This document shows, in pieces, positions 1 to 51,090 of a DNA stretch of 51,090 nt; position 1 is the stretch's first letter; the number at the start of each line of letters is the position of its first letter. A program made the translations under genes and the position numbers. The notes below the pieces were generated by a model. It did not search any database, was not told the DNA's origin, and saw only the letters and a list, made by a program, of their open reading frames with translations. The stretch is from positions 1 through 51,090 of the forward strand of contig JBDRGM010000040.1 of the NCBI GenBank assembly GCA_043817815.1, in the 5' to 3' direction. The stretch comes from an archaeon (lineage in GTDB: Archaea; Nanobdellota; Nanobdellia; Pacearchaeales; GW2011-AR1).

Positions 1-1
1 T

Positions 2-97
2 GATACTGTTGGGGACGGGAGAGCTTTAACTGCTGTAAAAAATTATGTGTTGAATCAAGGAAGAAATGATAAAAAACTAATTAGTTATGAATTTTGA
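2..97 (+). CDS. 3' end of an unidentified CDS entering from upstream of the window (...DTVGDGRALTAVKNYVLNQGRNDKKLISYEF*)
   Basis: Open frame from the window edge to TGA at 95-97. A GC hairpin follows. No family recognised. Confidence 0.3.
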   Translation, partial: DTVGDGRALTAVKNYVLNQGRNDKKLISYEF

Positions 98-109
98 ACT
101 AACATACCC

Positions 110-123
110 CGCAGCTTGCTGCG
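110..123 (+). terminator. Perfect palindromic GC hairpin CGCAGC-TT-GCTGCG just after the upstream stop codon
   Basis: Read directly: cgcagcttgctgcg is self-complementary. It stands out in AT-rich DNA, 13 nt after the TGA. Confidence 0.25.
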
Positions 124-215
124 ATTGGGTTCTTGATTTGGAGGATTTTTTTAATTAAAATATTTTTTCCCAACACCGAATAATTTTTATATCTGTTTAC
201 ATAGAATATTATTAT

Positions 216-755
216 ATGAAATACCAGAAATATCCTCGGGAAGAAGTGTTTAGAACAAGTAACACTAGAAGGATGTATGTTCCTTTTTATTTTCTGTTTA
301 TAATATCTATAATCTTTCTGTTAATTTATCGTTTATTTGATGCTTCTTTATCTTTTGGTTTATTCTGGTATGCAATTTTAGCAATTTTTATTGGAATAAT
401 CCTCACTGAAATTCACAGATTGTACCAGTCGTATGAGATTAATCTCTTATCAGTTATTGATACGCGAGGATATTTATCAAAGAAGTCTAAAAGAATGGAC
501 CTCCTAGCTATAAGTGATATTGAAATTCATCAGACCTTTTTTCAAAGGATTTTATGTTATGGGGATATTCACATAAGTTTGATTTCAGGACAAGTAGCAA
601 AAATGACAAACATAAAAAATCCACATAATTTTGCAGGCATTATAGAAAGGAAAATGAGGAAAATAAAATCCCGTGATAATAATCTTATAGAACAACCTAA
701 AAGTGAAGTATTTGCTTTAGATGATGAGCAGTTTGTAGAAGAACACGAGGATTAG
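216..755 (+). CDS. Small membrane protein with a YdbS/YdbT-like bacterial PH (bPH_2) domain
   Basis: Two N-terminal hydrophobic helices, then LLAISDIEIHQTFFQRILCYGDIHISL, resembling the bPH_2 core. Acidic tail. Confidence 0.5.
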   Translation: MKYQKYPREEVFRTSNTRRMYVPFYFLFIISIIFLLIYRLFDASLSFGLFWYAILAIFIGIILTEIHRLYQSYEINLLSVIDTRGYLSKKSKRMDLLAISDIEIHQTFFQRILCYGDIHISLISGQVAKMTNIKNPHNFAGIIERKMRKIKSRDNNLIEQPKSEVFALDDEQFVEEHED

Positions 756-970
756 CGGTTTTTCTTTATTGCTAAGTAGAAAACCCGAGATTTTGTTAAC
801 TGAAAGAAGGTGATAAATAATCTGCTAGAGAGTTGGGAAAAATTTTCAAAAGAATTTCAATTTATGCTTATTCTAAATCTGGTGGAAATTTTTTTAGTTA
901 TAGTATTTTTGTTTAATCTCAAAACCTTTTTATACTATATTTATCTATTAATTTGAGAGGTGGAAATATA

Positions 971-2674
971 ATGGAAATATTTATAGAACTGAGCATAATT
1001 ATTGGGATAACTGTTTTAATTGCAGGGATAATGAGATTATTGAAGCAACCTTTAATAATTGGTTATATTTTTGCAGGGATAATAGTCAGTCCTTATTTTC
1101 TTGATGTTGTTCGTTCTACAGAGACAATAGCTGTGTTCTCGCAAATAGGAGTAGCACTTCTTCTTTTTATTGTTGGTTTAAGTTTAAGTCCAAGGGTTAT
1201 AAAAGAGGTTGGTAGGGTTTCTTTGATAACTGGAATTGGTCAGATTGTTTTTACGTCTTTGATTGGTTTTTTTATAAGTAGATCATTGGGATTTTCAATA
1301 ATAGTTTCATTGTATATTGCTATTGCTTTAACATTTAGCAGTACGATTATAATTATGAAGTTGCTGTCTGACAAAAAAGATTTAGAGAAATTATATGGAA
1401 AAATTTCAATTGGTTTTTTATTAGTTCAAGATATTTTTGTAATTATTCTTTTGATGATAGTTTCCTCTTTTTCAGGTAATTTAGGTATGGGTAATTTATC
1501 TTTGGGTAATATCCTTGGGGGAATTTTGTTAATTGGAGGATTTATTTTAATAAGTATTTATGTTTTACCTAATCTGTCAAAATTCTTTGCTAAATCCCAG
1601 GAATTTTTATTCTTGTTTTCAATTGGGTGGGGCTTAGGTTTGGCAGCATTATTTCATTATATTGGATTTTCAATGGAAATAGGCGCTTTAGTTGCAGGTG
1701 TTGCACTTTCTATGTCTCCTTATCATTATGAAATTAGTTCAAAAATGAGGCCTCTAAGGGATTTCTTTATTATTTTATTTTTTATTCTGCTTGGTTCTCA
1801 AATGGTTCTTGGAAACATAAGCCAGATTATTGTTCCGGCAATAATTTTTTCTTTGTTTATCCTCATTGGAAATCCTTTGATTGTTATTATATTAATGGGT
1901 TTGATTGGCTATAAGAAAAAAACAGGTTTCCAGGCAGGACTTACAGTAGCCCAGATAAGTGAATTCTCATTGATTTTTGTAGCTCTTGGAGTTAGTGTAG
2001 GGCATCTTACTGTTGAAATATTATCTCTTGTTACAATTGTGGGATTGATAACTATTTCAGGTTCTACATATCTTATTTTATATTCTGATAAAATATATCC
2101 TTATTTATCCAGATACTTATCTGTATTTGAGAGAAAAAAAATTAGAGATGACAGATTAGAATTTGAAGATTATAATTTTATTTTGTTTGGGTATAATCGA
2201 ATAGGTTATGATATTTTGCAATCTTTTAAAAAATTAAAAAGCAAGTTTTTAGTGGTGGATTATAATCCTGAAACTATTTCTGAATTATCTAAAAAGAAAA
2301 TTGAATGTAGATACGGGGATGTAGATGATGAAGAATTTTTAAATAAATTAAATTTAACCAAGACAAAAATAATTGTTTCAACAATTCCTGACTTTGAAAT
2401 AAATTTATCCTTAATTAAGCATGTTAGACAAGTAAATAAAAAAGCGATTATAATTGTTGTGTCGCATAATATTGAAGAAGCAAATACTTTTTATAATAAA
2501 GGAGCAACTTATGTTATAATGCCTCATTTCTTGGGAGGAAGCCAGGTTTCGACGATGATTAGTAAATATGGAACAAATATGAATAAATTTTTAGAAGAAA
2601 AAGAGAAACATCTCAAGCAATTAAAAATAAAAAAAGAATTGGGACATGAACATCCGAAGATTGAAAAAAATTAA
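971..2674 (+). CDS. Kef-type (CPA2) monovalent cation:proton antiporter with C-terminal RCK/TrkA-N domain
   Basis: About 12 hydrophobic segments typical of Na_H exchanger/Kef. Rossmann-like FILFGYNRIGYDI followed by VVDYNPE. The track ORF starts at a TTG (953), but the ATG at 971 is preceded by GAGAGGTGG. Confidence 0.85.
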   Translation: MEIFIELSIIIGITVLIAGIMRLLKQPLIIGYIFAGIIVSPYFLDVVRSTETIAVFSQIGVALLLFIVGLSLSPRVIKEVGRVSLITGIGQIVFTSLIGFFISRSLGFSIIVSLYIAIALTFSSTIIIMKLLSDKKDLEKLYGKISIGFLLVQDIFVIILLMIVSSFSGNLGMGNLSLGNILGGILLIGGFILISIYVLPNLSKFFAKSQEFLFLFSIGWGLGLAALFHYIGFSMEIGALVAGVALSMSPYHYEISSKMRPLRDFFIILFFILLGSQMVLGNISQIIVPAIIFSLFILIGNPLIVIILMGLIGYKKKTGFQAGLTVAQISEFSLIFVALGVSVGHLTVEILSLVTIVGLITISGSTYLILYSDKIYPYLSRYLSVFERKKIRDDRLEFEDYNFILFGYNRIGYDILQSFKKLKSKFLVVDYNPETISELSKKKIECRYGDVDDEEFLNKLNLTKTKIIVSTIPDFEINLSLIKHVRQVNKKAIIIVVSHNIEEANTFYNKGATYVIMPHFLGGSQVSTMISKYGTNMNKFLEEKEKHLKQLKIKKELGHEHPKIEKN

Positions 2675-2753
2675 AATGCGAGTGTAAACATTCAAAAGCA
2701 GAGAAGCATAAGTGATTAAAAAATATTTAAGGATAAATAGAGATTATAATAAG

Positions 2754-4232
2754 ATGATAATTAAAAAAATTAATTTAAAAGAGAAGGATTTGCTTAAAAC
2801 ACTTAATGAAAAACAACAACGTTATGTAAATTTAAATTTATCTAATCCGAAAAATGGGGAATATTTATTATGCGTTTTTCATTTTGTTCCTGGAAAAAAT
2901 TTAAATGTTTTACAAGCAGCCACAGAAATTGCAGCAGAGTCTTCAACAGGTACAAATTTCGCAGTGCAAACTGAAACCGATTTTTCTCATGAAATGAATG
3001 CTTTGGTTTACAAACTTGACTTAAAAAAAGAATTAGTCTGGATAGCTTATCCATGGAGGCTTTTTGATAGGGGAGGAAATATTCAAAATATTTTAACCTA
3101 TATAGTTGGAAATGTTTTAGGAATGAAACAAATTAATGCACTAAAATTATTAGATGTGTGGTTTCCTCCTGCAATGCTTGAACAATATGATGGTCCAAGT
3201 TATACTTTAGATGATATGAAAAAATATTTAGGAATTAAAGGAAGACCTGTTTTAGGAACAATAATAAAACCTAAAATGGGGTTAACTTCTGCAGAATATG
3301 CAGAAGTATGTTATGATTTTTGGGTTGGTGGAGGAGACTTTGTTAAAAATGATGAACCACAAGCAAATCAAGATTTTTGCCCGTATGAGAAAATGGTGGC
3401 TCATGTTAAAGAAGCAATGGATAAAGCTGTTAAAGAAACCGGGAAAAAGAAAGTTCACTCATTTAATGTTTCAGCTCCAGATTTTGATACAATGATTGAA
3501 AGATGTGAATTAATTAGAAATGCGGGTTTTGAACATGGCAGTTATGCTTTTTTAATAGATGGAATAACTGCTGGATGGATGGCAGTGCAAACCCTAAGAA
3601 GAAGATATCCTGATGTATTTATTCACTTTCACAGGGCAGGTCACGGAGGATTTACCAGACCAGAAAACCCAATTGGTTTTACTGTTTTAGTTTTATCAAA
3701 ATTTGCACGTTTAGCGGGTGTCTCGGGGATTCATACTGGAACTGCAGGAGTTGGAAAAATGAAAGGAACCCCTGAAGATGATATTATCCCTGCAAAGAAT
3801 ATTTTACATTTATTAGCCAAGGGACATTTTTTTGAACAATCATGGGCAAAAATTCCAAAAGATGATGAGGATGTTTTAAAATTAGTAAAAGAAGATTCCC
3901 ACCATCATGTGATTTTGGAAGATGATTCTTGGAGGGGAATAAAAAAGTGTGCTCCAATAATTTCAGGTGGACTAAATCCAACAAAATTAAAACAATTTAT
4001 TGATCTTGCTGGAACAACAGATTTCATAACTACTATGGGTGCAGGGGTTCATGCACATCCTAAGGGAACTAAAGAAGGAGCAACTGCTCTGGTTCAAGCA
4101 ATGGAAGCATATCAAAAGAAAATTTCCCTTGAAGAATATGCAAAGAAAAAGCCAGAATTAAGAAGGGCGATAGAATTTTTTACAAAAAAGTCAAAAATTA
4201 TAGTAGAAGCAGAGAGTATTGAAAAAAGTTGA
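2754..4232 (+). CDS. rbcL: RuBisCO large subunit, form II/III (form II-like archaeal/CPR type)
   Basis: Form II-like blocks: QRYVNLNL, AESSTGTN, IAYPWRLFDRG, GTIIKPKMGL, GGGDFVKNDEPQ (carbamyl-Lys motif), HFHRAGHG, GIHTGTAGVGKMKG, PIISGGLNP, GAGVHAHP. An extra ~30-aa segment (PKDDEDVLKLVKEDSHHHVILEDDSWRGI) lies before PIISGG. Start taken at the ATG at 2754; the track ORF opens at a GTG (2712). Confidence 0.9.
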   Translation: MIIKKINLKEKDLLKTLNEKQQRYVNLNLSNPKNGEYLLCVFHFVPGKNLNVLQAATEIAAESSTGTNFAVQTETDFSHEMNALVYKLDLKKELVWIAYPWRLFDRGGNIQNILTYIVGNVLGMKQINALKLLDVWFPPAMLEQYDGPSYTLDDMKKYLGIKGRPVLGTIIKPKMGLTSAEYAEVCYDFWVGGGDFVKNDEPQANQDFCPYEKMVAHVKEAMDKAVKETGKKKVHSFNVSAPDFDTMIERCELIRNAGFEHGSYAFLIDGITAGWMAVQTLRRRYPDVFIHFHRAGHGGFTRPENPIGFTVLVLSKFARLAGVSGIHTGTAGVGKMKGTPEDDIIPAKNILHLLAKGHFFEQSWAKIPKDDEDVLKLVKEDSHHHVILEDDSWRGIKKCAPIISGGLNPTKLKQFIDLAGTTDFITTMGAGVHAHPKGTKEGATALVQAMEAYQKKISLEEYAKKKPELRRAIEFFTKKSKIIVEAESIEKS

Positions 4233-4261
4233 AAAATAAAATTTTTTATATTTTAAAATGA

Positions 4262-4336
4262 TTGTTATTTAGATTAATTAACATTTTAATAGCTTTTGTT
4301 GCTTCTATAGCAACTATTTTAAAGTTGTACTTATTT
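4262..4336 (+). pseudogene. Relic of a P-type ATPase C-terminus (last TM helix), directly upstream of the intact ATPase gene
   Basis: Translates LLFRLINILIAFVASIATILKLYLFFL*, against the ATPase C-terminus GLINTLIAFVASLTIILAFDIM. 4285-4305 is a 21-nt exact match to 6958-6978, with looser identity extending upstream (TAATTAA...). Confidence 0.5.
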
Positions 4337-4423
4337 TTTTTGTAAAAGGTTGGTTTAGTGTTTATGATAAGTAATTTAAATAAAAAAGCTAAAATTAATA
4401 AACATAATTAGGATATATTTAAT

Positions 4424-7057
4424 ATGAAAAATTTAAAAGGTTTAACAAAAAAAGAGGCTGAGAAAAGATTTAAAGAATCTGGACCTAATGAATTGAGAGA
4501 GATTGGAAAAATTTCCCCATTAAAAATTCTTTTAAGGCAGATTAAAAATAACTTTATTATTTATTTATTATTTGCGGCGATGCTTCTTTCTTTTTTTGTA
4601 GGCAAGTCTATTACTGCATATACAATTTTAGCAGTTATAATTCTTGTAGTGAATATTGGGTTTTTTCAAGAATATAAGGCTGAAAAAGCAATCTCTGCTT
4701 TGAAAAAAATGATTATGCCAATATCTATTGTTATAAGGGATGGTAAGGAAATAGAAATCCCCTCGAGGGAGATTGTCCCGGGAGACATATTAATTTTAAG
4801 AACAGGAGAAAAAATACCTGCTGATTGCCTTATTTTAGAAGCAAAAGAATTACGAATTAATGAATCTATATTAACGGGGGAATCTCAAGAAATAAAAAAA
4901 GTTGAAGCAAAAAGTGAGAGAAATTATGAAAAAGAACATCAATTATTTATGGGAACTTTAATTGTTAATGGAAGGTGCGTAGTTAAGGTGTTACATACAG
5001 GAATGAACACTGAATTTGGAAAAATAGCAGGAATGATTTCAACTGCTGAAAAAGAACTTCCATTGCAAAAGAAAGTTAATGGCATAGCTAAATATATGGT
5101 ATTTATTGGGCTTACTGTTTCTATTTTAACCGGAATTGTAATGTTAATAAGAAGTGTCCCTTTGTCCTCTGAGTTAATAATAGAAGTCTTAATTGTTGTG
5201 ATTGCATTATCTGTTTCTGCCTTTCCCGAAGGATTTCCAGTAGTTTTAATGACAACACTTGCTTCAGGGGCATATAGAATGGCTCAGAAAAATGCGATAG
5301 TTAACAGAATGTCTATTATTGAAACTCTTGGTGAAACTACTGTTATTTGTTCTGACAAAACAGGGACTATTACTGCTGGAGAAATGACTGTAAAAAAAAT
5401 ATTTTGTGATAATAAACTATTTGAAATTTCGGGAGCAGGTTATGAAGCAACAGGAGATTTTTTATATGATAATAAGAAGATTAATGTTCAAAAGAATAAT
5501 CCATTAAATCTTCTATTAAAAGCAGGAGTATTATGCAATGATTCAAAAATTGAAAGAAAAGGAACAGATAATGAATATTCTATGAGAGGAACTCCTACTG
5601 AAGCAGCATTGTTAATTGCATCTGCAAAAGCTGGAATTTTTAGAGATGACTTACATTTTTTAAGAGAAGGAGAAATCCCATTTAATTCTGGAAGAAAAAT
5701 TATGTCTGTAGCAATTAAAGAAAAAAATGGGAACTATATATATTCAAAAGGTGCTTTGGAGATTCTATTAAAAAAGTGCAAATTTATTCAAAGAGAGGAT
5801 GGAGTTTTCACACTTCTTGAAAAAGATAAAAAGAGAATAATGAAAATGAATCAAGAATTAACTTCAAAATCTCTTAGAACTCTTGCGATTGCTTATAAAA
5901 AAGTTAAATCCTTAGACAAAGACCATTTTGAACAAGAACTTATTTTTTTAGGATTAGCCGGGATGGAAGACCCTCCAAGAGAAGAAATAAAAGGAGCCAT
6001 AAAATTGTGTTATGTTGCAGGAATAAATGTAAAAATGATAACTGGAGACAATAAAGAAACTGCTATTGCAATTGCAAAACAAATTAATCTTAAAAAAGGA
6101 GGAATTTTAGATGGTGATGAATTAGATAAACTTAGTGACAAGGAATTATTTAAAATTGTAAAGCAAACCGTTGTTTTTGCAAGAGTTAGGCCCGAGCATA
6201 AATTAAGAATTGTTCAAGCACTAAAAGAACATGGAGAGATAGTAACAATGACTGGTGACGGTGTTAATGATGCTCCTGCATTAAAAGAAGCGCATATCGG
6301 GGTTGCTATGGGCATTGGAGGAACAGATGTTACAAGAGAGGTAGCAGACTTAACTTTGAAAGATGATAACTTTGCTACAATAATTTCTGCAGTTAGTGAA
6401 GGCAGAACAATCTTTAATAATATACAAAAATTTGTTACATATCAACTCTCATGTAATTATGCGGAACTTCTTATAATATTTTTAGGAATTCTTTTAGGGT
6501 TACCCTTGCCATTACTTGCATTGCAAATTTTGTTTATGAATTTAGTTACAGATAATCTTCCCGCAATCACCTTAGGATTTAACCAGTCTTCTCAAGATGT
6601 AATGAATAAAAAGCCAAGAAAAAAATCTCACATTTTAGATAAGCAACTCATTTTATTAATTTTAATTGGAGGTACAATTATGGGTTTGATTACACTTGGA
6701 GTGTTTTATTTTGTTCTTAATATTTTAAATCAAGAGCTTGTTGTAGCAAGAACAACCGCATTAGTAACTCTTATTTTCTTTGAAATAGCACATGCTTTCA
6801 ACTTTAGGTCTTTTAGAAAAAGAGTTTTGAATCGTTCTCTTTTTGTAAATAAATATCTGGTTTATGCTTCACTAATTTCTCTATTAGCAACATCCTTAAT
6901 TATTTATACTCCTCTAAGTAAGGTATTTGAAACTTCTCCAATTGGGCTAATTAATACTTTAATAGCTTTTGTTGCTTCGCTAACTATAATACTTGCTTTT
7001 GATATTATGAAAGCGAAAAAAGGAGACTTAAGTCAGGAAAAGAAACTTTTTAGTTAG
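4424..7057 (+). CDS. P-type cation-transporting ATPase (P2-type, Ca2+/cation pump-like)
   Basis: Motifs TGES, PEGFP, CSDKTGTIT (phospho-Asp), MITGDN, TGDGVNDAPALK. Ten predicted TM segments. Confidence 0.9.
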   Translation: MKNLKGLTKKEAEKRFKESGPNELREIGKISPLKILLRQIKNNFIIYLLFAAMLLSFFVGKSITAYTILAVIILVVNIGFFQEYKAEKAISALKKMIMPISIVIRDGKEIEIPSREIVPGDILILRTGEKIPADCLILEAKELRINESILTGESQEIKKVEAKSERNYEKEHQLFMGTLIVNGRCVVKVLHTGMNTEFGKIAGMISTAEKELPLQKKVNGIAKYMVFIGLTVSILTGIVMLIRSVPLSSELIIEVLIVVIALSVSAFPEGFPVVLMTTLASGAYRMAQKNAIVNRMSIIETLGETTVICSDKTGTITAGEMTVKKIFCDNKLFEISGAGYEATGDFLYDNKKINVQKNNPLNLLLKAGVLCNDSKIERKGTDNEYSMRGTPTEAALLIASAKAGIFRDDLHFLREGEIPFNSGRKIMSVAIKEKNGNYIYSKGALEILLKKCKFIQREDGVFTLLEKDKKRIMKMNQELTSKSLRTLAIAYKKVKSLDKDHFEQELIFLGLAGMEDPPREEIKGAIKLCYVAGINVKMITGDNKETAIAIAKQINLKKGGILDGDELDKLSDKELFKIVKQTVVFARVRPEHKLRIVQALKEHGEIVTMTGDGVNDAPALKEAHIGVAMGIGGTDVTREVADLTLKDDNFATIISAVSEGRTIFNNIQKFVTYQLSCNYAELLIIFLGILLGLPLPLLALQILFMNLVTDNLPAITLGFNQSSQDVMNKKPRKKSHILDKQLILLILIGGTIMGLITLGVFYFVLNILNQELVVARTTALVTLIFFEIAHAFNFRSFRKRVLNRSLFVNKYLVYASLISLLATSLIIYTPLSKVFETSPIGLINTLIAFVASLTIILAFDIMKAKKGDLSQEKKLFS

Positions 7058-7093
7058 AATATTTTTCAGTTTTTTTAATTATTTTTTTCATAA

Positions 7094-7435
7094 TATTTAC
7101 TAAAAGACTTTCCATCGGATAAAATTAAGCTTGTTGTTTCAACGATTCCTGATTTTGAGACAAATGTTTTGTTGATTGAGGAGGTTAGGGTGGTGAATCC
7201 TGACGCAATAGTTATTGTGAGGACGCACCATTTTGGTGATGCACTTAAGTTGTATAAGGAAGGTGCTAGTTATGTTTTGACTCCACATTATCTTGGAGGA
7301 GAATATATTGCAAAGATGATTCGGCAAGATAAGGTTGATGAAAAGAAATATTTGGAGGAGAAAAAGAAACATATGGAAGCTCTTAGTGAAATGTTGAAGA
7401 GAGGGCATAAACATCCGGAGATTGAGAGGAATTGA
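7094..7435 (+). pseudogene. Truncated C-terminal fragment (RCK-C region) of a second Kef-type antiporter
   Basis: The frame is open only from the stop at 7091-7093. ...KIKLVVSTIPDFETNVLLIEEV...YVLTPHYLGGEY...KKKHMEALSEMLKRGHKHPEIERN aligns along its length with the last ~110 aa of the 971-2674 protein (KIIVSTIPDFEINLSLIKHV...YVIMPHFLGGSQ...KEKHLKQLKIKKELGHEHPKIEKN). No membrane domain or ATG start upstream. Confidence 0.7.
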
Positions 7436-7523
7436 AAAAGAAAATATTTTCAATTCATATGATAATTGGCGCTTTCTGATTAATAATTTATTATTAATTT
7501 GTGGATGTTAGTGGGAGAGTAGT

Positions 7524-8192
7524 TTATTTTTTAACCAACTCATTTTCCTCGTCGACAACTTCTGTTTCAAATCCAAATAAAGAGTAAATAAAATCAAAAA
7601 GTCTTAAAATTATTTCAAGAATTATGATGAATATTAAATAATATATCACTTGGTCAAATGAATCTGGAATTTGGTTTATCTGAGTGATAATTCTTTCAAG
7701 ATGGTGAGTTTCTGAGAAGAAATTTGGGTTTAGGACAGATATTGCAAGAAGTGTGAATGGAAGAAGTTTTGCGAGTTCTTGCGATAAGCTTTCTTTGTAA
7801 TATGCGGTTATTCTTATTGCAGCAATTACTGTTGCGGATATGACTAATATTTTTGTAATCTCTTCGCTTTGTGATAAAGCTACAAGGAAGAAAGTGAAAC
7901 ACATGAATGCTCCGAAGATTATGAAAGGTAGGATTAGAATATATTCTGCAAAATATAATGTTGCATTAGTTATTTTTGAAAGAGAAGGTTGTTGTGTTTT
8001 GTTGTATTTATTAAGGTCTAGTCCAAGAGGATTTTTTTTTGAAATAAATCTATATAATTTCCAGACAAAAATAGAATATGCTACAATGATTAATACGAGA
8101 ATGAGAAAATTAATAAAGCTTTGAGCCCATTGAGGTAGTGTTAATACTAACGCTGTATATGTTTCTAAGATGCTGTTGCTTGTCACCCCCAT
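7524..8192 (-). CDS. Hypothetical multi-pass membrane protein
   Basis: Long ORF with 5-6 hydrophobic segments. No family recognised. Confidence 0.5.
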   Translation of the reverse strand: MGVTSNSILETYTALVLTLPQWAQSFINFLILVLIIVAYSIFVWKLYRFISKKNPLGLDLNKYNKTQQPSLSKITNATLYFAEYILILPFIIFGAFMCFTFFLVALSQSEEITKILVISATVIAAIRITAYYKESLSQELAKLLPFTLLAISVLNPNFFSETHHLERIITQINQIPDSFDQVIYYLIFIIILEIILRLFDFIYSLFGFETEVVDEENELVKK

Positions 8193-8398
8193 GAAAAGAA
8201 TAAGGATGAAGGATATTTAAAAGTTTGGTCAAAAGATTTTTAAACTTTGGTTTTGTTAATAGATTATGTTGATGAATATGAGCTCAAGTTCTGTAAGTAG
8301 TTCTAGTTCCAACTAATTCAAAATCTCTTGGGATTTTGAAGTTTTTTTTGAGGTTCTTTGAGATAAATTTAAATACAAAATAAATATGGTAATATAAG

Positions 8399-9706
8399 AT
8401 GATAGATATTAAGTTAATTAGGGATAATCCTGAATTGGTAAAGGGGAATATTAAGAAAAAATTTCAGGATGAGAAGCTTGGATTTGTTGATGAAGTTAAG
8501 AGGTTAGATGAAGAGTGGAGAAAGTTGAGGTTTGACGAGGATAAATTGAGGAGTGATAGAAATAAGATTTCTAATAAGATTAATGGGCTGAAGAAAAATA
8601 ATAAGAAAGCGGATAAAGAGATTAAGGAAGCTAAAGAAATTCCTAAGAAGATTGCTAAGTCTCAGGAGGAGAGGAAGAAGCTTGAGATTAAGATTCGTGA
8701 GATGATGTATAAAATTCCGAATATAATTCATGAGTCTGTGCCTGCTGGAGAATCAGACAAGGATAATGTGGAAATAAAAAAATGGGGAAAGATTCCCAAA
8801 TTTAATTTTTCTGTTAAGAATCATGTTGAGATAATGGAGTCTTTGAACTTGGGGGATTTTGATGCTTCTGCAAGAGTTTCAGGAAAAGGGTTTTATTATT
8901 TGAAAAATGAGCTTGCTTTACTTAATCAGGCATTGATCAGATTTGGAATTGATTTTATGAAAAAGAGAGGATATGAATATATTGAGACGCCGTTGATGTT
9001 AAATGAAAAATCAGTTTACGCTTCAATGGATAAGAAGGCGATTGAAGAATCTGTTTATTCAATTGACGGTGAGGATTTGAATTTGATTGGAACTGCTGAG
9101 CAATCGTTGTTGGCGATGCATTCTGGCGACACGATTCCTGAATGGGAACTGCCGAAAAAATATTTTTCTTATTCAATGTGTTTTAGAAAAGAGATTGGGG
9201 CTCATGGAATAAATGAAAAAGGTTTGTGGAGAACGCATCAGTTTAATAAAGTTGAGCAGTTTGTTTTTTGCAAGCCAGAAGATTCTGAAAAAATTTATGA
9301 TGAACTATTAAAAAATTCAGAGGAAATTTTGAGAGAGTTAGAATTACCTTATCGTGTTTTGCAATTATGTACAGGAGATTTAGCTGACTGGAAATATCAG
9401 AGTGCTGATTTGGAAGTTTGGAGACCTACGACAAAAGAGTATGGTGAAGTTGTTTCTTTATCTAATTGTACTGATTATCAAGCAAGAAAATTAAATATAA
9501 GGTGTGTTGATAAAAAAGGGAATAGAAGAATTCTTCACACTTTGAATGACACTGCTTTAGCAACTTCTAGAATAATGGTTGCTATTTTGGAGAATAACCA
9601 GCAAAAAGATGGTTCTATAAAAATTCCTAAAGCTTTGTGGAAGTATACTGGATTTAAAGAAATAAAGATGAAGAAAAATGGTAAAAAAAAGGGGATTAAA
9701 AAATAA
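8399..9706 (+). CDS. serS: Seryl-tRNA synthetase
   Basis: N-terminal [14 protein letters not shown] coiled-coil arm. Class II motifs FRKEIGAHG...[12 protein letters not shown] and [17 protein letters not shown]. Lys-rich C-terminal tail. Confidence 0.92.
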
Positions 9707-9905
9707 CTTAGATAAATATCTTTTGTTAAGTTGGAGAAAGATTTGGATAATTGTTGTTGGGGGATTTGTTTCTATTTTGTTGCATAATGTGTTTTATGCA
9801 GTGTTTGGTTTTGAAGAGCCTGTGTTTTTTAGTATTGTTGTTTTTGTTCTTCCAATTTATTTTGTTGTTTCTGTGGGTTATAGTTTGATTAAGAGATTTA
9901 GATAA
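9678..9905 (+). CDS. Possible small two-helix membrane protein
   Basis: ORF overlapping the serS 3' end. Two hydrophobic helices. No homology recognised. Confidence 0.3.
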
Positions 9906-10095
9906 TTTTAAAAACAGATTTCTGTACTATATTTTATCAAAAACCTTTGGTTTAGGTGATTTCCCTGTCAGAGGTCGAGCAATGTTCGTGAAACTCTTTC
10001 GCCCTTGGTTTTGAGCGGGCTCGGGAGTTTTGAATAAATTGCTTCACAGGAACAGGAAAGTAAGATTCAAAAAAACTGATTTGGTGTTTTGATAT

Positions 10096-10167
10096 GCCTA
10101 CGTTGTCCAGTGGCTAAGACACATCCCTGTCGCGGATGAGATCCGGGTTCAATTCCCGGCGTGGGCG
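10096..10167 (+). tRNA. tRNA-Asp (GTC)
   Basis: Hand-folded cloverleaf: acceptor GCCTACG/CGTGGGC, D arm GTCC-AGTGGCTA-AGAC, anticodon arm CATCC-CTGTCGC-GGATG, variable AGAT, T arm CCGGG-TTCAATT-CCCGG, discriminator G73. CCA is not cleanly encoded (TCCA follows). Confidence 0.9.
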
Positions 10168-10168
10168 T
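10158..10168 (+). repeat. Repeat copy R1: GGCGTGGGCGT (3' end of tRNA-Asp plus 1 nt)
   Basis: Master copy of an 11-mer that recurs three times downstream in direct orientation. Confidence 0.85.
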
Positions 10169-10312
10169 CCAATCTCCGAAAACTTCTTTTATCCCCAAGG
10201 TTAATCTATATACTTTATCTCGACAACTTTTATAAATCATCTACATCAACGACAACAGCGATGGAAAATACAATAACCTCCAATTTTAAGCCAAACAAAA
10301 ACCGATTCTCAC

Positions 10313-10350
10313 GGATGTGCCAAGACGGGCAAGTCGTCGGCGTGGGCGTA
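10313..10350 (+). repeat. Decayed copy of the tRNA-Asp 3' half, ending in repeat R2 (GGCGTGGGCGTA at 10339-10350)
   Basis: GGATG (10313-10317) lies 26 nt before the exact 11-mer, against 24 nt in the tRNA. The trailer CTCCCGAAAC resembles the tRNA trailer CTCCGAAAAC. The T-arm part is replaced by a different hairpin. An extra GGGCGTA lies at 10364-10370. Confidence 0.7.
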
Positions 10351-10428
10351 AGACTCCCGAAACGGGCGTATTTTTCTTGAGGATTTGTAATTAGTAAGAT
10401 TTAAAAGGAATTTTCAAGATAGATTATT

Positions 10429-10668
10429 ATGATATACCCCTGGAATCATTTGAGTAAGAAATCTTTAAATATTTTTGAAGCTGAAAAAGGGAAATTAATG
10501 AAAGCTTTACGTTTTATTGATTTGGCTTTTGTTCCTTCTTCAGGAATAAGGGAAATGATTAAATTAAAGAAAGAAGGATCTTTGGATTTTTATAATGTAA
10601 TTGGGCATAGTCTTTATGAGGGTGTGAAATTAAGTGTCTATTATCATATGTATAATAATTTTTCTTAG
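10429..10668 (+). CDS. Hypothetical 79-aa protein (cargo of the second repeat-bounded unit)
   Basis: ORF only. No recognisable motif. Confidence 0.35.
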   Translation: MIYPWNHLSKKSLNIFEAEKGKLMKALRFIDLAFVPSSGIREMIKLKKEGSLDFYNVIGHSLYEGVKLSVYYHMYNNFS

Positions 10669-10686
10669 ATTCCCAAAATGCTACCT

Positions 10687-10697
10687 GTGTGGGCGTA
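10687..10697 (+). repeat. Repeat copy R3: GTGTGGGCGTA (one mismatch)
   Basis: Read directly. Direct orientation, followed by A and AT-rich DNA like R2 and R4. Confidence 0.65.
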
Positions 10698-10756
10698 AAA
10701 ATAGAAAGATTTATATATTATAGCCTTCTATAAGTAATTATAATAATTAATATAAA

Positions 10757-10966
10757 ATGTCTACAACAATACAAATTTCAAATAGTGTAAAAGAAGCATT
10801 AGATAATCTTAAATTGCTAGAAAGAGAAACTTACAATGAAGTTATTGAAAATATGTTGGAAGATAATTTGGATTTAAATGAAAAAACATTAAGCGAAATA
10901 AAAGAAAGAAAAAATAGCAAAGATTGGGTTTCTATAGAAGATGTTGAAAAGCATTTGGGACTATGA
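10757..10966 (+). CDS. Putative antitoxin (partner of the RelE/ParE toxin)
   Basis: 69-aa acidic protein immediately upstream of the RelE-like gene, overlapping it by 4 nt (ATGA). Confidence 0.6.
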   Translation: MSTTIQISNSVKEALDNLKLLERETYNEVIENMLEDNLDLNEKTLSEIKERKNSKDWVSIEDVEKHLGL

Positions 10967-11214
10967 TTTATAAAATTAAATTTGAGAAAAGAGCTTTTCA
11001 AGAGTTAGATAAATTAGATCAAATTATCTCTAGACGAATACTAAGGAATATAAAAGAATTGAAGGAAAGTTTTCATACTAAAGATGTTAAAAGATTAAAA
11101 GGTCAGAACATTTATAGATTAAGGATTGGAAATTATCGGGTTCTTTTTTATATAGAAAATGATTTGATTAGTATTCTTAAAGTAGGACATAGAAAAAATA
11201 TATATAAATATTAA
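10963..11214 (+). CDS. relE: RelE/ParE-family toxin
   Basis: 83 aa with the family signature ...YRLRIGNYRVLFYIENDLISILKVGHRKNIY. Confidence 0.85.
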   Translation: MIYKIKFEKRAFQELDKLDQIISRRILRNIKELKESFHTKDVKRLKGQNIYRLRIGNYRVLFYIENDLISILKVGHRKNIYKY

Positions 11215-11236
11215 CCCCCACTTTTTGGCAATATTT

Positions 11237-11267
11237 ATGTTAAGGAAACTAAGTTAAATCTTAACAT
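11237..11267 (+). other. Hairpin ATGTTAAG-N15-CTTAACAT between the toxin stop and repeat R4
   Basis: Perfect 8-bp inverted repeat read directly. Either a terminator or a recombination-site structure. Confidence 0.4.
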
Positions 11268-11275
11268 AAAGTCTT

Positions 11276-11287
11276 GGCGTGGGCGTA
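11276..11287 (+). repeat. Repeat copy R4: GGCGTGGGCGTA (exact)
   Basis: Read directly. Direct orientation. Confidence 0.8.
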
Positions 11288-11334
11288 TCTCTTTAACACT
11301 TAATATTTATAAACATAAATTTCTTCAATAGATT

Positions 11335-11436
11335 ATGACAAAGAAAAGATTAAAACCTCATAAAAAAAGGTCAATGGAAAGAAGAGCTAGAAGTGGGAAA
11401 AAACCAAGGGCAAAAGAGATAACTTTGAAGAAATAA
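11335..11436 (+). CDS. Possible 33-aa highly basic peptide (MTKKRLKPHKKRSMERRARSGKKPRAKEITLKK)
   Basis: Below the ORF-track cutoff; found by reading. ATG to TAA. Arg/Lys-rich like small ribosomal or nucleic-acid-binding proteins, but no family recognised. Confidence 0.25.
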   Translation: MTKKRLKPHKKRSMERRARSGKKPRAKEITLKK

Positions 11437-11553
11437 GGAATTTTATAACTAATTATGAATGTTTTTGTCAGGAGTTTGGTTTAACATTATTAATCTTAGA
11501 TAAGAACTTTTTTAAACCCTTGAAATTGATTATATCTATTGGAGGAAAAAACA

Positions 11554-11745
11554 ATGAAAGGAACAGTAAAATTTTTCAATATTGAAAAAGAATTTGGCTT
11601 TATAGTTGGAGAAGATGAACAAGAATATTTCGTGCATAAGACTGGTCTTCAGGAAGGCGTAACTCTTGATAAAGATGATGTAGTTACATTTGAAACAGAG
11701 AAAGGCGATAAAGGCATTAAAGCAGTTAAAGTAGCTAAGGCATAA
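11554..11745 (+). CDS. Cold-shock domain protein (CspA family)
   Basis: MKGTVKFFNIEKEFGFI...YFVH contains RNP1/RNP2-like motifs. The ATG at 11554 is preceded by GGAGGA; the track ORF starts upstream at 11539. Confidence 0.85.
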   Translation: MKGTVKFFNIEKEFGFIVGEDEQEYFVHKTGLQEGVTLDKDDVVTFETEKGDKGIKAVKVAKA

Positions 11746-11864
11746 GAGTACTATAATTTTAAGAGATATTTGATTTTGTTAGTATAACACTTTTAAGAAG
11801 GAGATATTAAGAGTTTTTATCATAGGTGGTTGTGTTATTTATTATGTAGTATTCGGAAGAGGAT

Positions 11865-12188
11865 TCAATCTTCTCGGCACTTTGCCCAAAATTCATTTTT
11901 TTCTAAGTTTGCTTTGAAATGGCTTTGGCCTTGCATTCTTAGTTTCCAGTAAATTATCTGACCTTGAACTGTATTTGTTCTCCAATCAGCTTTTTTCAAT
12001 GCTCTTTTAGCTGCTGCTTTTTTTTGAGGTGAGAATTCAGGGTCTTTAAGTTTTGCCTCTTCTTCTTTTTTCCATTCTAAAACTTCTTGTAATTCTTCTT
12101 GAATCTCTTTATATTTTTCTTTAATTTCTTCTTCACTCAAAGGAGGGTTTTTGTTTTTGGAATAGTATTTCTGTACCATTTTATCCAA
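11865..12188 (-). CDS. Hypothetical charged protein
   Basis: 107-aa ORF, Lys/Glu-rich. No family recognised. Confidence 0.4.
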   Translation of the reverse strand: MDKMVQKYYSKNKNPPLSEEEIKEKYKEIQEELQEVLEWKKEEEAKLKDPEFSPQKKAAAKRALKKADWRTNTVQGQIIYWKLRMQGQSHFKANLEKNEFWAKCRED

Positions 12189-12264
12189 GGTTTGGTTGAT
12201 TTAAATAGTTTTTTGGAGAATTCCTGATGGTAAATTTTATATAATAAGATTTCTAGGAGTTATC

Positions 12265-13440
12265 ATGGGATTCTTTAATTTTTTTAAAAAAATTGGAAAT
12301 GGAAAAGCGATTGATAAAATTGTCATAGAAAAGCTGTCTTTTTCTGAGATAGAAAATTGGATTGAAAATAAATCAAAGGAGAACAATCTTCGAGAGAGGG
12401 AGATTCTTTCTATGATTGGTCAAATGATTAATAATTTAGTTAAAGAGTTAGAGGAGAAGATAGTAATTTTAGAAAATTTTGATGTTGAGGCAAAAAAGGA
12501 GAAAGACCAAATTAAAAATATTGTGATGGATAGTAGAGAGAGATATGTTGAGTCTGTACAAGATTTAATTGAAAGATTGAATAATTTAGAAGAATTGGAA
12601 CTTGAGAGATTTATTGAGAAGATAAATATTATTTTCTTGGGATTTAATAAGAGTTCGTTTAAGAATTATGAAAGAGCCACAATTTTAATTGGGAATGAAA
12701 TAGCAAGTATAAAAAAAAGTCTACAAGTTTTTTCTAAGGATTTGTTGAGGGTATATGAAGAGAGTAAACCTCTTTTAGATTCTTTTAAGAATCTTTTGAT
12801 AGTTAAGGAAAAATTAGATTTGATTAATATTGTGGATAAAACTCTAGATAGAATTATTAAGGAAAAACTAAATTTGGACAAAAAGATAAATGAGAGAGAA
12901 GAAGAGAGTAAAACTTTAAAACGAAATTTAGGAGAGATTAAAACTAGTCAGAATTATTTAGAGAATTTAGATAAACAAAAAAAGATTAAGTTTCTTCGAG
13001 AAGAGTCAAAAAATAATCTTTTAGAATTAAAGCAGCTTCTTGATTTTAAGGCTTTAGCTAGTTTTTTTCATATAAATCCTGAACAGATGAGGATTGTTAA
13101 AAATTATAGAGAAGATTTTCAGATAAATTTTGAGCAGGATAATGGAAAAGTTATAGTTAGGTTACTTGAAGAGGCAGGACTAAATAATAAAATAATCTTA
13201 GAAAAGATAGAACAAATAAGATCTCAAATAGGGGAGATAGCTCGTCAAGAAGAAAACTTACAAAAAGATGAAGCACAAAAAATATCTTTTAGAATAGACG
13301 AGATTGGGTTTGAAGTTAATCACTTTAAAATAGAAAAAGTTAAAATAGAAAAAAGAGAGGAGAATTTTAGAATAGATAAGGGGGAGTTAGTGAGTTTATT
13401 AAAACAAAAGTTTAGTGAGATGAATGTGGAAGTTGTTTGA
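12265..13440 (+). CDS. Hypothetical coiled-coil protein
   Basis: 391 aa, heptad-like Glu/Lys/Leu/Ile-rich throughout. N-terminus MGFFNFFKK. Confidence 0.55.
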   Translation: MGFFNFFKKIGNGKAIDKIVIEKLSFSEIENWIENKSKENNLREREILSMIGQMINNLVKELEEKIVILENFDVEAKKEKDQIKNIVMDSRERYVESVQDLIERLNNLEELELERFIEKINIIFLGFNKSSFKNYERATILIGNEIASIKKSLQVFSKDLLRVYEESKPLLDSFKNLLIVKEKLDLINIVDKTLDRIIKEKLNLDKKINEREEESKTLKRNLGEIKTSQNYLENLDKQKKIKFLREESKNNLLELKQLLDFKALASFFHINPEQMRIVKNYREDFQINFEQDNGKVIVRLLEEAGLNNKIILEKIEQIRSQIGEIARQEENLQKDEAQKISFRIDEIGFEVNHFKIEKVKIEKREENFRIDKGELVSLLKQKFSEMNVEVV

Positions 13441-13485
13441 ATTTGTTGTCCTAAAATTTAAATAACCTGTTTACTTTTTTTTTCT

Positions 13486-14562
13486 ATGAAAAAGAGGGAT
13501 AGAATTAAGTCTGGACTTAAACTTGTTGGGCTTTTGTATTTATTTATACTTTCCATTGAATTGATTAAAAGAGCTTCGTTATTTTTTGCTAAAGATATTC
13601 AGAGTTTTTTTTCTGAAGGGCTTTTGCCTTTGAAGGCAATTTGTGTGGGATGGTTTAGTACATCGATATTCCAGTCTTCAAGTGCTATTAGTTCAATTGT
13701 TGCGGCTTTTGCAGGAAATAATTTAATCTCCTTGAACACGTCTGTTTTTATTCTTGTTGGAGCTTCAATTGGAGCAGCGATTACAGCGTTAATAATTTCA
13801 CTTGTAACAGAGGCGAAAAAGAGAAGGGATTTTAGGCATGGTTTTGAAATTGGGTTATGTTATGCTATTTATAGTATTCTCGTTGTAATTGTGGTTGTTT
13901 TTTTGGAGTATTTTTTTAAACTTTTTTCAAGGTTGTCTTTGTTGTTAGCTTCTTTGTTTAAGGACAAGATTTCTATTTTGAAGATTCCAGATATAGTGGG
14001 TTTTGCGACGTCACCAATTACAGACTTTTTATTCGAGAGTAGCAATAAATTTTTGTTATTTTTTATTGCATTTTTAATTTTAATATTCACCTTGAAATAT
14101 ATTGGTAATGTTATAATGGATATTCTTGGAGGGGAGAAAAAGGCAAGAAAATTTATCAACAGAAATTTTAATTCAAAATATAAGTCTTATCTTATTGGAG
14201 TTTTTCTGACTGCGATTGTGTTTTCTTCAGGTATAACAACAGGGTTGCTTGTTCCTCTTGCAGTGTCTCGTCTTATTAATCTGAAAAAAGCAATTCCATT
14301 TATAATTGGCGCAAGATTAGGAACTTCAACAGATTTATTTTTAGCATCTATTGTAATTGGAAAAACACCAGCAATTGCAACTGCTTTTGCTTATTTGTTA
14401 TTTGGAGTTCTTGGAGCACTGATATTTTTACCAAACACAGAATTTTTATTTAAGATAACAAAATATACTTCTAAGAGGTTAATCCATATTTCCCGGAAAA
14501 AAGCCTTGTATGTTCTGATTGCATTTATCTTGATTCCACTATTGATTGTTCTTATTTTTTAG
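13486..14562 (+). CDS. Na/Pi-cotransporter-family membrane protein
   Basis: Multi-pass membrane protein. STSIFQSSSAISSIVAAFAG...LVGASIGAAITA resembles the Na_Pi_cotrans repeat (QSSSA...GaNiGTt). Confidence 0.55.
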   Translation: MKKRDRIKSGLKLVGLLYLFILSIELIKRASLFFAKDIQSFFSEGLLPLKAICVGWFSTSIFQSSSAISSIVAAFAGNNLISLNTSVFILVGASIGAAITALIISLVTEAKKRRDFRHGFEIGLCYAIYSILVVIVVVFLEYFFKLFSRLSLLLASLFKDKISILKIPDIVGFATSPITDFLFESSNKFLLFFIAFLILIFTLKYIGNVIMDILGGEKKARKFINRNFNSKYKSYLIGVFLTAIVFSSGITTGLLVPLAVSRLINLKKAIPFIIGARLGTSTDLFLASIVIGKTPAIATAFAYLLFGVLGALIFLPNTEFLFKITKYTSKRLIHISRKKALYVLIAFILIPLLIVLIF

Positions 14563-14598
14563 ATAAATATATTTAAACTTTCTATTACTTTTTATTTT

Positions 14599-15405
14599 AT
14601 GTCTGGGAAATCTAAAAAATCATTTAAAGAAACTCGTAAGGGAAAAGCATTTATGTTTTTGGTGAAGACCCCTGTTTATGTTTATAGAGGAATTAAGAAA
14701 ATGAAAAGTCATTTTGATAAAAGGTTAGAAAAGAAGAATGTTTTGAAGAATAGGGGAATGATTGATGCGAAGTATAGACATTTTGAGATTTTGCAGACAG
14801 AAGATGGGAATTATAATCTGTGGGAGAAGAATTTGTTTGAGTCTGATAGTAAGATTGGAGTGATTATTGGTGCACGTGGAACAGGAAAGACTGCTTTTGG
14901 CGTTAAGTTTCTTGAGAATTTTTACTCAAAGAACAAGAAAAGATGCTATGCAATTGGATTTAAAGAAAATGAAATGCCTATGTGGATAAATGTTGTTCAG
15001 AATATAAATCAACTGACTAATAATTCTTTTGTGTTAATTGATGAAGGAGGGATTTTGTTTAGCTCAAGAAGTTCAATGAGTAATGTGAATAAACTTTTGA
15101 GTGAATTGATATTAATCGCAAGACACAAGAATTTGAGTATATTGTTTATTTCACAGAATTCTTCTAATCTTGATGTGAATATTTTAAGGCAGGCTGATTT
15201 TTTGGTGCTAAAACCATCCTCGCTTCTACAAAAAGATTTTGAGAGGAAGATAGTTCAGAAAATTTATGAACAAGCAGATGAATCTTTTGGGAAGTTCAAA
15301 GATGTGAAAGGAGTTACTTATATTTATTCTGGAGATTTTAAAGGATTTGTTGCTAATCCCCTCCCTTCGTTTTGGAAAGAAACTATTAGCAAGAGTTTTG
15401 AATAA
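14599..15405 (+). CDS. Small P-loop ATPase, HerA/FtsK/VirB4-like
   Basis: Walker A GARGTGKT and Walker B FVLIDEGG. The segment IARHKNLSILFISQNSSNLDVNILRQAD resembles the R-finger/Q block of HerA-FtsK ATPases. Confidence 0.6.
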   Translation: MSGKSKKSFKETRKGKAFMFLVKTPVYVYRGIKKMKSHFDKRLEKKNVLKNRGMIDAKYRHFEILQTEDGNYNLWEKNLFESDSKIGVIIGARGTGKTAFGVKFLENFYSKNKKRCYAIGFKENEMPMWINVVQNINQLTNNSFVLIDEGGILFSSRSSMSNVNKLLSELILIARHKNLSILFISQNSSNLDVNILRQADFLVLKPSSLLQKDFERKIVQKIYEQADESFGKFKDVKGVTYIYSGDFKGFVANPLPSFWKETISKSFE

Positions 15406-15528
15406 TTTTTATTGCTAATTGAATTTTGTGTCTCTTTAATATAGTGCAAAACCTTTAAAAGTAAAAGTTCCTTTTTAGTAGAGTCAAGGCATCTTTTGTT
15501 TTGATTAATTAAATTTGAGGTTAAAAAA

Positions 15529-15762
15529 ATGACTTGTGGAAATTGTGAAGAAAACAAGGAAGTGACTCAGGAAGAAAAGTCTGTAGAAGAAGTTCAACCA
15601 GAACAATCTGCAGAAGAAGATGTACCTGAAGCACCTGTTGAATCGTCAACAGGTCCAATGGGGGCTGAGAAGCCAGCGGAGGAACCTTCTGAAAGCGAAG
15701 CTCAAAGTATTCCTTCTGGAGGACCAGAACCAGAATCTCCTGCCGAAGAACAAGAAGCTTAA
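15529..15762 (+). CDS. Acidic Pro/Glu/Ser-rich low-complexity protein
   Basis: 77 aa, preceded by GAGGT. N-terminal CGNC, then a PE-rich stretch. The 15620..15802 ORF overlaps it in another frame and is probably spurious. Confidence 0.4.
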   Translation: MTCGNCEENKEVTQEEKSVEEVQPEQSAEEDVPEAPVESSTGPMGAEKPAEEPSESEAQSIPSGGPEPESPAEEQEA

Positions 15763-15826
15763 TAATTTTTTATTTTATTTTATTTTTTACCAACAACTTT
15801 AAATAATTCTTTTGTAAATTATTTAT

Positions 15827-16771
15827 ATGGAATATGAAGAAGAGGGTAAAAGAGGGTGGCTGGCAATTTTTTTGAGTTTGATGTTTATTTTAATTGTAAT
15901 GGTGCTTTTGAGTGTTTATTGGTTTTTTCCTAGAGGTGTTATTAAATTTGAATCAGAGCCTATGAATTCTAATTTTAGTTTAAGTGGATTTTCAAAAGGG
16001 GAGATTCAATTTTATCCAAATATGAGATATGTTGATAAGGAAATTTCTTACAAAATTTATGACTGCCCTTTACAAAAGAAGAACCGTGTGGAGGGAGCGT
16101 TTGGTATCCTTGAGAATAAAAGTGTTGTTGGTTTTTATCCAGTTGAATCTGGAGAAGAAATTTCTGTGACATGTGATAGTAAAAACAAGTTTGATGGAGG
16201 ATTGTTTATTTTGGGTGAGGGGGGTCCGAGTAAAATAATAAAATCCAAAGAGTTTAATGTTATCTTAAATGGAGAAATTTTACTGATTAAGGATTCAAAG
16301 TGTGGAAATCCAAATGTTGCATTGCATGAGTTATTGCATGCGTTGGGATTTGAGCATTCTGATAATTCTAAGAATATTATGTATAATATTAGTGAGTGTG
16401 GGCAGGAGATTGGTGGTGAGATAATTGAATTGTTAAATGAACTTTATTCCATTCCAAGTTATCCTGATATTGTTCTTGAAAATGTTTCTGCGGTTATGAA
16501 TGGAAGATATTTGAATGTTAATATGACTATTATGAATGGGGGACTTAAAAGCTCTGAAGATTCTGGAATTTTTATTTATGCTGATGATAAGCTTGTGCAA
16601 GAAATTAATTTAGATGAATTCGATGTTGGAAGTGGGAGAACAATAAGTTTGACTGAACTTTGGATTAATCAATTAAGTGTTAATAAATTAGAATTTATTA
16701 TAGAAAGTAACTTTGAAGAGTTGGATAAAAAAAATAATAAAATAATTTTAGAAATAAAAAAAGAAAAATAA
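15827..16771 (+). CDS. Membrane-anchored metzincin-type zinc metalloprotease
   Basis: N-terminal TM helix. HELLHALGFEH (HExxHxxGxxH) followed by NIMY (possible Met-turn). Confidence 0.75.
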   Translation: MEYEEEGKRGWLAIFLSLMFILIVMVLLSVYWFFPRGVIKFESEPMNSNFSLSGFSKGEIQFYPNMRYVDKEISYKIYDCPLQKKNRVEGAFGILENKSVVGFYPVESGEEISVTCDSKNKFDGGLFILGEGGPSKIIKSKEFNVILNGEILLIKDSKCGNPNVALHELLHALGFEHSDNSKNIMYNISECGQEIGGEIIELLNELYSIPSYPDIVLENVSAVMNGRYLNVNMTIMNGGLKSSEDSGIFIYADDKLVQEINLDEFDVGSGRTISLTELWINQLSVNKLEFIIESNFEELDKKNNKIILEIKKEK

Positions 16772-16898
16772 AAAATAATTAATCATCAAGATTTAAATTT
16801 TCAATGTCCCAGTCGAAATCATCAGTTTCTTCTCGGGTAAATTCATCCTCCATTTTTTTAACCTCATTTTTTATGTATTTTAAAGAAATAATTTATTT

Positions 16899-17654
16899 TT
16901 AAACTTTTCTATAAAGTAGGGTATATTTATCATCGTACAAATAATATGAATTTGTGGGGACATAATTGTTTTTTAGTGGAACTTTTGAGTTTGATACGAC
17001 TTTGTAGTCCCAATTGTAGTGTTTGTATTTATCAGAATAGATATCTCTGTATATGAATTTTTTTTCTTCGTGAGCTCCAATGTAATGAGTTAGTGCTTGA
17101 CGAAATTCTCGGTCATTATAATCTTGGAAATAAAAAGTTGTTGTAAAGTAACCTCCTTTCACGTCATTATTTTTTACATAAACTACATAATTGTCGACGT
17201 CATTTCCAAAAACACCTTTTTGTTTTTCGTATTGAGCAATTGTTGTAAATTTTAAAGTTCTTTGGGTTTGTGTTTCAGATGTCTTGTCTATAATTTGGTA
17301 TGTTTTGTAATTTGGCTTATCTGTAATGTAAATATAATTTTTAGATATTGGATAATAATTTTTTTCTTTTAGATAAATGTTTTTTGTAGTTGTTGGATAA
17401 GAAATTGTTTTGTATGTTGGATTTTTTGTGTAATAAGAAGTTGGATATTTTGCTGTGACAGGAATTATTTGTTGTTGGGGTTTTGGATAATAATTTGTGT
17501 TGTAAGAATTTGTTACTGTTGTTGAAATTGATTTTTCTGATGTTGAAAATCCAGTGCTTGTGAATTGTGTTACTAAGAAAATTAAAGTGATTATTAAAAT
17601 GATTAATATTGTTCCTAGCAGAATTTCAACAACTCTTTTTTCAGTATTGTTCAT
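16899..17654 (-). CDS. Membrane-anchored Tyr/Thr/Asn/Lys-rich protein
   Basis: N-terminal TM helix, low-complexity Y/T/N/P linker and a C-terminal globular part. No family recognised. Confidence 0.5.
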   Translation of the reverse strand: MNNTEKRVVEILLGTILIILIITLIFLVTQFTSTGFSTSEKSISTTVTNSYNTNYYPKPQQQIIPVTAKYPTSYYTKNPTYKTISYPTTTKNIYLKEKNYYPISKNYIYITDKPNYKTYQIIDKTSETQTQRTLKFTTIAQYEKQKGVFGNDVDNYVVYVKNNDVKGGYFTTTFYFQDYNDREFRQALTHYIGAHEEKKFIYRDIYSDKYKHYNWDYKVVSNSKVPLKNNYVPTNSYYLYDDKYTLLYRKV

Positions 17655-17712
17655 GAATTAAATTATTGATGGGGATATTTAATTATTGTTGTTGTTGGAA
17701 GTATGTTTTTGA

Positions 17713-18009
17713 TTATTCTTTTATTGTGTTTGAGTTACATAGAAGTTCTAATCTTGCTGATCTTAGGGTGAGTTTTTGTTTTTGTAACAATCGATATAAT
17801 GGATCTTTTTTCATCTCTTCTCCTCTCATTATCCTAAGTGTTTTGCTAATCTCTTCAGATTGTTCATGTAAGTATGAAGGGATAGTCTGTGTTGTATTTA
17901 TCTCTTGAGGATATGCGGGAATTTTTTCTTTTGGAAGAATTAATCCAATGGTTATTAGCATTACTGTTCCTGCTAGAAAATACTTTCTAATATCTGGAAT
18001 TCTTTCCAT
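17713..18009 (-). CDS. Hypothetical small protein with N-terminal hydrophobic helix
   Basis: ORF only. Confidence 0.35.
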   Translation of the reverse strand: MERIPDIRKYFLAGTVMLITIGLILPKEKIPAYPQEINTTQTIPSYLHEQSEEISKTLRIMRGEEMKKDPLYRLLQKQKLTLRSARLELLCNSNTIKE

Positions 18010-18062
18010 ATTTTGTTTAACTGTTTTTGAGTTATAAGTATTTCTGTAATTATAAGAGTAGT

Positions 18063-18076
18063 AAATCTTAAAAACA
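18063..18076 (+). promoter_or_regulatory. Putative archaeal TATA/BRE element for tRNA-Tyr
   Basis: AAATCTTAAAAACA centred about 26 nt upstream of tRNA position 1. Confidence 0.3.
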
Positions 18077-18096
18077 GAGAGTTCTGTATTATGATA

Positions 18097-18238
18097 CCCT
18101 CCGTAGCTCAGTGGTTAGAGCGCCTGGCTGTAGATTATCTAAGGTGGAGATTCAATCATGATTACGATGAAGCCCCAAAAGCCAGCTCGGTTGCATGCAG
18201 TACCCGGGAGATCCCCAGTTCGAATCTGGGCGGGGGGA
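18097..18238 (+). tRNA. tRNA-Tyr (GTA), intron-containing
   Basis: Acceptor CCCTCCG/CGGGGGG with C1-G72 and A73 (archaeal Tyr identity set). D arm GCTC-AGTGGTTA-GAGC, anticodon stem CCTGG/CCGGG, loop CTGTAG...C, variable AGATC, T arm CCCAG-TTCGAAT-CTGGG. Mature length is 73 nt after removing 69 nt. Confidence 0.85.
18134..18202 (+). other. tRNA-Tyr intron (69 nt) at the canonical 37/38 position
   Basis: Anticodon-loop bases CTGT(A) pair with TGCAG (18196-18200), leaving a 3-nt TAC bulge beside the anticodon stem and AGA on the other strand. This resembles a bulge-helix-bulge. The exact splice sites are inferred. Confidence 0.6.
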
Positions 18239-18243
18239 TTGGT

Positions 18244-18260
18244 GGGAGCCTTGTGCTCCC
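18244..18260 (+). terminator. Hairpin GGGAGC-CTTGT-GCTCCC followed by TTTTGTG, just after tRNA-Tyr
   Basis: Perfect 6-bp stem read directly, with a T-run after it. Confidence 0.4.
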
Positions 18261-18342
18261 TTTTGTGTAGGTTTGAGAAATTCAAGAAGTTTTTCATGAG
18301 GAATTGAGAATAAAATAAATAATGACAAGTTGGTGAAGAGTT

Positions 18343-18352
18343 GGGGGATTGG
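18343..18352 (+). repeat. Direct repeat GGGGGATTGG, identical to the tRNA-Tyr 3' junction (18233-18242)
   Basis: Exact 10-mer read directly. G-rich in AT-rich DNA. Confidence 0.7.
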
Positions 18353-18457
18353 AATTTGTATTTACTGAATTGTATGAGGAGGTATAGTTGAAAGAAAACT
18401 TAATGCTGTTCCTTCGTGGAAATTTTCCGATTCTATAAAAAAAGAACATAGGATTAA

Positions 18458-19210
18458 ATGAGCAGTATTTTCCTTAAAATGATAAAAAAGAAATGTATTG
18501 TTTGCGAAAAAGAATTTGAAACTAAATATAGTTCTCAAAAGCATTGTAGTAGTAGGTGTAGAAATAAATTATATTATCAGAGAAAAGGAAAAAAAGTTCT
18601 TAGAAGATATTATGAAAAAAATAAAGACAAGATAAGAATTAGAAAGAGAGAATGGGGAAGAGAATATAGAAAAAAACCAGAAGTAAAATTAAAAAAAAGA
18701 TTACTAGCGAAAAAATATTCTGAAAAATATCCTGAAAAGATTAAAGCTCGTAAAGAGAAATATATGTCTTCTGAAAAAGGAAAGGAAACTATTTATAAAT
18801 ATAATAGGTCAAAATCAAGAAAGACAAGTTCAAAAAGATATGAACAATCTGATAAAGGAAAATCCTGTGTGAAAAAATATTTGAATTCAGGGAAAGGGAA
18901 AGCAACTAAAAAAAAATACTATCAAACTGAAACTTATGGGAAAAATAGAAGACATGGGGTTAGGAAATACAGAGCAAAAAAAAGAAAATTAATTCATAGT
19001 TTTACAAAAAAAGAATGGGAAAAATTATTAAAATTAACAAAGGGTATATGTCCTAGATGTAATAAATTTGTTGGAATTGATAAAATGGAGTTAGATCATA
19101 TTGTTCCAATATCAAAAGTAATTGAAGGATTTGTTTATAATATTAAGGATGTTCAACCTCTATGTATGCCCTGCAATCGTTCTAAAGGGGCTAGAATTAA
19201 AGCTCTATAA
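18458..19210 (+). CDS. HNH endonuclease with N-terminal Cys-rich zinc finger and Lys/Tyr-rich repeat region
   Basis: C-terminal ELDHIVPISK...QPLCMPCNRSKG (HNH). N-terminal CIVCEK...HCSSRCRN. Repeated (S/D)xKGK...KKY units in the middle. Alternative start at ATG 18479. Confidence 0.8.
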   Translation: MSSIFLKMIKKKCIVCEKEFETKYSSQKHCSSRCRNKLYYQRKGKKVLRRYYEKNKDKIRIRKREWGREYRKKPEVKLKKRLLAKKYSEKYPEKIKARKEKYMSSEKGKETIYKYNRSKSRKTSSKRYEQSDKGKSCVKKYLNSGKGKATKKKYYQTETYGKNRRHGVRKYRAKKRKLIHSFTKKEWEKLLKLTKGICPRCNKFVGIDKMELDHIVPISKVIEGFVYNIKDVQPLCMPCNRSKGARIKAL

Positions 19211-19260
19211 TTTTTTTCTTGATTCTGTGTTGTAAATAACACTTTTAATTGATTCTTGAA

Positions 19261-19268
19261 GGGGGATT
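19261..19268 (+). repeat. Third copy (GGGGGATT) of the tRNA-Tyr 3' junction repeat
   Basis: Exact 8-mer read directly, 50 nt after the HNH stop. Confidence 0.55.
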
Positions 19269-19273
19269 CTTAT

Positions 19274-20659
19274 TCAATATCCCTCTTCCCTTTTATCAGC
19301 TTTTTGTTCTGATAAGAAGAATGCTTTGTTAGATTCTGTTTCTTTGATTTCACCCTCTTTTTCGTAGATTGCTGTTGCTGATGGGAGTGCGAATTTTCCA
19401 AGGACTCCGACTTTGGAATAGATTATGTATGACAAGACTCGTGTTTCACCTGCTTCGAGTTTTTCAAAGTTCCATTCAATGCGTCGTGTTTTTTCATTTA
19501 TTCTTGAAGGTAATTCACTTCCGAATTTTTGATGGATTTTTACCAATAGAGGTAATCTATCTATTATGTTTATTCTTTCAATGTAGTTTTTAGCATTTAC
19601 AAAGATTGAAACTTTTAGTGCAAATTCTCCTCCTTTTGTTCTAACAAATGAAACCCTTTTTCTTAAGACTAAATCTGAACCAGAATATCTTTTTACTAAG
19701 ATGACTATTGAGATAATTAATGCGATTGCGAGTAGTGGGAAGAGCCAGTTTGTTCTGACTGTGATTTCAAGTGATTCGCCTGGGTTGATTGTTTTGCTCC
19801 AGGTGTAGTGTATTGTTGTTCCATCTCTTTGCACAATGTCTGGCTCTGGGCTAAAACTGGTGAATAATCTTGAAATAATATTTTTATTTATTATTGTTTC
19901 TGATTTTGTTAAGGTGTTTCCTTCATTTATTTTTTTTATTATCTGTGTGCTAATTACAAACCCATAATCCTTTTTTGTGGTTGTTAGTAAATCTTTTTCA
20001 CTGAATTCGATTGTTCCCTGTATTTCTGTTTGTTGATTTTCTGTATCTATCTTTGTGGTTAATGTATAAAATCCTGCCATCATTTTTTTAAAACTTTCTT
20101 GGTCAAGTTTTATATTAAATATTTTTTTTTCATAAGGAGCTAGGTCAAATGTTTCTTCTAAATTGAAAAATGTTGATGAGAATTTTACATTCAAATCTTT
20201 GAAGTCAAAGTTGACTTTGTTAAGAAGATAGATATTTATTGAATTTGAGTCTGGATTTATTTCTGCAGAGCCTGTTTCAAATGCATCTTTTAATTCTATT
20301 ATTTGAAATGTCAGTGATTTTTTTACTTCTGAATCGTCGTTAGCTCTTATGAAATAACTGAAAGTGTAAGCACCTCTTTGGTTTAACTTATTTATTGGAG
20401 AAATTTCTAGTTTGACATCCTTTGTCTGACCTTCTGCTATTGAGATTGTGCCAACAGGGAACATATTGAATCCTAGTAGATTATAAAATTTAAAACTACT
20501 TGATTGATCTAAGTTTTTTATTTTAAGATCAAATGAAGTTGTTTGGTCTAATCCAACAATCATGACTTCATTTGCGCTTTGTTTTTCAACTTTTAGATTA
20601 ATTGCTAGGATTGATGGTAAGAATAATAGTATTAATACTAATGTGAATAGTTTTTTCAT
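19274..20659 (-). CDS. Secreted/membrane protein with beta-rich ectodomain (COG1470-like?)
   Basis: Signal peptide MKKLFTLVLILLFLPSILA, an internal TM helix (LFPLLAIALIISIVILV) and a C-terminal domain with LEAGETRVLSYIIYSK. The family assignment is tentative. Confidence 0.55.
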   Translation of the reverse strand: MKKLFTLVLILLFLPSILAINLKVEKQSANEVMIVGLDQTTSFDLKIKNLDQSSSFKFYNLLGFNMFPVGTISIAEGQTKDVKLEISPINKLNQRGAYTFSYFIRANDDSEVKKSLTFQIIELKDAFETGSAEINPDSNSINIYLLNKVNFDFKDLNVKFSSTFFNLEETFDLAPYEKKIFNIKLDQESFKKMMAGFYTLTTKIDTENQQTEIQGTIEFSEKDLLTTTKKDYGFVISTQIIKKINEGNTLTKSETIINKNIISRLFTSFSPEPDIVQRDGTTIHYTWSKTINPGESLEITVRTNWLFPLLAIALIISIVILVKRYSGSDLVLRKRVSFVRTKGGEFALKVSIFVNAKNYIERINIIDRLPLLVKIHQKFGSELPSRINEKTRRIEWNFEKLEAGETRVLSYIIYSKVGVLGKFALPSATAIYEKEGEIKETESNKAFFLSEQKADKREEGY

Positions 20660-20711
20660 GTGAAAAGTAAATGTAATTGATATTTAAGGATTTTGGTGGT
20701 GAATTTGTCGT

Positions 20712-21212
20712 CTAATGTTTACCCTCTAAATCTAAATAAGCCTTAACCTGTGCTGAGAATTTATCACATTCTACGAATAAGTCTGTTTCATATTGTTCAA
20801 TCCTTGAAGGGATAATCCATTTTTCATAAATTCCTCTAGAGAATTTTTGCCAAGCTGATTTTTCAAACCTACCATTATAATCTCTTATTAAGTTTCCTTT
20901 AATTGCTACTTTTATTTTTCCACTATTTGTCTTTATCTTTTTTCCGTCTTTATTTATTTCAATTTCTTTTAAGTTTTCAACTACAAATTTGATTTCAATT
21001 TCAAACTTGAAATAATCTGTTATTTTTCTATCTGCTATCCAGTCTATTTCTAGTCTTTTTGAGTCACCTTGTAATTTTTCCTTGTATTTTTTTTCAGCAA
21101 CATCTAATCCTGCTTCTTCTGTGAGATATTCATAGCTGAATTCGTAGAAATCGGAGAATTTAGAAATTCCCGTATAACTCATTTTACCTTTGAATATTGT
21201 TTCTTTTTCCAT
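20712..21212 (-). CDS. Hypothetical protein (166 aa)
   Basis: The track ORF extends to 21371, but its first 53 codons read like translated AT-rich spacer. Start taken at MEKETIF (21212). Confidence 0.5.
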   Translation of the reverse strand: MEKETIFKGKMSYTGISKFSDFYEFSYEYLTEEAGLDVAEKKYKEKLQGDSKRLEIDWIADRKITDYFKFEIEIKFVVENLKEIEINKDGKKIKTNSGKIKVAIKGNLIRDYNGRFEKSAWQKFSRGIYEKWIIPSRIEQYETDLFVECDKFSAQVKAYLDLEGKH

Positions 21213-21352
21213 TTTGTTCACTCTTTTTAATAAGAGGATGGAATGGTTTAAATAAGTTACGTTCACTTTATTAATAATTAATTGAAGTTGATATTGAAGA
21301 CGTATTGGTTTAATAATTAGTAATTGGGAAGATAGAATATTAAGATAATAAA

Positions 21353-21919
21353 TTAGGTTAGATTTTTGCAACCTTCACATAATAATCTTCCATCAATTTT
21401 TTCTAGGACATCTTGGTTACCACATTCTTCACACATTCCTTGATGGATAAAGTTTCTGTGTTTTGCTTTGTTTACTCTTTCTAGTTTTTTGGATTCTTCT
21501 CTTATTTGTGCGAATTCTTCTAATTCTGGGTAAAACTCTGGATTGAAATTTAGTATATCTTTGAAAGTGAGGATGCCTACAAATTGTCCTTTGTTAATTA
21601 CTGGAAGTTTTTCAAATTTTAATTTTTTCATTTTTGCTATGGCTTCTTCAATTGTGTTATGTGGTTTGATTGTTGCTATTTTTTTAGTAGAAATGTTAAT
21701 TGCTTTAATTTTTGAAAGTTCTTCTTTTTTTGGTTTTTTTATCATAGCCCATAAAATGTCCTTTTCAGAAATAAATCCTACAAGTTTGTTCTTTGTTACA
21801 AGAGGGAGGCTTCCAACTCTTTTTCTTACCATTTTTTTTGCGCATTCAAGCAGGTTTGTATCTGGTTTGGCAGTGATTGTGTCTCTTGTCATCACATCTG
21901 CAACTAAGATGTTCTCCAT
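21353..21919 (-). CDS. CBS-pair domain protein with C-terminal zinc ribbon
   Basis: VADVMTRDTITAKPDTNLLECAKKM and a second CBS repeat. C-terminal CEECGN...CEGC. Start taken at MENILVADVM (21919). Confidence 0.8.
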   Translation of the reverse strand: MENILVADVMTRDTITAKPDTNLLECAKKMVRKRVGSLPLVTKNKLVGFISEKDILWAMIKKPKKEELSKIKAINISTKKIATIKPHNTIEEAIAKMKKLKFEKLPVINKGQFVGILTFKDILNFNPEFYPELEEFAQIREESKKLERVNKAKHRNFIHQGMCEECGNQDVLEKIDGRLLCEGCKNLT

Positions 21920-22008
21920 GTTTCTATTGAGAAAACCTAACTTATAAATTTTGCGAACATATAGTTCAGCACAATAAATTTTAAATACAGAGAATTGGAG
22001 AGTGTTGT

Positions 22009-23616
22009 ATGACAGACAAGCCACTTGTGTTAATGCCTGAAGACGTGCAAAGGATTTTGGGAAAAGATGCGCAGAGAAATAATATAATGGCTGCTAAAAT
22101 GGTTGCAGATATTGTGAAGACGACGCTTGGTCCTAAGGGAATGGATAAGATGTTGGTTTCTCCAACTAATGATATTATTGTTACAAATGATGGTGTCACG
22201 ATTTTAGATGAGATGCAAATTGAGCATCCTGCTGCAAAGATGATTGTTGAGATTGCAAAGACACAGGAAAGTGAGGTTGGTGATGGGACTACGACTGCGG
22301 TTATGATTGCGGGTAAACTTTTGGAAAATGCAGAGAGACTTTTAGATAAAAAGATTCATCCGACTGTGATTGCGAGAGGTTATGGACTTGCAGCTGAGAA
22401 GGCGCAGGAAATTTTAAATGATATTGCGTTGAAGATAACTGCTGATGATGAGGATGTTTTGAGGCAGATTGCGATGACTGCTATGACTGGTAAGGGTGCA
22501 GAAGGTGCAAAGATTATGCTTGCAGAGATTATTGTTAGGGCTGTAAAGCAAATTGAAGATAATGGTAAGATTGATTTGAATGATATTAAGATAGAGAAAT
22601 CAAAAGGTGATGGTATTAAAAATACTGAATTGATTGCTGGAATTGTTTTAGATAAAGAAAAAGTTTCAAGTGATATGCCTTCTGTCGTTGATAATGCTCG
22701 GATTGCTTTGATTGATTTCCCTCTTGAGATTAAAAATCCTGAGATTGATACAAAGGTTTCAATTTCCTCACCTGACCAGTTACAGAATTTTATTGAACAG
22801 GAAGAGAGAACAATTAAGGAGATGGTTGAAAAAGTTAAAATGTCTGGAGCGAATGTTATTTTTTGTCAGAAGGGTGTTGATGATTTTGCGCAGTATTTGT
22901 TGTCGAAAGAGAGAATTTATGTTTGTAGGAGAGTTGCGAAAAGTGACTTGGAAAAAATAGCTAAGGCAACAGGAGGAAAAATTGTTAGTAATTTGAGTGA
23001 GCTTGGTTCAGGACAGTTAGGGAATGCGCAGGTTGTTGAGGAGGTTAAGAGAGGAGATGATGCATTGACTTATATTCGTGGTTGTCAGAATCCTAAGGCA
23101 GTTACTATTTTGATTCATGGTGGGACAGAGCATGTTATTGATGAAGTTGAGAGAGCTGTTAAAGATGGTTTGGGGGATGTTAAAGCGTCATTGAAAAATG
23201 GGTTGATTGTTCCAGGGGGTGGTGCAGTTGAGATTGAACTTGCAATGAGGTTGAGGCATTTTGGCCAGACACTTAGTGGAAGAGAGCAGTTGGCTGTTGA
23301 AGAGTTTGCATCTGCGTTGGAGTTTATACCTACGACACTTGCAGAAAATGCAGGAATGGACCCAATAGATGTTTTGACAGAGTTGAAATCAATGCATGAT
23401 TCTGGGAATAGGAATGCTGGTTTGAATTTGTTTAATAATAAAGTTGAGAATGTTTTAGAGGCGAGAATAATTGAGCCATTGAAAATAAAGACACAGGCGA
23501 TTAGTTCTGCTTCTGATGTTGCTATGATGATTTTGAGAATTGATGATGTTATTGCTTCTTCTGGAAAACAAGGGGGAATGCCGTCGATGTCACAGGGTAT
23601 GGGAGGGATGTATTAG
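22009..23616 (+). CDS. ths: Thermosome subunit (group II chaperonin)
   Basis: [38 protein letters not shown] and a C-terminal GGMPSM...GMGGMY tail. Confidence 0.95.
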
Positions 23617-23665
23617 GAAAGTTTAAATAATAAATTTTATTAACTCTTAATCTTCTTTTTTGTCT

Positions 23666-24769
23666 ATGTATTTTCATATTATTTTAACAGAAAGGTGCAA
23701 TTCTCAATGTAGATATTGTTATGAGAAATCAATGAATGAATTTGATAATGGTTTGTCTGAAAAGTGGGAATATGATATGGGTTCGCCTATTGATTCAAAT
23801 ATTGATGTTGGGGCTTTGAAAAAATTTCTTTTGCAGGATGAAAAACCTGTTGTGATTTTTTATGGGGGAGAACCATTAATGCAAATGAAAAAAATGTTTG
23901 AGATAATGGATAATATTAATGTAAGGTTTTGTATGCAGACAAATGGGAAACTTCTTAATAAAATTCCTGAAATATACTTAAGAAAATTTTCAAAGATTCT
24001 TGTTTCAATTGACGGAGATAAAGAGAGAACTGATTTTAATCGAGGAGAAGGAACTTATGATGTTGTTTTAAAGAATGTTGGTTTGGTTCGTGAGAGAGGA
24101 TTTAATGGAGAGATTGTTGCTCGTATGACAATTTCTTTTCCAGATATTTTTGAACAAGTTAAGCATCTTTCTGACTTGAATATTTTTGATTCGTTTCACT
24201 GGCAACTTGATGCAGGTTTTTATAAAAATGATTTTGATGAAAAAAAGTTTGAGGAGTTTGTAAGAGACTATAATTGTTCAATTTCAAAATTGATTGATTA
24301 TTGGACTGAAGAGATGAAGAAAGGTAATGTGGTTAGGTTTTATCCTTTTGTTGGAATAGTTGAGTCTTTGATTAAGGATGAGCCTACGAAACTTAGGTGT
24401 GGTTCTGGTTATGCAAATTATACAATTACTACAAGTGGAAAGATTTCTGCTTGTCCTATTGTAAATAATGTTAAAGAGTTTTATTGTGGAGATTTGGGTT
24501 CAAATATTTCTGAGTTAAAAGAATTTTTTGTTGGAGAACCATGTGTTTCTTGTGGGGGTTTTAAAATTTGCGGGGGGAGATGCTTATATTCTAATTATGC
24601 GAAGTTATGGTCAGAAGAAGGTGAAGAGATGCTTTGCAAGACTGTTAAATATTTAATTGATGAATTGAAAAATGTTTTGCCTGAAATAAAAAAGCTTATT
24701 AGCGAGGGTAAAATTAAAGAGAGTGATTTTGAATATGAGAAATATTTTGGACCTGAAATTATTCCTTAA
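23666..24769 (+). CDS. Radical SAM enzyme with SPASM domain (putative peptide/protein-modifying maturase)
   Basis: CNSQCRYC (CxxxCxxC) near the N-terminus. C-terminal CVSCGGFKICGGRC (Cx2Cx5Cx3C). The track ORF opens at a TTG (23660). Confidence 0.85.
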   Translation: MYFHIILTERCNSQCRYCYEKSMNEFDNGLSEKWEYDMGSPIDSNIDVGALKKFLLQDEKPVVIFYGGEPLMQMKKMFEIMDNINVRFCMQTNGKLLNKIPEIYLRKFSKILVSIDGDKERTDFNRGEGTYDVVLKNVGLVRERGFNGEIVARMTISFPDIFEQVKHLSDLNIFDSFHWQLDAGFYKNDFDEKKFEEFVRDYNCSISKLIDYWTEEMKKGNVVRFYPFVGIVESLIKDEPTKLRCGSGYANYTITTSGKISACPIVNNVKEFYCGDLGSNISELKEFFVGEPCVSCGGFKICGGRCLYSNYAKLWSEEGEEMLCKTVKYLIDELKNVLPEIKKLISEGKIKESDFEYEKYFGPEIIP

Positions 24770-25620
24770 TTTAATACTCCATAAAGTACACAACCTACTA
24801 TTATTGCTGTTGCTAAAATGTTTTTCCAGCTTATTTTTTCTTTTAGGAATTTCCATGCAAAGAAGAAGACAAAGACCGGTGCGAGCATTAAGAGAAGTGT
24901 TGTGAAGATTACACCGAGTTGTATATATCCGTAGTAAACAATGATTCTGTATAATACCCAGAGTGCGCCTATTAGGAATATTTGGAGTGATGTTTTTTTG
25001 TTAAGTTTTGTTAGTTTAGGTTTGAATATGGCGAAGCTGATGAGGAAGATAATAAGACATCTTAGGAAATAGAAACTTATTGGCGAATAGTAATCTAAAA
25101 TTAATTTTGTTGTTACTAGTTCAAGGGCGAAGAGAAAGCTTGCTATGAGAGCAAGTAAAAAATATTTGCTGAAAATTATGTGGTGCTTTTTTATGTGTGA
25201 GAAGACAAGTGCAGAGCCTGCTATTAATGCAGGGATTATTATTTTTAGATTTCTCTCAAATAATGCTTCGCCGAAGATATAACTGAAAATAATTGCAAGT
25301 AGTATTACGAAAATTGGTTCAAGGACTATTGCAGGTTCTATGTTACTTACTTTTTCTTTTTTCATTGAATAGAAGAGTGCAAAATTTGCAAACATTGAAA
25401 ATAAAATCATAAGGGCGAATATTAAGATATTTTTTAATTCAAATGCCTGAGAGTCTAATCTCCAAAAGAAATAAAGAAGAGGAATCATTGTGATGACTGC
25501 TCCTAGAAACGCAGAAGTGTGGAATAATTTTACATTAATTTTCTTTTTTGTAAGAGCAAGTTTTGACATAATTGTTCCTGATGCTAATGCCAATGCTCCT
25601 AATATTGGAAAATAAACCAT
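24766..25620 (-). CDS. EamA/DMT-family transporter
   Basis: Ten hydrophobic helices arranged as two EamA-like halves. Confidence 0.75.
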   Translation of the reverse strand: MVYFPILGALALASGTIMSKLALTKKKINVKLFHTSAFLGAVITMIPLLYFFWRLDSQAFELKNILIFALMILFSMFANFALFYSMKKEKVSNIEPAIVLEPIFVILLAIIFSYIFGEALFERNLKIIIPALIAGSALVFSHIKKHHIIFSKYFLLALIASFLFALELVTTKLILDYYSPISFYFLRCLIIFLISFAIFKPKLTKLNKKTSLQIFLIGALWVLYRIIVYYGYIQLGVIFTTLLLMLAPVFVFFFAWKFLKEKISWKNILATAIIVGCVLYGVLN

Positions 25621-25711
25621 GTTCCTCTTTTAAAAAATGAGTGAATTAGCGTTTAAAAGATTTGGGATAGAGTATAATTAATTTTTTAAAGCATAATATA
25701 TTAATTTTGAT

Positions 25712-25888
25712 ATGGAAGAGAAAGATAAGAGGATAAGATTAGAAGACCTTAATCTAGGAGTTGAGACTATGAAAATGGAGCCTATTGACAAGGGGATTGT
25801 GAGATATCTAAAGAGATTGGATAAAAAATATGATAAGGTTGTAAGGGAAGGTGAGAAATATCTTAAGGATTGTGAGTTGAGATATTGA
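25712..25888 (+). CDS. Possible 58-aa protein (MEEKDKRIRLEDLNLGVETMKMEPIDKGIVRYLKRLDKKYDKVVREGEKYLKDCELRY)
   Basis: Below the ORF-track cutoff; found by reading. No family recognised. Confidence 0.25.
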   Translation: MEEKDKRIRLEDLNLGVETMKMEPIDKGIVRYLKRLDKKYDKVVREGEKYLKDCELRY

Positions 25889-25897
25889 TTTAATTAA

Positions 25898-25908
25898 TTT
25901 TTTAAATC
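25898..25908 (+). promoter_or_regulatory. Putative TATA box (TTTAAAT) for tRNA-Gly
   Basis: Centred about 26 nt upstream of tRNA position 1. Confidence 0.3.
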
Positions 25909-25929
25909 AATTATTCTACTTAGTTATGT

Positions 25930-26000
25930 GCGTGAGTAGTATAGTGGTAGTATCGGACGTTGCCAACGTTCTGACCCGGGTTCGACCCCCGGCTCGCGCA
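25930..26000 (+). tRNA. tRNA-Gly (GCC)
   Basis: Acceptor GCGTGAG/CTCGCGC, anticodon arm GGACG-TTGCCAA-CGTTC, T arm CCGGG-TTCGACC-CCCGG, discriminator A. Confidence 0.9.
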
Positions 26001-26016
26001 TTTTGATTATAGAAAC

Positions 26017-26026
26017 CTTTTTAATT
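26017..26026 (+). promoter_or_regulatory. Putative TATA box (CTTTTTAATT) for tRNA-Val
   Basis: Centred about 26 nt upstream of tRNA position 1. Confidence 0.3.
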
Positions 26027-26047
26027 GGAAATGATGGTATTAGATTA

Positions 26048-26119
26048 GGTCCCATAGTCCAACGGCTAAGACGGCTCGTTTACACCGAGTAGACCCAGGT
26101 CCGACTCCTGGTGGGACCA
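26048..26119 (+). tRNA. tRNA-Val (TAC)
   Basis: Acceptor GGTCCCA/TGGGACC, D arm GTCC-AACGGCTA-AGAC, anticodon arm GCTCG-TTTACAC-CGAGT, T arm CCAGG-TCCGACT-CCTGG, discriminator A. Confidence 0.9.
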
Positions 26120-26167
26120 TATTTTTTAATTCGTAAACTTTATAAGTAATGTATTCCTTCTCGAGTT

Positions 26168-27745
26168 ATGACAGCAGGTAATGACCAAGATATTCCTGAG
26201 ATGAATCTTGACAGAAAATATGCTGATAAAAAATCTGTGGTTCCTGAAAATCCAGAGAAGATTCAAAAAGAAATGGAAGAGACTAAGAAAGAACTTGGGA
26301 AGTTGAAGTCTTTTATAACGAAAAAATATTCTGAAACTATTGCAATAAGTATTTTGCCACCTCAGATTATTAAGAAATTTATTGAGGAGGAAGAAGTTCC
26401 TAAAGAAACTGAAAAGTATATTCATATTTATGTGGTTATTCCTGAAGAGAAAGTTAAGGAAATCCCAAAGATGAAACTTGAAATAATTAAACAGCTTGAT
26501 TTATTGCAGAAGAATTTAAAGCACCCTGAAGGGCATAAACAGAAGATTTGGTTACAGATTAAAACTCCTGTTGATGTTTGGGAGATGTGTCTTGATAGCA
26601 AGTTTGAATTGTTCCAAGCGGTTTCAATGTCTTTTCCACTTTATGATAAGGGTTTTTTAGGTTCATTAAGAGTTGCTGAAATTCATAAATCATTAGTCTT
26701 GCAAAAATTTGAGAAATATGTTGTGAGTTATGTTCTTGTTGGAAGTTTTCAGCGAGGAGATGCGACAAAGACAAGTGATATTGATGTGTTTGTGGTTATT
26801 AATGATACTGATGTAAAAAGGATGCCTCGTCTTGAATTAAAAGAAAGACTTAGAAGTATTATTTATCAGTATGTTGGTGAAGCACAGAATCTTGCGAGGG
26901 TAAAGAATGACTTACATATTCAGACATATCTTTTGACTGAATTTTGGGATGCGGTTAAAGATGCTAGTCCTGTTATTTTTACTTTTATTAGAGACGGGAT
27001 TCCAATTTATGACAGAGGAACATTTATGCCTTGGAAATCTTTATTAAAGATGGGAAAATTAAAACCCTCTCCTGAATCAATTGATATGTTTATGAAAACT
27101 GCAGATAAAACAAAGGAGATGATTGAGAGAAGCTTGGTTGATGCAATGATTGATGTTTATTATGGGGTGTTGACTCCGTCGCAGGCTTTGATTATGTTGA
27201 ATGGTTCACCCCCTCCAACACATAAAGAAACTCCAATATTAATGAATGAGGTTTTTGTTAAAAAAGAAAAAATGTTAAAGAAGAATGAACTTGCTATTCT
27301 TGAGAAATCTGTTAAGTTGTTTAAGGCATATGAACATGATACTAAGTTTAAAATTTCTGGAGCAGAAATAGATAATCTTGTTAAAGAGTCTGGAGAATAT
27401 TTGAAGAGACTTAAGGATTTGAGAGGGCAGATTGAAAAGAGATCTCAGGAAAAAATAATTGAGCAAATTTATCAGGATGTTTTTGATTTGTTAAAGACAA
27501 TTGTTGGGAAAAAAGCTCAAAAGCAAATGATAGAAGATTTTGAAAATGATTTTGTTAAGAAAGGAAAGTTTGCTCCTCAATCTTTGAAAATTTTGAATAA
27601 TGTTGTTAGTGCAAGAGCGCAATTTAAGAAAGGAAAACTTAATGCTCACAAGGTTGATGAGGCTAGAAAAGACGCTGGAATTTTGATTAATGATTTGATT
27701 GAGTATAATCAAAGATGTGATTTGGTTAATGGTGTGAAGGAATAA
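26168..27745 (+). CDS. Pol-beta-type nucleotidyltransferase protein (degenerate + active NTase modules, helical C-terminal region)
   Basis: Active-site-like VGSFQRGDATKTSDIDVFVVIND. An upstream segment (ISILPP...IHIYVVIPEE...PLYDKG) mirrors the active module (VLVGSF...IDVFVVIND...PIYDRG) without the catalytic residues. The C-terminal half aligns by eye with the 30650..31576 protein. Confidence 0.65.
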   Translation: MTAGNDQDIPEMNLDRKYADKKSVVPENPEKIQKEMEETKKELGKLKSFITKKYSETIAISILPPQIIKKFIEEEEVPKETEKYIHIYVVIPEEKVKEIPKMKLEIIKQLDLLQKNLKHPEGHKQKIWLQIKTPVDVWEMCLDSKFELFQAVSMSFPLYDKGFLGSLRVAEIHKSLVLQKFEKYVVSYVLVGSFQRGDATKTSDIDVFVVINDTDVKRMPRLELKERLRSIIYQYVGEAQNLARVKNDLHIQTYLLTEFWDAVKDASPVIFTFIRDGIPIYDRGTFMPWKSLLKMGKLKPSPESIDMFMKTADKTKEMIERSLVDAMIDVYYGVLTPSQALIMLNGSPPPTHKETPILMNEVFVKKEKMLKKNELAILEKSVKLFKAYEHDTKFKISGAEIDNLVKESGEYLKRLKDLRGQIEKRSQEKIIEQIYQDVFDLLKTIVGKKAQKQMIEDFENDFVKKGKFAPQSLKILNNVVSARAQFKKGKLNAHKVDEARKDAGILINDLIEYNQRCDLVNGVKE

Positions 27746-27798
27746 TTGTAAAATGGACTAATCAACAAATTTAAAAACTGTTTTTTTAATTACTTATT

Positions 27799-28068
27799 AT
27801 GACAAAAGGAAAAGTTATTCAATTTAGACGAGGAAGACATACTTTTAAGCCAAGGCATTTTTTGATAGAGGTGGATGGAGTTAAGGATAAGAAAGATGCT
27901 GAGAAGTTTGTTGGTAAAGAAGTTAGTTGGAAAAGTCCTGCTGGGAAGGTTATTAGTGGTAAGATTTCTGCATTGCATGGGAATAAGGGAGTTGTTCGAG
28001 CTATTTTTGAAAAAGGTTTGCCGGGTCAGGCTGTTACGACGGAGGTTGAGGTAAAATCAAATGAGTAA
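27799..28068 (+). CDS. rpl35ae: Ribosomal protein L35Ae (eL33)
   Basis: GKVIQFRRGRHT...GKISALHGNKGVVRAIFEKGLPGQA matches the eL33 pattern. Confidence 0.85.
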   Translation: MTKGKVIQFRRGRHTFKPRHFLIEVDGVKDKKDAEKFVGKEVSWKSPAGKVISGKISALHGNKGVVRAIFEKGLPGQAVTTEVEVKSNE

Positions 28069-28339
28069 GAGAATTATAAAGAAAAAGGAATTGATGAAGA
28101 GTTTATTAGAGGAAACTGTGACGGTTATTTTCCCAAGAAAGACTTTAGAGGATGTCAGATTAATGTTTGGTTATTGGAGTTATGGGATTTTTAATAAGTG
28201 TAAACCAAATGAAGTTCCGAGGGGAATTAGGGTTTTACCAAGATATCTTGCAGGAGGTATCCCTGTTGGATTAAGATATGTTAATAATGAAAAGAGTAGT
28301 TTACAAAATAGGACAATAGTTTTGGAGGAGGTTAAGTAA
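28061..28339 (+). CDS. Hypothetical 92-aa protein embedded in the ribosomal-protein operon
   Basis: Overlaps rpl35ae by 8 nt and ends 1 nt before rpl10e. No family recognised. Confidence 0.5.
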   Translation: MSKRIIKKKELMKSLLEETVTVIFPRKTLEDVRLMFGYWSYGIFNKCKPNEVPRGIRVLPRYLAGGIPVGLRYVNNEKSSLQNRTIVLEEVK

Positions 28340-28340
28340 A

Positions 28341-28880
28341 ATGGCATCATTAAGAAAAGCATCAGCATATTCAAAGAAAATAGTTGTTCCGTATACTCGA
28401 GTTAGTAAGAAGAGACAGAAGTCATATATTAAGACGATTCCGCATCAAAAGATTGTTAAATTTAGTATGGGCAAGATGAGTCTTTTTAACGAAGGTAAGT
28501 TACCTCATCATTTGATTGTTATTTCAGAGGAGAATGTGCAGTTAAGACATAATGCTCTTGAAGCGTGTAGGCAGTATGTTAATAAAAAATTAGATAGGGA
28601 ACTTTCTGGACAGTATCTATTTAAGATTATTCCCTTTCCACATCATATTCAAAGAGAGAATAAAATGATTACTGGTGCTGGAGCAGATAGAATGCAAACA
28701 GGAATGCAGTTGGCTTTTGGAAAAGCTTCGAGCAAGTCTGCTATTTTGAAACCTGGTTCTAAGGTTTTCTTCGTCGCTGTTCCTAATGAGAAGGCAGTTC
28801 AATTTGTGAGGAAAACAATGAGACAGATTAAGTCAAAGCTTCCTGGTAAGATTAAGGTTTTGTATGAGAAGAAAGAGTGA
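28341..28880 (+). CDS. rpl10e: Ribosomal protein L10e (uL16)
   Basis: RHNALEACRQYVNKKL and GAGADRMQTGMQLAFGK are uL16/L10e hallmarks. Confidence 0.9.
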   Translation: MASLRKASAYSKKIVVPYTRVSKKRQKSYIKTIPHQKIVKFSMGKMSLFNEGKLPHHLIVISEENVQLRHNALEACRQYVNKKLDRELSGQYLFKIIPFPHHIQRENKMITGAGADRMQTGMQLAFGKASSKSAILKPGSKVFFVAVPNEKAVQFVRKTMRQIKSKLPGKIKVLYEKKE

Positions 28881-28982
28881 TTAATTGGGAGATATTTTTG
28901 GATAAGAAGAGGTAACTTTGTTACTTTTAATAAATGGTAACAAAATAGAAAAGTTTATAAATGATTTATTTTTTTAGTGGTT

Positions 28983-29927
28983 ATGGGAGCAATAAGTTTT
29001 ACTTTTGGAAAATTAAATTACGTAATCGGAGAAGGATTAAAATTCTTTTTGCCGCATAAATGGTTAAGAGCGCGAGCCCCTTATAATAAGGTTGAAAATA
29101 AATATATTATTTATGGATTAGGGGGGTATGTTTTTGGTGCTTTGAAAAAATTGGGAAATCGTTTCTTGTTTCCTGGATTAAAACCCATTAAAGAATTACC
29201 TGGTGGTTTAGTTGAAAACACTTTTTCAAATATTCCTGCAACAACAAGTGAAGGATTGGATATGAATCTTAAAGGTATTGTTGGTCTTGAAATTCTTGGA
29301 ACAAAAGGTGCAGCAAGATACTATGAAAGTGATGTTAATTTTGGATATATAACAGAACTTATTACAAGACATACTGCTTCAGAAATGGGAAAATATTCTG
29401 AAAGAGGTATAGAAGAAAAAATTCCAAAGATAGGAAAGGAAGTAGTGAAATATTATTCTGAAGGAGAAGGAAAAGAGGAAATTGATAGTTTTGGAGTGAA
29501 ACTACATAGTTTGGCTTTAAATTCTTTATTTGATGAAGATTCGCAAAATAATAGATATGAGAGAGCAGTATTAAATGCTCAAATAGCTAGAGAAGAGGGA
29601 AAAGGTCAGGCTGATAAAATGAGGGAGATTGCTCTAGGAGAATATGATCAGCAGATAATTCAGGCAGAAATTCCCGTAAAAACGTGGGAGATAATTTATG
29701 ATGCTTTAAAAAAATCTAGGGAGGAAAGAGAACTTCCTGTAGATAAGGAATTATTAGATGGACGATCACATGGAATGTATGATGACCAAAGATTATTTGA
29801 ATATTCTCAGAACGGAACAGTTATCGTTGATTCAAAAAAATATGGAAATATAATTCCATTAAATCGCAACCCGTATATTCCTGGACAAAATACTGCACAA
29901 GCAAATTTAGAAGGAATGTTAACTTAA
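28983..29927 (+). CDS. Hypothetical protein
   Basis: 314 aa from the ATG (the track ORF opens at a GTG, 28977). A central charged helical stretch (RAVLNAQIAREEGKGQADKMREIALGEY) is faintly SPFH-tail-like. No confident family. Confidence 0.5.
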   Translation: MGAISFTFGKLNYVIGEGLKFFLPHKWLRARAPYNKVENKYIIYGLGGYVFGALKKLGNRFLFPGLKPIKELPGGLVENTFSNIPATTSEGLDMNLKGIVGLEILGTKGAARYYESDVNFGYITELITRHTASEMGKYSERGIEEKIPKIGKEVVKYYSEGEGKEEIDSFGVKLHSLALNSLFDEDSQNNRYERAVLNAQIAREEGKGQADKMREIALGEYDQQIIQAEIPVKTWEIIYDALKKSREERELPVDKELLDGRSHGMYDDQRLFEYSQNGTVIVDSKKYGNIIPLNRNPYIPGQNTAQANLEGMLT

Positions 29928-29990
29928 AAACTATTAAGTAGTAACAAACAAAAGATTTATAAAGTTTAAACAACTCATAAAATAAAGAAA

Positions 29991-30629
29991 ATGACAGAAA
30001 AAATTTCATTAGAGCAAAGATTGAAAGAGCAAGATAAACTAGCGGAGAATATATTGAAAAGTGCCTTTACTCAAGGAGTTGTTGGAGTTAATGAGTTAAA
30101 AGGAAATCAAGCATTTTATGGCACAGTTGGGGCTGATAATTATTATGGTTCTATTATGGATAGTGGGGAAGTTTCTAAAGTGAGAGAGAGTATTCAAAAA
30201 GAGAAAAATCAAGAAGCAAAACGACTTGGGATTAATGAATCTCCTGTTGTATCAAATTATGATATTATTTTTAAAGGGGTTAAGCAGGCAAGAGAATTTT
30301 CAGCATTACTTCCTTTGGGAAAATTAGAAGAGTTAACAAAAGAGGTAGCAAAAAATTTTAAATTTAATGTTCCTGAAAAATTTAAAGAAGTTAGGATAGA
30401 TATAATGGCGCAAAAAATGGCTGAGGGAGGAGAGATTAGTGAGGAAGAAAAAGATGTTTATAGATGTTATGAAATTCTTAATTTAGCTTATACAAGAGGA
30501 GTAGCTGAAAAAGTTAGAGTCTCAGCAATTTATTCTGATTTAAACAGCGAAGGTGGTAAGATTGAATTTAAGTATAAACCCAAAGAAGAACAAGAAAAAA
30601 TTATAGAAGAGATGAGAAAAGCAGCTTAA
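29991..30629 (+). CDS. Hypothetical protein
   Basis: 212-aa ORF. No family recognised. Confidence 0.5.
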   Translation: MTEKISLEQRLKEQDKLAENILKSAFTQGVVGVNELKGNQAFYGTVGADNYYGSIMDSGEVSKVRESIQKEKNQEAKRLGINESPVVSNYDIIFKGVKQAREFSALLPLGKLEELTKEVAKNFKFNVPEKFKEVRIDIMAQKMAEGGEISEEEKDVYRCYEILNLAYTRGVAEKVRVSAIYSDLNSEGGKIEFKYKPKEEQEKIIEEMRKAA

Positions 30630-30649
30630 ATCTAATTTTTACTTCTTTT

Positions 30650-31576
30650 TCACCCAATAATACTATTAACTAAATTAGCCATTGTGGCTAAGAATTCTTC
30701 TGTTCGTTGTTGCCATGCGTCTATTTCAACGCCTTTGAGGTCGTGGATTTTTCCGTGAGCAATTTCTTTGTGGAGTATGAGAAGGTCTCTGTACCAGATA
30801 ACATATTTCATATCTAGTTTTTTATTGTTTACAAAATTTTCTTTTAATTCAATTGAAATATGTTCTGGCGAAGGAGGTGATATGCCTGTTGCAATTAAAG
30901 CAGCGTGAGCAGAGTCAACCATTGCCCAGTAAAGTCCTTCAATAGCGCTGAGTTCTGCAATTTTACTTCTCATTATATGTCCTGGTGCTCTTTGAAGTGC
31001 AGCGTAAATTGCTTCTGGTGTTGGTCTTATTTTTCCTTTAATTAATAAGAATTTTAGTGGTTCGAAAAATCCTCCAAAGTCAATCATTGATTCTCCGTAT
31101 CTAATAATGTTGATAACAACAGGGTCGCCCCGTATCAAATCTTCCCACCAAGTGCTTAATTTGATTGTATTGATGTGTAGATTTTTTTTGTAGGGGTTTG
31201 CCCTTAGGATTTTATCAAGTTCTTCTCTGTACCAAACAATTAATTTTTGGTCCCACATTATCGAAACATCATCTATTAGAATTATTATATCAATATCAGA
31301 ACCTGTTGTTGAGGATTTTTTTGCTGCAGAACCAAAGAGAACAATTGATTTAACCATCTTATCAAATCTTTGGTAGACGCGCACTGCAAAATCCATTGCA
31401 ATGTCAGACTCTGATTTTAGTTTTAAAGTTGGAATATCTTTTTGCCTGATTTTTTTTACTTTTGGTTTTTTGGGTTTCTTTTTATCTTTGATAATTTTTG
31501 ATTCAATTTTTTTAGAAATATTTTCTCTTGCTTGCTCTTGCGCCTTGATTTTTTTTTCTGTTTTTTTCTTCACCAT
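30650..31576 (-). CDS. Pol-beta-type nucleotidyltransferase protein with helical C-terminal domain and Lys-rich N-terminus
   Basis: LFGSAAKKSSTTGSDIDIIILIDD (GS...DxD). Downstream region is similar to the 26168..27745 protein (PV(V/I)...I(R)(Y/D)G...(I/Y)D.G.F.P...LL..GK(I/L)(R/K)P(T/S)PE(A/S)I). Confidence 0.65.
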   Translation of the reverse strand: MVKKKTEKKIKAQEQARENISKKIESKIIKDKKKPKKPKVKKIRQKDIPTLKLKSESDIAMDFAVRVYQRFDKMVKSIVLFGSAAKKSSTTGSDIDIIILIDDVSIMWDQKLIVWYREELDKILRANPYKKNLHINTIKLSTWWEDLIRGDPVVINIIRYGESMIDFGGFFEPLKFLLIKGKIRPTPEAIYAALQRAPGHIMRSKIAELSAIEGLYWAMVDSAHAALIATGISPPSPEHISIELKENFVNNKKLDMKYVIWYRDLLILHKEIAHGKIHDLKGVEIDAWQQRTEEFLATMANLVNSIIG

Positions 31577-31629
31577 CTTTTATATTAACATTAATGTTTT
31601 TGTATTTTTAAAGTTTGTCTCGTAAAATT

Positions 31630-33408
31630 TTATTCCATGCCTCTTCCACTCATTCTGTTTCCTTGAGCCCCTTGTGCTTGTCCTCCTAATTCTTGGGGTA
31701 GTTGCGAAAATCCTGAACCAAAAGTTTGGTAGTGTGTTTGTGGAAGCATCATTCCATAACCTCCAAAATATCCTTGATATAATCCTGTTGTTTGGCTCCA
31801 GTAAGGTCCTACACCGTCGGTATAAATTGGAGAGCCCATTGCTTCAAGTGTTGCTTGAACTGGAGGTGTTTTAAAATGCTGCCACCAGTGAGCTGCTTCA
31901 ATAATCTTTTTTGCTTCAAAACCTTTTTTGCCTAGCTTGTCCATAATTTCTTTAATTGGAACATTACCCATTCCCATTGGTAATTCTGTGTGTTCAAGTC
32001 CAAAGTTGTCTGACAAGTGAACGTGTTTGACATAAGGTGCAATTTTTTCTGTTTCTTTAATTATATCTTTATCATCAAATCCTTGTTTACGTAACATGTT
32101 GATATGTCCGACATCCCAAGTTGCACCAATTATTTTTTCCGCTTGTTTTTCAGCTTCTTTTGTAGAAAGCTTACCTGATTCAACTGCTTTTTCAACAAAA
32201 TGTTTTCTTGAAGCTTTAACAAGATTTTTTAAATCTTCACCAGTACTCAGAGCAAAACCTACAGGAGGGTTTTCAATGTTTACTAAAGGAGTGTTGTCTT
32301 TGAATTCTTTCCATCCTTCAAAAGCTGCATTACCAAATGTTTTAGCTGATTGTTGTGTTGCGAATTGTTCTACTGGGACATACATTTGTGGAGCAATTTC
32401 TTGTTTTTTTAATCCAGAAATTAGAACTTGCATAGAATCGGACATTTTCATTATATCCCCCCCATTTTCCTTCATTACTTTTGTAAATCTTTCTGAAAGA
32501 TTTTTTAGTTCTTCTCTTTGGTTGTTATCTCCATATTTGTAAGCTTTATTAAATAAAGTAGTAAGTTGTTGATAAGTATCTTCAATGTATGCAGAAGCAT
32601 TTTCTACATGTTTGATAGCTTGCCAGGTAGTGGGAGATTTTTTTATAGTTTCCTCATCAAATCTGAGTTGACCTTTATTATTTATTATTGTATTTATCAT
32701 CGGAGCATTTTTTTGTAATATTTCATCTGCTCGTTCTTTGTTAAATAATATTTGAGAAATTGAATTATCCCATTCTGTCACATTTAATTCTTGTAATCTT
32801 TTTTCAGGAACCATTATTCTTGGTTTGGATAAATCTTCTCCGGCACGATATCTTTCATCTTTTTCTAAAGGAGCCATTTTCCCAGATTCCCTATTCACGA
32901 CAATTAATCGTTTTGCTTGACCTTCAATGCCTTTTGCTTGGTCTGGGATTTTTTCCCATTCTGTTCCTTGGATTCCTTCTGCGGAGTGAAAGTTTACAGG
33001 CACATTTCCTTTTGGGTTTAGTTCGTGGCTCCTCCTAATTGTTTCAATGATTTTTCTTTCAGAAGCTTCTCGATTTAATTCACTGAATCCCTGTTGGTTA
33101 ATTCCTGTTGTGTCAATGACTGGTCCGTGTACAGATGTTTCTGCGCCTACTAATTTTGCCTGCCGTTTTACTTCTTCAAACTGCTGTTTTGGAATTTGGT
33201 CGAGCATGTCTGGTGAGACAAGTTCAATTTCAATATCTTTTACACCAGTTGATAATTTTGTTGAGACCTCTTGGAGAATGTTCCCTACTCTTGGGTCTGT
33301 TGTCAAACCTAGGCTTCCTGCACTAATTCCCCCGATATAATTAGATTTAAAACTGGAGTGTCCTCCTTGATAAAGATCTGCTATTGTGTAATCACCTATT
33401 TTTGCCAT
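31630..33408 (-). CDS. Xylose-isomerase-like TIM-barrel protein with a large internal insertion and a Gly/Gln/Tyr-rich C-terminal tail
   Basis: The C-terminal half has WDVGH...VKHVHLSDNFGLEHTELPMGMGNVPIKEIMDKL, resembling the AP_endonuc_2/xylose-isomerase-like barrel. The N-terminal part (ETSVHGP...VNFHSAEG) could supply the first strands. The tail is YQGYFGGYGMMLPQTHYQTFGSGFSQLPQELGGQAQGAQGNRMSGRG. Confidence 0.55.
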   Translation of the reverse strand: MAKIGDYTIADLYQGGHSSFKSNYIGGISAGSLGLTTDPRVGNILQEVSTKLSTGVKDIEIELVSPDMLDQIPKQQFEEVKRQAKLVGAETSVHGPVIDTTGINQQGFSELNREASERKIIETIRRSHELNPKGNVPVNFHSAEGIQGTEWEKIPDQAKGIEGQAKRLIVVNRESGKMAPLEKDERYRAGEDLSKPRIMVPEKRLQELNVTEWDNSISQILFNKERADEILQKNAPMINTIINNKGQLRFDEETIKKSPTTWQAIKHVENASAYIEDTYQQLTTLFNKAYKYGDNNQREELKNLSERFTKVMKENGGDIMKMSDSMQVLISGLKKQEIAPQMYVPVEQFATQQSAKTFGNAAFEGWKEFKDNTPLVNIENPPVGFALSTGEDLKNLVKASRKHFVEKAVESGKLSTKEAEKQAEKIIGATWDVGHINMLRKQGFDDKDIIKETEKIAPYVKHVHLSDNFGLEHTELPMGMGNVPIKEIMDKLGKKGFEAKKIIEAAHWWQHFKTPPVQATLEAMGSPIYTDGVGPYWSQTTGLYQGYFGGYGMMLPQTHYQTFGSGFSQLPQELGGQAQGAQGNRMSGRGME

Positions 33409-33442
33409 GATTGATTTAAGTAAAATTTATTTATTAATGTTC

Positions 33443-33988
33443 TTATTTAATAAAGTAATCTGATTTTTTTCTTTCTAAATTTATTTTTGGTGTTTTAAAT
33501 GGATCTCCTCTTCCGACTTTTTGCATGTCTATCCTCTCTGCTTCGTATTTTTTTTCTTGCATTTGTGAATCTGGTGTCGCCATATTTGAGTGCATTCTTC
33601 TTGTTTCTTGGAGGGCAGGATTACCAACATCTCTTCCAACTTGTGTGAAATCAACTCTTTCTAAATGAGCAGATTCAGCATAGCTGTTTTCATATTTTGG
33701 TTTATCTTGGTCTCCTGCTTCTCCACTGTATAAGGGTTGATTATCATTCCCTCTTATTTCTCTATTCATTCCTGGGGTAAAAAAGAATTTTGCACCTGAT
33801 TCCTGTTCACTCGCGATGTGTTCTAGGATTGGAGCAGTTGTTCGTGTTGAAATAAATTGGATTGGGATGTCGTCGTCTATTTCAGGAGATTCTTCTTCAA
33901 TGTTCTCGGCTATTTCTTCAAGGTTATCGGATTCTAGTTCCTCTTCTAATTCAGATTCTTCTTCAGTATCTTCCTCTTCTTTTGTCAT
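33443..33988 (-). CDS. Hypothetical protein with poly-acidic N-terminus and internal duplicated motif
   Basis: N-terminal ~45 aa are almost all Glu/Asp/Ser/Leu. Repeated ERVDFTQVGRD and ERIDMQKVGRGD. Confidence 0.5.
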   Translation of the reverse strand: MTKEEEDTEEESELEEELESDNLEEIAENIEEESPEIDDDIPIQFISTRTTAPILEHIASEQESGAKFFFTPGMNREIRGNDNQPLYSGEAGDQDKPKYENSYAESAHLERVDFTQVGRDVGNPALQETRRMHSNMATPDSQMQEKKYEAERIDMQKVGRGDPFKTPKINLERKKSDYFIK

Positions 33989-34424
33989 TGATTATGAAAG
34001 TATAAGAAATATATAAGGGTTTTGTTTATTCAAGGAGATATGGGGGTTGAGTTATTTAGACTAGGAATTATTCTTCGTCAAGTTCATCTGAATTTTCATC
34101 AAACTCTTCATCAATTTTTTCTTTAAGAGTTTTTTTTCTGTATGAATCCATGAATGAATCACCCATAACGATTCCTTTTTCCATAAAAATAAAGGGAAAT
34201 AGATTATATAAATGTAATCAAGATGAAATTATTCTGGATATTTTAACGATAAGGCGAAAAATTTTTAAACCAACTTTTCGTGAACCTCTTATTATGACAA
34301 ATAGAAGTTTGTTTCAATAACTGAAACGCTAGTTACTAGTTACGACTCTAAATGTTATAGCCAAGAAGGGGTGTGTCAGTTGTTCTGCTTAATTTTTAAC
34401 TAAACTATATCATTTATATGAAAA

Positions 34425-36221
34425 ATGTCTAAGAATAAAGAAAAAAACAATGAATTGAAAAGAAATCCTATTTGGAATGTTCTGAAAACAGAGTGGGGGT
34501 TTTTAGGTAGCCGGAGGAAGAATTTTGTTATTTACATGTCTATGTTTGTTATAGCTGGAATAATGAGTTTAATGACGCCCCTTTTGATTGGACTAATTTT
34601 TAATTCTATTCAACAGACAATTAGTTCTGATTCTGAATTAAGAAAATTAATATTTATGATTTTTTTGCTTTTAGGATTAAACATTGGTTTTTGGATTTTT
34701 CACGGACCTGCGAGAGTTTTTGAATTGATAACTGGCTTTCAGGTTCATAGAAATTATACTAACTCTAAAATAAAAAAAGTTTTAGAACTTCCTGTAAAGT
34801 GGCATAAAGATAATCATTCTGGGGATACAATTGATAAAATTAACAGGGGGAGAGAAGCTTTAGACCGTTTTGCATCTAACACTTATGAGTTGGTGTATAT
34901 CCTCTTGCAAATCTTCGGTTCATTAATAATTTTATTTTTTGTAGACGTAAAAATCGCTATATTTTCTTTGGGTTTTTCTTTGATTATACTTTTTGGGGTC
35001 ATGAGTGTTGATAAAAAACTTAGAAAATATTATTTTCAATTAAATAAATTTAGTAATAAGCTTTCTGCATCTGTATTTGATTATCTTAGTAATATTATCA
35101 CAGTTATAACTTTGCGCCTAAGAAAAACTGTGATGAACGAGATTGATACAAGAGTAACAGTTAGTTATGAAACTTATAAAAAAGCCTCATTGATTGATGA
35201 ATTTAAATGGGGGGTAGGAGGTATAGCAATAACTTTGATGACAGTTCTTGTTTTAGTGTATAAAACTTATACTGATTACTATGCTACTGGAGTTATATTG
35301 GTTGGAACACTTTATATTTTATATGGATATTTGGGAAGAGTGGGAGAGGCATTTTTTGATTTCGGGAGATTTTATGGAAAGTTAACTAGACTAAATGCAA
35401 AAATTGAAGGGGCTTATCCAATTGACGAAGAATTTGATAGGATAAAGGGAAAAATAAAGGGACAGCTTCCTAGTAATTGGAAAGAAGTTGAGATAAAGAA
35501 TCTTAATTTTACTTATAATGAAGAATGGAAGAAGAACCACCTTCAAGATATTAATATGAAATTTAAGAAAGGTAAGAAGATTGCACTAGTCGGAGAAAGT
35601 GGTTCTGGTAAGAGTACTGTTCTTGCATTGTTGAGAGGATTGTACTTGCCTCAAGAAGGAGAAATATATTGTGATGGAGAAGAAATGAAAAATGGATTTG
35701 AAAAACTAAAAAGAAATATCACTTTGATTCCTCAGGACCCAGAGATTTTCAATAACACTATAAAATATAATATTGCAATGGACTTGCCGACGAGAAAAGA
35801 AGATTTGAATAAGGTTATTGAGATGGCTCGATTTAAGAAAGTTGTGGCAAGATTAGACAAAGGTCTTAATACAAATGTTCTTGAGAAAGGTGTTTCATTA
35901 AGCGGGGGAGAAAAGCAAAGATTGGCTTTGGCTAGAGGACTGCTTGCAGGAAAAAATAGTGACATTGTTTTGATGGATGAGCCTACAAGTAGTGTTGATA
36001 GTTTGAATGAGATGAAAATTCATGATAATGTGTTCAAACATTTCAAAGGCAAGACAATAGTTTCATCAATTCACAGACTTCACCTTTTGAATAAGTTTGA
36101 TTACATTTATTATTTTGAGAGAGGAAAGATAATTGCAGAAGGAACTTTAGATGAAATAAAGAAGAATTATAAATTTAGATATTTGATGACTAAGTATGGG
36201 TTGAAGAAGGATGTGAAATGA
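34425..36221 (+). CDS. ABC exporter (fused TMD-NBD half-transporter)
   Basis: Six N-terminal TM helices, Walker A GESGSGKST, signature LSGGEKQRLALAR, Walker B IVLMDEPTS and an H-loop SIHRL. Confidence 0.9.
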   Translation: MSKNKEKNNELKRNPIWNVLKTEWGFLGSRRKNFVIYMSMFVIAGIMSLMTPLLIGLIFNSIQQTISSDSELRKLIFMIFLLLGLNIGFWIFHGPARVFELITGFQVHRNYTNSKIKKVLELPVKWHKDNHSGDTIDKINRGREALDRFASNTYELVYILLQIFGSLIILFFVDVKIAIFSLGFSLIILFGVMSVDKKLRKYYFQLNKFSNKLSASVFDYLSNIITVITLRLRKTVMNEIDTRVTVSYETYKKASLIDEFKWGVGGIAITLMTVLVLVYKTYTDYYATGVILVGTLYILYGYLGRVGEAFFDFGRFYGKLTRLNAKIEGAYPIDEEFDRIKGKIKGQLPSNWKEVEIKNLNFTYNEEWKKNHLQDINMKFKKGKKIALVGESGSGKSTVLALLRGLYLPQEGEIYCDGEEMKNGFEKLKRNITLIPQDPEIFNNTIKYNIAMDLPTRKEDLNKVIEMARFKKVVARLDKGLNTNVLEKGVSLSGGEKQRLALARGLLAGKNSDIVLMDEPTSSVDSLNEMKIHDNVFKHFKGKTIVSSIHRLHLLNKFDYIYYFERGKIIAEGTLDEIKKNYKFRYLMTKYGLKKDVK

Positions 36222-36222
36222 G

Positions 36223-37191
36223 ATGAAATTTGCAAAAAAAACAGAATTACACTGTCAATTTATGAAAGTGGTTAATCAGTTGGTTAAAAAGAAAATTAGT
36301 AAAGAACCAATCGAAGTGATTATTCTAGGAGGAAGTGTTGCTCGTGGTGACGAGACAGAAGAGAGTGATATTGATGTTGTTTTTTATGTAAAGAAAAAAG
36401 ACATGCCTGCTAATCCTCAAAGATTTTACAAATTTAAAGGCAAGTATATTGAGGAGCATTATTCTACAATTGAAAACTTAAAATCAAAGAGCATATTACC
36501 TGAAGAAAAAATTTTATATGATAAAAAAGGGAAAATTCCAAAACTCTTCTTTGATGAGAAATGGGCTAAAAAAGATTTTAATGGAGATTTAAAAGATGCG
36601 AAGAAATCACAAAAGATTGCAGAAAAGAAATTTTCAGAAGGAAATTATGACTTGGTATTCAATTATTTATATGGGATAAAAAGTCCCTCTTTTCTTATGA
36701 TGCATGCTATTCCTCCCAGGTTTAATCTTCCTTTTCCTAGTTTTAGGCTGCTGGGAAGCATAAGAAAAATAGATAAAAAACATAAGACAAGATCATATTT
36801 GTTAATCAAGCAACTTTATGAATTTGAGAATAAAGATTGCAAAAGAGTTTTGGGAGATTTTAAGAAGGCGTATTTCTTAATGAATCAACTGGAGCAAAAG
36901 AAAAAACCGAGAGTAAAAAATCTTGGCTTTTATGATAAGTTGAAAATTGATTATAATGTTAAGGGATTGAAGAGAACCTTTGAGGATTACCCTTTTGTAT
37001 ATGCTTATAGGTTTATCGTCGGGTGTTTGGTTATGTGGACATTTGATGAGAAAATTCAAAGAAAGGACAGGGAAATATTTCATATTTTTTTGTTAAAAAT
37101 TTTGGGTGTTGAGAGGATTAGTAAAGAGTTAGTTAAAGAAAAATTAGAACTTTCCAGGAATTTGGTTAAGGAATGTGAGAAGTTGAAATGA
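36223..37191 (+). CDS. Nucleotidyltransferase-domain protein (kanamycin-NTase-like architecture)
   Basis: ILGGSVARGDETEESDIDVVFYV (GS...DxD) followed by a helical C-terminal region. Starts 1 nt after the ABC stop. Confidence 0.65.
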   Translation: MKFAKKTELHCQFMKVVNQLVKKKISKEPIEVIILGGSVARGDETEESDIDVVFYVKKKDMPANPQRFYKFKGKYIEEHYSTIENLKSKSILPEEKILYDKKGKIPKLFFDEKWAKKDFNGDLKDAKKSQKIAEKKFSEGNYDLVFNYLYGIKSPSFLMMHAIPPRFNLPFPSFRLLGSIRKIDKKHKTRSYLLIKQLYEFENKDCKRVLGDFKKAYFLMNQLEQKKKPRVKNLGFYDKLKIDYNVKGLKRTFEDYPFVYAYRFIVGCLVMWTFDEKIQRKDREIFHIFLLKILGVERISKELVKEKLELSRNLVKECEKLK

Positions 37192-37721
37192 AACCAAAAG
37201 TAGAAATAAAAAAAGGAAGTGGAGCATCAAAATCTTTTATAGATAATTATAATAAAATGGTATGTGGTGTTTTTAATTGTCCTCCAAATGAAGATTTATC
37301 TAAGGATATTTTGTTTGTTGTCAGGGATGGAAGGAGGATAGTATCTTTTGGCGCGTTGACACCAGTTAAGATAAATTATAATAAAAAAGATTATAATATA
37401 CTTGGGATTACAGAGGTTGCTTCTCTCGAGAAGAGGAAAGGATATGGGAGAACATTGACAAATTCAATGATTGATTATCTTAGAATAAAGGATAAAACTG
37501 GGTTTGGGTTTTGTAGTAGCAAGGTCGCGAAGTTTTATGATAAGTGTGGAATGAAGACAAAGAAAAAATTAGGCAGAAGATTTTTTTATGATTATGGGGA
37601 TGAAAAGAAAAATGAGCATGAGAGAGATTTAGATGTGGTTTATTATGAGGGTAAGGATAAATTTATTTCCAAGGTTTTAGATACAAAATCAATTATTAAA
37701 CTTCCTTGTGAGCATTGGTAG
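37188..37721 (+). CDS. GNAT-family acetyltransferase-like protein
   Basis: EVASLEKRKGYGRTLTNSMIDYL (R/Q-x-x-G-x-G/A motif) and KFYDKCGM. Overlaps the upstream gene by 4 nt (ATGA). Confidence 0.55.
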   Translation: MKPKVEIKKGSGASKSFIDNYNKMVCGVFNCPPNEDLSKDILFVVRDGRRIVSFGALTPVKINYNKKDYNILGITEVASLEKRKGYGRTLTNSMIDYLRIKDKTGFGFCSSKVAKFYDKCGMKTKKKLGRRFFYDYGDEKKNEHERDLDVVYYEGKDKFISKVLDTKSIIKLPCEHW

Positions 37722-37722
37722 A

Positions 37723-37848
37723 ATGAAAATCCGTAAAGCAGCTCTTAAGGATTTAGTTAAGGAATTGAAGAAAAGCCAGAATTCACAGGTTAATCAATAT
37801 AATACATTTAATAAAACTTCTTTGGAAGAATTTCTGGAGTTATTTTAA
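37723..37848 (+). CDS. Possible 41-aa ORF trailing the ABC-NTase-GNAT operon (MKIRKAALKDLVKELKKSQNSQVNQYNTFNKTSLEEFLELF)
   Basis: Below the track cutoff; found by reading. Begins 1 nt after the GNAT stop. Confidence 0.2.
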   Translation: MKIRKAALKDLVKELKKSQNSQVNQYNTFNKTSLEEFLELF

Positions 37849-39279
37849 CTAAGTATAACTAGGCATACCATGTGCTTTTTTGTAAACGTCAAAGATATCA
37901 AAAGCTTCATCTTTGGCTTTTTCTTCAGCCACAGGTCTTACGTGTGTTTTTTCTATCCAAGTGTCTGGTTTGACGGGTATGAATTTTGTGTCTTTTTCCT
38001 CTTTTTTTGGTGCGTCCTCTTTTTTTTCTTTTTTGTTGTAGTGTCCTATTAATGCTAAGAAAGGATTTGATTGGTCTTTTTTCTTTTCCTCTTTTTTTGG
38101 TGCGTCCTCTTTTAGGAAAGAATTTATTTCGTCTTGCATTTGGTCTAGACTTTCTGTTGTTGAACCTTCAATTAATTTTAAAACATCTTGAATGTCTGAT
38201 TTATCTAGTTCTTTTTTTAATTTGTCTAGTTCATCTGTATTTAATGAGTAAGCTGTGAAAGAGACTGTTGCTTTTCCTCCAAAGGCGTAATGAGATTGTT
38301 GGGCAACTTTTTGAGGGATTCCTCTGAATGTGAAATTAACTAGTACACAAGCATAGTATTGTCTTGATTTTATTTTTCCAAGTTCTGCAGGAGGGCCTAT
38401 TTTTGATTTTCCTAAAATAGTTAGTTCTAGTAAAATTGTATTGAATGTTTTAACTACTGCTGGATTTCTGCCAACGTCTTCTTGTTCTAACTGTTGTGCG
38501 GCTTTTAGATATGGTTTTGCCCAACGAGAATATAATTTTAAACTGTTTACCTGGCTTTTCAAATAGGTTCTTTCCATTTGATATCTTTTTCTTAATTCTT
38601 GTTCAGAGCTAGTCGCCCAGATGTTGAATTCTTGTATTCTTGGTTTTAATATTCTTTTTACTCTTTCATTTAGGTCGACTTTGTCTGCGTCTTTTTCATC
38701 TTTAACAACCAGGAATGCGTCGAGAAGCGTCTGAAAACCCGCCTGTCCTAAAGCCATTGCTTTTACAGAAGAATTGCCTTTTGCAATATCAACTTTGTCA
38801 AGCCAGATTTGTTTTAAAGTTAATCGCGCAGCTTCTGTTGTGTTTTTATCGTCTGATTTTAAATCATCATAGCTTTGTAGTCTTATCTTGAATTCTTTTA
38901 AGTCATAGATTATATTTAGTATACTTCTTAATACTGTGTTCACATTTGCCAATGCTTGACTTGCTTGTTGTTGCATTATTGTTGCTCTCTGTCCAAGTTC
39001 TGAGAAATGCCCTGAGCCAGGGGATGAGGTAAAATTGTCAACAAGTTTTTCTGTGATAAATCCCTTGTCGTTTATTAAATCTAATATAAAAAAATAAACT
39101 GGTTCTAAAGTTTCTGTGCTAGAGTCATAATCTAATACATGTTCTGATAAGGGTTTTGGTTCTACTTTTTCTGCAGGAATTTTGTCTGCAGAGCCGTATT
39201 CTTTTAACAATTCTGTTCCATTTATTGCAAAAAGTCTTGGATTGATTTTACCAATGATTTGTTGGATTGTGGCTACCAT
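37849..39279 (-). CDS. Hypothetical 476-aa protein, helical N-terminal two-thirds, Lys/Glu-rich repeat near the C-terminus
   Basis: Long clean ORF. No family recognised. Contains the duplicated peptide KEDAPKKEEK. Confidence 0.6.
   Translation of the reverse strand: MVATIQQIIGKINPRLFAINGTELLKEYGSADKIPAEKVEPKPLSEHVLDYDSSTETLEPVYFFILDLINDKGFITEKLVDNFTSSPGSGHFSELGQRATIMQQQASQALANVNTVLRSILNIIYDLKEFKIRLQSYDDLKSDDKNTTEAARLTLKQIWLDKVDIAKGNSSVKAMALGQAGFQTLLDAFLVVKDEKDADKVDLNERVKRILKPRIQEFNIWATSSEQELRKRYQMERTYLKSQVNSLKLYSRWAKPYLKAAQQLEQEDVGRNPAVVKTFNTILLELTILGKSKIGPPAELGKIKSRQYYACVLVNFTFRGIPQKVAQQSHYAFGGKATVSFTAYSLNTDELDKLKKELDKSDIQDVLKLIEGSTTESLDQMQDEINSFLKEDAPKKEEKKKDQSNPFLALIGHYNKKEKKEDAPKKEEKDTKFIPVKPDTWIEKTHVRPVAEEKAKDEAFDIFDVYKKAHGMPSYT
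37994..38113. repeat. Two exact 30-nt direct repeats (37994-38023 and 38084-38113), 90 nt apart, inside the 476-aa CDS
   Basis: TTTTCCTCTTTTTTTGGTGCGTCCTCTTTT read twice on the + strand. In-frame (30-codon period) on the coding strand. Confidence 0.8.
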
Positions 39280-39361
39280 GTTTAATTAAAGAATTGTTTG
39301 TTTAAAAAATATTCTAATTTAGAATAACAAATTATAAAAACAAGATAATTTTGATTTAATT

Positions 39362-39721
39362 ATGGGATTATTTGGATTAGGTAAAAAAGGAAGGGTGCTT
39401 GATTTAACGAAGAATTATGAGAGACAGAAAGAAAAGGCTGAGGAAAAGAGGAGTTCTGAGCAGAGTTCTGAATTACCGTCGCAAAGTGCGTTTAATTTTC
39501 TTGGAAATTTAGCTAGCTCGAGTTCTGATTCAAGTTCTAGTTCTTCGAGAGAGTTTTCTGGTTATGTTGATGTGTCTTCTGATGCAGGAGATAAAAAAAG
39601 AAAACTTGCAAGGAGATTGATTGATATGACTGAGAAACTAGAGGAGTTATCAAATCAGATTTATCATCTTCAGCAGAGAGTTGAATTACTTGAGAAAAAG
39701 AATGATGTTGGAAGGTTTTGA
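39362..39721 (+). CDS. Hypothetical small protein: MGLFGLGKK N-terminus, Ser-rich linker, C-terminal coiled coil
   Basis: 119-aa ORF divergent from the 476-aa gene. No family recognised. Confidence 0.5.
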   Translation: MGLFGLGKKGRVLDLTKNYERQKEKAEEKRSSEQSSELPSQSAFNFLGNLASSSSDSSSSSSREFSGYVDVSSDAGDKKRKLARRLIDMTEKLEELSNQIYHLQQRVELLEKKNDVGRF

Positions 39722-39756
39722 GTTAGATTTATTAATAGCAGTTCCTTTTTTTATTT

Positions 39757-40968
39757 ATGAAAAACATAGAGGTTAAAGCAAAAGCATATGCATTGAAAAA
39801 CGCACTTGCATATAACGGGAAGGCTCAGCAGGGAGCTGTTATATCTTCACTATTTAATGAAGGTTTGAAAAAACAGGATGTTAAAAAATATATTAAGAAA
39901 ATTTCTGGGGTGGTTGATAAGGTGAATAAGCTTTCTGTTGAAGAGCAGAGAAAGGAGTTTGAGAAGTTAGAAGATAATGTCAGCAAAAGAAAAGTTCGTG
40001 AAGGTTTGGCAGAGTTGCCTGATGTTAAGAAAGGAGGAGTTGTGATGCGGTTTGCTCCGTCGCCGTCAGGTCCTTTTCATGTTGGACATGCTATGACTTC
40101 ATGTATTTCATTTCTTTATGTTAAAAAATATGGAGGGAAGTTTTATGTTAGAATAGAAGATACAAATCCTGAAAATATTTATCCCCTTGCATATAAGATG
40201 ATTGAGCAGGAATCAAAATGGCTTTTTGATGGAATTGCTAAAATTCAGATTCAATCAGATAATATGAAGAAGTATTATGAATATGTTGAAAAATTGTTAA
40301 GGAAAAATTCTGTTTATGTTTGTACTTGTTCTGGTGATGATTTTAGAGAATATGTTAAGAATAAAAAAAATTGTCCTTGTAGGAAATTAAATGTTAGGGA
40401 AAATTTAGAGAGATGGAAAAATATGCTTTCTAAAAGTGGATTTAAACCTGGCGAAGCTGTTTTAAGGTTTAAATCAAATATGAAAGATAAGAATCCTGCT
40501 ATGAGGGATTTTCCTTTAGCGAGGATTAATGAGACATCTCATCCTAGGCAAAAAAAGAAATATCGTGTCTGGCCGTTGATGAATTTGGCTGTTGTTGTTG
40601 ATGATATTGAAGATAAGATGACACATACTATTCGGGCAAAGGATCATAGAGATAATGCAAAAAGACAGAAAATGATTTACAACGCTTTGGGAGTTGAAAA
40701 AAAATATCCGTGGGTTACTTTTTTAGGGAGATTTAAATTTAAGGATATGGAATTATCCGCAACTAAGATGAGGAAAGCAATTGAAGAAAAAAAATATTCT
40801 GGATGGGATGACAAGAGATTACCGACGATAGCTGCATTAAAAAAAAGAGGTTATAAGCCACAAGCATTTTGGAAATTTACAGAGATAGTTGGTTTATCAG
40901 AGAATGATAAGGTTATTGACAGGAAAGAATTTTTTAAGTTGCTGGATACGTTCAATAAAAAGATTTAA
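39757..40968 (+). CDS. gltX: Glutamyl-tRNA synthetase-like protein: archaeal-type catalytic core only, no anticodon-binding domain
   Basis: VVMRFAPSPSGPFHVGHA (HIGH), YVRIEDTNPE, YVCTC...CPCR zinc-like insert, RVWPLMNLAVVVDD, IRAKDH, ELSATKMRK (KMSKS region) and SGWDDKRLPTIAALKKRG. N-terminal ALKNALAYNGKAQQGAV is a GatB/YqeY-like helix bundle. The protein stops about 25 aa after RGYKPQA. Confidence 0.8.
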   Translation: MKNIEVKAKAYALKNALAYNGKAQQGAVISSLFNEGLKKQDVKKYIKKISGVVDKVNKLSVEEQRKEFEKLEDNVSKRKVREGLAELPDVKKGGVVMRFAPSPSGPFHVGHAMTSCISFLYVKKYGGKFYVRIEDTNPENIYPLAYKMIEQESKWLFDGIAKIQIQSDNMKKYYEYVEKLLRKNSVYVCTCSGDDFREYVKNKKNCPCRKLNVRENLERWKNMLSKSGFKPGEAVLRFKSNMKDKNPAMRDFPLARINETSHPRQKKKYRVWPLMNLAVVVDDIEDKMTHTIRAKDHRDNAKRQKMIYNALGVEKKYPWVTFLGRFKFKDMELSATKMRKAIEEKKYSGWDDKRLPTIAALKKRGYKPQAFWKFTEIVGLSENDKVIDRKEFFKLLDTFNKKI

Positions 40969-40992
40969 AAAGTTAATTTTATTTTAGAGAAT

Positions 40993-41448
40993 ATGAAATT
41001 AAATAAAAGAGGTTTATCAGGTATTGTAACTACGTTGATAATCATTGTGTTGGTTTTCGCGGCAATTACACTTTTCTGGGGAGCTTTGGGTCCTGTTCTT
41101 CGAGGAAGTGCTGATGAGATTGCTAGTGGTACGCAATGTTTAGATATTGATGTAAGAGTGACTAGTGCTGCTTGTACTACTGCTCCTGATCAGTGTGTTG
41201 TGACTTATACAAGGAGTTCTGGTGGAGATGATATTGATGGTGTGAGAGTTACTCTAAGTGATGGATCTGCAAGTGATGCTGGTGAAAAAGTAGGGAATGT
41301 AGCACCATTTGGGACTTCATCAACTACTGTTGCTACAACCCTAATCGGGGTGGCTACTAGTGCAAAAATTGCAGCATATATTAATGATGCATCTGGAAAT
41401 CCTTCGTATTGTCCAGAATCTTCAGCATATACACCTACTAATGCTTAA
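40993..41448 (+). CDS. Archaeal type IV pilin-like protein (class III signal peptide)
   Basis: MKLNKRGLSGIVTTLIIIVLVFAAITLFWG: KRG/LS cleavage-type motif plus a hydrophobic helix. Gly/Ala/Ser/Thr-rich ectodomain with 4 Cys. Confidence 0.7.
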   Translation: MKLNKRGLSGIVTTLIIIVLVFAAITLFWGALGPVLRGSADEIASGTQCLDIDVRVTSAACTTAPDQCVVTYTRSSGGDDIDGVRVTLSDGSASDAGEKVGNVAPFGTSSTTVATTLIGVATSAKIAAYINDASGNPSYCPESSAYTPTNA

Positions 41449-41505
41449 ACCAGATAGATAAACTAAAAGAGAAATTAGTCATAGTAGTAAGATTGAAGAA
41501 TCCTT

Positions 41506-42690
41506 TTATTTTTTATTTTCTTTAATCACATAGACTTCGTCGTTGTTTTTTACAGTTGGGAGTTTTATTCCAATATCCTGGTCTTTTTTTGCTTTTTTGA
41601 TTGATTTGTTTTTTATCTCAATTGTTTTTATTTTTGAGGTAATAATTCCAGTGTTCTTTCCAATCACAACTATTTTATCTCCAACTTTTAGTTCTGAAAC
41701 TAATCTAATTGCTGCTACTTCTGCTTTTGAAAAATAGTGAATTACTTTTCCAACAAAGTGTTTTTTCTCTGTTGCTGAGCTATGTTCAATTTTTGAAAAA
41801 TCATCTGCAGTTGGTACACCTAGATAAAATCCTGATGAGAATTTTTTATTGTAAACTTGTTTTAATTCTTCAATCCCTTTTTTAATTTCTTTGGAGGTTA
41901 GTTTTTTATCAAGTGCTCTTCTATAGATTCTTACAACAGTATCAACATAGCGAGGGTCTCTGCCTCGCCCTTCTATTTTGAAACTTGTTATCCCTGCTTG
42001 TTTCATTTGTTCAATGAATGGAAGTGCACATAAATCTTTTGCAGAGAATATTTTGTCGTTTTCTACTTCTAGTTCAAATTCATTTTGTTTGTCAATTACT
42101 TTGTAGCTTCTTCTGCAAGGGTGAAGGCATGTACCTCTGTTTGCAGATTTATTGAAAAGGAATTGCGATGTGAAGCATCTTCCTGAAACAGCGACGCACA
42201 TTGCTCCGTGGATAAAGCATTCGACGTCGATTACTTTTGAGATTTCTTTTATTTGTTTTAGGTTTAATTCTCTTGCTAAAATTATTCTTTTTGCTCCAAG
42301 TTTTTTATAGAACTTAGCACTTTCTGAGTTTGCGACAGAACCTTGAGTTGAGATAAAGAATTGGACTTTGTGTTTTTTACATAGTTGAGCAACTGCTAAG
42401 TCCCAGCAGATTATTGCATCAATTTTGTTTTTAACTTTTTTAATTGTTTTTTCAACGTCTTTGATTTCTTCGTCGTAGATAATTGTGTTTAATGTGAGAT
42501 ATCTTTTTACTTTTTTAGGTTTGCATATTTTTTCAATTTCATCTAATTCTTCAAATGTGAAATTTTTTGCAGAAGCTCTCATCCCAAACTTTTGAAGTCC
42601 GAAATAAACTGCGTCTGCTCCTGCGTTTACAGCTGATACTAGCATTGGAAAATTCCCTGCTGGTGCGAGTAATTCATATTTGTTTTTCAT
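41506..42690 (-). CDS. Peptidase U32-family protein
   Basis: ELLAPAGNFPMLVSAVNAGADAVYFG and an N-terminal TIM-barrel pattern with CFIHGAMCVAVSGRC. Confidence 0.85.
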   Translation of the reverse strand: MKNKYELLAPAGNFPMLVSAVNAGADAVYFGLQKFGMRASAKNFTFEELDEIEKICKPKKVKRYLTLNTIIYDEEIKDVEKTIKKVKNKIDAIICWDLAVAQLCKKHKVQFFISTQGSVANSESAKFYKKLGAKRIILARELNLKQIKEISKVIDVECFIHGAMCVAVSGRCFTSQFLFNKSANRGTCLHPCRRSYKVIDKQNEFELEVENDKIFSAKDLCALPFIEQMKQAGITSFKIEGRGRDPRYVDTVVRIYRRALDKKLTSKEIKKGIEELKQVYNKKFSSGFYLGVPTADDFSKIEHSSATEKKHFVGKVIHYFSKAEVAAIRLVSELKVGDKIVVIGKNTGIITSKIKTIEIKNKSIKKAKKDQDIGIKLPTVKNNDEVYVIKENKK

Positions 42691-42712
42691 TGTTTTGTAA
42701 GATTATTCAAGT

Positions 42713-43897
42713 TTAAAAAACATCTTTAATTTTGAAAGAGAGTAAAAACATTATAAACATGAATAAAGCATATAATAAAAATAAATAATTAAAAGGCAGA
42801 AAAAGAAGTATAAATGCTCCAGAAATTTTCCCTATGAAGCCGTTAGTGTCAATTGTGGTGTTGTATGGAGCATAGAATCTGTTTTCTTCATTTTTGTTCT
42901 TGAGTATTTTGAAAAAATGAGTTTCTGTTGTTGGTTCAAGCATAGCCATACCAAAACTTGCTATGACTAATAAACTAAGAATTATAAAGATATTTGAAAT
43001 GAAAAAACACAAGAAAGAGATTATTGCTACAGAGATATATCCTATTTTGAATACTTTTTTATGACCCCATTTAGAAGTTAGTTTAGAGAATTTATATTCT
43101 GTTAATATTAATGGAACTGCAATTGCAAATAAGAAATAACCAACCCAGAGATTGCTTAGATTATTTCTTATTATATGAAGAGGGATAAACAAATAAATAA
43201 ACACCCACCAGAGGTTTACTCCTCCTCCAATGAAATAAGAAAGTGTTCTTTGTTTGTCTTTAAAAAATCCTTTAAAATTTTTGATTATATCTTTGTGTGT
43301 TTTTTTACTTATGTTGGAATCTTTTATTTTTGAGAAGGCAAATAATAAAAATGCAAGAAAAATAAATATAGCTGAAAGGGTAAAAACAAGATTAATTCCG
43401 TATTCATTTGCAATAAAACCTGCAATTAAAGGACCAATAACCCATGCTAGATTTAAGACAGAGTATATTAATCCTTCATTTTTTGAAAGGTTTGAATCTC
43501 GTGATTTGTCTTTTATGATTATCCCAAAACTAGTTACCCTAAATGTGTATAATAGAGTTATTAAAAAAGCTAATATTACAAAAAAGTAAAACTTGGTATT
43601 TATCGCAAAAAGAATATATGTAATTGCAAATCCTAATAAAGAATAAGAATAAATTTTTGATTTGCTATTTTTTTCAATTAAAGGTATGAAGAAGAAGTAA
43701 GATAAAAAAGCAACGATTGTTAGTCCTGCAGAAATAAATCCCACTATTATTTCACTATTCACAAAACTATCAATGTATAATGCCCATACAGTTTCGATTA
43801 GTGATGATGAAATGCTTACTAAAAATCCTACAAGAGAAAGTTTAGCAATATTTGTTAAAACAGATGCCCCTTCTTTTTTTCTTGTTAATATCCCCAT
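42713..43897 (-). CDS. MFS transporter
   Basis: About 12 TM helices in a 6+6 arrangement with a central basic loop. Confidence 0.75.
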   Translation of the reverse strand: MGILTRKKEGASVLTNIAKLSLVGFLVSISSSLIETVWALYIDSFVNSEIIVGFISAGLTIVAFLSYFFFIPLIEKNSKSKIYSYSLLGFAITYILFAINTKFYFFVILAFLITLLYTFRVTSFGIIIKDKSRDSNLSKNEGLIYSVLNLAWVIGPLIAGFIANEYGINLVFTLSAIFIFLAFLLFAFSKIKDSNISKKTHKDIIKNFKGFFKDKQRTLSYFIGGGVNLWWVFIYLFIPLHIIRNNLSNLWVGYFLFAIAVPLILTEYKFSKLTSKWGHKKVFKIGYISVAIISFLCFFISNIFIILSLLVIASFGMAMLEPTTETHFFKILKNKNEENRFYAPYNTTIDTNGFIGKISGAFILLFLPFNYLFLLYALFMFIMFLLSFKIKDVF

Positions 43898-44103
43898 GTA
43901 TCTATTAAATTCCCAAGATTTAAAAACCCTTGTTGATAAAGATTATCATGACAAATAACGTTAGGAATTGTCGGCATTATTAGAATTTTGAATTTTCTTA
44001 GTTGTAACCTTCTTTTTGAAAAACCTTTTAAATTATATTTTACTGAATTAAATAATGAAAACAACCCTCTGGTTTTTTTCGATTTTCCTCAAAGCACGGA
44101 AAG

Positions 44104-44136
44104 GCGATTTCTTCAATTGCCTCCGACGGAAATCGC
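44104..44136 (+). other. Hairpin GCGATTTC-N17-GAAATCGC in the region upstream of tRNA-His
   Basis: Perfect 8-bp inverted repeat read directly. Ends 24 nt before the tRNA. Confidence 0.35.
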
Positions 44137-44159
44137 ACAAAAAATCAAAGGATTTTTAT

Positions 44160-44232
44160 GGCGAATGTGGTCTAACGGTTATGACGTACGGTTGTGGTCC
44201 GTGAAAAGGGAGTTCGACTCTCCCCTTTCGCC
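44160..44232 (+). tRNA. tRNA-His (GTG) with genome-encoded G-1
   Basis: G-1 opposite discriminator C73. Acceptor GCGAATG/CTTTCGC (one T-T mismatch at 6-67), D arm GTCT-AACGGTTA-TGAC, anticodon arm TACGG-TTGTGGT-CCGTG, T arm GGGAG-TTCGACT-CTCCC. Confidence 0.88.
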
Positions 44233-44253
44233 CTTATATTCAAAGAGGATAAA

Positions 44254-44676
44254 ATGAAAAAACAAAATATTTTATTTATTTGTAAATACAATAGATTTAG
44301 GAGCAAGGTAGCTGAAACTTATTTTAAAAAAGTAAACAAAAATTCAAAAATAAAAACAAAAACTGCTGGAATTATCGAGGTGAATAAACCTTTGGATATT
44401 AATGAAAGAAAGAGGAATGTTTATTTGAAAAAAACTTTTGGGTTTGTTTTAAGGGCAAAATCTGTTAGTGTGAGTGTTAGGTCTCTTTTATGGGCAGATA
44501 GAATAATTATTGTTGCAGACGATGTTCCAAAAATTTTGTTTAATAGCAAAAAGTGGAAAAACAAAGTAGAAGTATGGAAAGTTCCAGATGAAGATGCAGA
44601 TAATGAAAGAAACATTAATAGAATTGTTAAATCTATTAAGATTGAAATAAATAAATTAGTAAAAGAATTAAAATGA
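44254..44676 (+). CDS. Low-molecular-weight protein-tyrosine phosphatase / ArsC-like
   Basis: NILFICKYNRFRS contains the CX5R(S) P-loop; VPDEDAD lies downstream. The track ORF (44194) runs through the tRNA, so the start is taken at ATG 44254. Confidence 0.75.
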   Translation: MKKQNILFICKYNRFRSKVAETYFKKVNKNSKIKTKTAGIIEVNKPLDINERKRNVYLKKTFGFVLRAKSVSVSVRSLLWADRIIIVADDVPKILFNSKKWKNKVEVWKVPDEDADNERNINRIVKSIKIEINKLVKELK

Positions 44677-45794
44677 ACACAGTAAAAGGCTTTCGTGATT
44701 ATGCTGGAGAAGAAGCACTCAAACGAGAAGAGATAAGGAAAATTTTAGTCGAGATTTTTGTGAAATATGGGTTTAATCCTGCTGAGACTCCTGTTATTGA
44801 GAGTGAGGAATTTGTTCGGGGAGATAATACTAATGACGAAGCTGTTAGTGATATTTTTAAGTTGAAAGACAAGGGAAAAAGAAAACTTGCATTAAGATAT
44901 GAATTAACTTTTCCATTGAAGCGCCTCATGAAAAATCAAAAGCTTCCATATAGGAGGTATCAAATTGGTCCTGTGTTTAGAGATGAACCTATACAAGGGA
45001 ATAGGTCTAGGCAATTTATTTCATGTGATGTTGATGTTGTTGGAAGTACTGTGAAAGATGAAGCAGAGATTTTAGCAACAGCAAAATCTATTTTAGATAA
45101 ATTAAAAATAGAGAATATCATTTTTATTAATAATAGAAAATTAATGAATGAAGTTCTTGAGGATAATGGGATTAAGAAAAATAAAGAGCAAGTGTTAAGA
45201 GAGATAGATAAATATGACAAATTGCCTGAGAAAGAGATTAGAGCGTCCTTGAAGAAATTAAAGGCTGAAAATGTACTTGATAGTATAAAAAAAGGCGAAA
45301 AGTACTTTAGTCAATTTGATTCATATAAAGAAGTAATTAGTTTGATGGATTATTGCAAGAATTATGGGGTTAAGGTTTTATTTTCACCTACTATTGTGAG
45401 GGGTTTGTCTTATTATAATGGAACAGTTTTTGAAATAAAGTCAAATATAAAAGAGACAATTTTTGGAGGAGGGGCTTATATTTTTAATGAGGTTCAATGT
45501 GTTGGATATGGTGTAAGTATTGAACGTCTTAGTATGGTTGCAAAATTCAAAACTCAAGGTGAGAAATATTTAGTTGTTTCACTTGAGCAAGATAAGCAAG
45601 CAATTAAAATTGCAGAGAAGTTAAGGAAAAAAGGGAAGGTCGTATCTATTTATTATGGCAAGCCATCTAAAGCATTACAGTATGCAAATAGTTATGATAT
45701 TGATAATGTTATTTTTGTTGGAGAAAAAGAAATTAAGAGTAAGAAATTTAAAGTTAAGGATATGAAGAGTGGGAAAGAAAGTTATTTAAAATAA
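44673..45794 (+). CDS. hisS: Histidyl-tRNA synthetase (compact)
   Basis: GFRDY, LRYELTFPL, FRDEPIQGNRSRQFISCDVDVVG (motif 2), FGGGAY...GYGVSIERL (motif 3) and a C-terminal anticodon-binding-like domain. Overlaps the phosphatase gene by 4 nt (ATGA). Confidence 0.88.
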   Translation: MNTVKGFRDYAGEEALKREEIRKILVEIFVKYGFNPAETPVIESEEFVRGDNTNDEAVSDIFKLKDKGKRKLALRYELTFPLKRLMKNQKLPYRRYQIGPVFRDEPIQGNRSRQFISCDVDVVGSTVKDEAEILATAKSILDKLKIENIIFINNRKLMNEVLEDNGIKKNKEQVLREIDKYDKLPEKEIRASLKKLKAENVLDSIKKGEKYFSQFDSYKEVISLMDYCKNYGVKVLFSPTIVRGLSYYNGTVFEIKSNIKETIFGGGAYIFNEVQCVGYGVSIERLSMVAKFKTQGEKYLVVSLEQDKQAIKIAEKLRKKGKVVSIYYGKPSKALQYANSYDIDNVIFVGEKEIKSKKFKVKDMKSGKESYLK

Positions 45795-45811
45795 TTTAGG
45801 GTTTATTATCT

Positions 45812-46156
45812 ATGAAAAAATTGGGTGATTTGTTGAGAAAGTCTAAGAAAGGGGTGACTAGTAAAGAAAGAGAGCATTTTTATGAGTCAGGATACCTTCA
45901 GGAGATTATTCCGAAAAATTTGAATTATGACCATCTTTTTGATTTGGAGTGGAGGAGTCATATTGAAAAAAATGCACAAAAATATTCTCTTGTTTTTCTT
46001 GTAATGTGCCTTGTGTTTCTTGTTTTTGTGAAAAGTAGTTTAATTACTGGTTATGTTATAAATAATTCTTTAGAGGTAGCTTCAAATGTTGGAATAATTA
46101 TTTGTGTTATTGGAATTATTGGTTTGTTGGTTTTGAAGTTAAGAAGTAAAAAATAA
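45812..46156 (+). CDS. Hypothetical small membrane protein
   Basis: Two hydrophobic helices in the C-terminal half. Confidence 0.4.
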   Translation: MKKLGDLLRKSKKGVTSKEREHFYESGYLQEIIPKNLNYDHLFDLEWRSHIEKNAQKYSLVFLVMCLVFLVFVKSSLITGYVINNSLEVASNVGIIICVIGIIGLLVLKLRSKK

Positions 46157-46831
46157 TCATTCAACCTCAACATCCATTCTCCAACTATTTTTTTCACCAC
46201 TGATTTTTTTATTAGTTACTTTTAATTCTTTATTGAACAATGGGCAATTGAGTACAAATGTTTCAAATTCACCACCTTCGCCTGCTGGATGAATTTTGTA
46301 TTTGTTATGAAGTTCTTTAACGTCTTCGATGAATTGTTGATTTATTTCTCGTCCTAGCCATGATTTGTCAAGGGGGTAGGCAAAGACACCTGTGATGATT
46401 ACTTTGAAATTGTTTTTGATTAGTTCTTCTAAATATTCAAATTCATCTTTTTTCCAGAGTGGGTTAAAGCATTTTAGATTTAACTTGTCGCAAATCTTTT
46501 TGATTCTTGAAGCTTGATACTCTGATTTTATTGCTCCTGTAACAATGCAGTTTATTTTGTATTTTTCTTTTGCTTTTTTAATTGCCTTTTCTAAATCTTT
46601 TAGTTCTTCTTCTTTTTCGCCTTTTGTTTCTTGAATTATTAATGGAAGGTTCATAATTTTTGTTTGTTTTTTTACTTTAGTTATTGAGGGTGTGTGAAAC
46701 ATGTAGCTTTCTTCATTATCTGAGAATATTGATATAAGACAAGTTAATTCATGCCCTGCTTTTTTTGCTAGCCATGCTGAGTAGCATGAGTCTTTGCCTC
46801 CTGAGAATAGGATTGCTGATTTATTTGCCAT
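46157..46831 (-). CDS. Diphthine-ammonia ligase-like PP-loop ATPase (Dph6/MJ0570 family)
   Basis: AILFSGGKDSCYS (SGGKDS PP-loop), GAIKSEYQ and PAGEGGEFETFV. Confidence 0.8.
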   Translation of the reverse strand: MANKSAILFSGGKDSCYSAWLAKKAGHELTCLISIFSDNEESYMFHTPSITKVKKQTKIMNLPLIIQETKGEKEEELKDLEKAIKKAKEKYKINCIVTGAIKSEYQASRIKKICDKLNLKCFNPLWKKDEFEYLEELIKNNFKVIITGVFAYPLDKSWLGREINQQFIEDVKELHNKYKIHPAGEGGEFETFVLNCPLFNKELKVTNKKISGEKNSWRMDVEVE

Positions 46832-46891
46832 AATAAAAAGAATTTTCTGGAGTATATAAAAATTTATAAATGAATTTATTCTTAATTTATT

Positions 46892-47128
46892 ATGGAATTT
46901 AATAACTTTGAGGAAGAAATTCTGGCAAATAAATGGGAAAGAAAAGTAGATAGCAAATTAAAAAAATCTTTAGAAAGATGTTGGGGGGATTGTTGTAAGA
47001 CAGATATTGATATAGGAGATGTTCCTGAAAATGTTAGAAATTATCTTTTACGAGAATTTAGTAAATGTTCATTAGATGCGAGATATCTTGGAGAGGGGAT
47101 TATGAGGGTTTCATATAACATCCATTAA
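46892..47128 (+). CDS. Hypothetical small Cys-containing protein
   Basis: ORF only. Confidence 0.3.
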   Translation: MEFNNFEEEILANKWERKVDSKLKKSLERCWGDCCKTDIDIGDVPENVRNYLLREFSKCSLDARYLGEGIMRVSYNIH

Positions 47129-47134
47129 TAGCTA

Positions 47135-48010
47135 TTACCCAAGCGGATTCTCAAACTTTTCATCAACCTCTTTTAATCGTGTTTTTTGTTCTTTGTCAAG
47201 TTCTTGGAGTTGTTCTTCAATTTCCTGTTTTAGGTCAGCAAAAGGGTCTGGATTGTGTTTAAGAAAAGTTTTTTTGAGCCAGATATAAATTTCACCAAAA
47301 TGTTCTTGTTGTTCAAGCCATATTTTTTTTTGATGTTCTAAGTGTAATAAGGGGGATAAAGAGATTATTCTTTCCTCTTTTGTGTTTGATACAAATTCTT
47401 CAAATGAAATTTTTGTTTGTTTTTGATTTGCTTCAAAATGAATTGTTAATCTCGCATAAAAGTCTTTTATTTTATCTTTTATGTTGAATCTTCTCTTTGC
47501 CATTGAGAAATTAGTTAATCTAAGAGCATTTCTGTGAACTATTTCTCTTTTTATTCTCCTATTTTCAGTGGTTATTGCTTTGTTTAGTGATTCTATTAAT
47601 TCTTTCAATGTGACTTTTTTGAATCTTGGCATTGGGGATTTTACAATTAGTTCTGGAATTTCTTCTTCGAGCTCAATTCTTTCTAAAGGATATTGTTTTT
47701 TTTCTTTTTTTCCAAATAGAATTTCATCAATGTCTTTGATATATTGATTTAATAGAATCTCTGATTTAATTCTTAATAGTAATGAGGCTGCTAAGAGGAC
47801 TTTACTTGAAACAAAGAAGTCGTTTTCTTCTAAATTATTTATTTTTTCTAAATATTTTTCTGTAAGAATTGTTATATTAATATCCCAGGGATCTAATTGT
47901 TCTGTGTTGATTAGGTCGTAGATTATTTCTTGCCACCCTAATTCTCTACTGAAAAGTAAATCGTGGATTTGTTGTTGTTTGATTGATTTAATTATTTCCT
48001 CTTTTTCCAT
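47135..48010 (-). CDS. scpA: Segregation and condensation protein A (kleisin ScpA)
   Basis: QLDPWDINITILTEKYLEKINNLEE...VSSKVLLAASLLLRIKSEILL is the ScpA N-terminal signature. Confidence 0.8.
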   Translation of the reverse strand: MEKEEIIKSIKQQQIHDLLFSRELGWQEIIYDLINTEQLDPWDINITILTEKYLEKINNLEENDFFVSSKVLLAASLLLRIKSEILLNQYIKDIDEILFGKKEKKQYPLERIELEEEIPELIVKSPMPRFKKVTLKELIESLNKAITTENRRIKREIVHRNALRLTNFSMAKRRFNIKDKIKDFYARLTIHFEANQKQTKISFEEFVSNTKEERIISLSPLLHLEHQKKIWLEQQEHFGEIYIWLKKTFLKHNPDPFADLKQEIEEQLQELDKEQKTRLKEVDEKFENPLG

Positions 48011-48265
48011 AAAGAGTTGAGGGGATTGTGTTTTATAAAATTACCGACGATAAATTTGTGTGGTGTGTAAATAAAATTATATGTAGTATGTAATAGGAGA
48101 TGGATGTAGTGCCTAAGATAAATTGATTGTTAGTTTTATTTATAAAATATATTTGAACTATATACCACTTTGGAAAGGAAACCTCTTGTCATTTTTGAAG
48201 GGTGACATAACCGAAAGGTTTATATATTTCAATATATTCTATTTTTTATCACCTCTTTTTCCCCA

Positions 48266-48310
48266 GGAGAGGCTTCAAGTCATCTTTTTTGACCGACTTG
48301 AAGAATCTCC
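48266..48310. other. Long imperfect hairpin GGAGA-GG-CTTCAAGT-C[13 nt]G-ACTTGAAG-AA-TCTCC in a 370-bp non-coding gap
   Basis: Read directly: 5 + 9 bp with a 2x2 internal loop. A nearby AACC-GAAA-GGTT (GNRA-type) mini-hairpin and a TGTCA/TGACA hairpin lie at about 48175-48225. Confidence 0.3.
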
Positions 48311-48382
48311 CAGGGTTATAATTATTAAAATTACTTAATGTAAAAAGAGTGGGCTTAATAACACTTGATGTTGCCCTTATAT

Positions 48383-48625
48383 TTATTCTTTTTTATCTTC
48401 TTGTTTTTCCTCAGTTTTCTTTCCTTCAAATTCTGAGTAATGGCATTTTCCACAATAAGCTCGTCCTTGTGAGACGTTTAAGAAAACTCCTGGACCGCAA
48501 CGAGGGCATGTTCGTGCTCGTGAGACTTTGTCGCCTTCTATTTTATACTTAGTATATTTCTTACTAGTAAGTTTATTCTTGTGAGGTTTCTTTCCTTTTT
48601 TTACTGATTTTTTTTTCTTAGCCAT
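48383..48625 (-). CDS. rps27ae: Ribosomal protein S27ae (eS31)
   Basis: CPRCGPGVFL...YCGKCHY zinc ribbon. Lys-rich N-terminus. Confidence 0.9.
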   Translation of the reverse strand: MAKKKKSVKKGKKPHKNKLTSKKYTKYKIEGDKVSRARTCPRCGPGVFLNVSQGRAYCGKCHYSEFEGKKTEEKQEDKKE

Positions 48626-49035
48626 TATTTAGCTTCGCCTTTTGGCTCAGGATTTTCTTTAGTAGTTAATGATTCATTTGAAGTCTGTTGTTGAGGGGTT
48701 TGCGAGGTATCACTTGATTGAACCTCTTGTGCAGGTTCTGCTTTTGTAGCTTCAGTAGCTTTTTTTTCAGACTCAGCGTCTTTCTTTTTCTTAATTTCGT
48801 ATTTATCTAAATTTTCTTTTGAATCATAAATATTGGCGACAATTACAAAAACTCTTGAGCCAAATTTTCCCATTATTGTTCTTACCTTAATATTTTCTGA
48901 ATTAGCTGAGAATTTTTCGGAAATTACTTTTCTTACATCTTCACGGCTTGGTGCGACATCTGTTTCAATCTCACCTTCGATTTCTTTTCTATTGAATAAG
49001 GGATTTTCTGTTTCAGAAATTATTTTTAATTCCAT
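48625..49035 (-). CDS. rps24e: Ribosomal protein S24e (eS24) with low-complexity C-terminal extension
   Basis: ENPLFNRKEIEGEI...PSREDVRKVISEKF...GKFGSRVFVIVANIYDS. About 50 extra C-terminal residues rich in E/K/T/Q/S. Confidence 0.9.
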   Translation of the reverse strand: MELKIISETENPLFNRKEIEGEIETDVAPSREDVRKVISEKFSANSENIKVRTIMGKFGSRVFVIVANIYDSKENLDKYEIKKKKDAESEKKATEATKAEPAQEVQSSDTSQTPQQQTSNESLTTKENPEPKGEAK

Positions 49036-49226
49036 TATCTTGTTTTGATTGCAAAATTTCCTTTGCCTTTGATGTTTATTTTATTTGCAATTTCTGATTT
49101 TTCTGGATTTAAAACAACGATTCTCCCTTTGAAAGCGTCTGTTGATTCTTTGGAATCACATTTAGGACATTTGTCTTTTCCTTCATATATTGTGTTGCAT
49201 ATTTTACATGCTTTTGCTTTTGCCAT
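49035..49226 (-). CDS. spt4: Transcription elongation factor Spt4 (RpoE'')
   Basis: CKIC...CPKC zinc ribbon, then GRIVVLNPEKSEIANKINIKGKGNFAIK. Confidence 0.85.
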   Translation of the reverse strand: MAKAKACKICNTIYEGKDKCPKCDSKESTDAFKGRIVVLNPEKSEIANKINIKGKGNFAIKTR

Positions 49227-49227
49227 T

Positions 49228-49839
49228 TTATTTCTTTTTCCCCCCTGATTTTCCTTTGACTGATTTTTCTTCTGCTTTTACTATTTTTTCGTCTTCTTTT
49301 TGTTTTTTGATTTTGTCTTCTTTTAGCCATTCTAGTTTTCCTAAACCAGGCTGTCTCATTGTTAACCCCATTTTTGTTTCATCACCTTTGTGACTAATTG
49401 AAACTATTCTTGCTATGCACAAGTCTCCTTGTTTTAATGTTCTTTTGCTTGCTTTTCCTAAGAGCGAATTTGCTTTGCTGAAGCTCACATAATCATCCAT
49501 TGTCTGGCTGATGTGTATCATTCCAGTCATCACTCCTAAATCCATAAATGCTCCGAAAGTTGTTATTTCAGAAATTGTTCCATAAACTAGTTCTTGTAGT
49601 TCTGGTTTCCATACAACTAATTTGAATCTTGAGCAGTAGTATGTTGCACCGTCTCCAGGAATGATAACCCCTTCTTTTACCTCGAGAACTTCTACAACTA
49701 CCACTGTTTTTCCTAATTCTTTGTCGTAATAATCTGCGTATGTTTCTCTAAGTTGCTTTTCTACAGCCTCTGTAGTAGGCAGACCAAATAACTTTGGTTC
49801 TACTCTTACATAGTCTTCAACTTCAGTTAGATAAAACAT
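49228..49839 (-). CDS. rpoE: RNA polymerase subunit Rpo7 (RpoE') with S1 domain
   Basis: MFYLTEVEDYVRVEPKLFG start. S1 fold: GTISEITTFGAFMDLG...GMIHISQ. Lys-rich tail. Confidence 0.9.
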   Translation of the reverse strand: MFYLTEVEDYVRVEPKLFGLPTTEAVEKQLRETYADYYDKELGKTVVVVEVLEVKEGVIIPGDGATYYCSRFKLVVWKPELQELVYGTISEITTFGAFMDLGVMTGMIHISQTMDDYVSFSKANSLLGKASKRTLKQGDLCIARIVSISHKGDETKMGLTMRQPGLGKLEWLKEDKIKKQKEDEKIVKAEEKSVKGKSGGKKK

Positions 49840-49878
49840 TTTATTAAAAAAAGAGTGTGGGATGGTTTAAAAAGTTAA

Positions 49879-50226
49879 CTAAACAACCTCTAGCTTTTTT
49901 TTACCTCTTATTACTAATTTATTATTCTTGACTTTGTTTTTTATCTCTTTATCTAATGTTGCTATGATTGTATTAGGGTGTTTATTTGCGTAGAGGATTA
50001 TTCTTTTGTCAACGTGTCCTTTGCCAATATCAATTTTTTTGAATTTGTTTTTTTCTAAGAGTTTTAGTGAAAATTCTGTGTTTGGGTTTTTCAAATTTCT
50101 TATTTCATTAATAACTTGTTTTGGGATGATAATTTGTATTCCTCTTGAAGGAATTTGTTCAAAAAAATCTATTTTTTGTTTTATGCATGTTAGTATGAAA
50201 TTTGTGTCTAATATTACTTGTTTCAT
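49879..50226 (-). CDS. PIN-domain protein
   Basis: VILDTNFIL start. In the conserved archaeal position upstream of rpoE'-spt4-rps24e-rps27ae. Confidence 0.75.
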   Translation of the reverse strand: MKQVILDTNFILTCIKQKIDFFEQIPSRGIQIIIPKQVINEIRNLKNPNTEFSLKLLEKNKFKKIDIGKGHVDKRIILYANKHPNTIIATLDKEIKNKVKNNKLVIRGKKKLEVV

Positions 50227-50256
50227 AATTAATTAATGGAGAAGAGGTATAAAAAG

Positions 50257-50466
50257 TTAAGCAATACGTGAGCCAAGGTATACTGCTCTTTCATCGGATG
50301 AAGTATAACATCTTTTGCAACCTTTGCAAGATTCTAGGTGTTTGTCTACTTCTTTTTTTTCATCTCGACTAAGTCTGTTGTCAAAATAGTCAGCTCTTAG
50401 TTTTTTAGCTTTAATTTTTTTGCAAATTTGCTCTAATTCGTTTCTCATATTATAAAAAATAGACAC
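50257..50466 (-). CDS. Small protein with HxxxCxxC zinc-finger-like motif
   Basis: HLESCKGCKRC resembles a zf-HC2 motif. 69 aa. Confidence 0.35.
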   Translation of the reverse strand: MSIFYNMRNELEQICKKIKAKKLRADYFDNRLSRDEKKEVDKHLESCKGCKRCYTSSDERAVYLGSRIA

Positions 50467-50527
50467 TTCTTTATATTAATTGTGGAATTTTAAGAACATT
50501 TATTAATCAAAATTTCTTTATTGTTTT

Positions 50528-51085
50528 ATGCAAGAAGAGGAAAATATTTTGAGGATTCTTGAAGAGACGAAAACTGCTGTTCAGAATAATGATACTTTTA
50601 AGATTAAACAGTTGAGTGACCAGACGAATAATACTGTTGCGCGGACGCAGGACCCAGATAATATCGCTGTTGCTGTTATTGTTTATGCTATTGGAAAAAT
50701 TTTGGAGAGGGGTTATCAAAATCAGAATGGTTGGGATATTTTTTACAAGAATATGTTAGTTTATCTTGATAAAGCAATTGTTTCTATAAAAAGTAAGAAG
50801 CCGGAAGAATTTAGTAGGAGTCTTGAATTGATGAGGGGTTCAATAACTAAGTTGTCTGGAAATCTGAAGAAATATATTTCTGATGTTTTTAGAAAGGCTA
50901 GTATAAATAAGGCGTCGAAAATTTATGAGCATGGGATTTCAATGGAGAAAACTGCGAGTCTTTTAGGGATTACAATGTTTGAACTTGCGAGTTATGCAGG
51001 AGAAAGAGAAATTGCAGATACTCCTGAGAGTAATACATTGGGGGTTAAGCAGAGAATTAAATTGGCAATGGAGATGTTTGGATGA
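50528..51085 (+). CDS. Hypothetical protein with C-terminal helix-turn-helix-like segment
   Basis: GISMEKTASLLGITMFELASYAG looks like an HTH. No family recognised. Confidence 0.45.
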   Translation: MQEEENILRILEETKTAVQNNDTFKIKQLSDQTNNTVARTQDPDNIAVAVIVYAIGKILERGYQNQNGWDIFYKNMLVYLDKAIVSIKSKKPEEFSRSLELMRGSITKLSGNLKKYISDVFRKASINKASKIYEHGISMEKTASLLGITMFELASYAGEREIADTPESNTLGVKQRIKLAMEMFG

Positions 51086-51090
51086 AAATA

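Follow-up and report, generated by a model that had tools for sequence, protein, structure and literature searches.

Archaeal integrative elements in tRNA genes were reportedly described by She et al. in 2001 ('Gene capture in archaeal chromosomes'). In elements of this kind, a tyrosine integrase acts at the 3′ end of the tRNA, part of which is found again as a copy at the far end, and loss of the integrase can trap the element in the chromosome, as at the tRNA-Asp loci considered here. Examples with tRNA-fragment attR sites include PYG1 and elements of the Thermococcales (PMC9897764). Their repeats are typically about 40–50 bp, the elements span 9–23 kb, and SSV-type integrases are split by integration, whereas the present loci have a core of 11–14 nt, an integrase that is intact beside attL, and up to 4–6 core copies within 1–10 kb.

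Two bacterial systems share the tandem layout. The ssrA islands of Dehalococcoides are tandem, and 15 of them lack an integration module (McMurdie et al. 2011, PMC3146451). As in the loci described here, the units lie 3′ of a small structured-RNA gene and are bounded by short repeats of its 3′ end, the integrase module is next to attL, many units lack it, and strains vary in load. In Dehalococcoides, however, a serine recombinase (DsiB) and a 20-bp repeat are found at the tmRNA gene of a bacterium, in contrast to a Xer-like tyrosine recombinase, an 11–14-nt core, tRNA-Asp, DPANN archaea, and units down to 62–600 bp. The CIME/accretion model (reviewed in PMC5704250; ICESt1-type elements, Pavlovic et al. 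2004) likewise describes units that keep attL and attR, have lost their integration genes, and stand in tandem with elements using the same site. CIMEs belong to conjugative bacterial systems in which cis-mobilization was demonstrated experimentally, whereas the present case is built from sequence and contains no conjugation genes. That elements stack in tandem at a tRNA or tmRNA gene and then decay to CIME-like units is already established in bacteria and other archaea, and the locus below places this known process in the little-studied DPANN group.

Integrons and CALINs, including archaeal ones (Ghaly et al. 2022, PMC9668308), also consist of small, often single-gene cassettes between recombination sites; toxin–antitoxin cassettes are frequent among them, and an array need not have an integrase next to it. 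The integrase of integrons, IntI, is distinguished by a specific additional domain, and their folded attC sites recombine as single strands; here the cores are of the double-strand type and are copies of a tRNA end, and the enzyme is Xer-like.

The locus lies in a 51-kb stretch (51,090 nucleotides) of the archaeal contig JBDRGM010000040.1, hereafter the window. With a probability put at roughly 75%, mobile elements integrated site-specifically and more than once into the tRNA-Asp 3′ end of a host from the DPANN Pacearchaeota/Woesearchaeota group, and the repeats are the att cores that they left behind. This reading is favored because relatives carry integrases, flanking cores, an integrase stump, a core-bounded insert, and alternative cassettes at the same site. 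DPANN genomes are tiny, and their routes of gene gain are poorly understood. The window locus and its relatives show that a widespread integrase family has landed at the tRNA-Asp 3′ end again and again, and integrase-less leftovers pile up there as small cassettes with cargo ranging from toxin–antitoxin to nucleotide metabolism. Core repeats of the tRNA end thereby provide a sequence signature for mapping horizontally acquired DNA in DPANN MAGs, and the integrase family and the core form a testable enzyme–site pair.

All features of the locus are on the + strand. The tRNA-Asp(GTC) gene occupies positions 10096–10167 (Infernal, 57.1 bits; 10095–10171 according to ARAGORN). The core on the attL side, the exact 11-mer GGCGTGGGCGT at 10158–10168, comprises the last 10 nt of the tRNA and the first trailer base. 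It recurs exactly as copy 2 at 10339–10349 (CGGCGTGGGCGT with the preceding base included) and as copy 4, the outermost attR-like site, at 11276–11286, so that the tRNA 3′ end is repeated in the same orientation downstream of its gene; every exact occurrence in the window is on the + strand. The original prediction had counted four copies, with a single mismatch in copy 3. The tRNA copy and copies 2 and 4 are exact as claimed, but copy 3 (10687–10697, GTGTGGGCGTA) is degenerate, with two mismatches in the 11-mer register (10686–10696). It retains the 9-mer GTGGGCGTA, of which 0.0016 are expected per 1.2 kb on one strand. All four occurrences of the 8-mer GTGGGCGT in the window are on the + strand and within 1.2 kb 3′ of tRNA-Asp, and GGGCGTA also occurs four times, every copy being on the + strand between 10161 and 11287. 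One of the latter is an extra partial core at 10364–10370 (repeat family D1), which starts 15 nt past the end of copy 2; as had been noted, it is present, and an A directly follows each non-tRNA core copy. In dinucleotide shuffles of the window, 0.02 matches to the 11-mer with at most one mismatch are expected, and at least three were seen in 0 of 100. The shuffles and composition estimates rule out a chance origin, in line with the claim that the tail of tRNA-Asp recurs beyond chance.

The copies delimit three units. Unit 1, from the tRNA to copy 2 (10169–10338), is 170 bp of non-coding DNA with no credible ORF and no Pfam match. Unit 2 carries a 79-aa orphan ORF (10429–10668) without a Pfam match, whose sole hit among 5.8 billion proteins is itself and which has no homologue in other arrays. 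The third unit encodes a 69-aa RHH/VapB-like antitoxin (10757–10966; DUF7557, 30 bits against a cut-off of 25; VAPB_antitox, 26 bits) and an 83-aa RelE/ParE-family toxin (10963–11214; Pfam ParE_toxin, 39.8 bits against a cut-off of 23). The two genes overlap by 4 nt, and a ParE/RelE toxin following an overlapping small antitoxin gene is the arrangement of a type II toxin–antitoxin system. These ORFs, together with the 33-aa basic ORF and the Csp gene, are as originally described; exact look-ups of SerRS and Csp found neither on record. Among the 99 homologues of the toxin, the named ones are mostly from Pace-, Woese-, or Nanoarchaeota. The module is 80–93% identical to copies in other genomes, and the homology begins within 2 nt of copy 3. 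The pair probably helps its unit to resist loss, a putative stabilizing role.

Between the toxin gene and copy 4 lies a hairpin (11234–11270) that ends 5 nt before the core. Its presence had been predicted correctly, but the perfect stem measures 11 bp (11234–11244 and 11260–11270, with a 15-nt loop) rather than 8 bp. The hairpin is possibly a terminator, and a GTTAAA...TAA...GT stretch with which it overlaps is similar to the arm found at the right end of the L007-type elements introduced below.

The 43 DPANN loci sharing the tRNA-Asp 3′ half, the window included, display the same strand and position bias. Downstream of tRNA-Asp, GTGGGCG is found 23 times on the + strand and never on the − strand, compared with 5 and 3 occurrences, respectively, upstream. 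Locus L007 provides a complete element: the core and a tyrosine recombinase of 400 aa (Pfam Phage_integrase, 2.7e-23) follow tRNA-Asp, after which the core returns, so that the same 12-nt core flanks the 6.1-kb element on both sides. L007 also contains a junction in which the core joins the right end of the element to its left end, of the attP type expected of a circle or a tandem copy; it abuts a 100-N scaffold gap and may be an assembly artefact. In L048/L049 and L175, an integrase of the same family lies within about 60 nt 3′ of tRNA-Asp, and the core tracks the local tRNA sequence. L175 and the window have a common gene order of Na/H exchanger, SerRS, small ORF(s), and tRNA-Asp. In L023, the integrase is reduced to a 112-aa N-terminal fragment adjoining the tRNA, which shows decay of the integrase at the site itself.

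Presence and absence of DNA in relatives also fall exactly at core boundaries. L011 and L012 have identical tRNAs and downstream flanks that are >90% identical; a 62-bp insert bounded by GGCGTGGGCGT is present in L011 and absent from L012. In L045, which keeps the order SerRS, small ORF, tRNA-Asp seen in the window, the core recurs five more times on the same strand, against 0.01 expected, and marks off five cassettes that lack an integrase and differ in cargo, which includes PyrD, PurH, PurB, and PurC. Copy 4 of the window and both its flanks align over 57 nt to copy 5 of L045 with a score of 26.5, the maximum in shuffles being 16; the right flank of copy 4 (ATCTCTTTAACAC..., 11287–11330) is also conserved in L045 and, less strongly, in L052. 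The original prediction had named serial integration into the tRNA-Asp 3′ end as one of two readings and had proposed that relatives be aligned for alternative alleles and a tyrosine recombinase be sought elsewhere; the insert polymorphism of L011/L012, the differing load of L045, the integrases of L007, L048/L049, and L175, and the decay in L023 all support that reading. The 62-bp insert of L011 is comparable in kind to unit 1 of the window.

The enzymes of these loci, Xer-like tyrosine integrases of ~390 aa whose C-terminus bears a zinc ribbon, form a conserved family (681 homologues), of which no description was found in the literature searched. Their best match is XerA, at 121 bits and hence below the cut-off of 220. 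Since this class lies 3′ of tRNA-Asp in relatives, the enzyme that the original prediction left unnamed is identified, at the level of class, as a Xer-like tyrosine integrase. An SSV-type partitioning integrase is rejected, as the ORF in L007, L048, and L175 is intact, starts 60–110 nt past the core, and is unsplit by integration. Neither the integrase as a single sequence or profile nor the L007-type right-end pattern recovered a family member from IMG/VR, and the 14-mer TCGGCGTGGGCGTA gave 120 matches there, none below 40% G+C and none with the family integrase. A viral origin is accordingly rejected, the three IMG/VR scans having yielded nothing. The landing site of a sister integrase subfamily is tRNA-Ser.

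It is hypothesized that a complete element would carry the Xer-like integrase (~390 aa, zinc ribbon) at its left end and that this enzyme would recombine an attP core of 11–14 nt with the final tRNA bases, whose sequence is identical. Integration would rebuild the tRNA at attL, and the core would stand in direct repeat at attR. Later integrations into any core copy would lead to tandem stacking (accretion), after which deletion would strip the integrase and most of the cargo. The window would represent the end state, in which the three integrase-less units persist as CIME-like remnants. We infer that these units arrived by integration, in an order of events of this kind. As they measure 170–590 bp, far below any complete element, extensive deletion must be assumed.

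Several observations stand against serial integration. Neither an integrase nor a fragment of one is detectable in the window. Searches by phmmer and tblastn, in which 120 proteins of the L007-type family were used, were negative, as were Pfam scans for a recombinase in 40 window ORFs, which included most of the longer ones and omitted several, among them four of 450–600 aa; the absence had been noted from the outset. The window therefore holds three core-bounded units without a recombinase, as in a CIME, with the matching integrase family known from relatives, and no integrase stands inside a repeat-bounded unit next to attL. A metagenome scan with copy 4 and its flank returned L045 rather than an empty-site allele (a junction of the tRNA with ATCTCTTTAAC), two Logan contigs have the same arrangement as the window, and neither an empty nor a differently loaded allele of the exact lineage was recovered. 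Any likeness to the arm at the right end of L007-type elements is confined to copy 4, cognate inverted arms around the window cassettes are weak, and IMG/VR yielded no member of the integrase family. A transposon or MITE with target-site duplication is rejected: the unit ends have no terminal inverted repeats, and four nested copies would be needed.

The alternative that survives best is that the units are active integrase-less cassettes, each with its own att site (core plus inverted arms), which a family integrase with its gene at another place in the genome would insert and excise in trans, such that the tRNA 3′ end would resemble the attI platform of an integron. This is considered unlikely. 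It is supported by L178 and L179, whose flanks are 100% identical; L178 alone contains a 626-bp cassette with GNAT as its single gene, which the 14-bp repeat CCCAGTCTCGGCGT delimits and which has perfect 15-bp terminal inverted repeats. The cassette sits between tRNA-Ser and a resident family integrase, a polymorphism that hints that integrase-less cassettes can still move in trans. Similarly, the MAG GCA_018693795.1 pairs an integrase-less tRNA-Asp array (L038) with a family integrase on another contig (L181), but the target of the latter is tRNA-Ser, not tRNA-Asp. Within the window, a 6-bp inverted repeat abuts the exact copies 2 and 4 (AGTCTT before copy 4, AAGACT after copy 2), and the cassette between copies 3 and 4 of L045 keeps GGCGTTC/GAACG arms at an L007-like spacing. 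However, a cognate inverted-arm test is strong only for L007 and the L178 GNAT cassette; the arms of most window and L045 cassettes do not rise above the non-cognate background, the best cognate pair at the window cassettes being 8 bp, a length that about 4% of non-cognate pairings reach. The toxin–antitoxin module also speaks against movement of this kind, as it occurs elsewhere without flanking cores (L051, L183), L052 having only a core-like right end and the L050 copy being cut by the contig end. Furthermore, Logan contigs and the metagenome scan yielded neither a circular junction nor an allele polymorphism for the window units.

A broader and doubtful proposal is that Pace-, Woese-, and Nanoarchaeota run an independently evolved, integron-like, tRNA-anchored cassette system in which Xer-like zinc-ribbon integrases resident at other genomic sites insert and excise integrase-less units in trans. 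Such units would comprise one or a few genes and bear a short core, derived from a tRNA 3′ end, between inverted arms. If so, genome-reduced symbionts would swap small cargo such as toxin–antitoxin, GNAT, and Fic genes, and even genes of purine and pyrimidine biosynthesis, and the array in the window would serve as a platform of this kind.

Local partial duplication of the tRNA-Asp 3′ end and its trailer by slippage or unequal crossing-over, with no mobile element involved, is very improbable. Its foothold is copy 2, which the original prediction took for a decayed tRNA-Asp 3′ half and which is weakly similar to the tRNA 3′ half and trailer beyond the core. GGATG does precede the tRNA copy by 24 nt and copy 2 by 26 nt, both matching trailers are present as described (CTCCGAAAAC and CTCCCGAAAC), and the 3′ 40 nt of unit 1 weakly resemble the tRNA 3′ half, the left flank reaching p of about 0.007–0.03 under softer alignment scoring. 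In contrast, the similarity of the right flank is not significant, stringent local alignment of the copies with the tRNA returned only the cores, and Infernal (E <= 10) found no partial tRNA at any copy besides the real tRNA. Descent of copy 2 from a tRNA half is thus a marginal proposition. Copies 3 and 4 match the tRNA in the core alone, the DNA between copies is unrelated from unit to unit, the toxin–antitoxin unit has its close counterparts in other genomes, and at the same core relatives have integrases as well as inserts whose presence or absence is precise, all of which argues against duplication in place. A tRNA-like minihelix at the copies is rejected as well, there being no acceptor-complementary strand upstream of any copy.

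A true integron or CALIN, with attC-bounded cassettes and an IntI integrase, is the least credible explanation: the small same-strand cassettes, the toxin–antitoxin genes that are common cargo of chromosomal integrons, and the integrons reported in Nanoarchaeota (PMC9668308) are outweighed by the lack of IntI in the window, the 44.5 bits of the family integrase on TIGR02249 (integron integrase; cut-off 265), sites that are direct 11–14-nt copies of a tRNA end with no attC-like imperfect palindrome in inverted-repeat and arm tests, and the mixed orientation of the L045 cassettes. The window locus is not an integron, and the second reading originally offered, an integron-like array, fails as family membership but may stand as a looser functional analogy. 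Of note, short GGGCGT echoes after the core, similar to that following copy 2, are also found in L007, L018, L004, and L036.

The tRNA-Asp locus of the window is best read as a hotspot for serial integration, an explanation to which we assign a probability of about 0.75. The window (31% G+C) is a DPANN-type archaeal contig whose genes include those for archaeal tRNAs, a thermosome, and the large subunit of a form II/III-type RuBisCO; MAGs of Pacearchaeota, Woesearchaeota, and Nanoarchaeota supply close homologues of its proteins as well as matching tRNA-Asp loci. The intronless tRNA-Asp(GTC) gene occupies 10096-10167 (+). Its last ten bases and the first trailer base form GGCGTGGGCGT, which recurs exactly at 10339 and 11276 (0.02 matches expected in shuffles), as the original prediction of tRNA 3′-end repeats downstream had it. 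The predicted third repeat, GTGTGGGCGTA at 10687, is likewise present with the 9-mer GTGGGCGTA intact, but when aligned in register it differs from the 11-mer at two positions instead of one. Both GTGGGCGT and GGGCGTA occur four times in 51 kb, only on the + strand and all within 10161-11287. From base composition, 1.2 kb would be expected to contain the 11-mer 2e-5 times and the 9-mer 1.6e-3 times. The stretch between a 75-aa membrane ORF and tRNA-Asp (9902-10093) is non-coding, G+C-rich for the genome, and partly conserved in distant relatives (84.6% over 65 nt in contig L011 and 80% over 66 nt in L041); it has no Rfam match and a fold z-score of only −1.08, and may represent a promoter region, a leader, or a small RNA.

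The ORFs between the copies are those originally listed. The second unit holds a 79-aa ORF for which a protein database search returned no homologue, and the third a 69-aa RHH/VapB-like antitoxin whose gene overlaps that of an 83-aa ParE/RelE toxin. This module shares 80-93% DNA identity with modules on other contigs in unrelated contexts. Because the homology begins no more than 2 nt from copy 3 (10687), that copy is a real junction; at the other end, the homology stops at the toxin stop codon. A core-like GGCTGGGGCGTATTCTTAACA is kept after the toxin in L052; cores are absent from the toxin-antitoxin loci of L051 and L183. The hairpin preceding copy 4 (11276) is present with a stem of 11 bp, not 8 bp as first described. 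To its left, copy 4 is flanked by GTTAAA...TAA...GT..GGCG, which is similar to the right-end arm of elements in the relatives L007 and L045. For the proposal that copy 2 (10339) lies in a decayed tRNA 3′ half, the likeness of its left flank to that half is only marginal (p = 0.007-0.03). Two Logan contigs (SRR27458547 and SRR27458548) show the same arrangement with 1-2 SNPs, leaving the cores unaffected. A highly basic 33-aa ORF (11335-11436) and a bacterial-type cold-shock gene (11539-11745; Pfam CSD, 5.7e-15) separate the last core from the conserved backbone genes, and may stem from an earlier island that has lost its outer att site to decay.

Searches of the window for family integrases and fragments are negative, in agreement with the original prediction, which left the enzyme class unnamed; the relatives point to a Xer-like tyrosine integrase. 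In L007, the gene next to tRNA-Asp on its 3′ side encodes a tyrosine recombinase of 400 aa (Pfam Phage_integrase, 2.7e-23), and the 12-nt core CGGCGTGGGCGT appears again 6.1 kb onward. A scaffold junction there joins the right end of the element, one core, and the left end, as expected of an excised circle or a tandem copy, but it abuts a 100-N gap. A 12-14-bp inverted repeat, GGGCGTTAAACT / AGTTTAACGCCC, brackets the core of this attP-type junction. The integrase family is large and well conserved (681 matches at E ≤ 1e-5; ~390 aa), has an invariant C-terminal CxxC...CxxC motif and is Xer-like: its best NCBIfam match is XerA (121 bits, below the cut-off of 220), and the closest solved structures are archaeal XerA/XerC-like proteins. 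In L048/L049 and L175, family members immediately follow tRNA-Asp on its 3′ side and share the upstream motif AAAAGTT.AA.GCCCTTAATCGTGG, with a core that matches the tRNA end of the respective host. L175 also has the gene order of the window (Na/H exchanger, SerRS, small ORF(s), tRNA-Asp), with orthologues ~50% identical. Cargo beside family integrases includes a D5-type primase, ArdC, a DUF87 ATPase, and a reverse transcriptase, which are typical of plasmids or viruses. In L023, the integrase is reduced to a 112-aa N-terminal fragment beside tRNA-Asp, after which come genes for a nitroreductase and YcaO; this stump is direct evidence for in-place integrase decay. L046, an episome-like JGI contig of 51,089 bp with ArdC, a DUF87 ATPase, and a reverse transcriptase, encodes a family integrase (region 8290-9601) with CCGGTGGGGGCGT 110 nt upstream of the gene and no tRNA nearby; this sequence is likely an attP for a tRNA-Asp variant. 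A literature search found neither the integrase family nor DPANN tRNA-Asp arrays described.

Scanning species-representative genomes for the tRNA-Asp 3′ half gave 41 loci, nearly all from DPANN MAGs, and the window and L045 complete a comparison set of 43. Downstream of tRNA-Asp, GTGGGCG occurs 23 times on the tRNA strand and never on the opposite strand, versus five (+) and three (−) occurrences upstream. On the basis of this strand-biased recurrence, tRNA-Asp-end direct repeats are general in the lineage rather than peculiar to the window. The conserved backbone, which comprises the 75-aa membrane ORF on the upstream side of tRNA-Asp and two genes (391-aa and 107-aa) on the downstream side, recurs at other loci, and the DNA directly 3′ of tRNA-Asp varies. 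Contigs L007, L009, L016, L021, and L034 start or stop inside tRNA-Asp or a few nt away, and L016 and L021, from one MAG, abut there, which fits assembly-graph branching from alternative DNA after the core. In several relatives (L045 618-763, L175 about 9785-9945, and L023), tRNA-Asp is interrupted at the canonical position by an intron of ~75 nt, and ARAGORN overlooks such genes.

Relatives carry differing alleles, as the original prediction had proposed to check. L011 and L012 have identical tRNAs and downstream flanks >90% identical; L011 contains an extra 62 bp ending in a second GGCGTGGGCGT. A metagenome scan with copy 4 and its flank retrieved L045, which shares the gene order of the window, since the SerRS C-terminus, a small ORF, and tRNA-Asp follow in series. 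Five further same-strand cores downstream (0.01 expected) bound five units of mixed gene orientation, none with an integrase: an unknown protein with PyrD; an 84-aa ORF; a beta-helix protein; split PurH, PurB, and PurC; and a 95-aa ORF. The alignment of copy 4 of the window with copy 5 of L045 spans 57 nt and takes in the flanks on both sides (score 26.5, against a shuffle maximum of 16).

The array of the window is real and explained, and serial integration, the first of the two accounts originally put forward, is the best supported, given integrases at tRNA-Asp and polymorphism at the core in relatives. Elements with a Xer-like integrase would insert by recombination between a short core and the end of tRNA-Asp, later integration events would stack units, and deletion would strip the integrase, leaving core-bounded relics akin to CIMEs (cis-mobilisable, att-bounded elements without integration genes).

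A sister integrase subfamily (60% identical) occupies tRNA-Ser loci, among them L178 and L179. The flanks of these two are identical, but L178 (9314-9939) contains a 626-bp single-gene GNAT acetyltransferase cassette that is present also in L181 and L182 and absent in L179. Located between tRNA-Ser and the resident integrase, it is bounded by a 14-bp direct repeat of the tRNA-Ser end, CCCAGTCTCGGCGT, and perfect 15-bp terminal inverted repeats. This integrase-less cassette with its own attP-like site looks recently moved; therefore, such cassettes may be handled in trans. That the units of the window were so handled has this polymorphic precedent adjoining an integrase in its favor, yet is unlikely because they mostly lack inverted arms (best cognate match 8 bp, equalled by ~4% of non-cognate pairings). 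Reading the array as an integron, in line with the other original proposal, fails on every defining feature tested; the integrase family scores 44 bits against a cut-off of 265 on the integron-integrase model.

The closest analogues are Dehalococcoides ssrA islands, tandem arrays bounded by a 20-bp ssrA-end repeat, 15 of which have no integration module and are discussed as CIMEs (PMC3146451); the CIME/accretion model (PMC5704250); and archaeal tRNA-fragment attR sites (PMC9897764). In contrast, archaeal integrons (PMC9668308) employ a different mechanism.

Integrase-less tRNA-Asp islands with nucleotide-metabolism genes occur in L045 (764-9446) and L016 (55-7238), the latter carrying a NUDIX protein, thymidylate kinase, a glycosyltransferase family 3 protein, and a CCA-adding enzyme-methyltransferase fusion; such cargo is notable for genome-reduced DPANN archaea. 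Elsewhere in the window, three nucleotidyltransferase (NTP_transf_2/Polbeta) proteins are encoded within 11 kb (26168-27745, 30650-31576, and 36223-37191), and are possibly MNT-type (minimal nucleotidyltransferase) toxin-antitoxin or defence components.

Follow-up and report, generated by a model that had tools for sequence, protein, structure and literature searches.

The window, i.e., the whole stretch of 51,090 nucleotides that was analysed, contains a tRNA-Tyr gene whose 3' junction is found again twice downstream. The copies delimit two units: (i) unit 1 (18243-18352), made of a terminator-like hairpin, a probable decayed two-hairpin element and a closing copy of the tRNA 3' end; (ii) unit 2 (18353-19268), a one-gene HNH cassette that ends in a shorter copy of the repeat. 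The features are collected in Table 1. The source MAG is 87% complete and the genome (about 0.7 Mb, 725 kb) is that of a tiny DPANN-type archaeon.

Table 1. Position of the features discussed in the text (numbering of the window).
Feature	Position	Strand	Remarks
tRNA-Asp sister array	10096..11286	+	tRNA end CGGCGTGGGCGT 10157-10168, four copies in all
TATA-like A/T-rich box AAATCTTAAAAAC	18063..18075	+	about 22-34 nt upstream of tRNA-Tyr, read from sequence
tRNA-Tyr(GUA)	18097-18238	+	exon 1 18097-18133, intron 18134-18202, exon 2 18203-18238
Repeat copy 1 GGGGGATTGG	18233..18242	+	last 5 acceptor bases, A73, 4 trailer nt
Perfect hairpin GGGAGC-CTTGT-GCTCCC then TTTT	18244..18264	+	arms 18244-18249 / 18255-18260
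Probable AT-decayed hairpin-family relic of unit 1	18265..18342	+	module a ..TGAGAA..TTCAAGAAG.., right end ..TGGTGAAGAGTT
Repeat copy 2 GGGGGATTGG	18343..18352	+	exact; closes unit 1; P 0.016
TATA-like box TATAAAAAAA	18434..18443	+	ends 15 nt, centre about 20 nt upstream of HNH ATG
HNH endonuclease gene	18458..19210	+	250 aa; Pfam HNH E 2.4e-7, residues 198-246
Repeat copy 3 GGGGGATT	19261..19268	+	closes HNH unit; expected 0.008
Conserved 461-aa core gene	19274..20659	-	secreted/membrane, without Pfam match

The anticodon GTA of tRNA-Tyr(GUA) is localized at 18130-18132 and the intron (69 nt) at position 37/38. The discriminator A73 is nucleotide 18238, and CCA is not encoded. The gene was detected neither by ARAGORN with default settings nor by Rfam. 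When introns are allowed (ARAGORN -i), a 142-nt tRNA-Tyr gene with a 69-nt intron is obtained, mislabelled Asn. Its exons are 87-100% identical to tRNA-Tyr of 14 relatives, where the same gene is called Tyr(gta) and lies beside the same neighbour gene; the 3' conservation runs from about nt 99-106 of the gene. A parse with two introns was dropped since ARAGORN -i gives one intron of 69 nt and the relatives conserve the 3' boundary. A box similar to the TATA-like one, aaattttaaaaat, is found upstream of tRNA-Tyr, at equal distance, in G002 and in other relatives.

The 461-aa core gene adjoins tRNA-Tyr throughout the order and was used as synteny anchor. The block formed by tRNA-Tyr and the whole array is inverted with reference to the 14 relatives. 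The right edge of this block is repeat copy 3, and the box AAATCTTAAAAAC falls on the tRNA side of it. The search for inverted repeats or inverse-oriented repeat copies at the borders of the block gave only AT-rich noise. The stretch between tRNA-Tyr and its neighbours is variable in all relatives.

Whether the junction repeat is common throughout the genome, as was asked in an earlier note on this DNA made from the sequence alone, can be answered separately for the two forms. GGGGGATTGG has two copies in the window, no more, and 5 in the 725-kb genome (both strands). GGGGGATT has 31 occurrences in the genome; the other three copies in the window lie within ORFs or look coding in context. Copy 3 sits 5 nt from the stop codon of the 461-aa core gene. 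For copy 2, the null was a match of at least 10 nt to the 20-nt junction segment, at most 1.5 kb downstream, in random genome windows; such a match arises in 1.6% of them. For copy 3, the expected number of matches of at least 8 nt is 0.008 in the 56 positions that separate the HNH stop from the next gene. Taken alone, the repeats at tRNA-Tyr are modestly improbable, i.e., suggestive and not decisive. They are credible because of the genome-wide tRNA pattern and of the locus of the HNH ortholog (metagenome contig L033), both described below.

The hairpin that opens unit 1 is most likely the own terminator-like trailer of tRNA-Tyr and would then serve as its terminator. Analogous hairpins are found directly 3' of tRNAs at two other loci of this genome (C4 and C2) and at tRNA-Gln of G017; at tRNA-Tyr of the relative G126, a hairpin and then TT directly follow the gene. 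The remainder of the unit (18265-18352) retains only the order, the position and short motifs (TGAGAA..TTCAAGAAG.., ..GGTGAAGAGTT and then the repeat) of a hairpin-element family. Its stem is broken, and nhmmer with the family profile gives no match at unit 1. As nhmmer is blind to this copy, its homology to the family is deduced from position, order and short motifs. Moreover, unit 1 gives a weak alignment with the intact element that precedes the HNH ortholog in L033, and its layout is the same as that of the element behind tRNA-Tyr of G126. Rfam has no family for the spacers nor for 17900-19400.

The anatomy given in the earlier note was found again on re-analysis: the exact repetition of the tRNA-Tyr junction GGGGGATTGG at 18343-18352 and of GGGGGATT at 19261-19268, the perfect GGGAGC/GCTCCC hairpin within a non-coding unit of about 100 nt, and the HNH gene (18458-19210) in the second bracketed unit. 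The «echo» of the tRNA trailer that it noticed before copy 2, GTTGGTGAAGAG, is present; it most probably represents what is left of the right end of the hairpin-element family (consensus ..TGGGAGCGAGC..).

The family was defined by module a (GGATGAGAACC..GGTTCGACGAG), a covarying stem between CGAG boxes and a right end GGGAGC/CGAGC-TT, followed by the local tRNA 3'-end copy. Matches were obtained in 17/151 related genomes. The elements lie behind tRNA-His, Phe, Gly, Leu, Met and Gln, and the local tRNA end is repeated each time. Compensatory double changes are observed in 8/9 pairs of the variable stem, which is bordered by a tandem G-A motif. An oligo-T run is found after the distal repeat copy, not after the proximal one. 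The elements of L033 and of tRNA-Tyr in G126 are clear family members. When the orthologous loci C1 and C45 are compared, conservation reaches about 97% in the arms of the element, whereas the tRNA intron and the flanks have diverged; selection thus seems to act on the element as such. Decay has affected many copies, the probable one behind tRNA-Tyr here among them. Module b is in opposite orientation at RNase P RNA, and units are tandemly duplicated in L095, L094 and L104. At several loci, copy 1 does not abut the element end, being separated from it by a trailer hairpin of native appearance. It was also considered that «copy 1 + element» could be an intron: no bulge-helix-bulge motif was seen by manual inspection of C38 and C1, the MFE folds being ambiguous.

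The HNH protein has an N-terminal zinc-ribbon-like motif (CxxC...HCxxxC), a middle part with Lys/Arg-rich repeats and a C-terminal HNH domain (CPRC...DH...CMPCN). This domain (PF01844) is above threshold (31.2 bits vs. a gathering cutoff of 21.4), and PHROG phage HNH families match the protein down to 5e-11. The box TATAAAAAAA is the putative own promoter of the gene, which would be near-leaderless. The gene is single-copy: a search for paralogs, suggested by the earlier note, found none in the genome. Only one close ortholog was obtained among 5.8 billion proteins (72% aa, L033); scans of metagenomes and GTDB gave no homolog closer than about 30% beyond it. The motif CPRC...LDHIVP...CMPCNRSKG is also found in this ortholog. 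For the pair, dN/dS is 0.29 overall and 0.15 in the HNH domain (dS 0.57), i.e., the gene evolves under purifying selection.

Strong nucleotide similarity with L033 (81%) is confined to the ORF (18491-19210); the upstream flank aligns weakly. The L033 ORF is flanked by GGTGGAGGGATTTT / GGTGGAGGAATTTT, a 14-nt repeat matching at 13/14 positions, which is identical to the variant of the tRNA-Tyr 3' end found in G001. It is preceded by an intact element of the hairpin family, and its downstream flank does not encode the 461-aa neighbour gene.

The HNH gene is absent from the tRNA-Tyr locus of the 14 relatives and of G126, and from all other repeat-bearing loci. Six weak HNH matches were obtained in 100 family genomes, none at the tRNA-Tyr locus. 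Nine genomes of this sample are element-positive: G014 and G017 have weak HNH matches, the other 7 have none. Distant homologs are found in unrelated contexts (polysaccharide operon, virus-like contig), and 21/22 of the HNH-homolog loci have no nearby tRNA. In G021, the tRNA-Tyr 3' end is separated by 45 nt from an HNH_3 gene that is unrelated and has no flanking repeat. As for free-standing homing genes, presence at a conserved locus is sporadic and homology is limited to the gene. The HNH gene looks like cargo or a hitchhiking homing-type gene, not the builder of the array. The gene is not supported as the agent because most repeat loci and genomes are without it.

The genome-wide survey of tRNA 3' ends that the earlier note had called for shows that 7/34 tRNAs have their last 10-21 nt reiterated 50-190 nt downstream (null P per tRNA from 3e-4 to 0.016). 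The copies that close the units (10-21 nt) are nearly all exact. The 3' end of the RNase P RNA gene is also followed by a small unit closed by a copy of its own end. In the near-complete relative G126, 8/30 tRNAs have a reiterated 3' end, tRNA-Tyr and tRNA-Asp included; the corresponding values are 2/14 for G020 and 0/16 for G002. tRNA-Asp had been named as the other reiterated tRNA of the window, and the four copies of its end partition small cassettes. The downstream copies are at 10338-10349, 10689-10696 (degenerate) and 11276-11286; the cassettes are a 170-nt non-coding unit, a 79-aa ORF and a RelB/RelE-like pair.

The comparison of relatives, also proposed in the earlier note, shows a repeat-bounded unit 1 at tRNA-Tyr of G126 and other cargo at that of G023. 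The tRNA-Tyr of G126 is followed by a hairpin, the element and a 13-nt repeat, without HNH; that of G023 by a 1.58-kb two-ORF cassette between repeats of about 24 nt. Across different genera, tRNA-Tyr sites are empty (G002 and others), with unit 1 only (G126) or with other cargo (G023). At tRNA-Asp of G126, a Cys-rich ORF lies between CGGCGTGGGCG repeats. The cargo elsewhere comprises toxin-antitoxin genes, a Cys-rich ORF and a kinase-like gene.

The second repeat copy tracks its own tRNA, at the orthologous loci C1 and C45 and also in the window, L033 and G126. Upstream of the second copies, the sequence is similar to a degenerate 3' half of a tRNA (anticodon-stem 3' strand, variable loop, T arm), as in att sites of tRNA-targeting elements. 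The boundaries of the repeats vary on both sides, from T loop to acceptor and from +1 to +11, which fits att-core identity better than a fixed target duplication.

The earlier note had proposed that a shared process acts at tRNA 3' ends, and had suggested the HNH enzyme as the nuclease that makes the insertion site. The first proposal gains from 7/34 tRNAs here, 8/30 in G126, the L033 locus and tRNA-Tyr of G023: a shared process, which would be directed at tRNA 3' ends and would reach RNase P RNA, is supported by these comparisons. The second is not sustained, as HNH is single-copy and absent elsewhere and as tRNA-Tyr of G126 has unit 1 and the repeat without it.

An enzyme or a carrier was looked for. 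No recombinase ORF is found in 18239-19268 nor in the tRNA-Asp array, and no integrase in or beside any unit. The only tyrosine recombinases found in the genome are four matches to the Pfam Phage_integrase domain, all at contig ends elsewhere; the two longest look XerC/D-like by motifs. Since the source MAG is 87% complete, the gene of the inserting enzyme could have been missed. Neither this genome nor the element-rich G125, G126 and G062 contain Cas1 (PF01867), RT or TnpB. PF01867 is found in 10/151 family genomes, only 3 of these 10 being element-positive. There are no significant terminal inverted repeats at unit ends, and private inverted repeats framing the HNH, ORF79 and TA cassettes do not exceed shuffled controls (P 0.35-0.79). 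A pattern scan of IMG/VR for a viral or plasmid carrier of the element gave two chance matches in GC-rich phage genes and no carrier.

It is considered probable, with real room for doubt, that the 3' flank of tRNA-Tyr is an accretion site with two inserted units, each closed by a copy of the tRNA 3' end, and with the HNH gene as cargo. The repeats would be junction duplications left by recombination or insertion acting in trans on the 3' boundaries of stable-RNA genes. Integration at a specific site (att-type) is the most likely form: the tRNA would remain whole because its 3' end is either brought along or rebuilt by the entering DNA. Duplication of the target by staggered cuts is judged less likely. 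As to the HNH gene, it may be selfish DNA of the free-standing homing type, either carried in or established on the spot, and it is kept functional by selection. Direct observations are the anatomy, the repeats found again at many tRNAs and in related genomes, the element family with its covariation, the variable cargo and the HNH domain with its constraint; how insertion occurs, in which order the events took place and the roles as terminator and promoter are deductions. It must be noticed that the repeats at tRNA-Tyr are short (10 and 8 nt) and that unit 1 is below profile detection. Moreover, the same family carries each tRNA's own end, non-functional trailer bases included, and the second copy is identical to the first in diverged lineages. 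This is not predicted by a classical decaying att scar and points to repeated re-copying, to target-duplicating insertion or to function.

A bolder proposal, tentative and rather unlikely to hold as a whole, is a not yet described insertion system of these DPANN archaea, acting at the 3' boundaries of stable RNAs (tRNAs, RNase P RNA). Small hairpin elements and one-gene cassettes would be piled up just beyond the discriminator, the last 10-25 nt of the gene being copied exactly at every round. The resulting repeat-insert-repeat array, similar to that of casposons or CRISPR, would arise without Cas1, RT, TnpB or a dedicated integrase. A housekeeping Xer-type enzyme, or one that reads the T arm, might act. 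On this view, the block with tRNA-Tyr and HNH would be an example of these arrays, and the recombination that builds them would also have inverted it cleanly as a unit.

Among the alternatives to accretion by att-type integration, a target-duplicating system is the one that survives best, though it is unlikely. An integrase or nuclease would make staggered cuts (from T loop or T stem to +1..+11), an arbitrary insert would enter and the gaps would be repaired, leading to a CRISPR- or casposon-like array with the tRNA as «leader». This would explain why the repeats always copy the local gene end, lineage-specific trailer bases included, and why one element family is found at many tRNAs, each with its own tRNA end, and with arbitrary cargo. 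The opposite orientation of module b at RNase P RNA and the casposon precedent (PMC5137440) are in its favour. However, this genome and G125, G126 and G062 have no Cas1, RT or TnpB, and terminal inverted repeats are lacking. The length of the repeats (10-25 nt) and both boundaries vary far beyond known target duplications, and a trailer hairpin is placed between copy 1 and the element in several loci.

Homing driven by the HNH enzyme, the mechanism suggested in the earlier note, is improbable. According to this explanation, the enzyme cuts the tRNA-Tyr 3' junction or its copies and the gene is copied into the break; in an extended form, it would account for the repeats at other tRNAs too. The domain is intact and constrained, and the sporadic distribution, virus-like contexts included, is typical of homing endonuclease genes. 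The sole close ortholog lies behind the same type of tRNA-Tyr-end copy, with strong nucleotide similarity limited to the ORF. The HNH_3 gene of G021 and free-standing homing genes known beside tRNAs, e.g., T4 segB (PMC2988022), go in the same direction. Nevertheless, direct repeats are not a product of homing, where the gene is copied through homologous repair. Loci with this repeat arrangement but without HNH are found here behind RNase P RNA and no fewer than 6 other tRNAs, and behind 8 tRNAs in G126. There is no paralog in the genome, and no match in 7 of the 9 element-positive genomes of the 100-genome sample. The HNH_3 gene of G021 has no flanking repeat, and the homolog loci are almost all (21/22) without a nearby tRNA.

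For unit 1 only, it could be supposed that the hairpin and the second copy are a part of the tRNA transcription unit (3' processing, termination, alternative pairing or a small RNA with a tRNA-like end), not mobile, HNH being merely downstream. The strong covariation of the stem, the arm conservation (about 97% for C1 vs. C45 with diverged flanks), a second copy that co-varies with its tRNA, the oligo-T after the distal copy and the tandem G-A motif beside the stem would agree with such a host function. This is very improbable, since the element is patchy (17/151 genomes and a minority of tRNAs) and many copies are decayed, as at tRNA-Tyr here. Module b is inverted at RNase P RNA, units are tandemly duplicated (L095, L094, L104), Rfam gives no match and the same repeats bound protein-coding cassettes.

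Lastly, coincidental G-rich 10-mer and 8-mer matches, with HNH as an ordinary horizontal gain in a variable intergenic region, are hardly to be believed. In favour of chance are the small length of the repeats, the 31 genomic occurrences of GGGGGATT, the variability in all relatives of the stretch that separates tRNA-Tyr from its neighbours and the failure of the family profile to detect unit 1. Against it, the two copies are together unlikely to fall where they do (0.016 and 0.008), a 13/14 repeat independently occupies these two positions in the ortholog, and the same architecture is found at tRNA-Tyr of G126 and G023 and at tRNA-Asp in the window.

The accretion reading can be compared with several known systems. 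Like integron/CALIN arrays, the units are promoter-bearing single-gene cassettes in rows, with a reiterated sequence between them that resembles a recombination site and a hairpin at the sites that is conserved in structure and variable in sequence; Xer-type enzymes are the only tyrosine recombinases here. On the contrary, what is reiterated here instead of attC or dif is the 3' end of the local tRNA. A tRNA gene opens the array, and the ORF cassettes have no private inverted repeats. No folded site of the attC type was found at cassette ends, the boundaries being tRNA-end copies.

In streptococci, CIMEs lack an integrase and lie between att sites at a locus of the tRNA type, and accretion, i.e., successive integration, leads to three or more att copies. 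They are several kb long and derived from known ICEs. The units described here are likewise integrase-less DNA with att-like borders at a tRNA-type locus, with arrays of three or more copies; no parent element or integrase can be identified for them.

In archaea, integration that leaves partial tRNA copies is well documented, e.g., for the islands of Thermococcaceae, with 44-bp repeats for the Pyrococcus island (PMC9897764). The ssrA-specific islands of Dehalococcoides are another example of elements that target tRNA/tmRNA 3' ends, tandem arrays included (PMC3146451). These islands are similar to the present units in that a stable-RNA gene is entered at its 3' part without being disrupted, the far border of the inserted DNA bears an incomplete copy of that end and the cargo differs from strain to strain. 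As expected for tRNA-targeting elements, direct repeats of the tRNA 3' part are found at both borders with the intact tRNA at one end; the internal integrase next to the att site is not found. The differences are that: (i) the units are tiny (about 50 nt to 1.6 kb), without integrase or integration module; (ii) the repeats have 10-25 nt vs. 44 bp in the Pyrococcus island (PMC9897764); (iii) a conserved hairpin element without coding capacity usually comes first; (iv) the distal copy is identical to its tRNA in diverged lineages; (v) RNase P RNA is also a target.

Casposons with a solo Cas1 (Aciduliprofundum, Methanosarcina) make a 15-bp duplication that overlaps the tRNA-Pro 3' end, require the T-loop region upstream and form tandem arrays separated by the duplicated segment (PMC5137440). 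The tRNA 3'-end target, the direct duplication over the tRNA end and the tandem arrays are thus common to both, and casposons also carry HNH genes. However, a Cas1-family casposase is absent here (this genome, G125, G126 and G062), as are terminal inverted repeats and PolB. The duplication is variable, not 15 +/- 2 (10-25 nt vs. about 14-15 bp), and most of the duplicated segment is inside the tRNA. In phage T4, the homing endonuclease gene segB has entered a group of tRNA genes, the region that also holds its target (PMC2988022). A small nuclease gene of a homing family with its own promoter, an intergenic slot by a conserved tRNA gene and a sporadic distribution are found in both cases. On the other hand, SegB is a GIY-YIG enzyme, not HNH, and homing leaves no flanking direct repeats; repeats are found here at many loci without a nuclease gene, and the cleavage specificity of the HNH enzyme is only putative.

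The phenomenon is rated here as a variant of tRNA-site integration, with miniature units and no accompanying known integrase. tRNA genes are classic landing pads of mobile DNA, an integrase normally accompanying such DNA. In this genome and in G126, about a quarter of the tRNA genes carry integrase-less miniature units, bounded by copies of the tRNA end that look fresh; the other relatives sampled have fewer or none. If the process is active, it would be a cheap way for ultra-small genomes to gain or swap toxin-antitoxin pairs, nucleases and kinases while essential single-copy tRNAs are kept. It would also be a natural parallel to the casposon target duplications thought to have seeded CRISPR repeats. 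As a caution, a neighbouring nuclease should not be taken as the cause of the repeats. For annotation, such units explain tRNA-end fragments and odd trailers in DPANN MAGs.

The tRNA-Tyr gene at 18097 is reported neither by ARAGORN in its default mode nor by Rfam. When introns are allowed, ARAGORN gives a 142-nt tRNA gene with a 69-nt intron, and the hand-folded exons give a normal tRNA-Tyr(GUA), with CCCTCCG/CGGGGGG as acceptor, GTA (18130-18132) as anticodon and A at 18238 as discriminator. A parse with two introns was dropped, because conservation of the 3' boundary favours a single intron at 18134-18202. The Tyr(gta) call and the adjoining 461-aa gene (19274-20659, minus strand) are also found in 14 relatives.

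The repeats, the hairpin and the HNH endonuclease gene described at this tRNA in the earlier note are confirmed: (i) GGGGGATTGG occurs exactly at 18233 and 18343, with no further copy in the window and 5 copies genome-wide; (ii) GGGGGATT is present at 19261; (iii) a hairpin GGGAGC/GCTCCC, then TTTT, lies directly 3' of the tRNA; (iv) the ORF 18458-19210 encodes the HNH endonuclease, and a TATA-like box precedes its ATG by about 20 nt. These three copies of the tRNA-Tyr end delimit a non-coding unit (unit 1, 18243-18352) and the HNH cassette (18353-19268). With the own genome as null, the probability of a match of at least 10 nt to the tRNA-Tyr junction within 1.5 kb is 0.016, and for a match of at least 8 nt in the 56-position gap after HNH the expected number is 0.008. 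Elsewhere in the window GGGGGATT occurs three more times, always on the plus strand and with no relation to the tRNA. Two of these copies (8851 and 9759) fall within a 435-aa gene (8399-9706) and a 75-aa ORF (9678-9905), respectively, and the third (46984) is coding-looking by context.

The genome-wide survey proposed in the same note was carried out on all 34 tRNAs of the own genome, the longest exact downstream match to the 20-nt junction being compared with that found for the segment in genome windows drawn at random. Seven tRNAs stand out, i.e., Thr(TGT) (17 nt), Asp (12), Gly(TCC) twice (15 each), Lys (21), Ala (14) and Tyr (10), all with matches on the same strand, 50-190 nt downstream. 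At tRNA-Asp the end is present in four copies, between which lie a non-coding unit, an ORF of 79 aa and a RelB/RelE-like pair. The number of reiterated tRNA ends varies among relatives: 0/16 in G002, 2/14 in G020 and 8/30 in G126 (92% complete, 5 contigs). The cargo differs as well. In G020 it is a small membrane ORF; at tRNA-Tyr of G023, repeats of about 24 nt enclose a kinase-like ORF (391 aa) and a second ORF of 84 aa. In G126 a one-gene cassette with a Cys-rich ORF of about 75 aa (L128, G126:C3:10835-11250) lies between two copies of the tRNA-Asp end; this end, CGGCGTGGGCG, is identical in G126 and the window, and the cassettes differ. For the RNase P RNA gene, the 3' end GGCCTATTCCTGACTTACA (19 nt, C6:6501-6519) recurs 91 nt downstream at 6592-6612, ahead of a T6 run (region C6:6202-6618), so stable-RNA genes beyond tRNAs are targets too. 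The suggestion that a shared process directs insertions to tRNA 3' ends is thus supported, and extended by the repeats at other tRNAs, in relatives and at RNase P RNA.

The units behind tRNA-Gly and tRNA-Lys have a common left module (module a), GGGATGAGAACCC-RA-GGGTTCGACGAG, with a hairpin GAACCC/GGGTTC. In most units there follow a long stem between CGAG boxes (module b), a right end GGGAGC/CGAGC-TT, the repeated end of the local tRNA and a stretch of T residues. The conserved two-hairpin element lies directly 3' of tRNA genes, and the end of the tRNA concerned, with an oligo-T run behind it, always comes next. Compensatory double changes are observed at 8 of the 9 pairs of the variable stem (alignment of 13 copies). 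Module a is comparable with a sequence at tRNA-Asp, GGATGAGATCCGGGTTCAATTCC, and the sequence 5' of the distal copy resembles a degenerate tRNA 3' half (3' strand of the anticodon stem, variable loop, T arm). The elements have no match in Rfam. More than 150 genera belong to the GTDB family of the own MAG. A BLAST search with a single 81-nt copy as query gave matches in 17 of 151 family genomes, with at most 4 per genome. The tRNAs that precede them are His, Phe, Gly, Leu, Met and Gln, the own end of each tRNA being repeated, and at some loci the units are in tandem. Further, partly decayed copies were found by profile search beside other tRNAs of the own genome.

Location of the element copies in the own genome and in relatives
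Feature	Location	Strand	Context
Element copy	C1:20941-21035		3' of tRNA gene, own genome
Element copy	C45:291-385		3' of tRNA gene, own genome
Element copy	C38:9652-9724		3' of tRNA gene, own genome
Element copy	C4:23576-23733	-	3' of tRNA gene, own genome
Element copy	C2:1895-2079		3' of tRNA gene, own genome
Element copy	C1:19583-19680		3' of tRNA gene, own genome
Element copies	L090-L108		relatives

At RNase P RNA, module b lies between the two end copies in the opposite orientation. It is also found away from tRNAs, 5' of a promoter-like motif. These tRNA-less copies are C42:8966-9026 (minus strand), L093, L098 and L101, with the conserved motif AAAAACCGTAGGTTTTTAAAATG just downstream; tRNA-Gly on C1 has a similar motif ahead of it.

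Among 5.8 billion proteins, the sole close relative of the HNH endonuclease is P0002 (72% aa), encoded on a 990-nt metagenome contig (L033). Between codon 12 and the stop codon, nucleotide similarity is strong (81%); the alignment of the flanks is weak. The L033 ORF is bracketed by GGTGGAGGGATTTT (88-101) and GGTGGAGGAATTTT (912-925), with no other G-rich repeat on the contig, and the first 12 nt of the repeat are identical to the tRNA-Tyr 3' end of a relative (G001). An intact family element, in which GTTCGACGAG is followed by the stem CTTTTAGAGAAG/CTTCTCTGGGAG and by CGAGCATT, lies 5' of the first copy; its alignment with window 18265-18342 is weak. The same order (hairpin plus TT, element, 13-nt copy) is found behind tRNA-Tyr of G126, where HNH is absent after the element and the copy. 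From the comparison with L033 and G126, unit 1 is probably an old element copy, decayed here, and the HNH cassette appears to be a second unit. This cassette occurs in two lineages and has copies of the tRNA-Tyr end on both sides in each. The dN/dS of HNH is 0.29 (0.15 for the HNH domain) with a dS of 0.57; the gene is under purifying selection.

Integration at tRNA 3' ends is of a known kind, with partial tRNA copies left behind (PMC9897764), and tandem ssrA islands are known as well (PMC3146451). The tRNA-Tyr locus is probably a variant of tRNA-site integration within a family-wide pattern, of which no description was found in the literature searched. The variable repeat boundaries and the tRNA-like sequence 5' of the distal copy fit att sites. 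The pattern nevertheless differs from a simple integration scar: (i) an integrase was found neither in the units nor in their surroundings; (ii) one element family occurs at many tRNAs with the own end of each, trailer bases included; (iii) the distal copy shares lineage-specific substitutions with its tRNA (orthologous C1/C45 loci; window, L033 and G126); (iv) about 97% of the element arms is conserved between C1 and C45 while the flanks have diverged. A viral carrier of the element was not found in a scan of IMG/VR. A target-duplicating, casposon-like mechanism (PMC5137440) would explain the identity of the copies with the local gene end, but Cas1, RT and TnpB are all absent from the own genome and from G125, G126 and G062, terminal inverted repeats were not found and repeat length is variable.

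The idea that the HNH enzyme itself makes the insertion sites is not supported. The gene is present in one copy in the genome, while repeats occur at at least 8 other RNA-gene ends without it. No tRNA is found at 21 of the 22 loci of HNH homologs. Distant homologs lie in a polysaccharide operon and on a virus-like contig with two HNH genes and an intein. In a sample of 100 family genomes, only six HNH matches were obtained, all weak and none at the tRNA-Tyr locus; two of the nine element-positive genomes (G014, G017) have a weak match. Gene-conversion homing is not known to produce direct repeats. Homing of HNH to the tRNA-Tyr site on its own account is kept as a rival because an unrelated HNH_3-family gene (157 aa; L025, G021:C6, locus coordinates about 9115-9588) lies 45 nt from the tRNA-Tyr 3' end in G021, convergent with the tRNA and with no flanking repeat, and free-standing endonuclease genes beside tRNA genes are known (T4 segB; PMC2988022), but it is quite improbable.

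The protein genes around tRNA-Tyr have the same order and orientation as in relatives. In all 14 relatives, tRNA-Tyr is on the same strand as the 461-aa gene, just downstream; relative to them (loci L009-L032), window 18063-19268 (promoter, tRNA-Tyr, unit 1, HNH and third copy) is inverted. The third copy ends 5 nt from the stop codon of the 461-aa gene, and no inverted repeats are found at the breakpoints. Between the metalloprotease gene and tRNA-Tyr (16899-18009), two minus-strand ORFs of 251 and 98 aa have no Pfam match; the former has a homolog at the equivalent position in one relative (G021), the latter none in relatives. This flank is a variable cargo region of 0.6-3.7 kb in relatives.

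The own MAG (725 kb, 32% G+C, 45 contigs), in which the window is contig C40, has a completeness of 87% and a contamination of 6.9%; its tiny genome, intron-rich tRNAs and archaeal RNase P RNA mark it as a DPANN-type archaeon. Homologous but diverged loci occur in pairs, i.e., tRNA-Gly(TCC) (C1:20780-21330 and C45:130-680) and XerC/D-like recombinase genes (C21:1-400 and C38:1-400, first 150 nt or so identical, each beginning its contig). With this contamination, the paired loci suggest two related strains or species within one bin. A third tyrosine-recombinase C-terminal domain lies at the start of C44 (1-400), preceded by stop codons and by a GC-rich hairpin, GCAGCAAGCTGCGGGGTAAGCCCC; this gene may be interrupted or truncated.
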